From contig NC_009925.1 of NCBI RefSeq assembly GCF_000018105.1, positions 2,190,001 to 2,222,000 of the forward strand: a DNA stretch of 32,000 bases, written 5' to 3'. Shown here in pieces: positions 1-32,000 of the stretch. A model generated the notes under the pieces. That model saw only the letters and a list, made by a program, of their open reading frames with translations, ran no database searches and was not told the origin of the DNA. The position numbers and the translations under genes were made by a program. The stretch comes from Acaryochloris marina MBIC11017. GTDB taxonomy: Bacteria; Cyanobacteriota; Cyanobacteriia; Thermosynechococcales; Thermosynechococcaceae. Each line of letters starts with the position of its first letter. Position 1 is the stretch's first letter.

Positions 1-2
1 TG

Positions 3-827
3 GCTAAACAACAACCACCTCGGGTCATTTTTCTAGGGGGTTCTAATGTGGCGTTTGGCTTAGATTCTTCACTAATTGGACGTCGCTTAAATCGCAACCC
101 CGTCAATATGGGGCTACATGCGGCACTAGGACTGGAATATATGCTCAATGAAGTGGACGCTTCCCTAGTAGAAGGAGATATCGTTGTTATTTCATTTGAA
201 TATGAGCAATTTTCTAGTCCTTTACCCGATATTCCAGAACGTCTGTTTACGGTGATAGACAGTCGTCCCCAGAATGCTCAGTTCGTTCCTTGGTACTATG
301 CCCCCATCATGCTGGACAAAGGCCAACTCTATCTAGGAGGCGTTATCCGTACAGCGATCAATTCAGTCCTAGGGACCTACGAAATTGATCGCGTTTATCG
401 CCGCAGCAACTTGAATGAGATTGGAGATGCCACGGTTAATAACACAGAAAGTGGACGAGACTTAACCCAAATCAAGGGAAAGCTAACGGTCAATGATGAC
501 TCCGTGCAAACAGCGATCACCATCTTGAATGCCTTTAATCAATCAGCCACCCAAAAAGGAGCCAAGATTTATTATTCCTATCCTTCATTACTCGACTCTG
601 TTTTTCGAGATAATGCTGCTGCCATTGGCCGCATCGATGCTCAACTCAAACAATCCTTAGATTTTCCCCTGCTAGATGCTCCTAAAGATATGGCATTTAG
701 TCAAGAGTATTTCTTTGATTCTGAGTATCATCTCAATCACAAAGGTACAAAAGTTCGTTCGGAATTAATTTCGGAACAATTGTCGAAGCGTTTAACAGAA
801 AGCACTGATACCAAAACTGATAGCTGA
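3..827 (+). CDS. hypothetical protein, 5'-truncated by the window edge; possibly an SGNH/DltD-like polysaccharide-modifying hydrolase
   Basis: The frame is open from nt 3 (..AKQQPPRVIFLGGSNVAFGLDS..), so the GTG at 48 in the ORF track is probably internal. 'VIFLGGSN' resembles block I of SGNH-type hydrolases. The catalytic triad cannot be verified by eye. Confidence 0.45.
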   Translation, partial: AKQQPPRVIFLGGSNVAFGLDSSLIGRRLNRNPVNMGLHAALGLEYMLNEVDASLVEGDIVVISFEYEQFSSPLPDIPERLFTVIDSRPQNAQFVPWYYAPIMLDKGQLYLGGVIRTAINSVLGTYEIDRVYRRSNLNEIGDATVNNTESGRDLTQIKGKLTVNDDSVQTAITILNAFNQSATQKGAKIYYSYPSLLDSVFRDNAAAIGRIDAQLKQSLDFPLLDAPKDMAFSQEYFFDSEYHLNHKGTKVRSELISEQLSKRLTESTDTKTDS

Positions 828-884
828 AGGATTTAATCTAGACTTGCTATATTTCTCACCTTAGAAGGATATTGCTTAGTTACT

Positions 885-1793
885 ATGAAATTTATTCCGT
901 CAAAAATATGGTTGATCATTCTATTTTTGAGTGGCGTCACCTGTGGTGTACTTCTGAGTAAGTTTCTGTTTAAGTTTCAAGACCGCCTCCAGACCTCTCA
1001 AGCTTCCCAGGCACAAGAACTCCCCACTATTCCGGATCAGGTGCAGGGGAAAATGTCTCTTTATGTTTTAGCGGGGCAATCCAATATGACGGGCAGAGGC
1101 CCGCTAGATGCTGAGAGTTCAAAAACACACCCCCAGGTTTTTGTATTTGGGAATGATTACCGATGGCACCTCGCCAAAGACCCTCTGGATTCTATAGACG
1201 GCCAAGTTGATCCAGTCTCCCAGGAAGGCAAGGCTCCCGGTGTGGGGCCCGGCATGACCTTTGCATCGGCATTGCTCAAACATGATAAAGATGCTGTTAT
1301 TGGCCTGATTCCCTGTGCTAGGGGAGGGTCAACCATTCAAGAATGGCAACGCAATTTAAGTGAAAACTCTCTCTATGGGTCGTGCCTCAAGCGATTGCGA
1401 GCGGCCTCTTTGATGGGCCAGCTGGAAGGAATGTTATTTTTTCAGGGAGAAGCAGATGCTTTGGATCAAAAGCAATTTTCTCACCTCTCTTTATCTCCAC
1501 AACAATGGTCCAAAAAGTTTGAAAAGTTTATTGAGAGTTTTCGACTAGATACAAAGCAGGAGAATCTACCTATTGTCTTTGCTCAAATTGGGTCTCATGA
1601 TGCCCCCAATCTCTTAACTCAGTGGAACGTTGTTAAAAAGCAGCAAGAGAATATTCAATTACCCCATGTAGCCATGATTACCACGGATGATTTAGCCCTT
1701 GAGGACTATGTTCATTACACCACTAAAAGTTATCGTACGATTGGGCAGCGATTCGCCAATGCCTATATTAAACTAACCGAGAAGAATCTATGA
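885..1793 (+). CDS. sialate O-acetylesterase-like carbohydrate esterase (CE6/DUF303 type) with an N-terminal membrane anchor
   Basis: 302-aa ORF with a hydrophobic N-terminus (IWLIILFLSGVTCGVLL). It has the 'LAGQSNMTGRG' motif (GQSNM signature of the sialate O-acetylesterase/CE6 family) and a later 'FFQGEAD' block. Confidence 0.7.
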   Translation: MKFIPSKIWLIILFLSGVTCGVLLSKFLFKFQDRLQTSQASQAQELPTIPDQVQGKMSLYVLAGQSNMTGRGPLDAESSKTHPQVFVFGNDYRWHLAKDPLDSIDGQVDPVSQEGKAPGVGPGMTFASALLKHDKDAVIGLIPCARGGSTIQEWQRNLSENSLYGSCLKRLRAASLMGQLEGMLFFQGEADALDQKQFSHLSLSPQQWSKKFEKFIESFRLDTKQENLPIVFAQIGSHDAPNLLTQWNVVKKQQENIQLPHVAMITTDDLALEDYVHYTTKSYRTIGQRFANAYIKLTEKNL

Positions 1794-1923
1794 TGTGAAA
1801 GTCTGACAAAATGGGAAATATCAATATATGATTGAAGCAATTTTGGATTTTTAAATGGCCTTTAAATACAGCTTTATCTTTAGTTTTTATTAACTGTTTC
1901 AAATCGATTGTTAGCGTTGTTCA

Positions 1924-2736
1924 TTGAGTGAGCTAATGGAGACAAAACCAAGAATTCCTGTTGCAATTTTGTGTGGTGGCAAAGGAACGAGATTAAAAGA
2001 AGAAACCGAGTTTCGTCCCAAGCCCATGGTCATGGTCGGGGATCGTCCCATGATCTGGCACATTATGAAAATCTATGCTCACTATGGCTTTACAGATTTC
2101 CTACTCTGCCTTGGTTATAAAGGCGATATGATTCGTGACTATTTCTTTAACTATGATTGGAACCACAGCAATGTCTTGCTGGAATTAGGGAATAAAAAAA
2201 TTACTAAGTTAGACAGCTCCCACGGGGAAGAAGATTGGCGGATCTGGCTCATTGATACTGGCCCTGAAACCATGACTGGGGGGCGTTTAAAGCGTCTATC
2301 TCCTTATTTTAAGGATATCGGTAGTGACCTGTTTATGGGCACCTATGGCGATGGCGTGAGTAACGTCAATATCCAGAAATTACTGGAGTTCCACAATAGT
2401 CATGGCAAGCTAGCCACCATCACCTCTGTTCGCCCTCCGTCGCGTTTTGGTGAGCTGGCCATTGATAACAATTTTGTCAGCTACTTCCAAGAGAAGCCTC
2501 AAACCAGTGAAGGCTGGATCAACGGCGGGTACTTTGTGTTTCATCGCAAAGTTCTAGATCTGATTCAAGGGGATAGTACCGTTCTGGAAGCTGAGCCGTT
2601 TAAGGCGTTGGCGGCGTTGGGAGAACTCGCCGTCTATAAACATGATGGATTTTGGCAATGTATGGATACCTATAGAGAACTCGAACTGCTCAATAAGCTA
2701 TACATCTCCAATCAAGCAGAGTGGAGGGTTTGGTAA
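1924..2736 (+). CDS. rfbF: glucose-1-phosphate cytidylyltransferase
   Basis: N-terminal '[50 protein letters not shown]' is the typical RfbF/DdhA nucleotidyltransferase signature. The TTG at 1924 or the ATG at 1936 could be the start. The stop overlaps the next start (TAATG). Confidence 0.9.
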
Positions 2737-3719
2737 TGAGTGACTTTTGGCAAGATCGATCGGTATTGATTACGGGCTGCACCGGGCTATTAGGCAGTTG
2801 GATGACCCAAGAGCTGGTAGCCCGGGGGGCTCGTGTCGTGGGACTCGTCAGGGATTGGGTGCCACAATCCCGCTTGTTTACGGAAGGACTTTCCGACAAA
2901 ATTACAACGGTTTACGGTGGTATTGAAGATTTAGGGGTGTTGGAGCGGGCGATTAATGAATACGAAGTCGATACCGTATTCCATTTAGCCGCCCAAACTA
3001 TTGTAGGAGTTGCCAATCGCGAACCCCTGGGCACCTTTGAAGCCAATATCAAAGGCACCTGGAATGTATTAGAAGCCTGTCGTCGGGTGGGTGGTGTCAG
3101 TCGCATCGTCGTCGCTTCTAGCGATAAGGCCTATGGCGATCAGGAGATCTTGCCCTACGACGAGCAAACGCCCCTTCAGGGCGAACATCCCTATGATGTG
3201 TCCAAAAGTTGCGCGGATTTACTGTGTCGAACCTACTATGTGACCTACAACCTCCCCGTCTGTATTACCCGTTGCGGGAATTTCTATGGCGGTGGGGACT
3301 TAAATTTCAATCGCATTGTCCCTGATACGATTCGATCGACGTTGCGAGACAAACCCATTGTGATTCGCAGCGATGGAACTTATATTCGCGACTATTTCTA
3401 TGTCAAGGATGGGGTGCTGGCCTACCTTCACCTAGCGGAACAAATGGATCGACCGGAGATATTGGGTGAGGCCTTTAACTTTAGTAATGAGCTACAAATC
3501 TCGGTCTTAGAATTAGTCCATAAAATCTTAAAGTTAATGGGTAAACCTCATCTTGAACCCACGATTTTAAACCAAGCTCAAAATGAAATTAAGCATCAAT
3601 ACCTTTCCGCAGAAAAGGCAAGACGGCTATTAGATTGGAAATCCCCCTATGATCTGGATGCAGCATTATTAGAAACCATTCAGTGGTACACAGCGTTCCT
3701 TGAGTCCACTTCTACTTAG
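2736..3719 (+). CDS. rfbG: CDP-glucose 4,6-dehydratase
   Basis: Extended SDR with '[13 protein letters not shown]' Rossmann motif, '[11 protein letters not shown]' (YxxxK) and RfbG-like length. I prefer the ATG at 2736, which overlaps the rfbF stop by 1 nt, over the GTG at 2721 in the track. Confidence 0.85.
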
Positions 3720-3752
3720 CAACTTCTACTTAGCAATTGTATTAGGAAGGAT

Positions 3753-4310
3753 ATGCAACTTCATCCCACAAAAATACCGGGCTGTTTTGAATTAGAACTA
3801 AACGTTTTCAAGGATCAGCGAGGTCGGTTTGTTAAAACGTTTCATGAAGAGATTTTTGCCAGTCACCAATTAGAAACTCACTTCCCTGAAGCCTATTACT
3901 CCTACTCCACTCAAAATGTGCTGCGAGGACTCCATTTTCAGATTCCCCCGAAGGATCATACGAAAATGGTGCACTGTGCCCAGGGAGAAATCGTTGATGC
4001 AGTGGTCGATTTAAGGGTGGGGTCACCCACCTATGGCCAATTTGAGGTGTTTGAACTTAGCGCTGAAAAAGGGAATTCGGCCTATATCCCTCCCGGCTTA
4101 GCCCATGGTTTTTACATTGTCAGTGAAACGGCTCTGGTGATGTATCAGGTGTCCACGGTATATGCCCCTGGCCATGAACAAGGTCTATTGTGGAACTCAG
4201 CTGAGATTCCCTGGCCCAGTACCAATCCGATTATTTCTGAAAAAGATCAAGGATGGAAGACCCTTGCCGACTATGAAAGCCCGTTTGTCTATGAGCCTGC
4301 CCACTCATGA
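3753..4310 (+). CDS. RmlC-like cupin, NDP-4-keto-6-deoxyhexose 3,5-epimerase family
   Basis: 185 aa with 'DQRGRFVKTF', 'LRGLHFQ' and 'KMVHCAQGEIVDAVVDLR', all typical of dTDP-4-dehydrorhamnose 3,5-epimerase-type cupins. The stop overlaps the next start (ATGA at 4307-4310). Confidence 0.8.
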   Translation: MQLHPTKIPGCFELELNVFKDQRGRFVKTFHEEIFASHQLETHFPEAYYSYSTQNVLRGLHFQIPPKDHTKMVHCAQGEIVDAVVDLRVGSPTYGQFEVFELSAEKGNSAYIPPGLAHGFYIVSETALVMYQVSTVYAPGHEQGLLWNSAEIPWPSTNPIISEKDQGWKTLADYESPFVYEPAHS

Positions 4311-5224
4311 CTGATTCCCAGTCCTCACCCACGGTCCTAATTTCTGGAGCCAATGGCTATTTTGGCGGTATCGCCTGTCAGTTTTTTCGGGATCAGTCCT
4401 GGACCGTGTTAACGGCAACCCGTCGTCCTGACGCGGATGTCTCGTTTGATCTCAATCAGCCCGATCAGTTTGCCGCCCAAACCCTAGAACAACCCGTTGA
4501 TTTATTTATTCATGCGGCAGCTGCCCATGAAGTCACCTGTCGGGACCAGCCCTATCAAAGCATTTTTCAGAATGTTGCCGGTACCCGGGCCGCCTTGGAC
4601 TTTTGTGTAGCCAACCATATTTCGCGGTTTGTATACCTGTCGACATTTCATGTCTTTGGCCATCCTACGGGCCATATTGATGAATCCACAACGCCGTTAC
4701 CGGCAAATGACTACGGCTTAAGTCATTTACAGTCGGAAGATTATTTGCGGCTGTACCGGCGGGAGCAGTCTCTACAGACCCTAGTGTTGAGACCGAGTAA
4801 TTTTTTTGGTGTCCCGGCTGATGTCAAAAGCTGCGATCGCTGGACCTTAACCCCCTTAGGATTTTGTCAGTCTGCGGTTGAAGACAAACAGATTGTCTTG
4901 AGAACGCCAGGCTATCAACGCCGCAACTTTATTGCTGTCCAGGATATCTGTGGTGCGATCGCAGCTGCGTATCCCCAAATGGACACCCTCGATCTCCTCC
5001 ATTTGCCAGGGCCAGAAACCCTGAGTATTCGGGGCCTGGCTCAACTCGTCCAACGGGTGATGCAAGAGCGGTTTGATATTGCGATTGATGTCGTCCTACC
5101 GGATGGAGAACCGATAGAAGATACATTTACCTATACCAGCCAACGATTAGCAGCCGTTTATCAACCTCAACTCACTCTAAAAAATTTTGTGTTTGAATTG
5201 TGTCAACGGCTGCTATCCGTCTAG
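4307..5224 (+). CDS. NAD(P)-dependent epimerase/dehydratase-family protein (putative 4-ketoreductase of the CDP-sugar pathway) with an atypical active-site motif
   Basis: 'LISGANGYFGG' Rossmann motif and extended-SDR length. It is translationally coupled to the epimerase. The expected YxxxK reads 'YGLSH' (codons 4712-4726). Confidence 0.65.
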   Translation: MTDSQSSPTVLISGANGYFGGIACQFFRDQSWTVLTATRRPDADVSFDLNQPDQFAAQTLEQPVDLFIHAAAAHEVTCRDQPYQSIFQNVAGTRAALDFCVANHISRFVYLSTFHVFGHPTGHIDESTTPLPANDYGLSHLQSEDYLRLYRREQSLQTLVLRPSNFFGVPADVKSCDRWTLTPLGFCQSAVEDKQIVLRTPGYQRRNFIAVQDICGAIAAAYPQMDTLDLLHLPGPETLSIRGLAQLVQRVMQERFDIAIDVVLPDGEPIEDTFTYTSQRLAAVYQPQLTLKNFVFELCQRLLSV

Positions 5225-5304
5225 CGGCGGATTAATATCAGCCCCTTTGGTCACCCTTGTTCTAGGGACCAGTCAAGGCCGCGATCAGTGGAAGAAAGAC
5301 AGCC

Positions 5305-6489
5305 ATGGTTTTAGGAACACTCTCTGGAAATATGCCTGAAACAATCTCGAATGCATTAAAGCCGATTATTCGTCCCCTGTTTAGTTGGGCCGTACTCAAA
5401 CCTGCGATCGCATATCTACTTCCTCGGCAAACGGTGGCCCAAGCCTTTGGCAAAGACCATCCAAAGCATCGGCGCTTCCCCCCGGAGACCATTGCCACGC
5501 CTGAAATCAAGGATATGCCGCCTTTTGACGGTCCCTTTGCCTATCTGGAAAGTGAAACCTATACCACCCACGATATTTTTTCCACGATATTAGAAGACGT
5601 TTTAGTCGAACCGGGCAACGGCATTGTCTTAACCTCCTCCCGTAAGGTGATTGCTGAGTCCATGTATCCCAAAATGGACGACATCACCATTTATGGGGCC
5701 TTACTCAACAAGAGCTTTATCCGACGCAGAATGCTTGAGAAGCCGGTCCAGGAGATTTCAGGGTATGCCAGCATCTATCAAGGCTTGCCCAATGGCTACT
5801 ACCACAAATTTATTGACTTGGTGCCCCGTTGTTCTCTCCTCAGCCAGCCAGAATACGCAGAAATAGAAAATATTCAGCTCCTCTATTCCGATCCTGTGTC
5901 GGAGACAGAAACGTTACTCGTGCCAAAACTGATTCCTGACAATGTCACCTTAACCAAGTTAGAACCCAGTCGACTTTATCGGGTTGAAAAGTTAATTTTG
6001 CCGACGTTTCTGACTCAGTTTGGGTCTGGTTATCTACCAAAAGCCTATATCCAACAGCTCCGGCAAGCGATTTTTCCGAAGCGTCCGTCTACCCAGAACA
6101 AACGGATTTATATTTCCCGCGCCCAGTCAGCAAAGGGGCTGAAAAAACGACATATTGTCAATGAGGCGGAATTAATTGCAGCCCTGAAACCATTGGGCTT
6201 TGAAATCTATGAGCTAGAAGACTATTCATTAGAAGAAAAAGTTGAACTTTTCTATGATGCTGAAATTGTCGTTGGTGCCTACGGCGGTGGAATAACCCAT
6301 GTGCTCTTTTCTGAGTCTGTGAAGATCTTGGAGCTACAGGTGATGGCGAAAACGCAAACCTATTACTATTACTTAGCGAAAGCCTTGGGCCATGATTATC
6401 GCTTCTGGTTCTCGGATAAAGCCAACAACCGCGAGAACTTTGAAGTGGATGTTTCTCAGGTTTTGCAGTTACTTGAAGGTTGGTGCTAA
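5305..6489 (+). CDS. glycosyltransferase family 61-like (DUF563) protein
   Basis: 394 aa. The C-terminal 'KRIYISR..RHIVNE.EL...L...GFE....E..S..EKVELFYDAEIVVGAYGGGITHVLF' matches the DUF563/GT61 capsular-polysaccharide glycosyltransferase pattern. Confidence 0.6.
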   Translation: MVLGTLSGNMPETISNALKPIIRPLFSWAVLKPAIAYLLPRQTVAQAFGKDHPKHRRFPPETIATPEIKDMPPFDGPFAYLESETYTTHDIFSTILEDVLVEPGNGIVLTSSRKVIAESMYPKMDDITIYGALLNKSFIRRRMLEKPVQEISGYASIYQGLPNGYYHKFIDLVPRCSLLSQPEYAEIENIQLLYSDPVSETETLLVPKLIPDNVTLTKLEPSRLYRVEKLILPTFLTQFGSGYLPKAYIQQLRQAIFPKRPSTQNKRIYISRAQSAKGLKKRHIVNEAELIAALKPLGFEIYELEDYSLEEKVELFYDAEIVVGAYGGGITHVLFSESVKILELQVMAKTQTYYYYLAKALGHDYRFWFSDKANNRENFEVDVSQVLQLLEGWC

Positions 6490-6603
6490 AACGGAGGTGA
6501 AGTGATCTAATTCACAGAACTAGACGAGATTTGAGATCATCATGGAGTGGCTTCGGTATTAAGGCCAACCTCCAGTTTTATATCTAATTCATGATGTTAA
6601 TCA

Positions 6604-6634
6604 GTCTTCCTAGCTGCGGAAGACAGGGGTTTTG
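6604..6634 (+). terminator. possible intrinsic terminator after the GT61-like gene
   Basis: Perfect 7-bp hairpin GTCTTCC-tagctgc-GGAAGAC (6604-6624) followed by aggggTTTTgt. The T tract is short and offset, so the call is weak. Confidence 0.3.
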
Positions 6635-6684
6635 TACCCGCCATAAATAGCTCCATAAGATACGCTAGAACTACTGATGAGATA

Positions 6685-7694
6685 TTGATTTCTATGCAAT
6701 CTCTGATTCAAACGACCCAACCCACCTTTGCCTCTCAAGTGGATAAGCTCTTGCTTCTAGAGGCGGAAGCCATTGCGAAAGCGGCAGACCGATTGCAGCC
6801 TGAACAGGTCAATCAAGCCGTCGATCTCATGATCAACTGCTCAGGGAAGGTGGTGTTGTCGGGGGTAGGCAAATCAGGGATTGTGGCTCGCAAAATCGCC
6901 GCGACCCTCACCAGTGTCGGTGTGATGGCGGTATTCTTACACCCTGTGGAAGCCCTCCATGGCGATTTAGGGATTGTGGCCACCACCGACGTGGTGGTGG
7001 TGTTGAGCAACAGTGGTGAGACGGATGAGCTGATTGCCATGTTGCCCTGCTTAAAGCAGCGCCAAGTCCCCCTGATTGCCCTAGTGGGGAATGTGAACTC
7101 GACCTTGGCGGATGAAGCGGATGTGGTCTTAGCAGCCACTGTGGACCAAGAAGCCTGCCCAATGAATTTAGCGCCTACGGCCAGTACGACGGTTGCGATC
7201 GCAATCGGTGATGCCCTAGCCATGACCGTCACCCATGCCAAAGGCGTTACCCCTGAAGCCTTTGCCGTTAATCACCCCGCAGGTCGCCTCGGCAAACGCT
7301 TAACCATTAAGGTCTCAGATTTGATGCACCAAGGCTCCGAGCATCCTTGTATTTCCTCGGAAGCCAGCTGGTTAGAAATTGTCACCAGCATCAGCCAGGG
7401 CGGCTTAGGGGCTGTGAACGTGGTGAATGCTCAACAGCAACTGCTGGGCATTGTCACCGACGGAGATCTGCGTCGTGCCATGGAGAAGATTCGCCCCGTG
7501 GACCTGGAACAGATGAAGGCAGAAAAAATTATGACGGCGAATCCCATCACGGCTGCCCCCGACCAGTTAGCCTACGATGCCCTCCAGGTCATGGAAGATC
7601 GTCCGTCTCAAATTTCGGTCTTGCCCGTCGTCGATCCTGACGATCGTTGCGTGGGAGTATTGAGACTGCACGATATTGCTCAAGCGGGTCTTAT

Positions 7695-7698
<4 letters not shown>
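6685..7698 (+). CDS. kdsD: arabinose-5-phosphate isomerase (SIS plus tandem CBS domains)
   Basis: 'VVLSGVGKSGIVARKIAATLTSVG' SIS motif, 'VVVLSNSGETDEL', and a C-terminal CBS pair. The start is either the TTG at 6685 or the ATG at 6697. The stop overlaps the kdsB start (ATGA at 7695-7698). Confidence 0.9.
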
Positions 7699-9264
<1,566 letters not shown>

Positions 9265-9265
<1 letters not shown>

Positions 9266-9777
9266 TGAGTATCTCCCCAGACCTACAATCTCGGCTCGCC
9301 AATGTTAAGCTTTTGGCCTTAGATGTGGATGGCGTCTTAACGGACGGCGGGCTGTACTACACCGAAACCGGCACCGAGCTGAAAAAGTTTAATGTCAAAG
9401 ACGGTCAAGGCTTAAAGCTGCTGATGCAGTCAGGGGTTGACGTCGCCATTATTACAGCCAGCGATTCCCCCGTAACGCGGCATCGAGCCAAAAAGCTCGG
9501 CATTCAGCATGTCTTTCTTGGGGTTGAAGAGAAGCTCTCGGTGCTCAAATCCCTTTGCCAAACTCTCAATATTGAGCTGTCTCAAGTGGCCTATGCAGGG
9601 GATGATGTCAATGATGTGCCCATCTTGCAAAATATTGGCTGTCCATTCACCGTGAATGATGCCATGCCGACTAACCGAGGCGCTGCCATTTACATTACTC
9701 ATAAAAACGGCGGGTGTGGCGCAGTACGAGAACTTTGTGATTTACTGATTCAAAGTCAGGCCGGTTCTTCATCCTAG
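9265..9777 (+). CDS. kdsC: Kdo-8-phosphate phosphatase (HAD-IIIA, YrbI family)
   Basis: 'LALDVDGVLTDG' HAD motif I, 'FNVKDG.G' and 'YAGDDVNDVP' motif IV. There is a TGATG overlap with kdsA. Confidence 0.85.
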
Positions 9778-9799
9778 TTCCTGACAAGGATCTGCCAAA

Positions 9800-11128
9800 A
9801 TGCAACAAAAGCTAAAACTCCGGTCGCGTCAGGATATTGTCCCCCTGGAAAAAGCGGTTCTGGGACAATACTATTTTCCCTTGCAAGACTATCTGGGCTT
9901 TGATGAAAAGTTAGCGATGCTGCTTAAAGCATTGCCGCTGCGGCTTTCTCGTTTATCAACCCAGCCAGAAATTACCTTCTTTCTCTATTCCAAAGCTTGT
10001 GAACGGTTATTAATCCCCCTCCTACTACACCTCGCTGAAAGTAGCATCCTTGAACGTCAAGGCATCCAGCTAAACCTGATCGTACTGCCGGGGATTCATC
10101 AACTACAGCTCGTCCCTCAAACCCTAGAAAAATTGAGCGCTCTAAGCATCACTCCCCAAGCCAACTATTTGAGCCTGGTTCGGGCTTGTTTATCTCCCCA
10201 AGATAAAGTGGTGGTCTTTTGCTTAGATCACCGAGAACTCTATGAGTTTCACCGATGTGGGGTCGATACCGCCGATCAGCTTCGCCAATTTGGCGTTAAA
10301 ACCCTTTCAATTCAACATGGCGGCACTCGCAAAGACTCCGTTAAGGGCCTCGCTTCTACGGTCTCAGACCTGATTATGGTGTGGGGTAAGCGAGTGGAAC
10401 GGGAATTAATTCAGGACTATGGGGTCGATCCACAGCGAATTCGAGTCGTGGGCAATCCATTACATGATGTCCTCAACAACCTGGATTCCCAAGCCGCATT
10501 GGCAACGTTGCAAAAATGCTATCCCCAGGTCCAACCGCAACTACCCCAGAAGAAAATTGTGGTGTTGGCTGCCTGCCTGCATACGGAATATCAGGGATAT
10601 GGAGATGAAGCTCAGCTCTATCGGCAGTATATTCAGCATATTTATGAAAGCCTGGATTTCTCCAAGGTGTTGTTGTTGATCAAAATGCATCCCAACGATC
10701 AAAGAGATCCAAATTTATACCAGCAAGCGGCCCAGCAATATGCGGATCTGGAGTCGGTGATCGTGATCGAACCGGAGGTCACAGAACTCAGTGTGTATGC
10801 CCTGCTGTCCATCGCTGATTTACTGCTAACACGCAGCTCTACGGTGGCAGAGGAAGCCTTAATGATGGGAAAGAAAGTGGTGGCCTTTGATTTATTTGCA
10901 GAGGGACCTTCTAAAGGCTATAAACACCTAGAAGAATATGGCGTCTACCAGACCGTATATGCAGAACCTAAACCTGCTTTAAAGACGCAAATTGAGCAAA
11001 TGTTATTTGATGGGGACTCAGATCACAGTACAGAGATCGATCTTGCAGCAGAATTTACCTATGCCTTAGATGGCCAATCCACTCAACGAGCTGTTGATGA
11101 AATTGTTACACACCTATCTGCTGGCTAG
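9800..11128 (+). CDS. GT-B-type transferase of the KpsS/KpsC (Capsule_synth) or TagF-like kind; candidate Kdo transferase
   Basis: 442 aa. 'VLLLIKMHPND' (an HP motif) and 'DLLLTRSSTVAEEALMMGKKVVAF' resemble the C-terminal half of capsule-synthesis/TagF-type enzymes. It starts 23 nt after kdsC. The family assignment rests on motif memory only. Confidence 0.35.
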   Translation: MQQKLKLRSRQDIVPLEKAVLGQYYFPLQDYLGFDEKLAMLLKALPLRLSRLSTQPEITFFLYSKACERLLIPLLLHLAESSILERQGIQLNLIVLPGIHQLQLVPQTLEKLSALSITPQANYLSLVRACLSPQDKVVVFCLDHRELYEFHRCGVDTADQLRQFGVKTLSIQHGGTRKDSVKGLASTVSDLIMVWGKRVERELIQDYGVDPQRIRVVGNPLHDVLNNLDSQAALATLQKCYPQVQPQLPQKKIVVLAACLHTEYQGYGDEAQLYRQYIQHIYESLDFSKVLLLIKMHPNDQRDPNLYQQAAQQYADLESVIVIEPEVTELSVYALLSIADLLLTRSSTVAEEALMMGKKVVAFDLFAEGPSKGYKHLEEYGVYQTVYAEPKPALKTQIEQMLFDGDSDHSTEIDLAAEFTYALDGQSTQRAVDEIVTHLSAG

Positions 11129-11214
11129 CCCCGATCCACGACCATAAGTGTTGTTGATCATCCGTATCTCCATTTACCCCAATCTTATAAACCCCATTGT
11201 TGACATCCGTGTCT

Positions 11215-12519
11215 ATGAAAACCGTTGCGCTCGTTGATACCAATCATGGCAGAGGGCATCATCTCACGTATATGCGTTTCTTCAGTAAGACACTGTTAGA
11301 AATGGGATATCGAGTCATGTCCTTTTATCCACAGCCAGATGATATCTTGCCGTGGATTCAAGAAAATTGTCCCGAAGGGGTGGAAAATTTTCATGCCTTC
11401 GAAATGCAGGAATATCAATGGCAGGAACTCCCCGTGGTGGGTCAGTTACCCAAGCTGTTTCCGCAATGGACCCGCTGGCCTCAGCCCGTTCTAATCTTAG
11501 GGCGCTGGCAAAAAACGGCTGCCGTTATTCAAGACGCAGCTGACCAGATTGGTTATGAACCTGATTTAGTCTTTCTCAACTGGTTAGACAACTATTTAAG
11601 CTACTACTTAAGTGGCTCCATGATTGATTGGGTCTTTCCCTATCCCTGGTCTGGCCTGTATTTTCGACCCGCAACCTATCGGTTTGGTCAACGATATCTA
11701 CCGATCCTGAAAACGCCCCTATCTCATCTCGCAGTTGCGAACGCCGATCGTTGTCAGGCAATCACCCTACTGGACGAATATGAAGCTGAAAACCTTCAGT
11801 CGGATGTCCACAACAAACCCGTGATTGCATTTCCTGACTTTACCGACATTACTCCCCCAGATTTGACCTATTCTTTAGCAAAAGATATCAAAGCCAAGGC
11901 CGGTAATCGCACCATTGTGGGACTGTTTGGTGCTCTGAGTAAGCGCAAGGGACTCCTAACCTTATTAGAGGCGGCCCAACAGTGTGACCCAGAAGAGTTT
12001 TTCTTTGTCTTTGCGGGGTCACTTTCAAAGGCGATGTTTCATCAAGACTATTCAACTCGGTTGAATGACGACTATGAAACGGTACAAAAGATCGTTGAAT
12101 CCTCTCCTTCAAACTGTCTCTTTCATTTGGAATTTATTCCAGGCGAACCTCAGTTTAATGCCCTCGTCAATCGCTGTGATGTTATTTTCTCGGCCTATGA
12201 AAACTTTCCCTATAGCAGTAACGCCCTCGTCAAAGCTGCCGCCTTTAAAAAATTGGTAATGGCCAGTGAGGGATATTGCATGGGTAAACGGGTCGAGCAG
12301 TTTCAATTAGGCGTGACTATCCCTGAAGGGGATGTGGGTGCCTGTTTGCAAGGTCTGAAGGACCTCAAGATCCGGTTAGCCCAACCCAATACGGACCGTC
12401 AGCCAGACTTTGAAGGGTATTGCCAGCAACACTCTTTACAACAACTGGCTAATTCCTTTGAAGATGTCCTAAATCTCGTCTCTGTTCACCCAAAACAGTC
12501 GGCAACGAGAGTGCCATAG
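11215..12519 (+). CDS. glycosyltransferase, GT-B fold (GT4-like, divergent)
   Basis: 'IVGLFGALSKRKGLLTLLEAA', 'FVFAGS' and 'CDVIFSAY....SSNALVKAAAFKKLVMAS' follow the Glycos_transf_1 layout. The ATG at 11215 is preferred over the TTG at 11197. Confidence 0.5.
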   Translation: MKTVALVDTNHGRGHHLTYMRFFSKTLLEMGYRVMSFYPQPDDILPWIQENCPEGVENFHAFEMQEYQWQELPVVGQLPKLFPQWTRWPQPVLILGRWQKTAAVIQDAADQIGYEPDLVFLNWLDNYLSYYLSGSMIDWVFPYPWSGLYFRPATYRFGQRYLPILKTPLSHLAVANADRCQAITLLDEYEAENLQSDVHNKPVIAFPDFTDITPPDLTYSLAKDIKAKAGNRTIVGLFGALSKRKGLLTLLEAAQQCDPEEFFFVFAGSLSKAMFHQDYSTRLNDDYETVQKIVESSPSNCLFHLEFIPGEPQFNALVNRCDVIFSAYENFPYSSNALVKAAAFKKLVMASEGYCMGKRVEQFQLGVTIPEGDVGACLQGLKDLKIRLAQPNTDRQPDFEGYCQQHSLQQLANSFEDVLNLVSVHPKQSATRVP

Positions 12520-12625
12520 GATACTTTGATCAATCATCTTTTGAATGGAGGAATATTCGTTTAGACCATAAATTGACCATAGATTTAAAGACACTTGCTT
12601 GCTATAGCGTGAGGACAAAGGAATC

Positions 12626-13714
12626 GTGGTAGTTATTGAAAAAGTTCAATCTCTTTTTGTCAGTAAACCCTCGCAACCTGCGAAGAAGATCCATGCTCTA
12701 GATGGCATTAGAGGATTTGCAATTCTGTTCGTTTTTTTTGATCACGCCAAAGGACAAGGACTAGAGCTTTTTCCAATACTGAATCCTGATGGATTTGGTA
12801 AAGCAGGGGTATATCTGTTCTTTGTGTTAAGTAGTTTTTTACTAGCTGGACAATTCTTTCGAGAGGACTGCGACTTAGGTCGTTTATCTCTATGGGGTAG
12901 TTATGCACTCAAACGAGTCTTACGGATCTACCCACTTTATATCTGCATTATGTTGCTCTATGGCATCGTACCTAGTTTTAAATACCAGGGTTCAGATGTC
13001 CTGAGTCATCTATTTTTACAGGAAGGGAAGGATCAATTTTGGGCCATCCCCGTTGAATTTAAGTTTTACCTCTTCTTACCTGTATTGATGTGGCTGATTG
13101 TCAAAGTTTTGAAGAAGAACCTAGGGCTAACGACTTTATTCTTAGCGGCCGTGGGTAGTACCAGTTTTCTGGTGACGATTAACCCTCCTGAAGTCGCGAG
13201 GATCTCCCTGGTTAAGTATTTACCGATTTTTCTCTTTGGTATACTCGCGGCACTGATCCATGCCAAACTCCAGAAACAGCCGCAGCTCCAGGATTCGTCT
13301 GTATTTGGCAATATTGCAGAAAGTATGGCAATCCTCAGTTTGATGGCGACGGTGGGTTTGATTGTTGCTTTGAGAGCCCAACCCGACTGGTGGATCTTGC
13401 AGCAAAGTTGGTCCGACCGGCTGGTCTTTATTGCCTTTGGGGGACTATGGTCATTATTTATGGTGGCCCAGCTCCACGGTCGCGGTCTGATTCGGGGCAT
13501 CTTAAGCCATCCCATTATTCGATTTGTGGGAACGATAAGTTTTAGTATGTACCTTTGGCATATGGCACTGATTGGCTATACCAATGCCCATCTCAATCTG
13601 GCCCAACCGATTAAATTCTCGATTATTTTGGCGATCACATTTGGGATATCTATTATGAGTTTTTTCGTAATTGAGCGTCCCTTCTTTCGCTTAAAGAAGT
13701 ACCTTCCCCAATAG
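12626..13714 (+). CDS. acyltransferase family 3 (AT3/OafA-like) integral membrane O-acyltransferase
   Basis: 'LDGIRGFAILFVFFDH' N-terminal AT3 motif, roughly 10 hydrophobic segments, 'FSMYLWH' near the C-terminus, GTG start. Confidence 0.8.
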   Translation: MVVIEKVQSLFVSKPSQPAKKIHALDGIRGFAILFVFFDHAKGQGLELFPILNPDGFGKAGVYLFFVLSSFLLAGQFFREDCDLGRLSLWGSYALKRVLRIYPLYICIMLLYGIVPSFKYQGSDVLSHLFLQEGKDQFWAIPVEFKFYLFLPVLMWLIVKVLKKNLGLTTLFLAAVGSTSFLVTINPPEVARISLVKYLPIFLFGILAALIHAKLQKQPQLQDSSVFGNIAESMAILSLMATVGLIVALRAQPDWWILQQSWSDRLVFIAFGGLWSLFMVAQLHGRGLIRGILSHPIIRFVGTISFSMYLWHMALIGYTNAHLNLAQPIKFSIILAITFGISIMSFFVIERPFFRLKKYLPQ

Positions 13715-13876
13715 CCCAATTCATTTCAGTAGCCGGATGCCTAGGGTGAAGCTGGAGCACTTTGAGGTAATGTCATGCTGATGGGTGCAGTTAGGTTGGG
13801 AGAATGCTCAGACCCATCGCCTCACCTTTACATCTCTTGCTTGTTCTTATAGGACCCTAGAAAAACTAAAGCGTCT

Positions 13877-15112
13877 ATGAAATCTCTCTTATTGAGTACA
13901 TCTGACATTGAAGGCGGGGCTGCGAGAGCAGCATACCGACTGCATCAAGGGCTACTGGCCATTGGCCATGACTCCCAAATGTTAGTTCGCGCCCGTTTCA
14001 GTGGCCAGAAGTCGGTCCTGGCTGAAAAGTCAGTATTAACTAAATTAGGGCCACCGATGAATGGATGGCCGTTAAAGCTAGGGTCCTATCAAACCAAAAC
14101 GCTTTTTTCGAGCCAATGGTTTCCAGATGCGATCGCAAAAAAAGTCGCCCAGCTCAAGCCTGATATCGTCAATATGCATTGGGTCTGCAATGGCTTTCTC
14201 AAAGTGGAAACCTTGCCCAAACTCAATAAGCCCTTGGTATGGACCCTGCAAGACATGTGGCCGTTTACGGGAGGATGCCACTATGCCGAGACCTGCGATG
14301 GCTACCAGGATACCTGCGGCAAATGCCCCCAACTCAATAGCCAAAAAGAGACGGATCTATCTCGAAAAATTTGGCAGCGTAAACATAAAGCTTGGCAAGA
14401 CATCAACCTAACCATCGTCACCCCCAGTCAGTGGATGGCGGATTGTGTCCGGGAGAGTTCGTTATTTGGCCATCGCCGAGTGGAGGTGATTCCCTTTTGT
14501 CTGGATGTGCAAAAGTATCGACCCGTCGATAAAGGCTTTAGCCGTGATTTGTTGGGGCTGCCTACAGACAAGCTGATCATTCTGTTTGGTGCTTTATCGG
14601 CCACTGCTGATTTACGGAAAGGATTTCACCTGCTCCAGCCCGCCCTGCAGAAATTGAGTCAGGCCGGATGGGCAGACCGGATTGAGGTGGCCATTTTTGG
14701 AGCAGATGCTCCTGCAGAACCCGTCGATTTAGGATTTAAGGCCCATTACCTGGGCAGCTTTGCCGATGATTTGAGTTTATCCATTGCCTATTCGGCGGCT
14801 GATGTCATGATTGTGCCCTCCCTCTACGAATCCTTTGGTCAAACCGCATCGGAAGGATTGGCCTGTGGCACCCCGGTGGTGGCCTTTAATGCTGCCGGGC
14901 AAAAAGATATTGTCAGCCATCAGGAAACAGGTTATCTGGTCAAACCCTATGAAGTCGATGATTTAGCCCACGGTATGGCCTGGGTCCTGGAAGATGCCGA
15001 TCGCCATCACAAATTATGTGAGCAAGCCCGCCAAGCCGCAGTCGATCGGTTTGCCCTAGAGATTCAAGCCCGACAGTATCGGTCTCTGTTTGAAGAGTTA
15101 TTGGTAGCTTAA
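13877..15112 (+). CDS. glycosyltransferase family 4
   Basis: 'SLYESFGQTASEGLACGTPVVAF..G..DIV.H..TGYLV' is the E-x7-E GT4 signature, and the N-terminal half is GT-B-like. Confidence 0.8.
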   Translation: MKSLLLSTSDIEGGAARAAYRLHQGLLAIGHDSQMLVRARFSGQKSVLAEKSVLTKLGPPMNGWPLKLGSYQTKTLFSSQWFPDAIAKKVAQLKPDIVNMHWVCNGFLKVETLPKLNKPLVWTLQDMWPFTGGCHYAETCDGYQDTCGKCPQLNSQKETDLSRKIWQRKHKAWQDINLTIVTPSQWMADCVRESSLFGHRRVEVIPFCLDVQKYRPVDKGFSRDLLGLPTDKLIILFGALSATADLRKGFHLLQPALQKLSQAGWADRIEVAIFGADAPAEPVDLGFKAHYLGSFADDLSLSIAYSAADVMIVPSLYESFGQTASEGLACGTPVVAFNAAGQKDIVSHQETGYLVKPYEVDDLAHGMAWVLEDADRHHKLCEQARQAAVDRFALEIQARQYRSLFEELLVA

Positions 15113-15176
15113 GCCCTCGAGTCCCTTGAGGGGATAGCGCTTTTGATGGATTAAATGCAAGTGTTTTCGGATCAAA

Positions 15177-16340
15177 ATGACAGAAAAATTGATTGAACAA
15201 GAAGCACCTAAACCGCGATTCTCTCTCCAAAGTCTATTTTTTGGTGCCCGTACGTCTAAAAGTTGGATGGCATCGCTGGATGGATTAAGGGGGATTGCGG
15301 TTCTCTTAGTGGTGGCAACCCATAGCAAGCGACTCCTGGGCCTACCTTGGGAGCAAATGTTCCTGGGGCATTATTTTCAGGCCGCAGGCACTATCTATGG
15401 CAGAACAGGGGTCTACATCTTTTTCATCTTAAGTAGCTTCCTGTTAACGAGCCACATGATGCGAGAGACGATTGAGCTTAAAAGCGCTAAAACCTGGATA
15501 AACTATGCTTTAAAACGATTTATACGCATATATCCGCTCTATCTTTTCGTTTTAGTCGTTTATTTAATTTTTCCGGGATTTAAGTTTGAACTGAAGGATC
15601 TAATATCCCATGTTCTACTACAAGAAGCGTTTAATCATTTTTGGACCATTGTCGTAGAGTTCAAATACTATTTGTTTTTCCCCTTCGTCGTGGGGATTAT
15701 TGTCCTGCTCTTCAAACGGGATTTTAAAGCGTCTACTCTCTTTTTACTCAGCGCCATTATCGTAACGGAGGGCGCTAATGTTGCGGTGGACTTCACGTCC
15801 AGATTATCCGTCCTCCCTCATATTCCGATTTTTCTGTTGGGCTCTTTGGCAGCCGTGGTCAATGCCAAGCTAACGGCGGTCTTTGACCCAGAAAATCCCA
15901 AACAGCGGCGATGGATGTCCATCCTGGCCAACACCTCCTTCGTGTTGATTGTGTTTAATTTTCCCAATCTAGTGAGTCGCCCCCTGTGGGATACCGTCTT
16001 TCAAGCCAACTATGTTCGTCTGTCCGCCAACCACGGGTTCTATACCTACCAAGCCATTCTGATCTGCGTTTTACTGGTGACCCATTTACATACGGATGGC
16101 TGGATCAAAAAAGTGTTAGAGAATGTGGCCCTGCGATTTGTAGGCATCGTTAGTTTTGGGGTATACCTCTGGCACATTGCAGTGCTCGGCTATTTGGAAT
16201 CTAAACTGAACGCCCCTGGCTATATCCAGTTTGCCAGTGTGTTCGTGGTGACCATCCTGTTGTCTGCGATCACGTATCTGTTATTTGAGAAACCTTTTAT
16301 GCGTATTAAACTTCGTCCCCAAATGATTAAGTCTTCCTAG
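15177..16340 (+). CDS. acyltransferase family 3 (AT3) O-acyltransferase, paralog of 12626-13714
   Basis: 'LDGLRGIAVLLVVATHS', and 'RIYPLYLF...Y...P.FK......SH.LLQE....FW.I.VEFKYYLF.P' aligns by eye with the first AT3. 'FGVYLWH' is present. The 3' end overlaps the convergent NACHT gene by 14 nt. Confidence 0.8.
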   Translation: MTEKLIEQEAPKPRFSLQSLFFGARTSKSWMASLDGLRGIAVLLVVATHSKRLLGLPWEQMFLGHYFQAAGTIYGRTGVYIFFILSSFLLTSHMMRETIELKSAKTWINYALKRFIRIYPLYLFVLVVYLIFPGFKFELKDLISHVLLQEAFNHFWTIVVEFKYYLFFPFVVGIIVLLFKRDFKASTLFLLSAIIVTEGANVAVDFTSRLSVLPHIPIFLLGSLAAVVNAKLTAVFDPENPKQRRWMSILANTSFVLIVFNFPNLVSRPLWDTVFQANYVRLSANHGFYTYQAILICVLLVTHLHTDGWIKKVLENVALRFVGIVSFGVYLWHIAVLGYLESKLNAPGYIQFASVFVVTILLSAITYLLFEKPFMRIKLRPQMIKSS

Positions 16341-19143
16341 GATCTTTAGGGTTCACCTTGATAGATGCACCCGCTTGCCAGAGGGCACGAAATTGCTCAA
16401 CGGATAATGCCTGGGACCAGTCCCACAGCAATTTGTAAACCGGCTGAGTCTGGGCCGACTGCTGAGATGTGATATATACCCCTTGAACCACAGTGAAAGC
16501 CTGTCGCCAGGTTGGGGACTCAGCATCCACCGTCATCAGACGGAGGTGTTTGCTGATCTGTTTGAGATGGTTTTTGCTCTGGGTTCTAGAGAAAATATCT
16601 AATAACACATCAATGGCCTCCCTATGGTGGGGCTGTATTGCCAAGAGCCGACCTGCATAGCGAATGCGAGTCTCCATCTTTCGGCTTTTCTGCAGTTTCT
16701 GTTCCAACACCTGAATAAGCTGTTGCGGCTTGAGGGGAGTTTTACGGGACCGACGATGTGAGTGCTTTACCGGTAGCGCTGAATGCTGAGGCGCCAATTT
16801 TTGCAAAGACTGTAGCGTTTGGTGACGGAGGGCAGGATCGTCAGTGAGTTGGAGGATATGTTCTAAAGTTTGGAGGGCCAAGGGTTGATCCGGTGCAATG
16901 ATACCCAGCCGATGGGCAGCCTTGCGACGCATCGCCAGAGAGTCATGGGACTGAATAATATCGTGTAAAGTTTGGAGGGCCTGGGGATGTCCCGGCTGAA
17001 TATCTGCAAGCGTCTTAGCCATCTCAATTTGCACATCGACGTTAGGCGCTTGGGTCAGCAGTTGTTCTAGGGTTGCGATCGCAACCCCATTCCCTGGATC
17101 ATAATTTTTGCCCAAGCTATGGGCCGCCAACCACTGCTCAAACGGATTCCGGGCATTTACCACAAACTGTTCAATGGCTTTGGTTACCAGGGTGCGATCG
17201 CTCTGGGACAACGCTTCCCCCGCAGGCTCAAGCCAAACAGTGGGTTTACCGTTCTGATGCTGAAATCGCCAATGGACCACCTCAGTGACTAACGCTTCTG
17301 AGCCAGCAAATTGGGGAAATTCTGCTAACCCCTTGGTCGCCAGCAGCTTCGCCTGGATATCGTAAAATCCACCACAGCCATCGGCAAAGTCTACCAGAGC
17401 TTGCAGAAACTGTACTTTATCCCCATCAGAAACGTCACTGCGCCCCAGCCATAGCAAGATCACTTCCTGCCATTGCCCACTAAAGATTGGGTGAAAGGTG
17501 GTTTCCGCTTGCTGATATTCAATAAACTGATGCAAATCTGCGATCGCTTGAGCTGCAAAATATTCCTGAAACGTGGCGTGATAAAAAGCGTAGACTTTAC
17601 CGCCTGTGGTGGGAGACCAGCCTGCGGGCTGTAGCCACCCTAACTGCAAGGCCAGAGTTAACTGATCAGGATCCAAATGTTGACTGATAAATATCACAGG
17701 TAGGCGAAACAATGGCGACGGTTGAGCCATTGCCTGCAACGCCAGGTGAGCTAGGGCTTGGTTGAGCTGCTGCCGCTGGGCCAAGCTGGTGGGGTGATGA
17801 TCCTGCTTCCAGTCGTAAAGGGCCTCGACAAACTGCCGATAGAGCATGGCCTTCGTTTCTGGCAATTGTTCTTGGGTGAGCTGCCAGGTTCGGCAGAGCA
17901 GAGCTAGGTGTAAGGGATTCTGAATCAGGGCTTTGAGTCGCCGCAGCTCGGGGCGATTAAGTTGGTGATACAGCGTATCGCCCGTTTGATCCTGAAACCA
18001 GTTTTGGATCACCGTTTGAACTTGATTTCCCCCTTGGCGATAGCTGAAGCTAAGGCTGCGATAGGGAGTGAAGGTTTCCAGAGCATTATGGCCCGCGTCC
18101 CAAAGTTGCGATCGCGAGGTCAGGATCACATGGGCCTCTCCCAGCCAGCCCTTGAGCTGCTTGGCTACAAAGGCCAACGCTTGGCTAGGCACCATCCCCA
18201 TTTCATCTACGGCATCCAGTAAAAGCCAGACCTTACCTGTAGCGAACTGCTGGGCAAAGGCTTGCTGCTGGCTTGGCGAAACGGTAAATACCTTCAGGGT
18301 TTGCTTGAGCCAAGTTTCTAGCAGGTATGTTTCTAGGGATTGACCCTCGAGATCGGCTAAAGAGATCCAAATCGGCAGCACCTGATCTTGGGCCAACAGT
18401 TTGAGAGCTAAGGTTTGCAACAGGGTCGTTTTGCCTGCCCCCGGTGGGCCAACGATGGCCACCCGCTGCACCGCTGATTGTGCCAGTAAAACCTCTAGAA
18501 ACTGATCAGGCTGATAGACCGTTGTCTCGGCGTCAGAATCACTGACTACATCCCCAGTTTGTTTAGCAACATCCGTTGGGTAGGCTACCAACCCCACCGG
18601 ACAATAGACATCTTTCAGGTCAAACGCCAATCCCGTATGGGCCGTCAGCGGATTAGTGGTTAGCCGAGTATCCAACGCCGCCTGACAGCAGGCTCTCCAG
18701 GGGCCTGCCTCTCTCTTCGGTTGGGATACCCCTCGATCCGGGCGCTGCTGATTCCAAACTTGGTCAAAGCTTTGCTGATTGGCTGCTTCTTCCCAGCGGT
18801 TATGGCACAGGGTCAAAGTGAAATGCCACTGATCCGACCCCCGCTGGCTGGTGCGGTGATCTTCCAGCATGCCCATAAAGGTTTGGAGATGTTTTAGCCC
18901 AGCTTTTACCTGCGCTAGGGTCAGCGGTGTCTCTAAATATTGGGTTAGGGCCACTAGATGCCGAGCCGTGGTCTGCACCACCAACCGCTGGTCCGTTTGC
19001 CAGTAGGTTTTGATCGTCCCCCGCAATCCTGCCAGGATCTTCTCGTCCTCAAGCTCTAGGGAATCATTGGCAAACTGCACCAAGCCCATCAGGAGGGTTT
19101 GGGTTCTGCGCCGGGTAATAGGGCCAAAACTTTGCTTGGGCAT
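16327..19143 (-). CDS. NACHT/STAND P-loop NTPase with C-terminal HEAT-type repeats and an uncharacterised N-terminal module
   Basis: Walker A 'VAIVGPPGAGKTTLLQTL', Walker B 'VWLLLDAVDEM' and the pre-NACHT 'LKDVYCPVGLV'. The C-terminus has repeated A..LG......A...L helical repeats (PBS-lyase HEAT-like). The ORF is 938 aa. Confidence 0.8.
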   Translation of the reverse strand: MPKQSFGPITRRRTQTLLMGLVQFANDSLELEDEKILAGLRGTIKTYWQTDQRLVVQTTARHLVALTQYLETPLTLAQVKAGLKHLQTFMGMLEDHRTSQRGSDQWHFTLTLCHNRWEEAANQQSFDQVWNQQRPDRGVSQPKREAGPWRACCQAALDTRLTTNPLTAHTGLAFDLKDVYCPVGLVAYPTDVAKQTGDVVSDSDAETTVYQPDQFLEVLLAQSAVQRVAIVGPPGAGKTTLLQTLALKLLAQDQVLPIWISLADLEGQSLETYLLETWLKQTLKVFTVSPSQQQAFAQQFATGKVWLLLDAVDEMGMVPSQALAFVAKQLKGWLGEAHVILTSRSQLWDAGHNALETFTPYRSLSFSYRQGGNQVQTVIQNWFQDQTGDTLYHQLNRPELRRLKALIQNPLHLALLCRTWQLTQEQLPETKAMLYRQFVEALYDWKQDHHPTSLAQRQQLNQALAHLALQAMAQPSPLFRLPVIFISQHLDPDQLTLALQLGWLQPAGWSPTTGGKVYAFYHATFQEYFAAQAIADLHQFIEYQQAETTFHPIFSGQWQEVILLWLGRSDVSDGDKVQFLQALVDFADGCGGFYDIQAKLLATKGLAEFPQFAGSEALVTEVVHWRFQHQNGKPTVWLEPAGEALSQSDRTLVTKAIEQFVVNARNPFEQWLAAHSLGKNYDPGNGVAIATLEQLLTQAPNVDVQIEMAKTLADIQPGHPQALQTLHDIIQSHDSLAMRRKAAHRLGIIAPDQPLALQTLEHILQLTDDPALRHQTLQSLQKLAPQHSALPVKHSHRRSRKTPLKPQQLIQVLEQKLQKSRKMETRIRYAGRLLAIQPHHREAIDVLLDIFSRTQSKNHLKQISKHLRLMTVDAESPTWRQAFTVVQGVYITSQQSAQTQPVYKLLWDWSQALSVEQFRALWQAGASIKVNPKDPRKT

Positions 19144-19317
19144 AGAGAACTTTCACGACAAAGTTAGGGGGTTCCCCTTAACTTAGATATCCCCCCTTAT
19201 TCTAGAACCCTAACCCTGTCCGCGTTTGACTCCAACTTTACGACATTGGAATCGGGGGAGAGACAGCCAGTAGATTAGGTTCAACGATAAGAAACGAGGT
19301 TACTTCAAGGCAAACAT

Positions 19318-19446
19318 GGACAGTTAGTTTAACGGTAGAACGTCTGTTATATGAATCTCCTGATTCACAACTTTATCCGTAAGGGTCGAAGAATTAGGGT
19401 TATCGCTAAGGAACAGAGGGTAGAGGTTCGAATCCTCTCCTGTCCA
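19318..19446 (+). ncRNA. tRNA-like RNA unit 1 (putative Y RNA / YrlA-like partner of Rsr)
   Basis: Acceptor GGACAGT/CCTGTCC (6 of 7 bp). D arm GTTT-AACGGTA-GAAC. Anticodon-position stem TCTGT(19343-47)/ACAGA(19413-17) enclosing a 65-nt insert. T arm AGAGG-TTCGAAT-CCTCT. No anticodon loop. Confidence 0.65.
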
Positions 19447-19458
19447 CACCACAGCCAC

Positions 19459-19580
19459 GGACGGATAGTTCAAAGGTAGAACGCCTTAACCCCCTTGTTC
19501 ATAACTTATCCGCAAGGGTCGAAGAATTAGGGTTATCGCCTATCATGCGGGAAATAGGGGTTCGAATCCCCTTCCGTCCA
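19459..19580 (+). ncRNA. tRNA-like RNA unit 2 (putative Y RNA / YrlA-like)
   Basis: Perfect 7-bp acceptor GGACGGA/TCCGTCC plus discriminator A. D arm GTTC-AAAGGTA-GAAC. T arm AGGGG-TTCGAAT-CCCCT. About 70 nt replaces the anticodon arm, including the conserved module 19506-19539. Confidence 0.65.
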
Positions 19581-19586
19581 TCCCCT

Positions 19587-19711
19587 GGAGTGGGTCGCTC
19601 AAACGGTAGAGCACCATTGATTGTCCGCAAGGGCCGCAGGAAATAAGGTTATCGCTTTTAACGACTTGTCCTTTATCCGTCGGGATGCGGGTTCGACTCC
19701 CGCTCCACTCC
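19587..19711 (+). ncRNA. tRNA-like RNA unit 3 (putative Y RNA / YrlA-like)
   Basis: Acceptor GAGTGGG/TCCACTC (one G-U pair). D arm GCTC-AAACGGTA-GAGC. T arm GCGGG-TTCGACT-CCCGC. The insert contains the conserved module 19621-19655 plus an extra ATCC-GTCG-GGAT hairpin. The unit ends about 55 nt before the rsr ATG. Confidence 0.65.
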
Positions 19712-19767
19712 CTTTCCCTATATGGGATTTTCAGCTTTTTTATTGCCCAGTCGGGCCGGAGATAATC

Positions 19768-21363
19768 ATGACTTACAAATTTTTTACCAACGCTCGTACC
19801 CCTCAGACCCATCCGATTCCTGGCCATGCAGCTGAAATGGTCCAAGGTCGATCTGGCGGCTACATGTTTGACCCAGGCATTTGGGGGATGCTGCGCCGAT
19901 GCCTACTGATCGGTACAGCTCAAAGCACCTACTATGCAGACAAGCATGAGTTAACCGATGACTTTATCCATGTCGTCCAGCAGTGTGTTTATGAGAATCC
20001 TCAGCGCACCGCTGAAGAGATTCTCTACGCTAGCGATGGCCGTTCCATCAACAACAGTGCGCCTATCTTGGCATTAGTGCTTTTATCCATGGGGGAAACC
20101 CAAATCGCCAAGCAGGCATTTGTAGAGCTATTCCCGCAAGTGGTGCGAACGGGTAGCCATTTCTACGAGTGGTTGAACTATACCAAGTCCTTACGGGGTT
20201 TCGGTAAAATCATTCGCCAGTGTGGAACCACATGGCTCTCTAATCCCGATGCCAAGGCCCTGGCCTATCAGTTGCTGAAGTACCAGCAGCGCCATGGCTT
20301 TACTCACCGGGATGCCTTACGGCTATTCCACGTCAAGCCCATCAGTGCCGATCACCAGGCCCTTTATCACTGGGTGACCCAGGGTTGGGAGACCTTACCT
20401 GAAAGCGCTCCTGACGCTTTAAAGCAAATTTGGTGGTACGAGCGGGTCAAGCGTCAGCCCGAGGCTACCCATGAGGCAATTATCCAAGGTCGCTTAACCC
20501 ACGAGATGATCGCCCCCATCGGTCAGATGGATCAGCGGGCTTGGCAGCTCCTCTTAGAGGGAATGCCTGTGGGAGCCTTATTGCGAAATCTAGGGTCTTT
20601 GACAGCACTAGGCGTTCTCGGAGCCCATAAGAGTAAGAACCTCAAGCGAGTGGCTGCGATGTTAACCAACAAGCAGCGCTTGCGCAAGGCTCGGATCCAT
20701 CCGATTGATGTGCTCAAAGCCTTGAAGACCTATGCGTCTGGGGGCCAGGTGGGGCGAAGTCGCAAGACTTGGACACCCATCGCCCGAGTCACCGATATTC
20801 TCGAAACGGCCCTTGAGCTATCTTTCGAGACAGTTGCCCCAACGGGCAAGGTGTTTATGCATGCCATCGATGTCTCAGGGTCGATGTCCTACTACACTGT
20901 GGGTTCGGTGGGCTTAAGCTGCTGCGAGATTGCCACGGCAATGGCCCTAGCAACGGCCAAAGCTGAGCGGAACTACGCGATTCGCGGGTTCTCAACCCAG
21001 TTCCGTGATTTGGGTATCACAGCCCGAGACAGCTTCCGCGATGCGCTCAAGAAGGCAACGGATAATAACTTCGGAGGCACTAATGCAGCGGTGGCCTACG
21101 AGTGGGCGATTCAGCATCACTTCTATGCCGATGTCTTCTGCTTCTGGACGGATTCTGAGTCCTATGCAGGGCGACAGCATCCGAGTCAGGCTTTAGCGGA
21201 GTATCGACGTCTAGTGAATCCAAAGGCTAAGGCGGTTTACGTGACTCTAGCCCCTTACCAGCTCTCCTTAGTGGATCCTAAGGATCCATTATCCTGGGAC
21301 TTCGGTGGTTTCGACCCCGCTGCCCCACGAGCCATCCAAATGATTGCTCAAGGAGAGATCTAA
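19768..21363 (+). CDS. rsr: Ro60-related protein Rsr (TROVE domain plus C-terminal vWA domain)
   Basis: 'PQTHPIPG....V.GRSGGYMFD...W..L.R.L.IG....TYY' and 'DGRS.NN.P.L.ALV' match the Ro/TROVE N-terminus. The C-terminal vWA has the MIDAS motif 'AIDVSGSMS'. GGAG lies 6 nt upstream of the ATG at 19768. The track start at 19621 runs through tRNA-like unit 3 and is rejected. Confidence 0.9.
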   Translation: MTYKFFTNARTPQTHPIPGHAAEMVQGRSGGYMFDPGIWGMLRRCLLIGTAQSTYYADKHELTDDFIHVVQQCVYENPQRTAEEILYASDGRSINNSAPILALVLLSMGETQIAKQAFVELFPQVVRTGSHFYEWLNYTKSLRGFGKIIRQCGTTWLSNPDAKALAYQLLKYQQRHGFTHRDALRLFHVKPISADHQALYHWVTQGWETLPESAPDALKQIWWYERVKRQPEATHEAIIQGRLTHEMIAPIGQMDQRAWQLLLEGMPVGALLRNLGSLTALGVLGAHKSKNLKRVAAMLTNKQRLRKARIHPIDVLKALKTYASGGQVGRSRKTWTPIARVTDILETALELSFETVAPTGKVFMHAIDVSGSMSYYTVGSVGLSCCEIATAMALATAKAERNYAIRGFSTQFRDLGITARDSFRDALKKATDNNFGGTNAAVAYEWAIQHHFYADVFCFWTDSESYAGRQHPSQALAEYRRLVNPKAKAVYVTLAPYQLSLVDPKDPLSWDFGGFDPAAPRAIQMIAQGEI

Positions 21364-21469
21364 CAAAGAGAGGTTACTATTCACTTTTTATCAAGGCTTA
21401 GTGACCTCTTTCGTATTTTGGATAATAAGATTCAAATGCACCCATCAAGTAAGTGGAAAAATCTAGAAA

Positions 21470-21931
21470 CTAAATAGCTTCAAAGACGCGAATATCATCA
21501 AAAATACTCTTTACAACGGAATTATAGTTGTCTAGCGAGAAGCTGAATATCAACAGATTGAATGGTAAGAGAGAGCTTCGCAAATCAGTTGTAAACTCTC
21601 GAAATACAATATTACGATCCCAACTTTGCACGACATTACAGCTAATACAACTACATCCATATGTTCCACAGGGACATACAGCAACTACGCGTTTTCCTGT
21701 ATCTCCACTGTTCAATTGAGAAAGTGGTCGTAAAGCGACACCAGTCTTAAAAAGCCAGTAGGGAACGGCTGTATCTGAAGTACCTACTATTTCCCCAATA
21801 GGTTTTCTATCTACCATCAGTTCGAAAGAAAGACCATGAACTTCTAAACTCCGATAATTTAGAACATTCAGATCAGTAAGAGAATTATTGCGAGTCATAT
21901 AAGTCATGTTATCGCTTGCATCTAAGCACAT
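21470..21931 (-). CDS. hypothetical Cys-rich protein
   Basis: 153-aa ORF in a visibly AT-rich stretch, with the cluster 'VAVCPCGTYGCSCISC'. No family recognised. The start is ambiguous (Met1, Met9 or Met12). Confidence 0.45.
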   Translation of the reverse strand: MCLDASDNMTYMTRNNSLTDLNVLNYRSLEVHGLSFELMVDRKPIGEIVGTSDTAVPYWLFKTGVALRPLSQLNSGDTGKRVVAVCPCGTYGCSCISCNVVQSWDRNIVFREFTTDLRSSLLPFNLLIFSFSLDNYNSVVKSIFDDIRVFEAI

Positions 21932-22067
21932 GGCCGTTGGAGTTTATGAAGCCGCACATCTATACCATTACTGGTGCATTGAACAATATTGATGATTTAC
22001 TTTGTCTTAAAAGAGATTGCGCTTATGGCTCAAAACCATTTCCCTGAGATTCTTTAGCGCATTTCAG

Positions 22068-22592
22068 CTAGGGATTCATACTTTGAGCCAAGCGATGATC
22101 GCCATTTGCCGCAATCTTTTCAAAACACTCGTCTAGATACAGATATATATCCCATCGGTTTTTACCCATTACTTCCGCTATTTCATCAATCACCCGCAGT
22201 TCTAGCGTAGCCACTCGTTTGCCTTTCCATAGCTTGTCTGATAAAGCAACCAAAAGCTCTTCTAGACAAACTTCCATCGACTCATAACGGGCATGACTCA
22301 AACAACAGCGGGCAATTTCTGGTTGCACACCCGCTTCTAATAACATCTGTTCTCCTACTGGCTCATGCTGATTTCCTGGCATAGTAAGTTCCCCAGGACA
22401 GAGAATCTTGCCCGCGTCATGAATTGATGCTCCCAATCGAACGAGATCGTTTTGGATATTGAGATCGAGCGAAGCAAGGGAATCGAGTAATTCTTCTGCA
22501 GCTTCTCCCACCAACTGATGATGCACCAATAAACGCTTAGAGGCTCCCAGAGTTTGCAAGAGTTGTTTAGCTTCTGTCTTCGTCTTGATCAC
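22068..22592 (-). CDS. small HD-domain metal-dependent phosphohydrolase
   Basis: 'LLVHHQLVGEAAEELL' (the H) followed by 'GASIHDAGK' (the HD), and a later 'LSD' fits the H..HD..D arrangement. 174 aa, GTG start. Confidence 0.65.
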   Translation of the reverse strand: MIKTKTEAKQLLQTLGASKRLLVHHQLVGEAAEELLDSLASLDLNIQNDLVRLGASIHDAGKILCPGELTMPGNQHEPVGEQMLLEAGVQPEIARCCLSHARYESMEVCLEELLVALSDKLWKGKRVATLELRVIDEIAEVMGKNRWDIYLYLDECFEKIAANGDHRLAQSMNP

Positions 22593-22658
22593 TGGCTAAT
22601 GTAGAGTCAAATGTTCTGCAAATCTGCTTTTAGCAAATAGTTTAGGCTACTTTGCAAT

Positions 22659-23345
22659 TCAGAATCTTCCAGTCCCCAATAAACAGACGGCTGATAAATC
22701 CACTGGGGTTAAGGGATCTACACTCCATTCACGGGCAATCTTGATAGTTTCAACAGATGCTGGCCCCATACCTTGCCACCCCGTGACTAGATTGGACGCT
22801 TCATTCTCCGCCTCATGTTCACCCCACTCATCCCAATCTTCTTCACTCCAACTCTCAAGTTCTTGAACCCTAGACCAATCAATAAACGATTCAGTCGCAG
22901 TTGGTTCTCCCATATTTCGCCAGGAAGGCGGAAACTCTGGAGAATAGACAAATGAACGGATGATCTGGCCATTTCTTGCCAACATCCAAGAGGTTGGACC
23001 GCACCATTCCTCAGTATCAAATTCGAAAAACTGTGCTTCACCAAACTGCTGACTAAGTTTCACCAGAAGAGCTTCAACCGCGACAGCACACCCTTCATCG
23101 ATATCTTCTGACATATCTGCTTCATTAGCAGGGTTATAGTCCCAATCATAAATCTCAACAATCACCCAATTGTCCTGAGCAACATACACTCTGGTATTGG
23201 CTTCTGGCTGAATCGTTTCCTGCCACTTTTCTGATCGCACATGATCTAAACCCAATACTTCTGCAACAGCCTGCAGATCAGTTGATTGAATCGTGAACCA
23301 AGATATCCTTGCCTGAATATCTGAATTTTCACCCACAATGCTCAT
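22659..23345 (-). CDS. hypothetical, strongly acidic Trp-rich protein
   Basis: 228-aa ORF with runs such as 'EADMSEDIDEG' and 'ELESWSEEDWDEWGEHEAENEAS'. No recognisable catalytic motif. Confidence 0.5.
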   Translation of the reverse strand: MSIVGENSDIQARISWFTIQSTDLQAVAEVLGLDHVRSEKWQETIQPEANTRVYVAQDNWVIVEIYDWDYNPANEADMSEDIDEGCAVAVEALLVKLSQQFGEAQFFEFDTEEWCGPTSWMLARNGQIIRSFVYSPEFPPSWRNMGEPTATESFIDWSRVQELESWSEEDWDEWGEHEAENEASNLVTGWQGMGPASVETIKIAREWSVDPLTPVDLSAVCLLGTGRF

Positions 23346-23499
23346 AATTCACTAAATAATGACAGTAAAAAGGTATTTTGACGATACTGGGTCTGTATTA
23401 AGAATGCCCACTCAATCAAGGCCAGCCAATGACTTTACCAGTACTGAATGATTTCGACGTCCAAGGGTTCATCATGAGATGAACGTTGATCATCAACAG

Positions 23500-24156
23500 C
23501 TAGTCCATGGCTGCAGTCTTCGTCAACAGCACCACATCATTTCCTGAAATCGTTAAAGCGGCCTGCCAATGATTGGCCAACCATTCAAACGTCTCAATCG
23601 AAAAGAAACACACATGCGTCAGATCGCTTTTGTAATGCCAGCGAGCAAAAGCCGCCTGATCAATAACGCGCTTAGTCATAATGCCAAAGACGCCATTAGG
23701 CTTGAGGCAAGACCATAGCCGTTCAAGTTCTCGTCGAGGATGGTGGAGATGTTCGACCACCTCAGACGCAGAGATAAAATCATACTGTCGCTGCAAAACC
23801 CTAGTATCTGGTGCATAGAACAGATCGTAGAGTTCCATAGAATGCCCAGCTTCCTCAAACATGACTGACAGCGTCGGCCCTGGTCCCGATCCAAAATCCA
23901 GGCCGACGCTCTGGGGAAGTAAACGTTGGGACAAAGGCAAAAAAAGCCGGTTCAGAAAACGACGATACCCCAAATCCTCAGCAGAATTTTCGTGAGTGTC
24001 GTAGATAGCCTTCTCAGCTTGGGCTGATAAAAACTGATGAGGAAGTACAAAGACTAATAGACACACCTGGCAACGAAAATAGGTGCGACTATCTTGATGA
24101 AAAGCGCTAGTTTGAATGGACTGACATAACGGACAACACCGATCTGAATTAGGCAT
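23500..24156 (-). CDS. class I SAM-dependent methyltransferase with an N-terminal CxxC..CxxC zinc ribbon
   Basis: 'CPLCQS' and 'CQVCLLVF' at the N-terminus. Motif I is 'GLDFGSGPGP', and the post-I/II spacing is typical of Methyltransf_11/23-type enzymes. Confidence 0.7.
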   Translation of the reverse strand: MPNSDRCCPLCQSIQTSAFHQDSRTYFRCQVCLLVFVLPHQFLSAQAEKAIYDTHENSAEDLGYRRFLNRLFLPLSQRLLPQSVGLDFGSGPGPTLSVMFEEAGHSMELYDLFYAPDTRVLQRQYDFISASEVVEHLHHPRRELERLWSCLKPNGVFGIMTKRVIDQAAFARWHYKSDLTHVCFFSIETFEWLANHWQAALTISGNDVVLLTKTAAMD

Positions 24157-24353
24157 TATTTGAGTTGCCCAAATCGATACCGACCAACAATGAGTAGAAA
24201 TCAGTGATTTGCGTCAAGAAAAGCCCTTGACCGATCGCGACTGGAATTGAGGGTTGCAGATCTACCAGAATGGCATGGAATCAACTCAACTGTGGCAGAT
24301 CGTACTCAAAACCACTCAATCCTCAGAATTTCGGTTTAGGGAAGATGGTTCCT

Positions 24354-24584
24354 TTAAGTCCCCGCTTTCAGATCCATCATTCGTTCGATTTCCTGAGTAT
24401 CGCCTGGGGCGGTATCCGGTCGCAAACGATGAAAGGTTCGGTTTAGAGATTTAATAATGTCCTGATATTTTCGATGAGTGGCGAATACTAGATCATGGCC
24501 ACGTTGCTGTAGTGCTTGTGCGATCGCAATCAAAGGATACAGATCCCCCAAAGACCCCATGGCGGCCAGTACAATTCGGCTCAT
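24354..24584 (-). pseudogene. N-terminal stub of a GT1 (Glyco_transf_28-type, MGT/sterol-glucosyltransferase-like) glycosyltransferase
   Basis: 'MSRIVLAAMGSLGDLYPLIAIAQALQQRGHDLVFATH' is the characteristic GT1 N-terminal G-S-x-G-D..P...A..L...GH.V motif. The frame stops after 76 codons, whereas full-length enzymes are about 400 aa. The remaining ~200 nt before the next gene contain stops in all - strand frames. Confidence 0.5.
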
Positions 24585-24680
24585 TGTTTCGCCTCCTACC
24601 CGTCGCCCTGGGCTTTATCCTAGTTTTTGGCGATCTGGTTGGCAACACCACTGGTGGTAGGTGAAGCCCCAGAAATCAGC

Positions 24681-25406
24681 TTATCGACCTAAATTCAGTT
24701 TTCGATAACCCATCAGTCTGCGAATCCCATCTAAAACACCCGTAGGCAACTTTAAAAGAACATATTGGTGAAGCAGCATCAGCGTATCGGGGAAGGCTTT
24801 TTTTAAGCGCATCGACCACCGAGCTAGGGTGTCAGTCACCGTTTGAGAACTACTTTTCGTCGCATATGTCGTGGTCCCCGTGAACCCAATATGCTTGAAA
24901 TCCTTAGATTGGAACAGATATTTATCCACAACCCGTTTGGGGCCTAAGTAACCCATCAGCTGATTGAACGGGCTACTGGTTGAATCATGAAATGCAATGA
25001 TACCGCCCTCTACAACAAAGCGAGACCACAGCAGAAAATCTTGCTCTACCATGTCATGCTCATGGTTGCCATCAATAAACAGGAGACCGATCGGTTGAGT
25101 CCATCCTTCACATGCATCTGCTGAAGTTTTGACAATTGGAGTGACTAGCTCTCGAACCCCAGCACTCGACACATTATGCTCAAACTCTTGATAAGAATCA
25201 TCTTGGTGGGGGTCAATTGCATAGATATGAACGTTTCCACCTGCTGCGGATCCTTGGCTGAGACAAATGGATGATTTACCCTTCCAAGAGCCGATTTCAA
25301 CAATGACCGTGTCAGGAGGACAAGCCTTGGCCTGTGAATAGAGGAATTGCGCTTCTGTATCAGTAAGCCATCCCTTCACATAGTCAGGAATATTAGGAGT
25401 ATTCAT
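24681..25406 (-). CDS. class I SAM-dependent methyltransferase (Methyltransf_24 / CmcI-like)
   Basis: 'VIVEIGSWKGKSSICLS', 'IYAIDPH' and 'LLFIDGNHEHDMVEQDF' match the Methyltransf_24-type layout common in glycan-modification loci. Confidence 0.7.
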   Translation of the reverse strand: MNTPNIPDYVKGWLTDTEAQFLYSQAKACPPDTVIVEIGSWKGKSSICLSQGSAAGGNVHIYAIDPHQDDSYQEFEHNVSSAGVRELVTPIVKTSADACEGWTQPIGLLFIDGNHEHDMVEQDFLLWSRFVVEGGIIAFHDSTSSPFNQLMGYLGPKRVVDKYLFQSKDFKHIGFTGTTTYATKSSSQTVTDTLARWSMRLKKAFPDTLMLLHQYVLLKLPTGVLDGIRRLMGYRKLNLGR

Positions 25407-26299
25407 TTCAAAAAATAGATTAATACGAACGTTTGCAGACGTTACTACATATCAACAGGGAAAATTCCCATGCTAATCCCATGCGAAAGCATGGCTAATC
25501 AGCGAAACAAGCTTAACAGCCTTTCAGCACTTACAAGTGTTGATAGAGAGTATTTTTTGGGGACTTGGTATTAATTTTAAAGAGTATAAATAAACAATAA
25601 AAGAAATTCAAGTGACTCAAATCACAAAGTAACAATTTTCATCATAGAAGCCTTGCATACTGAAGCCTTTTAGAGATGCTTATATATTTTTATTACGCCT
25701 ATGCAAACATATAGGCAGCAGCTCATAGGGAAAAATTGTTCTATTAGAAAACTAATTTAATCCTATCTATGACATCGCTCAAACTCCATATAGATTGCGT
25801 TTCAGAAAAAAATTAGACAAATTTAGAAACCGTATAATCCTTACCCCAAAATAGATTCAGCGATTTAATCTTCACTTCAATAAGGGGTTTACCGAGATCA
25901 TCCTATTTACATAGAAGCACCAACTATTCTCGAAGAACTTGCCTTTTAAAGTCAGGGATATTTGACATTCATAAAATTTAAATCCCCACATATGACTGCC
26001 TATATCTTTATCTTGAGCCCAACCCATCAAGAATGAATGCTAACCCAATTACTAGAATGGTTTGTTTTAAAAAACACATACAAAGATAAATGGAATATGA
26101 AAGGGAAATAAGAAAATCTGCTGAAAGTATCAGAGCCAATGGACAGTAGTAGAACAGGATTAACATCAACCCTGCTGGAACCCTTTGACATGGCAGCGTA
26201 GAAAGATTTGTTCTCCGATTCATACAGGAGAACAAGCTCAAATATCTTAGGGCTTGCTTCGGAAGTCTAAGTTCCAATATTTGCAGTGTATCCAAGTGT

Positions 26300-27970
26300 T
26301 GAGGGCCCTTGAGAAGTGCAAGGAAAATCATTCAAAATATTTAAAACCCTTGCACCTGCAACCCGATGTATCGCCGTCCATCCCCCGGTCAACTGTCCTT
26401 TGAGAACTTCTACTTGCCCTTTGGAGGGAAACTTTCAGGAGAGAATCGCTGGGTCAAACTAGCCGAGTTGATTCCTTGGGAGAGCTTTGAGTCAGAATAT
26501 GCAGACCAATTCAGTCAGACCATGGGGGCACCTGCCAAACCCTTTCGTGTGGCCTTAGGGACCTTAATCATCAAAGAGAAACTGGGTATATCCGACGCAG
26601 AGACCGTAGAACAGATTCGAGAGAACCCCTACTTGCAGTACTTTCTGGGGTTTAGTGAATATCGAGAGAGTGCTCCGTTTGATGCCTCCATGCTGGTTCA
26701 CTTTCGCCAACGGTTGAATCTAGAGCTGCTAGCTCAAGTCAATGACGCAGTCGTGGACTCTGTGCTGGCATCCGAGGGGTCTCCTGTGGCGATGTCCCCT
26801 GAGTCATCTCCTCCCTCTGACGATGATGAAGATGAGCCTCCTGCCCCTCCCAACCAGGGCCAATTGTTGATAGATGCGACCTGTGCACCAGCCGATATTC
26901 GCTATCCGACAGACTTGGATTTGCTCAATGATGCCCGCAAAGCAAGCGAAGCCATCCTCGATGCTTTATATGCTCAAGTCATGCTGTCCCTCAAGTGCAA
27001 ACCTCGCACCTACCGCCAGAAGGCCCGCAAAGCCTATCTGGCCATTGCCAAAAAACGTCAACCGAGCCGCAAGCTGATTCGTAAAGGGATTCGTCAGCAG
27101 TTGGGCTATGTGCGTCGCAATCTAGCCCATATTGATGGGTTGATAACATTGGGGGCTTCCCTATCCCAATTGTCCCGGCGGCAGTACCGTCTGTTGCTGG
27201 TGATTCATGAAGTCTTTCGACAGCAAGAATGGATGTATCAACAGTCAGTACGTCGAGTGGACGACCGGATTGTCAGTATGAGTCAGCCTCATGTCCGACC
27301 GATGGTCCGAGGCAAAGCTGGAACACCCGTTGAGTTTGGAGCCAAGCTATCCCTCAGTTGTGTGCGTGGATGTGTGTTTCTGGAGCGCTTGAGTTGGGAT
27401 GCGTTCAATGAATCCCAGCATCTTCAACATCAAGTGGAAGCCTTTCGTCGTCGCTTTGGCCATTATCCTTTCTCAGTCCATGCTGACCAAATCTATCGGA
27501 CTCGGGCTAATCGACGATGGTGTAAAGCTCGGGGGATTCGCTTGAGTGGACCGCCGTTAGGAAGACCTCAACAAGACCCACAAGTACAGACCCAACTCAA
27601 GCAACAAGCGTGTGAGGATGAAAAGGTGAGGGTCCAGATTGAGGGTAAGTTTGGGCAGGCCAAGCGACGGTTTGGCTTGAATCGAGTGATGGCGAAGTTA
27701 GCGGATACGGCTGCCAGTGCGATTGCTATCACGTTCTTGGTCATGAATCTGGAGCGGTGGCTCAGCCACTTTTTATCGTTCATTTTTGGGGTGGGATTGC
27801 TGGTTTTGGAAAGCGTTATGGAGCTGTCAGGACTTCCTTGGGGCTTTGCTAGGGCCAGTCAAAGGATATGGCTCTGGCCGTCACAAATGGGTTGCTTGTA
27901 CGATTTGATGCATGGAATTTGCTCAATTTACTTTCTCAGCAAACCCTATCTTAAACCTAGTCATTGATAC
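26300..27970 (+). mobile_element. IS element carrying the transposase above; boundaries approximate
   Basis: Single transposase ORF. The only candidate imperfect terminal inverted repeat I found is GGGcccTTGAGAAGT (from 26303) versus the reverse complement of ACTTTCTCAGCaaaCCC (27930-27946). That right end lies ~20 nt inside the ORF and no target duplication is seen, so the ends are not established. Confidence 0.45.
26366..27967 (+). CDS. IS5-superfamily (IS5/IS1182-like) DDE transposase
   Basis: N-terminal 'QLSFENF..PFGGKLSGENRWVKLAELIPWE.FE..Y...F....GAPAKPFRVALGTLIIKEKLGISDAETVEQIRENPYLQYFLGF' (InsH-N/DUF772-type). The acidic linker is 'SDDDEDE'. The C-terminal 'IEGKFGQAKRRFGLNRVMAKL..TA...I...FLVMNLERWL' is a DDE_Tnp_1 ending. 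Confidence 0.85.
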   Translation: MYRRPSPGQLSFENFYLPFGGKLSGENRWVKLAELIPWESFESEYADQFSQTMGAPAKPFRVALGTLIIKEKLGISDAETVEQIRENPYLQYFLGFSEYRESAPFDASMLVHFRQRLNLELLAQVNDAVVDSVLASEGSPVAMSPESSPPSDDDEDEPPAPPNQGQLLIDATCAPADIRYPTDLDLLNDARKASEAILDALYAQVMLSLKCKPRTYRQKARKAYLAIAKKRQPSRKLIRKGIRQQLGYVRRNLAHIDGLITLGASLSQLSRRQYRLLLVIHEVFRQQEWMYQQSVRRVDDRIVSMSQPHVRPMVRGKAGTPVEFGAKLSLSCVRGCVFLERLSWDAFNESQHLQHQVEAFRRRFGHYPFSVHADQIYRTRANRRWCKARGIRLSGPPLGRPQQDPQVQTQLKQQACEDEKVRVQIEGKFGQAKRRFGLNRVMAKLADTAASAIAITFLVMNLERWLSHFLSFIFGVGLLVLESVMELSGLPWGFARASQRIWLWPSQMGCLYDLMHGICSIYFLSKPYLKPSH

Positions 27971-28039
27971 AGACAGTAATGATCCTCACAAAAGCGAATA
28001 TCTTTGAACCAAGACAAGCCCCTTTCAATACCCTCTATA

Positions 28040-28640
28040 TCAATGCTTGTCTTTACTTGAGGATGTGCCTGATTTTGGCAAGTTCAGTGACTGGCAGAAC
28101 GCTGCCCCATCGTCTACAGCCAGATTCAGTAACACAATACTTCGTTTCTCTTTCATACCCATTGTTGCAGATATCAATAGCACGCATTGATGGTGAGCAC
28201 AATTGGGATAACCAACTTCTATAGAGATGACAGCAATGCAATCCATGACGGTGAGCATTGTTTGCCAGTAAAATGCCAAAGCCACCACGATTGAAGGCAC
28301 CCATTTCGCAACGCGAGTGCCTCAAAGCGGAAACGTCTCCCGCCAGAAATTCCTTGAAGGTACGGTAGCCAAAGCCGTAGAAGTGATGACGATGATCATC
28401 CCTTCACGGATGCTGAAGCGAGACCGATAGCACTTACCTTGCTTCTCACCAAGGAGGGCAAGCGAGGTATCTAATTATCGTTTCACAGTCATAGTAGAAA
28501 TCATCGGCATCAGCAAAAGATTTCAGTTCAATCGAGGTCCGTTAGACTGGCAGACATAAATGAGGTGCAGCGGGTCAATATCGAGAATCTTAGCCCTAGC
28601 ATTTTCTAATTCAACCTTCTTCGGTCAGACTCACCTATTC
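28040..28640 (-). pseudogene. decayed coding remnant of unknown family next to the IS
   Basis: On the - strand, protein-like stretches (ELENARAKILDIDPLHLIYVCQSNGP / LKSFADADDFYYDCETIIRYLA / HHFYGFGYRTFKEFLAGDVSALRHSRCEMGAFNRGGFGILLANNAHRHG / VISIEVGYPNCAHHQCVLLISATMG) continue each other only across frame shifts and stops. Confidence 0.25.
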
Positions 28641-28767
28641 TCAACACAACACTCAATTGCGGAGAATGATGGACCCTCCAGATCACCACTTTTACCATCA
28701 GAGCTTGATTCAACAATCAGGCAGATCGTTTGCCTTCATCAGTTCACCCTATAAGCTCAGTCAGGTA

Positions 28768-30246
28768 TTATTCTGACTTCGGCGTTAGGAGAAAAAGATC
28801 AACATCTTCAAATTCCTGCTTCTCCTGCAGTGTAAATTTATCGACGACTGCCTGGCGAAAGCGATCATGCCCCTCCTCGTCAACAAATGCCGTATGTTCA
28901 TAGGTCAACCACAAACGTGAATCGAACGCTGGAATATCCTCTAAAACCTGATCAATTTCCTCTGGCAGTCTCTTCTTACTGACAATGTCCATAAATTGGG
29001 TGGGCGCTGACCCCCGATAATAATGCTTGAACAGTGTTGGGTTTGCATGAATTGCAATGTGATCGCCCGCCTGCTCACTCTTAGAGATAGTTTGAACCAC
29101 TCCTCGCCAATCGGATCGATGGCTGGTAGCGTAATAGCGAAATAAGCCACCACCCACGACAATCGAGTACAGAATGACAATACCCAATGCAATCGGCCAC
29201 TTCCATTTCCACATGCGGGTAAACCCTGCCGCTAGCATCACTAGAGCATAGGGGGCCGTAAACAGTAAGTAACGTTCAACCCATAGAGAACTCGTGAGAT
29301 GGGACACCACAAACACTGCCGCCTGAGGAATAAACCACCATAGAATAATCCAGCCCGCCGATGATTTCCAGGGTTTGGTAGCGATGAGAAAAATTACAAT
29401 TCCAACTAATACCAAGGTGTAGGCATTAATCAACCAACCTAACCCAGCAATATTAAAAGGCGGCTTGACTGACCAAATCGTAAATCGGGTCAACATGCCC
29501 GGTAAACTCTTCAGACCTGGGCGAGGTTGGTACTGTGCCCAAGTTAAGAGAACATCCCCACTCCCTTTAGCTGTAATCAGAAAGGTCGGTAAACAAGCTG
29601 CCCCCAGAAATAAGGCAGAGACACCAAACATAAAGAGTAATTTGCGATGCCGCCAAAACTGCAATCCAACCAGCAAAAAATCAGCAAAGATCAGGGCGAT
29701 ATTGAGGGGCGCTGTCACAAACATCAACCACCGTGCAATCGCCCATGCAAACAAAGGCGCTATTTTACGCTCTTGCAACGCAATGGTCAGGGCGAGGGTT
29801 CCTGCTAGTCCTAGACAAGTCCCCAAGGCATACATACGAATTTCTTGGGCATGGTTGATAAATAAAGGAGACAGGGTCAAAAGCAGCGCTGAGATAACAC
29901 CTGTAGCTTTGCTATCCAGTCGTTGCCCTAATACATAAATTAAGCCAACACTTGCCAAAGCAAACAGAACCGATAAGCTTCTCATCCAAAATTCACTAGT
30001 TCCGAGTTGCATCCATATATGCAATAGGAAAAAGTAAAGGGGGCGTGAGATTAAAAATTTTGATCTAATATTATTCGCATCGCGAATACTAAAAACCTCA
30101 TCATTCCAGAGGCTTTCACTATCTAACTGATAGAAAAATAGAAAAATTGCAAGAAGAAAAACAAGGCCAAATGGCAGAAACTCTTGGATCGATTTATTGC
30201 CACTAAACCTAGTGTCTAAGGATGTTTTTTGCATCGGTTTCTGCAT
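28768..30246 (-). CDS. GT39/GT83-type (ArnT/PMT-like) polyprenyl-phosphate-sugar-dependent membrane glycosyltransferase
   Basis: 492 aa with about 10 hydrophobic segments in the N-terminal two thirds. The first-loop 'SLWNDEVFS' is the DE motif of the ArnT/PMT_2 family. The C-terminal domain is soluble. Confidence 0.7.
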   Translation of the reverse strand: MQKPMQKTSLDTRFSGNKSIQEFLPFGLVFLLAIFLFFYQLDSESLWNDEVFSIRDANNIRSKFLISRPLYFFLLHIWMQLGTSEFWMRSLSVLFALASVGLIYVLGQRLDSKATGVISALLLTLSPLFINHAQEIRMYALGTCLGLAGTLALTIALQERKIAPLFAWAIARWLMFVTAPLNIALIFADFLLVGLQFWRHRKLLFMFGVSALFLGAACLPTFLITAKGSGDVLLTWAQYQPRPGLKSLPGMLTRFTIWSVKPPFNIAGLGWLINAYTLVLVGIVIFLIATKPWKSSAGWIILWWFIPQAAVFVVSHLTSSLWVERYLLFTAPYALVMLAAGFTRMWKWKWPIALGIVILYSIVVGGGLFRYYATSHRSDWRGVVQTISKSEQAGDHIAIHANPTLFKHYYRGSAPTQFMDIVSKKRLPEEIDQVLEDIPAFDSRLWLTYEHTAFVDEEGHDRFRQAVVDKFTLQEKQEFEDVDLFLLTPKSE

Positions 30247-31021
30247 CAGTAATCAATTGAACTGAAATCAGTGATTCAGTTGGCAATTTGCGGGTTGACT
30301 GTAGGGGAAGAATTTATTTTGCTCCTAGACCATAATATCTAGCCATGTGTAGTTATGTCACGAAGACAAGTGTTTGCATCATGCTCTTTGCAAATCTGGA
30401 TCATGGTAAAAGAAGCTGAATTAATATCGTCTAGTGTTGAAAAAACGAGCGTCTGATTATTTTTGATCTAGGAAAATCGCGTTCCAGTTTAGGTCTGTCA
30501 GCCGGTGCCCATCCACTAAAAAAACATTCAGAAGCGTAGTAATGGGATCAAATTTACAGCCCATTTAGGCAGATCACTGGGCTGGAAACTGCCCTTCAAT
30601 CAATCCTCCCTTCAAACCAGGCTCTCCTCAACCCGAATGATTCATGAGGGCTTCAAACACTGATTACAGGGACACTTCTAGAAACAAGCTGTATTTCAGG
30701 CAGGTGATGCTTTTAATCCATTAGAAACGTGTTCGAGGAATTGCCCAAATAGTCATGAATAATCCAGGTTAGGACGACCAGAGGTAGCATCCAGGGCCGT
30801 CCTCACCGCCGAACAGGAGGAGAGTCCCAGTAAAACGGAGGGGAAACGATTGAGTCTTCGAGAAGAGTAAATTCAGGAAATTTTGACTGCTCTGGTCTTA
30901 GCAACGCCACAGGGCAGGATTATGCAGCCCTTGTTTAAGCAGGGTTTAAGATACCCTCGCCTGTGCCCAACTCCCCGTTGCCGGAGCAGAGGGTTGAGAC
31001 GGTTGATTCTTGGACGCCTAG

Positions 31022-31342
31022 CTACTCATCTTGAGAGTAGATAGAAACACCATAAACAGCAAAGCTACCATAGACAAAGGCAGGCATGATTAAAACCGCC
31101 CACCATTTTCCCAATAGCCACCAGTCATTAATGGGGGTATGAGGTTCAATATTGCTGGCAATTAGGAAGCCTAAGGCCGTTGCACAGCCACCGATCACAT
31201 GGATATAAAGGGGACATTTAAAACCTGACTGTTGCCAGAGAAACAGGCCACAGAATAGAACCAATACTAGGATGCCAACTTCAAGAGGAGTCACGTTCGT
31301 CCCTTTATGCTTCGTTCTTAGATTTCCCGCTCTGAGAAGCAA
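31022..31342 (-). CDS. small hypothetical membrane protein
   Basis: 106-aa ORF with three hydrophobic segments (VGILVLVLFCGLFLW, GGCATALGFLIA, WWAVLIMPAFVYGSFAVYGV). It has only a TTG start and no internal Met, so it is uncertain. Confidence 0.35.
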   Translation of the reverse strand: MLLRAGNLRTKHKGTNVTPLEVGILVLVLFCGLFLWQQSGFKCPLYIHVIGGCATALGFLIASNIEPHTPINDWWLLGKWWAVLIMPAFVYGSFAVYGVSIYSQDE

Positions 31343-31507
31343 CCTATCATAAACTGTTGCCAGGCACAGGCCGTGGTCCTAGTCACCACTGCCAAAAAGA
31401 ATCGCGATCAAAAAAATAGACCGATACTTGCTCCCCTGGAAAGGAAGGTCAGCATCAGTCTGGCGTGAGGTTTAGTGTGCTTAGGTAAAGATCTCAGGGG
31501 ATAGTGC

Positions 31508-32000
31508 TTAGTCGATTTTTAGATCTTTTTTTAACCGCAAATCCAGGTCGCGATCGGGATAGATGACTACGAGGTTGCGATCGCGTCTGGTATCAAAATC
31601 GTCATTGCGGCTATCGAAGTCATCATCTCGTCTACGATCGCCCAAAATCGTCGCTAAGACATCTCTGACGCCTTCGGAGGTTTTTGTGCGGCGAGAGGCA
31701 ACCCGGCGATTGGGATAAATAACCTCAGAGAACGCATCCAGATTGTAACGACGACCATTGGGTAAAACAATCCGCTTGGCGTCATACTGAATCCCCCCAT
31801 CTCGGGAACGCAGGCGACCTTCAATGCGGCTATTACGGGGAATAATCACCCGGTCCGTATCGTCTGCCCGAATATCGTTCTCGATGTAGAGGGTCAGATC
31901 TCGATTATCATTTTTGCGCATCACGATGCGATAGCGATTCTTGGCCGAGGTTCGTATCGTTTTGCCTTCATACAGGCGACCTTTATTAAACCGAAAGCGA
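31508..32000 (-). CDS. hypothetical protein, 5'-truncated by the window edge, with an Arg/Asp-rich C-terminal region
   Basis: The - strand frame stays open upstream of the GTG at 31924 to the window end (..RFRFNKGRLYEGKTIRTSAKNRYRIV-MRKNDN..). The C-terminal region contains 'GDRRRDDDFDSRNDDFDTRRDRN'. Confidence 0.5.
   Translation of the reverse strand, partial: RFRFNKGRLYEGKTIRTSAKNRYRIVMRKNDNRDLTLYIENDIRADDTDRVIIPRNSRIEGRLRSRDGGIQYDAKRIVLPNGRRYNLDAFSEVIYPNRRVASRRTKTSEGVRDVLATILGDRRRDDDFDSRNDDFDTRRDRNLVVIYPDRDLDLRLKKDLKID

What the first reader, a model, noticed from the sequence alone, without database searches (positions are those of the whole stretch)
19318..19767. Three tandem tRNA-shaped RNAs with the anticodon arm replaced, directly upstream of a Ro60/Rsr gene
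Three back-to-back units of 122-129 nt each keep the full tRNA core.
- The 7-bp acceptor stems covary between units: GGACAGT/CCTGTCC, GGACGGA/TCCGTCC, GAGTGGG/TCCACTC.
- Each has U8, a 4-bp D stem with a GG-containing loop, and a 5-bp T stem with a TTCGAAT or TTCGACT loop.
- None has an anticodon loop. Instead, 55-70 nt of other sequence sits at that position.
- The array ends about 55 nt before the ATG of a TROVE-vWA (Rsr) gene on the same strand.
Established knowledge: bacterial rsr genes are usually flanked by Y RNA genes, and the YrlA class mimics tRNA (work of Chen, Wolin and colleagues, 2014). As far as I recall, canonical YrlA has its 5'/3' ends in the Ro-binding stem with the tRNA-like module distal. 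Here the best-supported pairing puts the ends at the acceptor stem. That is ordinary tRNA topology, so potentially RNase P/Z-processable, with the extra module inserted at the anticodon position, and it occurs in triplicate. If confirmed, this would be a variant Y-RNA architecture in a cyanobacterium.
Basis: partly seen in the sequence, partly recalled or inferred. Interest (0 to 1): 0.78.

Follow-up and report, generated by a model that had tools for sequence, protein, structure and literature searches.

The report
Unpermuted tRNA-shaped Y RNAs before rsr
Three small RNA genes just upstream of a cyanobacterial Ro60 (rsr) gene are shaped like ordinary tRNAs whose anticodon arm is replaced by a conserved, probably Ro60-binding module, which is the reverse layout of the bacterial Y RNAs described so far and is conserved across cyanobacteria.

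Summary
Window 19318-19446, 19459-19580 and 19588-19711 (+) are three tRNA-shaped units. Each has a 7-bp acceptor stem, U8, D arm and T arm, and 55-70 nt in place of the anticodon loop. The array ends 56 nt before the ATG of a TROVE/vWA Ro60 gene (19768-21363).

The same design recurs upstream of rsr in nearly all of 81 cyanobacterial loci, always on the rsr strand. It also turned up in 46 metagenome contigs found through the RNA motif alone. Acceptor, D and T stems and the tertiary 15:48 pair all show compensatory changes.

The unit's own two acceptor strands are the ones that pair (136 of 149 perfect, against 30 of 140 for neighbouring units). Five loci carry a single complete unit. So the ends lie at the acceptor stem, not at the Ro-binding stem as in canonical YrlA.

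The insert holds a near-invariant bulged helix, a capped hairpin followed by CGAAG (the published GNCGAA motif) and GGUUAUCG. It occurs in two strand orders: U1 and U2 have one, U3 the other.

The rsr leader carries a copy of the hairpin-plus-motif across its Shine-Dalgarno site.

Verdict: a new variant of a known kind (Y RNA/YrlA). Expression, processing and Rsr binding are untested.

The parts
19160..19184 (.). Palindrome AAAGTTAGGGGG-TT-CCCCTTAACTT, possibly an operator, upstream of the array
   Evidence: Read directly. Related palindromes lie at the same relative place in L003, L016, L081, L002, L020, L010 and L011. Function is inferred only.
19245..19276 (+). Likely promoter of the array: G-rich box ATTGGAATCGGGGGAG, 10 nt, then the -10-like hexamer TAGATT (19271-19276). 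Predicted start near 19283.
   Evidence: The same 16-mer occurs in L001 and in Picosynechococcus PCC 7002. The geometry xxxGGG + 14-15 nt + TAnnnT is kept in 9 distant loci. The consensus sigma-70 scan found nothing. Inferred, not shown.
19318..19446 (+). Unit U1, type A. Acceptor 19318-24/19439-45, D arm 19327-41, 5-bp anticodon-like stem 19343-47/19413-17, T arm 19422-38, discriminator A19446.
   Evidence: Rfam tRNA 45.9 bits with a 64-nt insert. R1 93.3 bits. The anticodon-like stem UCUGU/ACAGA becomes CCUGC/GCAGG in L001.
19358..19405 (+). U1 module. Helix H strand UCCUGAUUC (19358-66), hairpin AUCC-GUAA-GGGU (19375-86), GUCGAAG (19385-91), H strand GAAUUAGGG (19391-99), GGUUAUCG (19398-405).
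   Evidence: Columns 43-52/78-88 and 62-73 of alignment A1. Pair counts are, coordinates.
19459..19580 (+). Unit U2, type A. Acceptor 19459-65/19573-79, D arm 19468-82, T arm 19556-72.
   Evidence: R1 122.1 bits, E 4e-25. It is a member of alignment A1.
19492..19550 (+). U2 module. CCCUUGUUC (19492-500), hairpin AUCC-GCAA-GGGU (19508-19), GUCGAAG (19518-24), GAAUUAGGG (19524-32), GGUUAUCG (19531-38), small hairpin UCGC..GCGG (19536-50).
19588..19711 (+). Unit U3, type B. Acceptor 19588-94/19704-10 with G-1:C73, D arm 19597-612, T arm 19687-703. Its D and T stems (GCUC/GAGC, GCGGG/CCCGC) match the YrlA consensus.
   Evidence: R1 49 bits. It is a member of alignment A2. The Rfam YrlA consensus is shown.
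19623..19678 (+). U3 module in the swapped order. Hairpin GUCC-GCAA-GGGC (19623-34), GCCGCAG (19633-39), H strand GGAAAUAAGG (19639-48), GGUUAUCG (19647-54), hairpin UCG..CGA (19652-64), H partner CCUUUAUCC (19670-78).
   Evidence: RNAalifold on A2, where helix 55-63/89-97 shows compensatory changes. Coordinates.
19715..19727 (+). Small hairpin UCCC-UAUAU-GGGA followed by a U-rich stretch, between the array and the rsr leader. Possibly a weak terminator or attenuator.
   Evidence: Read directly. Similar small hairpins lie at this place in L003, L016, L027, L073 and L076. The terminator scan did not call it.
19745..19761 (+). rsr leader element: hairpin GCCC-AGUC-GGGC, then CGGAG (Shine-Dalgarno, 19758-61). 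It resembles the units' hairpin + CGAAG.
   Evidence: Conserved in nearly all 81 loci. The hairpin is 96% paired, with C-G/U-A exchange at its closing pair.
19768..21363 (+). rsr (Ro60 orthologue), 531 aa
   Evidence: Pfam vWA_Ro60 8e-36 and TROVE 7e-18. 97% identical to a protein of an Acaryochloris MAG.
21369..21419 (+). Terminator-like hairpin AGAGGU..ACCUCU followed by UUUCGUAUUUU, after the rsr stop codon
   Evidence: Read directly. Not tested further.

Best explanation
The three units are Y-RNA genes of the YrlA lineage built in unpermuted tRNA topology.

Each RNA folds into a tRNA L-shape: a real, open 7-8-bp acceptor stem, a D arm, a T arm and a 15:48 tertiary pair. The anticodon arm is replaced by a closed module of about 50 nt. 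That module consists of a nearly invariant bulged helix (UCCUUGUUC / GAAUGAGGG), a tetraloop-capped hairpin directly followed by CGAAG (the GNCGAA motif that Chen et al. link to Ro60 contact), and GGUUAUCG.

Proposed working, all inferred:
1. The array is transcribed from a promoter about 35 nt upstream of U1, probably together with rsr.
2. RNase P cuts 5' of each acceptor stem. RNase Z or exonucleases trim the 3' side, and CCA may be added. This would give RNAs of about 122-129 nt.
3. Rsr binds the module. The tRNA-like elbow and acceptor end are left free for an effector or for tRNA enzymes, as proposed for YrlA.
4. The rsr leader carries a copy of the hairpin-plus-motif over its ribosome-binding site, so free Rsr may repress its own translation and the Y RNAs may titrate it.

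Shown by computation: the anatomy, the covariation, the linkage to rsr and the topology. Inferred: transcription, processing, Rsr binding and feedback.
For: Fold:
- In 31 diverse type-A units, 96% of cells are paired and 20 of 32 pairs show compensatory changes. No shuffle or slid register comes close. The tertiary 15:48 pair switches G:C (20) to A:U (10).
- Type B gives the same result.
- Between the window and its closest relative, U1's anticodon-like stem changed by two double substitutions.

Topology:
- With D and T arms detected independently, a unit's own acceptor strands pair 7/7 in 136 of 149 cases. Neighbouring units do so in 30 of 140, and random strand pairs in 33%.
- All 300 listed of 345 model hits in 81 loci are full length and on the rsr strand.
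- Five loci hold one complete unit only. In one of them Rfam YrlA finds nothing at E<=1.
- Spacers between units run from about 7 to 299 nt and hold unrelated repeats, whereas the capped hairpin inside the unit covaries.
- For the window's array, enforcing own-unit stems gives -141.7 kcal/mol against -118.6 for neighbour stems.

Link to Ro60:
- A motif-only scan of metagenomes returned 46 contigs with units. 40 have rsr directly downstream on the same strand, one has an rsr remnant, and 5 end too early.

Kinship with YrlA:
- The D and T stem sequences of U3 match the YrlA consensus, and the GNCGAA-like motif lies 5' of the T arm as in YrlA.

Processing precedent:
- M. smegmatis YrlA, the one YrlA with a 7-bp acceptor stem, is cut by RNase P and receives CCA in vivo (PMC4201824).

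Leader mimic.
Against: - There are no expression, end-mapping or binding data for any cyanobacterial unit.
- The large helix of the module is almost invariant in type A, so covariation cannot say whether its strands pair within a unit or between neighbours. That choice rests on the acceptor stems, the single-unit loci and the capped hairpin.
- In this window the neighbour acceptor pairings are possible (6 of 7 each), so a permuted fold could form transiently in a long precursor.
- Chen 2014 listed some cyanobacterial YrlAs in the permuted reading, with 'longer acceptor stems'. I could not see that supplement.
- The module's sequence similarity to the joined ends of a canonical YrlA is weak (median z 1.1).
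- U3's motif is GCCGCAG, not GNCGAAG.
- MFE folding of single units is not better than shuffles (z -0.4 to -1.7).
Confidence: 0.72

Rival explanations
1. Canonical, circularly permuted YrlA RNAs. Each RNA would start at the CGAAG motif of one unit, run through its T arm, use the spacer plus both flanking acceptor strands as a closed 'acceptor' stem-loop, continue through the D arm of the next unit, and end after CCUUGUUC. The window would then hold two YrlAs plus two orphan halves.
For: Rfam YrlA aligns in exactly this way across U1/U2 (27.3 bits, full model) and in part across U2/U3 (18.2 bits). The neighbour acceptor strands can form 6 of 7 pairs in the window. Chen 2014 reported cyanobacterial YrlAs with longer acceptor stems. 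R. etli has three tandem canonical YrlAs.
Against: - The scores lie far below the gathering score of 69, while the control locus scores 92.
- Neighbour pairing is no better than random strand pairs, whereas own-unit pairing is 91% perfect.
- Single-unit loci exist.
- Arrays always start with acceptor + D arm and end with T arm + acceptor, so the permuted reading leaves two orphan halves per array.
- The hairpin that would fall between consecutive permuted RNAs is conserved and covaries.
- Energy favours own-unit stems by about 23 kcal/mol.
- RNase P would cut such a precursor at each 7-bp acceptor stem anyway.
Confidence: 0.08
2. The units act mainly in cis. They would be tRNA-like processing signals in a long rsr leader that set the 5' end and stability of the rsr mRNA, and the released pieces would be by-products.
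For: The last unit ends at a fixed distance from the ATG: 37 nt in Nostocales and 56 nt here. The leader mimic begins right after it. The array and rsr lie on the same strand with no strong terminator between them.
Against: - Copy number runs from 1 to 8 or more.
- In Nostocales the units lie hundreds of nt from rsr, separated by repeat-filled spacers, and one lies downstream of rsr.
- The 50-nt module is under strong constraint, which processing alone does not explain.
- L139 keeps four intact units next to a broken rsr.
Confidence: 0.1
3. Real tRNA genes interrupted by an intron in the anticodon loop, giving working tRNAs after splicing. Alternatively, decaying tRNA pseudogenes.
For: The Rfam tRNA model matches U1 and several relatives end to end with one insertion at the anticodon loop. 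Cyanobacteria are known to carry group I introns in tRNA anticodon loops (established knowledge).
Against: - Most units have no anticodon stem or loop at all.
- An insert of 55-70 nt is far too short for a group I intron, and no intron family matches.
- ARAGORN, which allows introns, finds nothing.
- The insert, not only the tRNA core, is the most conserved part, and it always accompanies rsr.
- Compensatory changes across more than 80 genomes exclude pseudogenes.
Confidence: 0.03

Closest known systems
YrlA (Rfam RF02553; Chen et al. 2014, PMC4201824; Wang et al. 2018, bioRxiv 10.1101/312249)
   Same: It is encoded next to rsr on the same strand, often in several copies. Its tRNA-like domain has a D arm, T arm, acceptor-like stem and 15:48 covariation. 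U3 has the same D-stem and T-stem sequences. A GNCGAA-type motif lies 5' of the T arm.
   Different: YrlA is a circularly permuted tRNA: T arm before D arm, acceptor stem closed by a loop, and the 5'/3' ends forming the Ro-binding stem. Here the order is acceptor-D-module-T-acceptor. The acceptor stem is open, and the Ro-type module is closed by a tetraloop hairpin. The Rfam model scores 27 bits against a cut-off of 69. GGUUAUCG and the two module orientations are not described for YrlA.
[quoted passage not shown] 2014)
   Same: [quoted passage not shown]
   Different: It is made as a permuted single chain and becomes a two-piece RNA (65 + 82 nt). The cyanobacterial unit would reach the same open-acceptor shape as one continuous chain.
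Deinococcus radiodurans Yrn1
   Same: Its D-like and T arms are in tRNA order relative to the 5' end, and it binds Rsr.
   Different: In Yrn1 the terminal (acceptor-position) stem is the Ro-binding helix, and a short anticodon-like arm lies between the D and T arms. Here the terminal stem is a true acceptor stem, and the Ro-type module sits at the anticodon position.
Dimeric-tRNA origin model for YrlA (Sim and Wolin 2018, as quoted by Wang 2018)
   Same: The model derives YrlA from the T half of one tRNA, the spacer, and the D half of the next. The arrays here are tandem tRNA-shaped units whose T half / spacer / D half aligns weakly to the YrlA model.
   Different: The model is an evolutionary proposal with no living example named. 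Here the units already carry the Ro-type motif inside each anticodon arm. The direction of evolution is not established by my data.
tRNA genes with group I introns in the anticodon loop (cyanobacterial tRNA-Leu(UAA), tRNA-fMet)
   Same: Extra sequence is inserted at the anticodon loop of a tRNA-shaped gene.
   Different: Those introns are over 200 nt, self-splice and leave a normal anticodon arm. Here the insert is 55-70 nt, replaces the arm, and is itself the conserved functional part.

Membership tests
YrlA (Rfam RF02553) | Score at or above the family's gathering score (69 bits) | tested here: not met
   Best score is 27.3 bits across U1/U2. There is no hit at gathering score in the window or in L081, L036, L002 or L020, while the control R. 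etli locus scores 92.2 bits.
YrlA (Rfam RF02553) | Permuted order: 5' end, Ro-binding strand, T arm, closed acceptor stem-loop, D arm, Ro-binding strand, 3' end | tested here: not met
   The order is acceptor-D-module-T-acceptor. Own-unit acceptor pairing is kept, and single units exist.
YrlA (Rfam RF02553) | tRNA-like D and T arms with conserved stems and 15:48 covariation | tested here: met
   U3's stems GCUC/GAGC and GCGGG/CCCGC equal the Rfam consensus shown.
YrlA (Rfam RF02553) | GNCGAAN0-1G motif on the strand leading to the T arm | tested here: met
   GUCGAAG occurs in U1 (19385-91) and U2 (19518-24). Most relatives have GCCGAAG or GACGAAUG. U3 has GCCGCAG, one base off.
Bacterial Y RNA (functional class) | Encoded within a few kb of rsr, on the same strand | tested here: met
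   The array lies 56 nt upstream of rsr. The same holds in 81 genome loci and in 40 of 46 motif-selected metagenome contigs, the rest being cut short or decayed.
Bacterial Y RNA (functional class) | Bound by Rsr/Ro60 in cells | not testable with these tools
   This needs Rsr immunoprecipitation or gel shifts.
Bacterial Y RNA (functional class) | Stable small RNA of defined length | not testable with these tools
   No transcript data are available here, and the literature searches found none.
tRNA (Rfam RF00005) | Cloverleaf with acceptor, D, anticodon and T arms | tested here: inconclusive
   U1 scores 45.9 bits, above the cut-off of 29, but only by treating 64 nt as an insertion. U2 and U3 do not reach the cut-off in the window.
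tRNA (Rfam RF00005) | 7-nt anticodon loop on a 5-bp stem | tested here: not met
   No unit has an anticodon loop, and only U1 keeps a 5-bp stem. ARAGORN finds no gene.
Intron-containing bacterial tRNA gene | Group I intron in the anticodon loop | tested here: not met
   The insert is 55-70 nt, and no intron family matches even at E<=10.

The most novel reading that the evidence does not exclude
Cyanobacteria make their Y RNAs as true, RNase P/Z-processed and CCA-tailed tRNA-shaped molecules. These would be the unpermuted counterpart, possibly the ancestral state, of YrlA. They would be a living example of the tandem tRNA arrangement from which permuted YrlA is proposed to have arisen. In addition, Rsr would control its own translation by binding a copy of the Y-RNA hairpin-plus-motif that overlaps the rsr ribosome-binding site, with the Y RNAs acting as competitors.
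Probability: 0.35. Interest if true: 0.8.

Novelty: new variant of a known kind. Interest (0 to 1): 0.62.

Why it matters
- **The tRNA shape, not the chain order, is what is kept.** Bacterial Y RNAs of the YrlA type are described as circularly permuted tRNA mimics, and how they arose from tRNA is an open question. This lineage keeps the same parts in ordinary tRNA order, in tandem arrays, and uses the protein-binding module in either of two orientations.
- **The dimeric-tRNA origin model gets a concrete test case.** The arrays are tandem tRNA-shaped units of the kind that model starts from.
- **The layout predicts substrates for tRNA enzymes.** RNase P, RNase Z and the CCA-adding enzyme should act on these RNAs, and an aminoacyl-tRNA synthetase possibly could.
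- **A compact candidate Rsr-binding element is defined.** It is the hairpin + CGAAG + GAAUGAGGGUUAUCG.
- **A feedback loop is suggested.** The rsr leader copies part of the module across its ribosome-binding site.
- **It can be tested genetically.** Picosynechococcus PCC 7002 carries the same array on plasmid pAQ7.

Tried and rejected
- **MFE folding of single units and of permuted spans**: not informative, z -0.1 to -1.7.
- **Consensus promoter and terminator scan**: nothing found. The promoter proposal rests on cross-species conservation instead.
- **Supplement of Chen 2014**, to see how cyanobacterial YrlAs were drawn: not held. Two reviews were not held either.
- **Sequence alignment of the insert to the joined ends of R. 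etli YrlA**. The permuted order aligns better than the native order (median z 1.1 against -0.4), but this is too weak to claim sequence homology of the module.
- **Motif scan of viral contigs**: 15 hits, none with a unit. Seven are one family in which the motif lies inside a 605-aa ORF and no Rfam family matches. I treat these as chance matches.
- **Mycobacteriophage Ro locus as a second control**: only a partial YrlA match at 28.8 bits, so R. etli served as the control.
- **Rejected readings:** intron-bearing tRNA and pseudogene (see the rival explanations).
Full report
**What is in the window.** Positions 19318-19446, 19459-19580 and 19588-19711 on the + strand are three adjacent units of 129, 122 and 124 nt.
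- Each has a 7-nt 5' strand complementary to the 7 nt that follow a T arm: U1 6/7, U2 7/7, U3 7/7 with one G.U.
- Each has U8, a 4-bp D stem with a GG-containing loop, and a 5-bp T stem with a UUCGAAU or UUCGACU loop.
- Between the D and T arms lie 55-70 nt with no anticodon loop.
- Rfam's tRNA model matches U1 over its whole length (45.9 bits, cut-off 29) by skipping 64 nt at the anticodon loop.
- ARAGORN finds no tRNA.
- The gene that starts at 19768 encodes a 531-aa protein with the TROVE and Ro60-vWA domains, so it is rsr. It is 97% identical to a protein of an Acaryochloris MAG.

**Two possible readings.** A tandem array of tRNA-shaped units can be read in two ways.
- The published bacterial Y RNA of this type, YrlA, is a circularly permuted tRNA mimic. 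Its 5' and 3' ends form the Ro-binding stem, the T arm comes before the D arm, and the 'acceptor' stem between them is closed by a loop (PMC4201824; bioRxiv 10.1101/312249).
- Rfam's YrlA model does align from the 3' half of U1 to the 5' half of U2, but at 27.3 bits against a cut-off of 69.
- So the question was which pairing partner evolution has kept.

**Comparative evidence for the fold.** Using the Rsr protein, I fetched 80 cyanobacterial rsr loci.
- A simple scan found D arm / GTTATCG / T arm series upstream of rsr in almost all of them.
- It found 161 units with complementary ends, 151 of them distinct.
- An alignment of 31 diverse units (A1) gives an RNAalifold structure with acceptor, D and T stems plus three helices in the insert.
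- On this structure 96% of cells are paired and 20 of 32 pairs show changes on both sides. No shuffle reaches the observed values for four of the five measures (percentage paired, both counts of two-sided changes, and the covariation score). The fifth, the count of further pair types, is no higher than in shuffles. Sliding the register by one column drops pairing to about 50%.
- The tertiary 15:48 (Levitt) pair switches between G:C (20 sequences) and A:U (10), with one exception. This is the signature Chen et al. used for YrlA.
- Between the window and its nearest relative, U1's 5-bp anticodon-like stem changed from UCUGU/ACAGA to CCUGC/GCAGG.
- A covariance model built from A1 (R1) finds 345 matches in the 81 sources. 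All 300 listed are full length and on the rsr strand. In the window it finds exactly the three units.

**Evidence for the topology.**
- D arms and T arms were detected independently of any acceptor criterion. The strand before a D arm then pairs perfectly with the strand after the next T arm of the same unit in 136 of 149 cases.
- The strand after a T arm pairs perfectly with the strand before the following unit's D arm in only 30 of 140 cases. That is no better than random combinations (33%), which are high because acceptor sequences resemble each other.
- Distances within a unit are constant. Spacers between units range up to 299 nt (median 55), and in Nostocales they are filled with heptamer repeats that form long hairpins.
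- L080, L010, L011, L026 and L014 each carry one complete unit within 3 kb on either side of rsr. In L080, Rfam YrlA gives no match even at E<=1.
- Arrays begin with acceptor + D arm and end with T arm + acceptor. The permuted reading would therefore leave two orphan halves in every array.
- For the window's array, a fold with own-unit acceptor stems enforced reaches -141.7 kcal/mol (unconstrained -144.1), against -118.6 with neighbour stems enforced.
- As a control, the R. etli plasmid locus named in Chen 2014 gives a YrlA match of 92.2 bits. It contains three tandem RNAs whose ends are plainly self-complementary in the permuted sense (AUGGCGA...UCGCCAU). No cyanobacterial locus tested reaches the YrlA cut-off, and several units match tRNA with a ~60-nt insertion instead.
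- The 'much longer acceptor stem' predicted for some cyanobacterial YrlAs is what would result from reading T half + spacer + D half of two adjacent units as one RNA. This is my inference, because the supplement was not available.

**The insert.** Its most conserved stretch is a continuous strand: a 4-bp hairpin capped mostly by GNRA-type tetraloops, then CGA(A/C)G, then GAAU(G/U)AGGG, then UUAUCG.
- The hairpin covaries, for example its closing pair U-A 18, C-G 10, U-G 3.
- The hairpin's last bases plus CGAAG form the GNCGAAN0-1G motif that Chen et al. place near the 5' end of YrlA and relate to the GGUCCGA contacted by Xenopus Ro60.
- GAAUGAGGG pairs with UCCUUGUUC to give a 9-bp helix with a central wobble, mismatch or bulge.
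- In type A (U1, U2 and most Nostocales units) the UCCUUGUUC strand lies 5' of the hairpin.
- In type B (U3 and the rsr-proximal unit of other non-Nostocales) the hairpin comes first and the CCUUNAUUC strand follows a small AUCG/CGAU hairpin. There the helix shows compensatory changes, for example A-U 7 / G-C 7 at one pair and A-U 8 / U-A 5 at another.
- So the same module is joined to the tRNA body in two orientations.
- Nostocales also have a third form just downstream of rsr that lacks the D arm. The window has none.
- I take the module to be the Rsr-binding site. This is an inference from its conservation, its kinship with the published motif and its strict linkage to rsr.

**Linkage to rsr, tested without selecting on rsr.** I scanned metagenome contigs for a 19-nt module motif and got 53 loci.
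- 46 contain R1 units.
- Of these, 40 have rsr directly downstream on the same strand.
- One has the first ~30 codons of rsr followed by unrelated sequence.
- Five end too close to the contig edge.
- The remaining seven have no unit and are chance matches.

**The rsr leader.** Almost all 81 loci have, 10-25 nt before the ATG, a hairpin GCC(Y)-loop-(R)GGC followed by YG(G/A)RAG, which is the Shine-Dalgarno sequence.
- This includes loci with no unit nearby.
- In Nostocales the flanks UUUCAU and AUGAAA can close the element, as the large helix closes the type-A module.
- The hairpin is 96% paired, with C-G/U-A exchange at one pair. The outer helix is 71% paired with some two-sided changes.
- In the window it reads GCCC-AGUC-GGGC CGGAG (19745-19761).
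- The resemblance to the units' hairpin + CGAAG suggests that Rsr binds its own leader. This is a hypothesis only.

**Upstream region.**
- The window, Picosynechococcus PCC 7002 and eight other non-Nostocales loci share a palindrome (AAAGTTAGGGGG..CCCCYTAACTT).
- They also share a G-rich box followed 14-15 nt later by a TAnnnT hexamer. In the window these are 19160-19184, 19245-19260 and 19271-19276.
- In PCC 7002 the upstream gene is phnC on the same strand. The boxes therefore belong to the array and not to the divergent EAD4-NACHT-HEAT gene of the window.
- I read them as an operator plus promoter. This is unproven.

**Comparison with what is known, and novelty.**
- The units work like, and are probably related to, YrlA. 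They share the genomic place, a tRNA-like elbow with the same stems in U3, 15:48 covariation and a GNCGAA-type motif.
- They fail two defining features of the family: the permuted order with a closed acceptor stem, and the Rfam score.
- They also differ from D. radiodurans Yrn1, whose terminal stem is the Ro-binding helix.
- The closest functional precedent is M. smegmatis YrlA, whose 7-bp acceptor stem is opened by RNase P and given CCA.
- Wang et al. quote a model in which YrlA arose from a dimeric tRNA transcript. The arrays here look like that starting arrangement, though my data do not fix the direction of change.
- Full-text searches found no description of unpermuted cyanobacterial Y RNAs. 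Subscription papers are outside the library, so prior description cannot be excluded.
- I rate this a new variant of a known kind, with moderately high interest.

Noticed in passing
window 19160-19276: A palindrome AAAGTTAGGGGG-TT-CCCCTTAACTT, a second C-run, and a G-rich box ATTGGAATCGGGGGAG followed by TAGATT. The 16-mer is identical in Picosynechococcus PCC 7002. The box-plus-TAnnnT geometry is kept in nine distant non-Nostocales loci but not in Nostocales. It looks like an operator plus an unusual promoter for the Y array.
   Followed up: partly
window 19745-19761; all loci at about -30 to -8 from the rsr ATG: The rsr leader carries a conserved hairpin followed by YGGRAG (the ribosome-binding site). 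This copies the Y units' hairpin + CGAAG, and it is present even where no unit lies nearby. Possibly Rsr autoregulation by mimicry.
   Followed up: partly
L008 4681-4788 and the same place in about 40 Nostocales loci: A third unit form lies directly downstream of rsr. It has an acceptor stem, T arm and the full module but no D arm, and it ends in a U run. It is absent from the window.
   Followed up: partly
151 distinct units from loci L001-L080 and the window; window U3 19587/19711: 130 of 151 units have a Watson-Crick pair between position -1 and the discriminator base, mostly G-1:C73, with U1:A72 in 116. This gives an 8-bp acceptor stem of the kind that marks bacterial tRNA-His. About 70 units have CCA encoded right after it in one register or the other.
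   Followed up: partly
L082 3986-4330 (Rhizobium etli CIAT 652 plasmid pA): Three tandem canonical, permuted YrlA-type RNAs lie downstream of rsr. Rfam calls only the middle one at gathering score.
   Followed up: partly
L139 115-751 and 787-880: A metagenome contig has four intact units and an intact leader hairpin, but only about 30 codons of rsr before a stop codon and unrelated AT-rich sequence. rsr is broken while the RNA genes look intact.
   Followed up: partly
L010, L011, L026 at about -75 to -45 from rsr: A lone, degenerate T arm plus 3' acceptor strand of type B (GCGGGUGCAACUCCCGCUCUACUCC) lies between the single type-A unit and rsr. It is apparently the remnant of a lost unit.
   Followed up: no
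L080 2884-2974; L055 -300 to -165: In Nostocales, spacers between units consist of heptamer repeats (TAACTCC / GGAGTTA) that form long perfect hairpins. Rfam miRNA-precursor models match them spuriously.
   Followed up: no
window 16327-19143 (-): The divergent neighbour encodes a 938-aa EAD4-NACHT-HEAT STAND NTPase, a conflict-system type protein. It is not conserved next to rsr in other loci; PCC 7002 has phn genes there.
   Followed up: partly
L086, L087, L089, L090, L094, L095, L097 (IMG/VR contigs of 1.5-4 kb): One family of small viral contigs has GGUCGAAGAAUGAGGGGUUAUCG followed by a perfect hairpin, about 100 nt into a 605-aa ORF. There is no tRNA-like unit and no Rfam match. It is probably a chance match, and the number of hits is in the range expected by chance.
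   Followed up: partly
window 21369-21419: A terminator-like hairpin with a U-rich tail lies right after the rsr stop codon.
   Followed up: no

What the first reader, a model, noticed from the sequence alone, without database searches (positions are those of the whole stretch)
19373..19686. Conserved ~34-nt module with a GNRA-capped hairpin (one compensatory change) inside every tRNA-like unit
Each insert carries the same block:
- TTATCCGTAAGGGTCGAAGAATTAGGGTTATCGC (19373-19406)
- TTATCCGCAAGGGTCGAAGAATTAGGGTTATCGC (19506-19539)
- TTGTCCGCAAGGGCCGCAGGAAATAAGGTTATCGC (19621-19655)
The sequences flanking the block within each insert are unrelated. The start of the block folds as ATCC-GTAA-GGGT, ATCC-GCAA-GGGT and GTCC-GCAA-GGGC. 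This is a 4-bp stem capped by a GNRA tetraloop, in which A-U is replaced by G-C in unit 3, a compensatory change. A fourth related hairpin, ATCC-GTCG-GGAT, sits at 19675-19686 just before the unit 3 T arm. The UCCG.AAGG...GUUAUC string loosely recalls the 5' Ro-binding strand of metazoan Y RNAs (GGUCCGAAGGUAGUGAGUUAUC in my memory of hY1). The block is therefore a candidate Rsr-binding or effector-binding element. I consider the resemblance suggestive only.
Basis: seen in the sequence. Interest (0 to 1): 0.6.

Follow-up and report, generated by a model that had tools for sequence, protein, structure and literature searches.

The report
Ro-binding stem of permuted cyanobacterial Y RNAs
The repeated 34-base block is real and is most likely the Ro (Rsr) protein-binding stem of tRNA-shaped bacterial Y RNAs, here closed by a small hairpin so that the RNA ends lie in a tRNA-like acceptor stem. 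A copy of the same hairpin sits on the ribosome-binding site of the Ro gene itself.

Summary
Three copies of the block lie at the stated coordinates, one in each of three tandem tRNA-like units directly upstream of an rsr/Ro60 gene, in an Acaryochloris-like genome.

In 80 cyanobacterial rsr loci the block occurs 277 times on the rsr strand and once on the other. All four hairpin pairs covary, and the loop is GNRA in 75% of copies.

The block is more than a hairpin:
- UU, a 4-bp stem and a nearly invariant bulged C followed by GA form a bulged helix.
- A CGAA-containing asymmetric loop follows.
- UUAUCG then starts an anticodon-like arm.

A mycobacteriophage YrlA locus has the same order, AGGCCGA-N8-9-GGUUAYC-arm-AGGUC-T arm. 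The block is therefore homologous to the proposed Rsr-binding 5' domain of YrlA.

The topology differs from YrlA. Acceptor stems pair within a unit (83 versus 4 cases), so the Y stem is closed and the acceptor stem is open.

The real fourth copy overlaps the rsr Shine-Dalgarno sequence, which suggests autoregulation. Rsr binding itself is untested.

The parts
19318..19446 (+). tRNA-like unit 1: acceptor stem, D arm, 5-bp UCUGU/ACAGA stem enclosing the Y arm, T arm.
   Evidence: Rfam tRNA model, 45.9 bits with a 64-nt insert. ARAGORN finds no tRNA.
19359..19366 (+). CCUGAUUC, the 5' strand of the long helix of unit 1. It pairs with GAAUUAGG at 19391-19398 (8 of 8 pairs).
   Evidence: Read from the sequence. 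The homologous helix is 92% paired in 51 units.
19373..19406 (+). Module copy 1. UU 19373-74; hairpin 19375-19386 (AUCC-GUAA-GGGU); bulged C 19387; CGAA 19387-19390; GAAUUAGG 19391-19398; UUAU 19400-19403.
   Evidence: The minimum-free-energy fold shows CUUUAUCC/GGGU(C)GAAG with a bulged C.
19459..19580 (+). tRNA-like unit 2 (class A): acceptor stem, D arm, Y arm, anticodon-like arm, AAAUA, T arm.
   Evidence: Alignment A1 and RNAalifold. The comparative model scores -34.2 kcal/mol against a minimum free energy of -38.2.
19492..19500 (+). CCCUUGUUC, the 5' strand of the long helix of unit 2. It pairs with GAAUUAGGG at 19524-19532 (8 of 9 pairs).
19506..19539 (+). Module copy 2. Hairpin 19508-19519 (AUCC-GCAA-GGGU); bulged C 19520; CGAA 19520-19523.
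19536..19550 (+). Anticodon-like hairpin of unit 2: UCGC-CUAUCAU-GCGG. The 7-nt loop has U at position 2 and a purine at position 6. Its 5' strand is the 3' end of the module.
   Evidence: 35 of 51 representative units have a 7-nt loop; position 2 is U in 35/35, position 6 is R in 35/35, and the closing pair covaries.
19588..19711 (+). tRNA-like unit 3 (class B). The hairpin comes directly after the D arm; the long helix has its strands in reverse order and is capped by the anticodon-like hairpin.
   Evidence: Alignment A2 and RNAalifold on 14 class-B units.
19621..19655 (+). Module copy 3. Hairpin 19623-19634 (GUCC-GCAA-GGGC); bulged C 19635; degenerate motif GCAGG in place of GAAG; GGAAAUAAGG 19639-19648.
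19652..19664 (+). Anticodon-like hairpin of unit 3: UCG-CUUUUAA-CGA.
   Evidence: columns 67-69 with 79-81.
19670..19678 (+). CCUUUAUCC, the 3' strand of the long helix of unit 3.
   Evidence: pairs 55-58 with 94-97 covary; the alternative hairpin is not conserved.
19743..19761 (+). Module-like hairpin in the rsr leader: UU-GCCC-AGUC-GGGC-C-GGAG. The GGAG is the Shine-Dalgarno sequence, 6 nt before the AUG at 19768.
   Evidence: Present in 77 of 81 genome loci and 35-39 of 41 metagenome loci, with covarying stems.
19768..21363 (+). rsr (Ro60 orthologue), 531 aa.
   Evidence: Pfam Ro60 vWA domain, 123.8 bits, and TROVE, 65.5 bits. PDB 1YVP Ro60 at E 5e-73 and 2NVO Rsr at E 6e-72.

Best explanation
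The module is the Rsr (Ro60)-binding arm of a cyanobacterial family of tRNA-like Y RNAs. These are homologous to YrlA but circularly permuted.

Each of the three units upstream of rsr is a tRNA-framed RNA. It has an open 7-bp acceptor stem, a D arm, a T arm and usually an anticodon-like arm. It also carries an extra rod, the Y arm.

In the Y arm the finding's hairpin forms a bulged helix together with the flanking UU, a bulged C and GA. This is the equivalent of the terminal 'lower stem' of other Y RNAs, but here it is closed by a stable tetraloop instead of ending in the RNA termini. A CGAA-containing asymmetric internal loop follows. Next comes an 8-10 bp helix (CCUUGUUC / GAAU.GAGG). Then comes UUAUCG, which runs into the anticodon-like stem.

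Inferred steps, none shown:
- The array is transcribed with or just ahead of rsr.
- It is cut into units of about 125 nt by tRNA-processing enzymes (RNase P and a 3' nuclease).
- Rsr binds the stem-bulge-stem.
- The tRNA-like body recruits an effector, as in other Ro-Y RNA particles.
- A partial copy of the binding site on the rsr Shine-Dalgarno sequence lets free Rsr repress its own translation.
For: Context. The three units lie directly 5' of, and on the same strand as, a full-length Ro60/Rsr gene.

Linkage to rsr.
- In 80 cyanobacterial rsr loci there are 277 module copies on the rsr strand and 1 on the other.
- A metagenome scan with the module pattern gave 41 loci with rsr downstream on the same strand.
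- All but 4 of the remaining 21 loci are chance matches without the hairpin or tRNA-like context. The 4 true modules lie on contigs that are too short or chimeric.

Structure, on a structure-blind MAFFT alignment of 51 units.
- All 4 hairpin pairs covary and the hairpin is 96.6% paired.
- The long helix is 92% paired.
- The whole structure is 94.8% paired, against 42-52% when partners are slid.
- Flanks U84, U85, C99, G100 and A101 are invariant in 49-51 of 51 units. This gives a bulged C plus U.G and U-A pairs.

Homology to YrlA.
- The motif GUCGAAG in units 1 and 2 fits GNCGAAN0-1G, and UUAU fits the conserved YUAY of Chen et al. 2014.
- The mycobacteriophage ScottMcG YrlA reads AGGCCGA-N9-GGUUACC-stem/7-nt loop/stem-AGGUC-T arm. 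That is the same order as in the cyanobacterial units.
- A minimal stem-bulge-stem hairpin with CGAA binds a phage Ro60 with KD 16.6 nM (PMC12135203).
- The vertebrate Ro site is a helix with a single bulged C and a bulge on the opposite strand (PMC4726728).

Topology.
- With units defined only by D- and T-arm motifs, the 5' acceptor strand pairs better with its own 3' strand than with that of the preceding unit in 83 cases against 4. The mean number of Watson-Crick pairs is 6.17 against 3.68.
- All 7 acceptor pairs covary in cis.
- Rfam at its gathering score units in 16 loci as tRNA and none as YrlA.

Leader copy. It is present in 77 of 81 and 35-39 of 41 loci, with compensatory stem changes: GCCC/GGGC, GCCU/AGGC, UCCC/GGGA, GCCG/CGGC and GCCA/UGGC.
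Against: - No binding, expression or end-mapping data exist for any cyanobacterial member.
- The Rfam YrlA model scores only 27.3 bits against a gathering score of 69, and in the permuted, junction-spanning frame. The phage positive control also stays below the gathering score, at 36.1 bits.
- Unit 3 has GCAGG instead of GAAG, and its long helix is degenerate.
- Single-sequence folding z-scores are weak, -1.45 to -1.72.
- The comparative models of units 1 and 3 lie far above their minimum free energies (-15 against -36 and -40 kcal/mol). Lineage-specific alternative hairpins compete with them.
- The long helix is so conserved that it shows little covariation in class A.
- The similarity to human Y1 and Y4 is only about 2 SD above shuffles.
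- No sigma-70-type promoter or intrinsic terminator was found around the array.
Confidence: 0.7

Rival explanations
1. The hairpin is only a structural clamp that closes the Y arm. Rsr recognises the CGAA loop, the long helix and GGGUUAUC, and does not contact the hairpin.
For: - The loop sequence is free: GNRA 208 of 277, UUCG 14, many others.
- The stem sequence varies through compensatory changes.
- In canonical YrlA the equivalent terminal helix differs in sequence.
- Chen et al. report that only the 5' strand is conserved across bacteria.
Against: - UU, the bulged C and GA next to the stem are nearly invariant.
- The piece copied into the rsr leader is precisely hairpin plus flanks, without the long helix or GGUUAUC.
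- In vertebrates the bulged helix itself is required for Ro binding.
Confidence: 0.25
2. The functional RNAs are canonical YrlA molecules that span unit junctions. Each starts at a module, runs through the T arm, a long closed 'acceptor' stem-loop made of two neighbouring half-stems plus the spacer, and the D arm, and ends at the next CCUUGUUC strand. The hairpin would then be a terminal or processing structure.
For: - The Rfam YrlA model aligns in this frame at 19396-19511, 27.3 bits.
- Published text describes cyanobacterial YrlAs with much longer acceptor stems.
- In the window the junction between units 1 and 2 could form 6 pairs.
Against: - Cis beats trans pairing in 83 cases against 4.
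- Acceptor pairs covary in cis.
- Spacers range from 7 to 146 nt and are not conserved.
- Loci with one complete unit (L010, L011, L026) have no partner unit.
- The first D arm and the last T arm of every array would be orphans.
- A short covarying tetraloop hairpin joins the two Y-stem strands in cis.
Confidence: 0.08
3. The module binds a partner other than Rsr, for example PNPase or a tRNA-processing or repair enzyme. Alternatively it is a tertiary-folding element of the tRNA-like body.
For: Y RNAs are modular, and the effector site of YrlA is unknown. GNRA loops can dock into receptors.
Against: - The motif and its order match the proposed Rsr-binding domain of YrlA, not the effector (tRNA-like) domain.
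- UUCG and other loops replace GNRA.
- The copy on the rsr Shine-Dalgarno sequence makes most sense for the gene's own product.
Confidence: 0.08
4. The units are decaying tRNA genes or pseudogenes that carry a repeated insertion (intron remnant or mobile repeat) with no function of its own.
For: The Rfam tRNA model matches the units. The 'anticodon' triplets drift freely.
Against: - Compensatory changes maintain the hairpin, the acceptor stem and the T stem across genomes whose Rsr proteins are about 70% identical.
- The strand bias is 277 to 1.
- The position next to rsr is fixed.
- The inserts are far too small for a group I intron, and ARAGORN calls no tRNA.
Confidence: 0.02

Closest known systems
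YrlA (Y RNA-like A; Rfam RF02553; Chen et al. 2014, Wang et al. 2018)
   Same: - It is encoded next to rsr on the same strand.
- It has tRNA-like T and D arms.
- It has the same 5'-to-3' order: GGCCGA / GNCGAA motif, helix strand, YUAY (UUAU), small stem-loop, AGGUC, T arm.
- After the D arm it has GCGCYUAAA(A)C and then the complementary helix strand.
   Different: - In YrlA the Rsr-binding stem is made by the RNA's 5' and 3' ends, and the acceptor-like stem is closed by a loop.
- Here the Y stem is closed by a tetraloop hairpin and the acceptor stem is open, a circular permutation.
- The units come in tandem arrays of 1 to 7.
- Two isoforms (class A and class B) connect the same rod to the body at different points.
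- The Rfam score is below the gathering threshold.
Vertebrate Y RNAs (hY1, hY4; Rfam RF00019)
   Same: - The proposed Ro site is a helix with a single bulged C followed by G.U and A-U pairs, plus a bulge on the opposite strand.
- The strand GGGUCGAAG-N7-GGGUUAUC resembles GGUCCGAAG/GGUCCGAUG-N7-GAGUUAUC/GGGUUAUC with the same spacing.
   Different: - The stem is not formed by the termini.
- The helix above the bulged C is 4 bp plus a tetraloop instead of about 8 bp ending in the termini.
- There is no Pol III U-tail.
- The body is tRNA-like.
- The Rfam Y_RNA model gives no match at E up to 10.
- The sequence similarity is only about 2 SD above shuffles.
Deinococcus radiodurans Yrn1
   Same: It is an Rsr-bound Y RNA with partial tRNA-like features (a T arm and D-loop-like elements), in tRNA order.
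   Different: In Yrn1 the Rsr-binding stem takes the place of the acceptor stem, and a closed 'anticodon arm' lies between the D and T elements. Here the acceptor stem is present and open, and the Rsr-type stem is an internal closed arm.
Thermus phage phiLo Yrl1/Yrl2 (PMC12135203)
   Same: They lie upstream of a Ro60 gene and have a CGAA motif in a stem-bulge-stem. A minimal hairpin version suffices for nanomolar Ro60 binding.
   Different: The phage RNAs are described as stems formed by the 5' and 3' ends, and no tRNA-like body is described for them. The hairpin form there is an engineered probe, whereas here it is the natural form.

Membership tests
YrlA (RF02553) | Encoded within about 4 kb of an rsr/Ro60 gene, on the same strand | tested here: met
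   Units at 19318-19711 and rsr at 19768-21363, both on the + strand. The same holds in 80 genome loci and 41 metagenome loci.
YrlA (RF02553) | tRNA-like domain with conserved T and D arms | tested here: met
   Rfam tRNA, 45.9 bits. The T and D arms align to the YrlA model. The stems covary.
YrlA (RF02553) | GNCGAAN0-1G / CGAA motif on the strand that leads to YUAY and the T arm | tested here: met
   Units 1 and 2 have GUCGAAG ... UUAU. Unit 3 deviates (GCCGCAGG). The order is the same as in phage ScottMcG YrlA.
YrlA (RF02553) | Rsr-binding stem formed by the RNA's 5' and 3' ends; acceptor-like stem closed by a loop | tested here: not met
   Acceptor strands pair in cis in 83 cases against 4 and covary in cis. 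The Y stem is closed by a covarying tetraloop hairpin.
YrlA (RF02553) | Score at or above the Rfam gathering threshold (69 bits) | tested here: not met
   27.3 bits in the window. No YrlA call in 16 loci. Caveat: a bona fide phage YrlA also reached only 36.1 bits.
YrlA (RF02553) | Physical association with Rsr | not testable with these tools
   Needs immunoprecipitation or gel shifts.
Vertebrate-type Y RNA (RF00019) | [quoted passage not shown] | tested here: inconclusive
   The analogue is a 4-bp stem, a bulged C (49/51), U.G and U-A pairs, and a 1 x 5 internal loop. The helix is shorter and is capped by a loop.
Vertebrate-type Y RNA (RF00019) | Stem formed by the termini; match to the Rfam Y_RNA model | tested here: not met
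   No Y_RNA match at E up to 10 in 19150-19800. The stem is closed in cis.
tRNA (RF00005) | Cloverleaf scoring above the Rfam gathering threshold | tested here: met
   Unit 1 scores 45.9 bits against 29, but only with a 64-nt insert. 20 units in other loci also pass.
tRNA (RF00005) | Canonical contiguous anticodon arm; recognised by a tRNA gene finder | tested here: not met
   ARAGORN finds 0 genes in the window. The Y arm, about 50 nt, separates the D arm from the anticodon-like hairpin, and the triplets drift freely.

The most novel reading that the evidence does not exclude
Cyanobacteria use arrays of circularly permuted YrlA-type Y RNAs. These would be true tRNA-framed molecules with free acceptor ends, and therefore substrates for RNase P, 3' processing and possibly CCA addition. 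They keep an anticodon-like arm and a tetraloop-closed Ro-binding stem. Rsr would then set its own level by binding a Y-RNA-mimic hairpin that overlaps the rsr Shine-Dalgarno sequence, in competition with the Y RNAs.
Probability: 0.35. Interest if true: 0.75.

Novelty: new variant of a known kind. Interest (0 to 1): 0.55.

Why it matters
Bacterial Y RNAs and their partner Ro60/Rsr are still poorly understood. In particular, the effector bound by the tRNA-like domain of YrlA is unknown.

- A natural version with an open acceptor stem and a hairpin-closed Ro site gives a compact substrate of about 45 nt for binding and structural work.
- Ro-site recognition appears to tolerate circular permutation, because class A and class B join the same rod to the body at different points.
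- It raises the question of whether these RNAs receive CCA or interact with tRNA-binding factors.
- The conserved copy of the site on the rsr ribosome-binding site is a directly testable candidate for Ro60 autoregulation. I found no report of this in the papers I could read.
- It also explains why covariance models built on proteobacterial and actinobacterial YrlA find few cyanobacterial members.

Tried and rejected
The alignment of hairpin UCCG.AAGG with hY1 UCCGAAGG is rejected. The best ungapped register in 45-48 of 53 units starts 8 nt downstream.
- **Fourth hairpin at 19675-19686.** It is not conserved, although it appears in the single-sequence minimum-free-energy fold.
- **Extension of the hairpin by CUU/AAG with a 2-nt CG bulge.** Rejected. 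Column 102 is A or C opposite an invariant U. The single-C bulge with U.G and U-A fits instead.
- **YrlA (junction-spanning) frame.** Rejected by the cis/trans test.
- **Intron or mobile-repeat readings.** Rejected on the grounds given under the rival explanations.
- **ARAGORN.** No tRNA or tmRNA in the window.
- **Rfam at permissive threshold.** Only tRNA, a weak YrlA match and chance-level hits.
- **Promoter and terminator scan.** Nothing in 19100-19800.
- **Viral contig scan with the module pattern.** No match.
- **Papers.** The supplement of Chen et al. 2014 and two Wolin-lab reviews are not held. I therefore could not see how the published cyanobacterial YrlAs were drawn. A search for cyanobacterial Ro/Y RNA papers found nothing beyond Chen 2014 and Wang 2018.
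- **L128.** This module-bearing contig without rsr is chimeric: a truncated MNYK... ORF is followed by what looks like an organellar ATP-synthase gene (identified by eye only).
Full report
**1. Observation**

Their core, YCCGYAAGGGYCGMAG, occurs three times in the window, against 0.00 expected from shuffles.

Each block lies inside one of three tandem tRNA-like units:
- Unit 1, 19318-19446. The Rfam tRNA model scores it 45.9 bits with a 64-nt insert.
- Unit 2, 19459-19580.
- Unit 3, 19588-19711.

ARAGORN calls no tRNA in the window.

Fifty-six bases downstream of unit 3, on the same strand, begins a 531-aa ORF (19768-21363). It carries the TROVE and Ro60-vWA domains. It aligns end to end with Xenopus Ro60 (1YVP, E 5e-73) and Deinococcus Rsr (2NVO, E 6e-72). 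The closest public locus is an Acaryochloris MAG whose Rsr is 97% identical.

**2. The module is a family feature tied to rsr**

I fetched 80 cyanobacterial rsr loci whose Rsr proteins are 69-97% identical to the query.
- Upstream of rsr, on the same strand, they carry arrays of 1 to 7 such units.
- A hairpin followed by xG...RRGRTTAYC occurs 277 times on the rsr strand and once, spuriously, on the other.

I then searched in the opposite direction, scanning metagenome contigs for CGAMGAATNAGGGTTATCG. This gave 62 loci.
- 41 have an rsr relative downstream on the same strand.
- 17 of the other 21 are chance matches with no hairpin or tRNA-like context.
- 3 are true modules on contigs that are too short.
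- 1 (L128) is a chimeric contig.

So I found no complete module that has enough flanking DNA and lacks rsr. The refutation criterion 'found widely without rsr' is not met in these samples. Whole genomes were not scanned.

**3. Anatomy**

A structure-blind MAFFT alignment of 51 units, each less than 88% identical to the others, includes window units 1 and 2 (A1). RNAalifold and pair counting were run on it.

| Element | Result |
|---|---|
| Acceptor stem | 7 of 7 pairs covary |
| D and T stems | supported, with covariation |
| The finding's hairpin | 4 of 4 pairs have changes on both sides; 96.6% paired |
| Long helix AUCCUUGUUC / GAAU(U)GAGGGU | 92% paired, mostly invariant |
| Small hairpin UCGN-loop-N'CGR | closing pair covaries: C-G 22, A-U 12, U-A 3 |
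| Whole structure | 94.8% of cells paired, against 42-52% when partners are slid by 1-3 columns |

Details of the hairpin and its surroundings:
- Stems seen include GCCU/AGGC, GCCC/GGGC, AUCC/GGGU, ACCC/GGGU, GUCU/AGAC and GCUU/AAGC.
- The loop is GNRA in 208 of 277 copies, UUCG in 14, and varied in the rest. It therefore looks like a stable cap rather than a sequence signal.
- The nucleotides next to the stem are nearly invariant: UU on the 5' side, then C, G, A on the 3' side (49-51 of 51).
- This gives a 4-bp stem, a single bulged C, and U.G and U-A pairs.
- A 1 x 5 internal loop follows (M opposite AYNNC), and then the long helix.
- In unit 1 the same region folds on its own as CUUUAUCC/GGGU(C)GAAG.

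The block's 3' end, UUAUCG, is the 5' strand of the small hairpin. That hairpin has a 7-nt loop in 35 of 51 representatives. Position 2 is U in 35/35, position 1 is a pyrimidine in 32/35, and position 6 is a purine in 35/35, while the triplets vary. It is followed by AGGUC and the T arm. This is an anticodon-arm signature. Chen et al. 2014 call the corresponding stem-loop of YrlA 'V'.

**4. The three window units represent three connectivity types**

- **Unit 2 is class A.** The order is D arm, CCCUUGUUC strand, hairpin, CGAA, GAAUUAGGG strand, UUAU, anticodon-like arm (19536-19550), T arm. This model scores -34.2 kcal/mol against a minimum free energy of -38.2.
- **Unit 3 is class B.** An alignment of 14 such units shows the hairpin directly after the D arm. 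The purine-rich strand comes next, then the anticodon-like hairpin as the cap, then the CCUUU... strand, then GYCGRGAU and the T arm. The long helix covaries here: columns 57-95 show A-U 6, U-A 5 and C-G 1, and columns 61-89 show G-C 7 and A-U 6. Classes A and B therefore build the same rod (hairpin, CGAA, long helix, UU, anticodon-like hairpin) but attach it to the tRNA body at different points.
- **Unit 1** has a 5-bp stem (UCUGU/ACAGA) around the whole arm and lacks the small hairpin.

In this genome the models for units 1 and 3 are energetically poor, about -15 kcal/mol against minimum free energies of -36 and -40. Lineage-specific alternative hairpins compete with them: UGAAUC/GAUUCA in unit 1 and AUCC/GGAU in unit 3. 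It is not conserved in class B, but I cannot exclude that it forms in Acaryochloris.

**5. Relation to known Y RNAs**

Chen et al. 2014 define YrlA by:
- a GNCGAAN0-1G motif near the 5' end, proposed to be the Rsr site and likened to the vertebrate GGUCCGA;
- a conserved YUAY;
- T, D, acceptor-like (AS) and V stem-loops.

Units 1 and 2 have GUCGAAG and UUAU. Unit 3 has GCCGCAGG.

As a control I fetched a mycobacteriophage Ro locus, ScottMcG. The Rfam YrlA model hits its tRNA-like core at 36.1 bits. Its sequence reads GGGGAGGCAGGCCGAGAGUUUGUCGGUUACCUC-AUUGCAA-GAGAGAGGUC-T arm-closed AS-D arm-GCGCUUAAAC...CUGCCUCCCC.

The cyanobacterial units read ...AGGCCGAAGAAUGAGGGUUAUCGCC-CUUCCAA-GCGGGAGGUC-T arm, and, after the D arm, GCGCCUAAAACAUCCUUGUUCA...CUUGCCU. 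The two are collinear. The block therefore corresponds to the 5' domain of YrlA, and the hairpin corresponds to YrlA's terminal helix.

Two papers describe what Ro60 recognises:
- A 2025 study of a Thermus phage Ro60 located the CGAA motif in a stem-bulge-stem. It showed that a minimal hairpin mimic binds with KD 16.6 nM (PMC12135203).

The human Y1 and Y4 5' strings that I recalled do occur in published papers. Their best ungapped register on the units puts GGUCCGA on GGGUCGA/AGGCCGA, and G(A/G)GUUAUC on GGGUUAUC, in 45-48 of 53 units. The match is only 13.8 of 24 positions, against 11.7 +/- 1.1 for shuffles.

**6. Topology**

In canonical YrlA the Rsr-binding stem is made by the RNA termini, and the acceptor-like stem is closed. 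Published text says that cyanobacterial YrlAs have a much longer acceptor stem. That is what a junction-spanning reading of a tandem array would give. The Rfam YrlA model does align in that frame at 19396-19511, but at only 27.3 bits.

I tested the two frames with units defined only by D- and T-arm motifs. In 94 cases a D arm has a T arm on both sides.
- The 5' acceptor strand pairs better with the downstream (own) 3' strand in 83 cases, and with the upstream one in 4.
- The mean number of Watson-Crick pairs is 6.17 against 3.68.

Further points agree with this:
- Spacers range from 7 to 146 nt.
- Loci with a single complete unit exist (L010, L011, L026).
- Rfam at its gathering score units in 16 loci as tRNA and none as YrlA.

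I conclude that the RNAs are tRNA-framed: the acceptor stem is open and the Y stem is closed by the finding's hairpin. Relative to YrlA this is a circular permutation. Relative to Deinococcus Yrn1, where the Ro stem replaces the acceptor stem, it is a third arrangement. Chen et al. showed that M. smegmatis YrlA can be cut by RNase P and receive CCA. That makes processing of these units by tRNA enzymes plausible, but it remains inferred.

**7. A conserved copy on the rsr ribosome-binding site**

Directly before the rsr AUG the window reads UU-GCCC-AGUC-GGGC-C-GGAG-AUAAUC-AUG (19743-19770).
- The same arrangement occurs in 77 of 81 genome loci under a strict rule. It consists of UU, a 4-bp stem, C or U, then G(G)GAG, typically ending 14 nt before the start codon.
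- It occurs in 35 of 41 metagenome loci by regex, and in 39 of 41 by eye.
- The stem changes are compensatory: GCCC/GGGC, GCCU/AGGC, UCCC/GGGA, GUCC/GGGC, GCCG/CGGC and GCCA/UGGC.
- The Shine-Dalgarno purines take the place of the module's GAAG.

This leader element is the hairpin plus its flanks, without the long helix. That argues that the hairpin with its bulged C is itself a recognised unit. It also suggests that Rsr represses its own translation when it is not occupied by Y RNA. Alternatives are a 5' stabilising hairpin for an mRNA released by processing of the last unit, or a purely structural translation element. None of these has been tested.

**8. Verdict**

It belongs with bacterial Y RNAs of the YrlA type by homology. 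It fails the family's defining topology and the Rfam threshold. I therefore file it as a new variant of a known kind.

My confidence is as follows:
- about 0.7 that the module is the Rsr-binding arm of a Y RNA;
- about 0.8 that the units are tRNA-framed;
- about 0.4 that the leader copy mediates autoregulation.

Noticed in passing
window 19743-19761 (and about 14-30 nt before the rsr start in L001-L080 and L081-L142): A copy of the module's hairpin with its flanks (UU-GCCC-AGUC-GGGC-C-GGAG) overlaps the rsr Shine-Dalgarno sequence. It is conserved with compensatory stem changes in nearly all loci examined. It is a candidate Rsr autoregulatory site.
   Followed up: partly
window 19536-19550 and 19652-19664; A1 columns 117-137: Most units keep a small hairpin with a 7-nt loop bearing the anticodon-loop signature (Y-U-NNN-R-N), followed by AGGUC and the T arm. 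U is invariant at position 2 and a purine at position 6, while the 'anticodon' triplet drifts (UCC, UAG, GAU, GCA, CUU ...). It is unclear why a U-turn-type loop is maintained.
   Followed up: partly
window 16327-19143 (- strand): The divergent upstream neighbour is a 938-aa EAD4-NACHT-HEAT STAND NTPase. Homologues (42-94% identity over the first 400 aa) hold the same divergent position in 7 loci: L001, L002, L003, L010, L011, L020 and L026. It is absent from the flanks fetched for the other 73 loci, which are mostly Nostocales. A functional link to Rsr and the Y RNAs is possible but unexplored.
   Followed up: partly
window 19157-19220: An inverted repeat, GACAAAGTTAGGG / CCCTAACCCTGTC (13 nt, 85% complementary, 38 nt apart), lies in the divergent intergenic region. 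Similar CAAAGTT.GGG...CCCC...TAACT and TATTCTAAA strings occur in the Leptolyngbya-type loci L010, L011, L020 and L026. It may be a shared promoter or operator region. The simple sigma-70 scan found nothing there.
   Followed up: no
L009, L013, L015, L018, L019, L024 and other loci, about positions 4150-4265 (about 50 nt after the rsr stop): Many Nostocales loci carry a further unit downstream of rsr that lacks a D arm. The acceptor strand GGCGGGU runs straight into UAUCCUUGUUCGCAACUU-GCCU-UUCG-GGGC-CGAAGAAUUUAGGGUUAUCGG, followed by a hairpin, a T arm and ACCCGCC. It looks like a minimal version of the same RNA. The window has no such unit.
   Followed up: no
window 19714-19741: Between unit 3 and the leader hairpin lies a small hairpin, UCCC-UAUA-UGGGA, followed by UUUUCAGCUUUUUU. 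L003 and L016 have CCCC-GUUU-GGGG at the same place. It may be a weak terminator or attenuator between the Y RNA array and rsr. It fell below the terminator scan's criteria.
   Followed up: no
window 19353-19367; L001 2081-2105: Unit 1 can form a lineage-specific 6-bp hairpin (UGAAUC-UCCU-GAUUCA) that competes with the long helix. The Acaryochloris relative L001 has a different 6-bp hairpin (UGCUGU...ACAGCA) a few bases away. This could be an alternative conformer or chance. The 138-nt Nostocales units have a separate extra hairpin at the equivalent place.
   Followed up: no
L143 1340-1425 (mycobacteriophage ScottMcG): A second Y-like RNA sits between YrlA and the phage Ro gene. It reads GGAGGCCGAAGGCUCGUCGGUUAUCAAC, close to human Y1 GGUCCGAAGGUAGUGAGUUAUCUC. 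The GGYCCGAAG-N-GGUUAUC signature is thus shared by actinophage, cyanobacterial and vertebrate Y RNAs.
   Followed up: no
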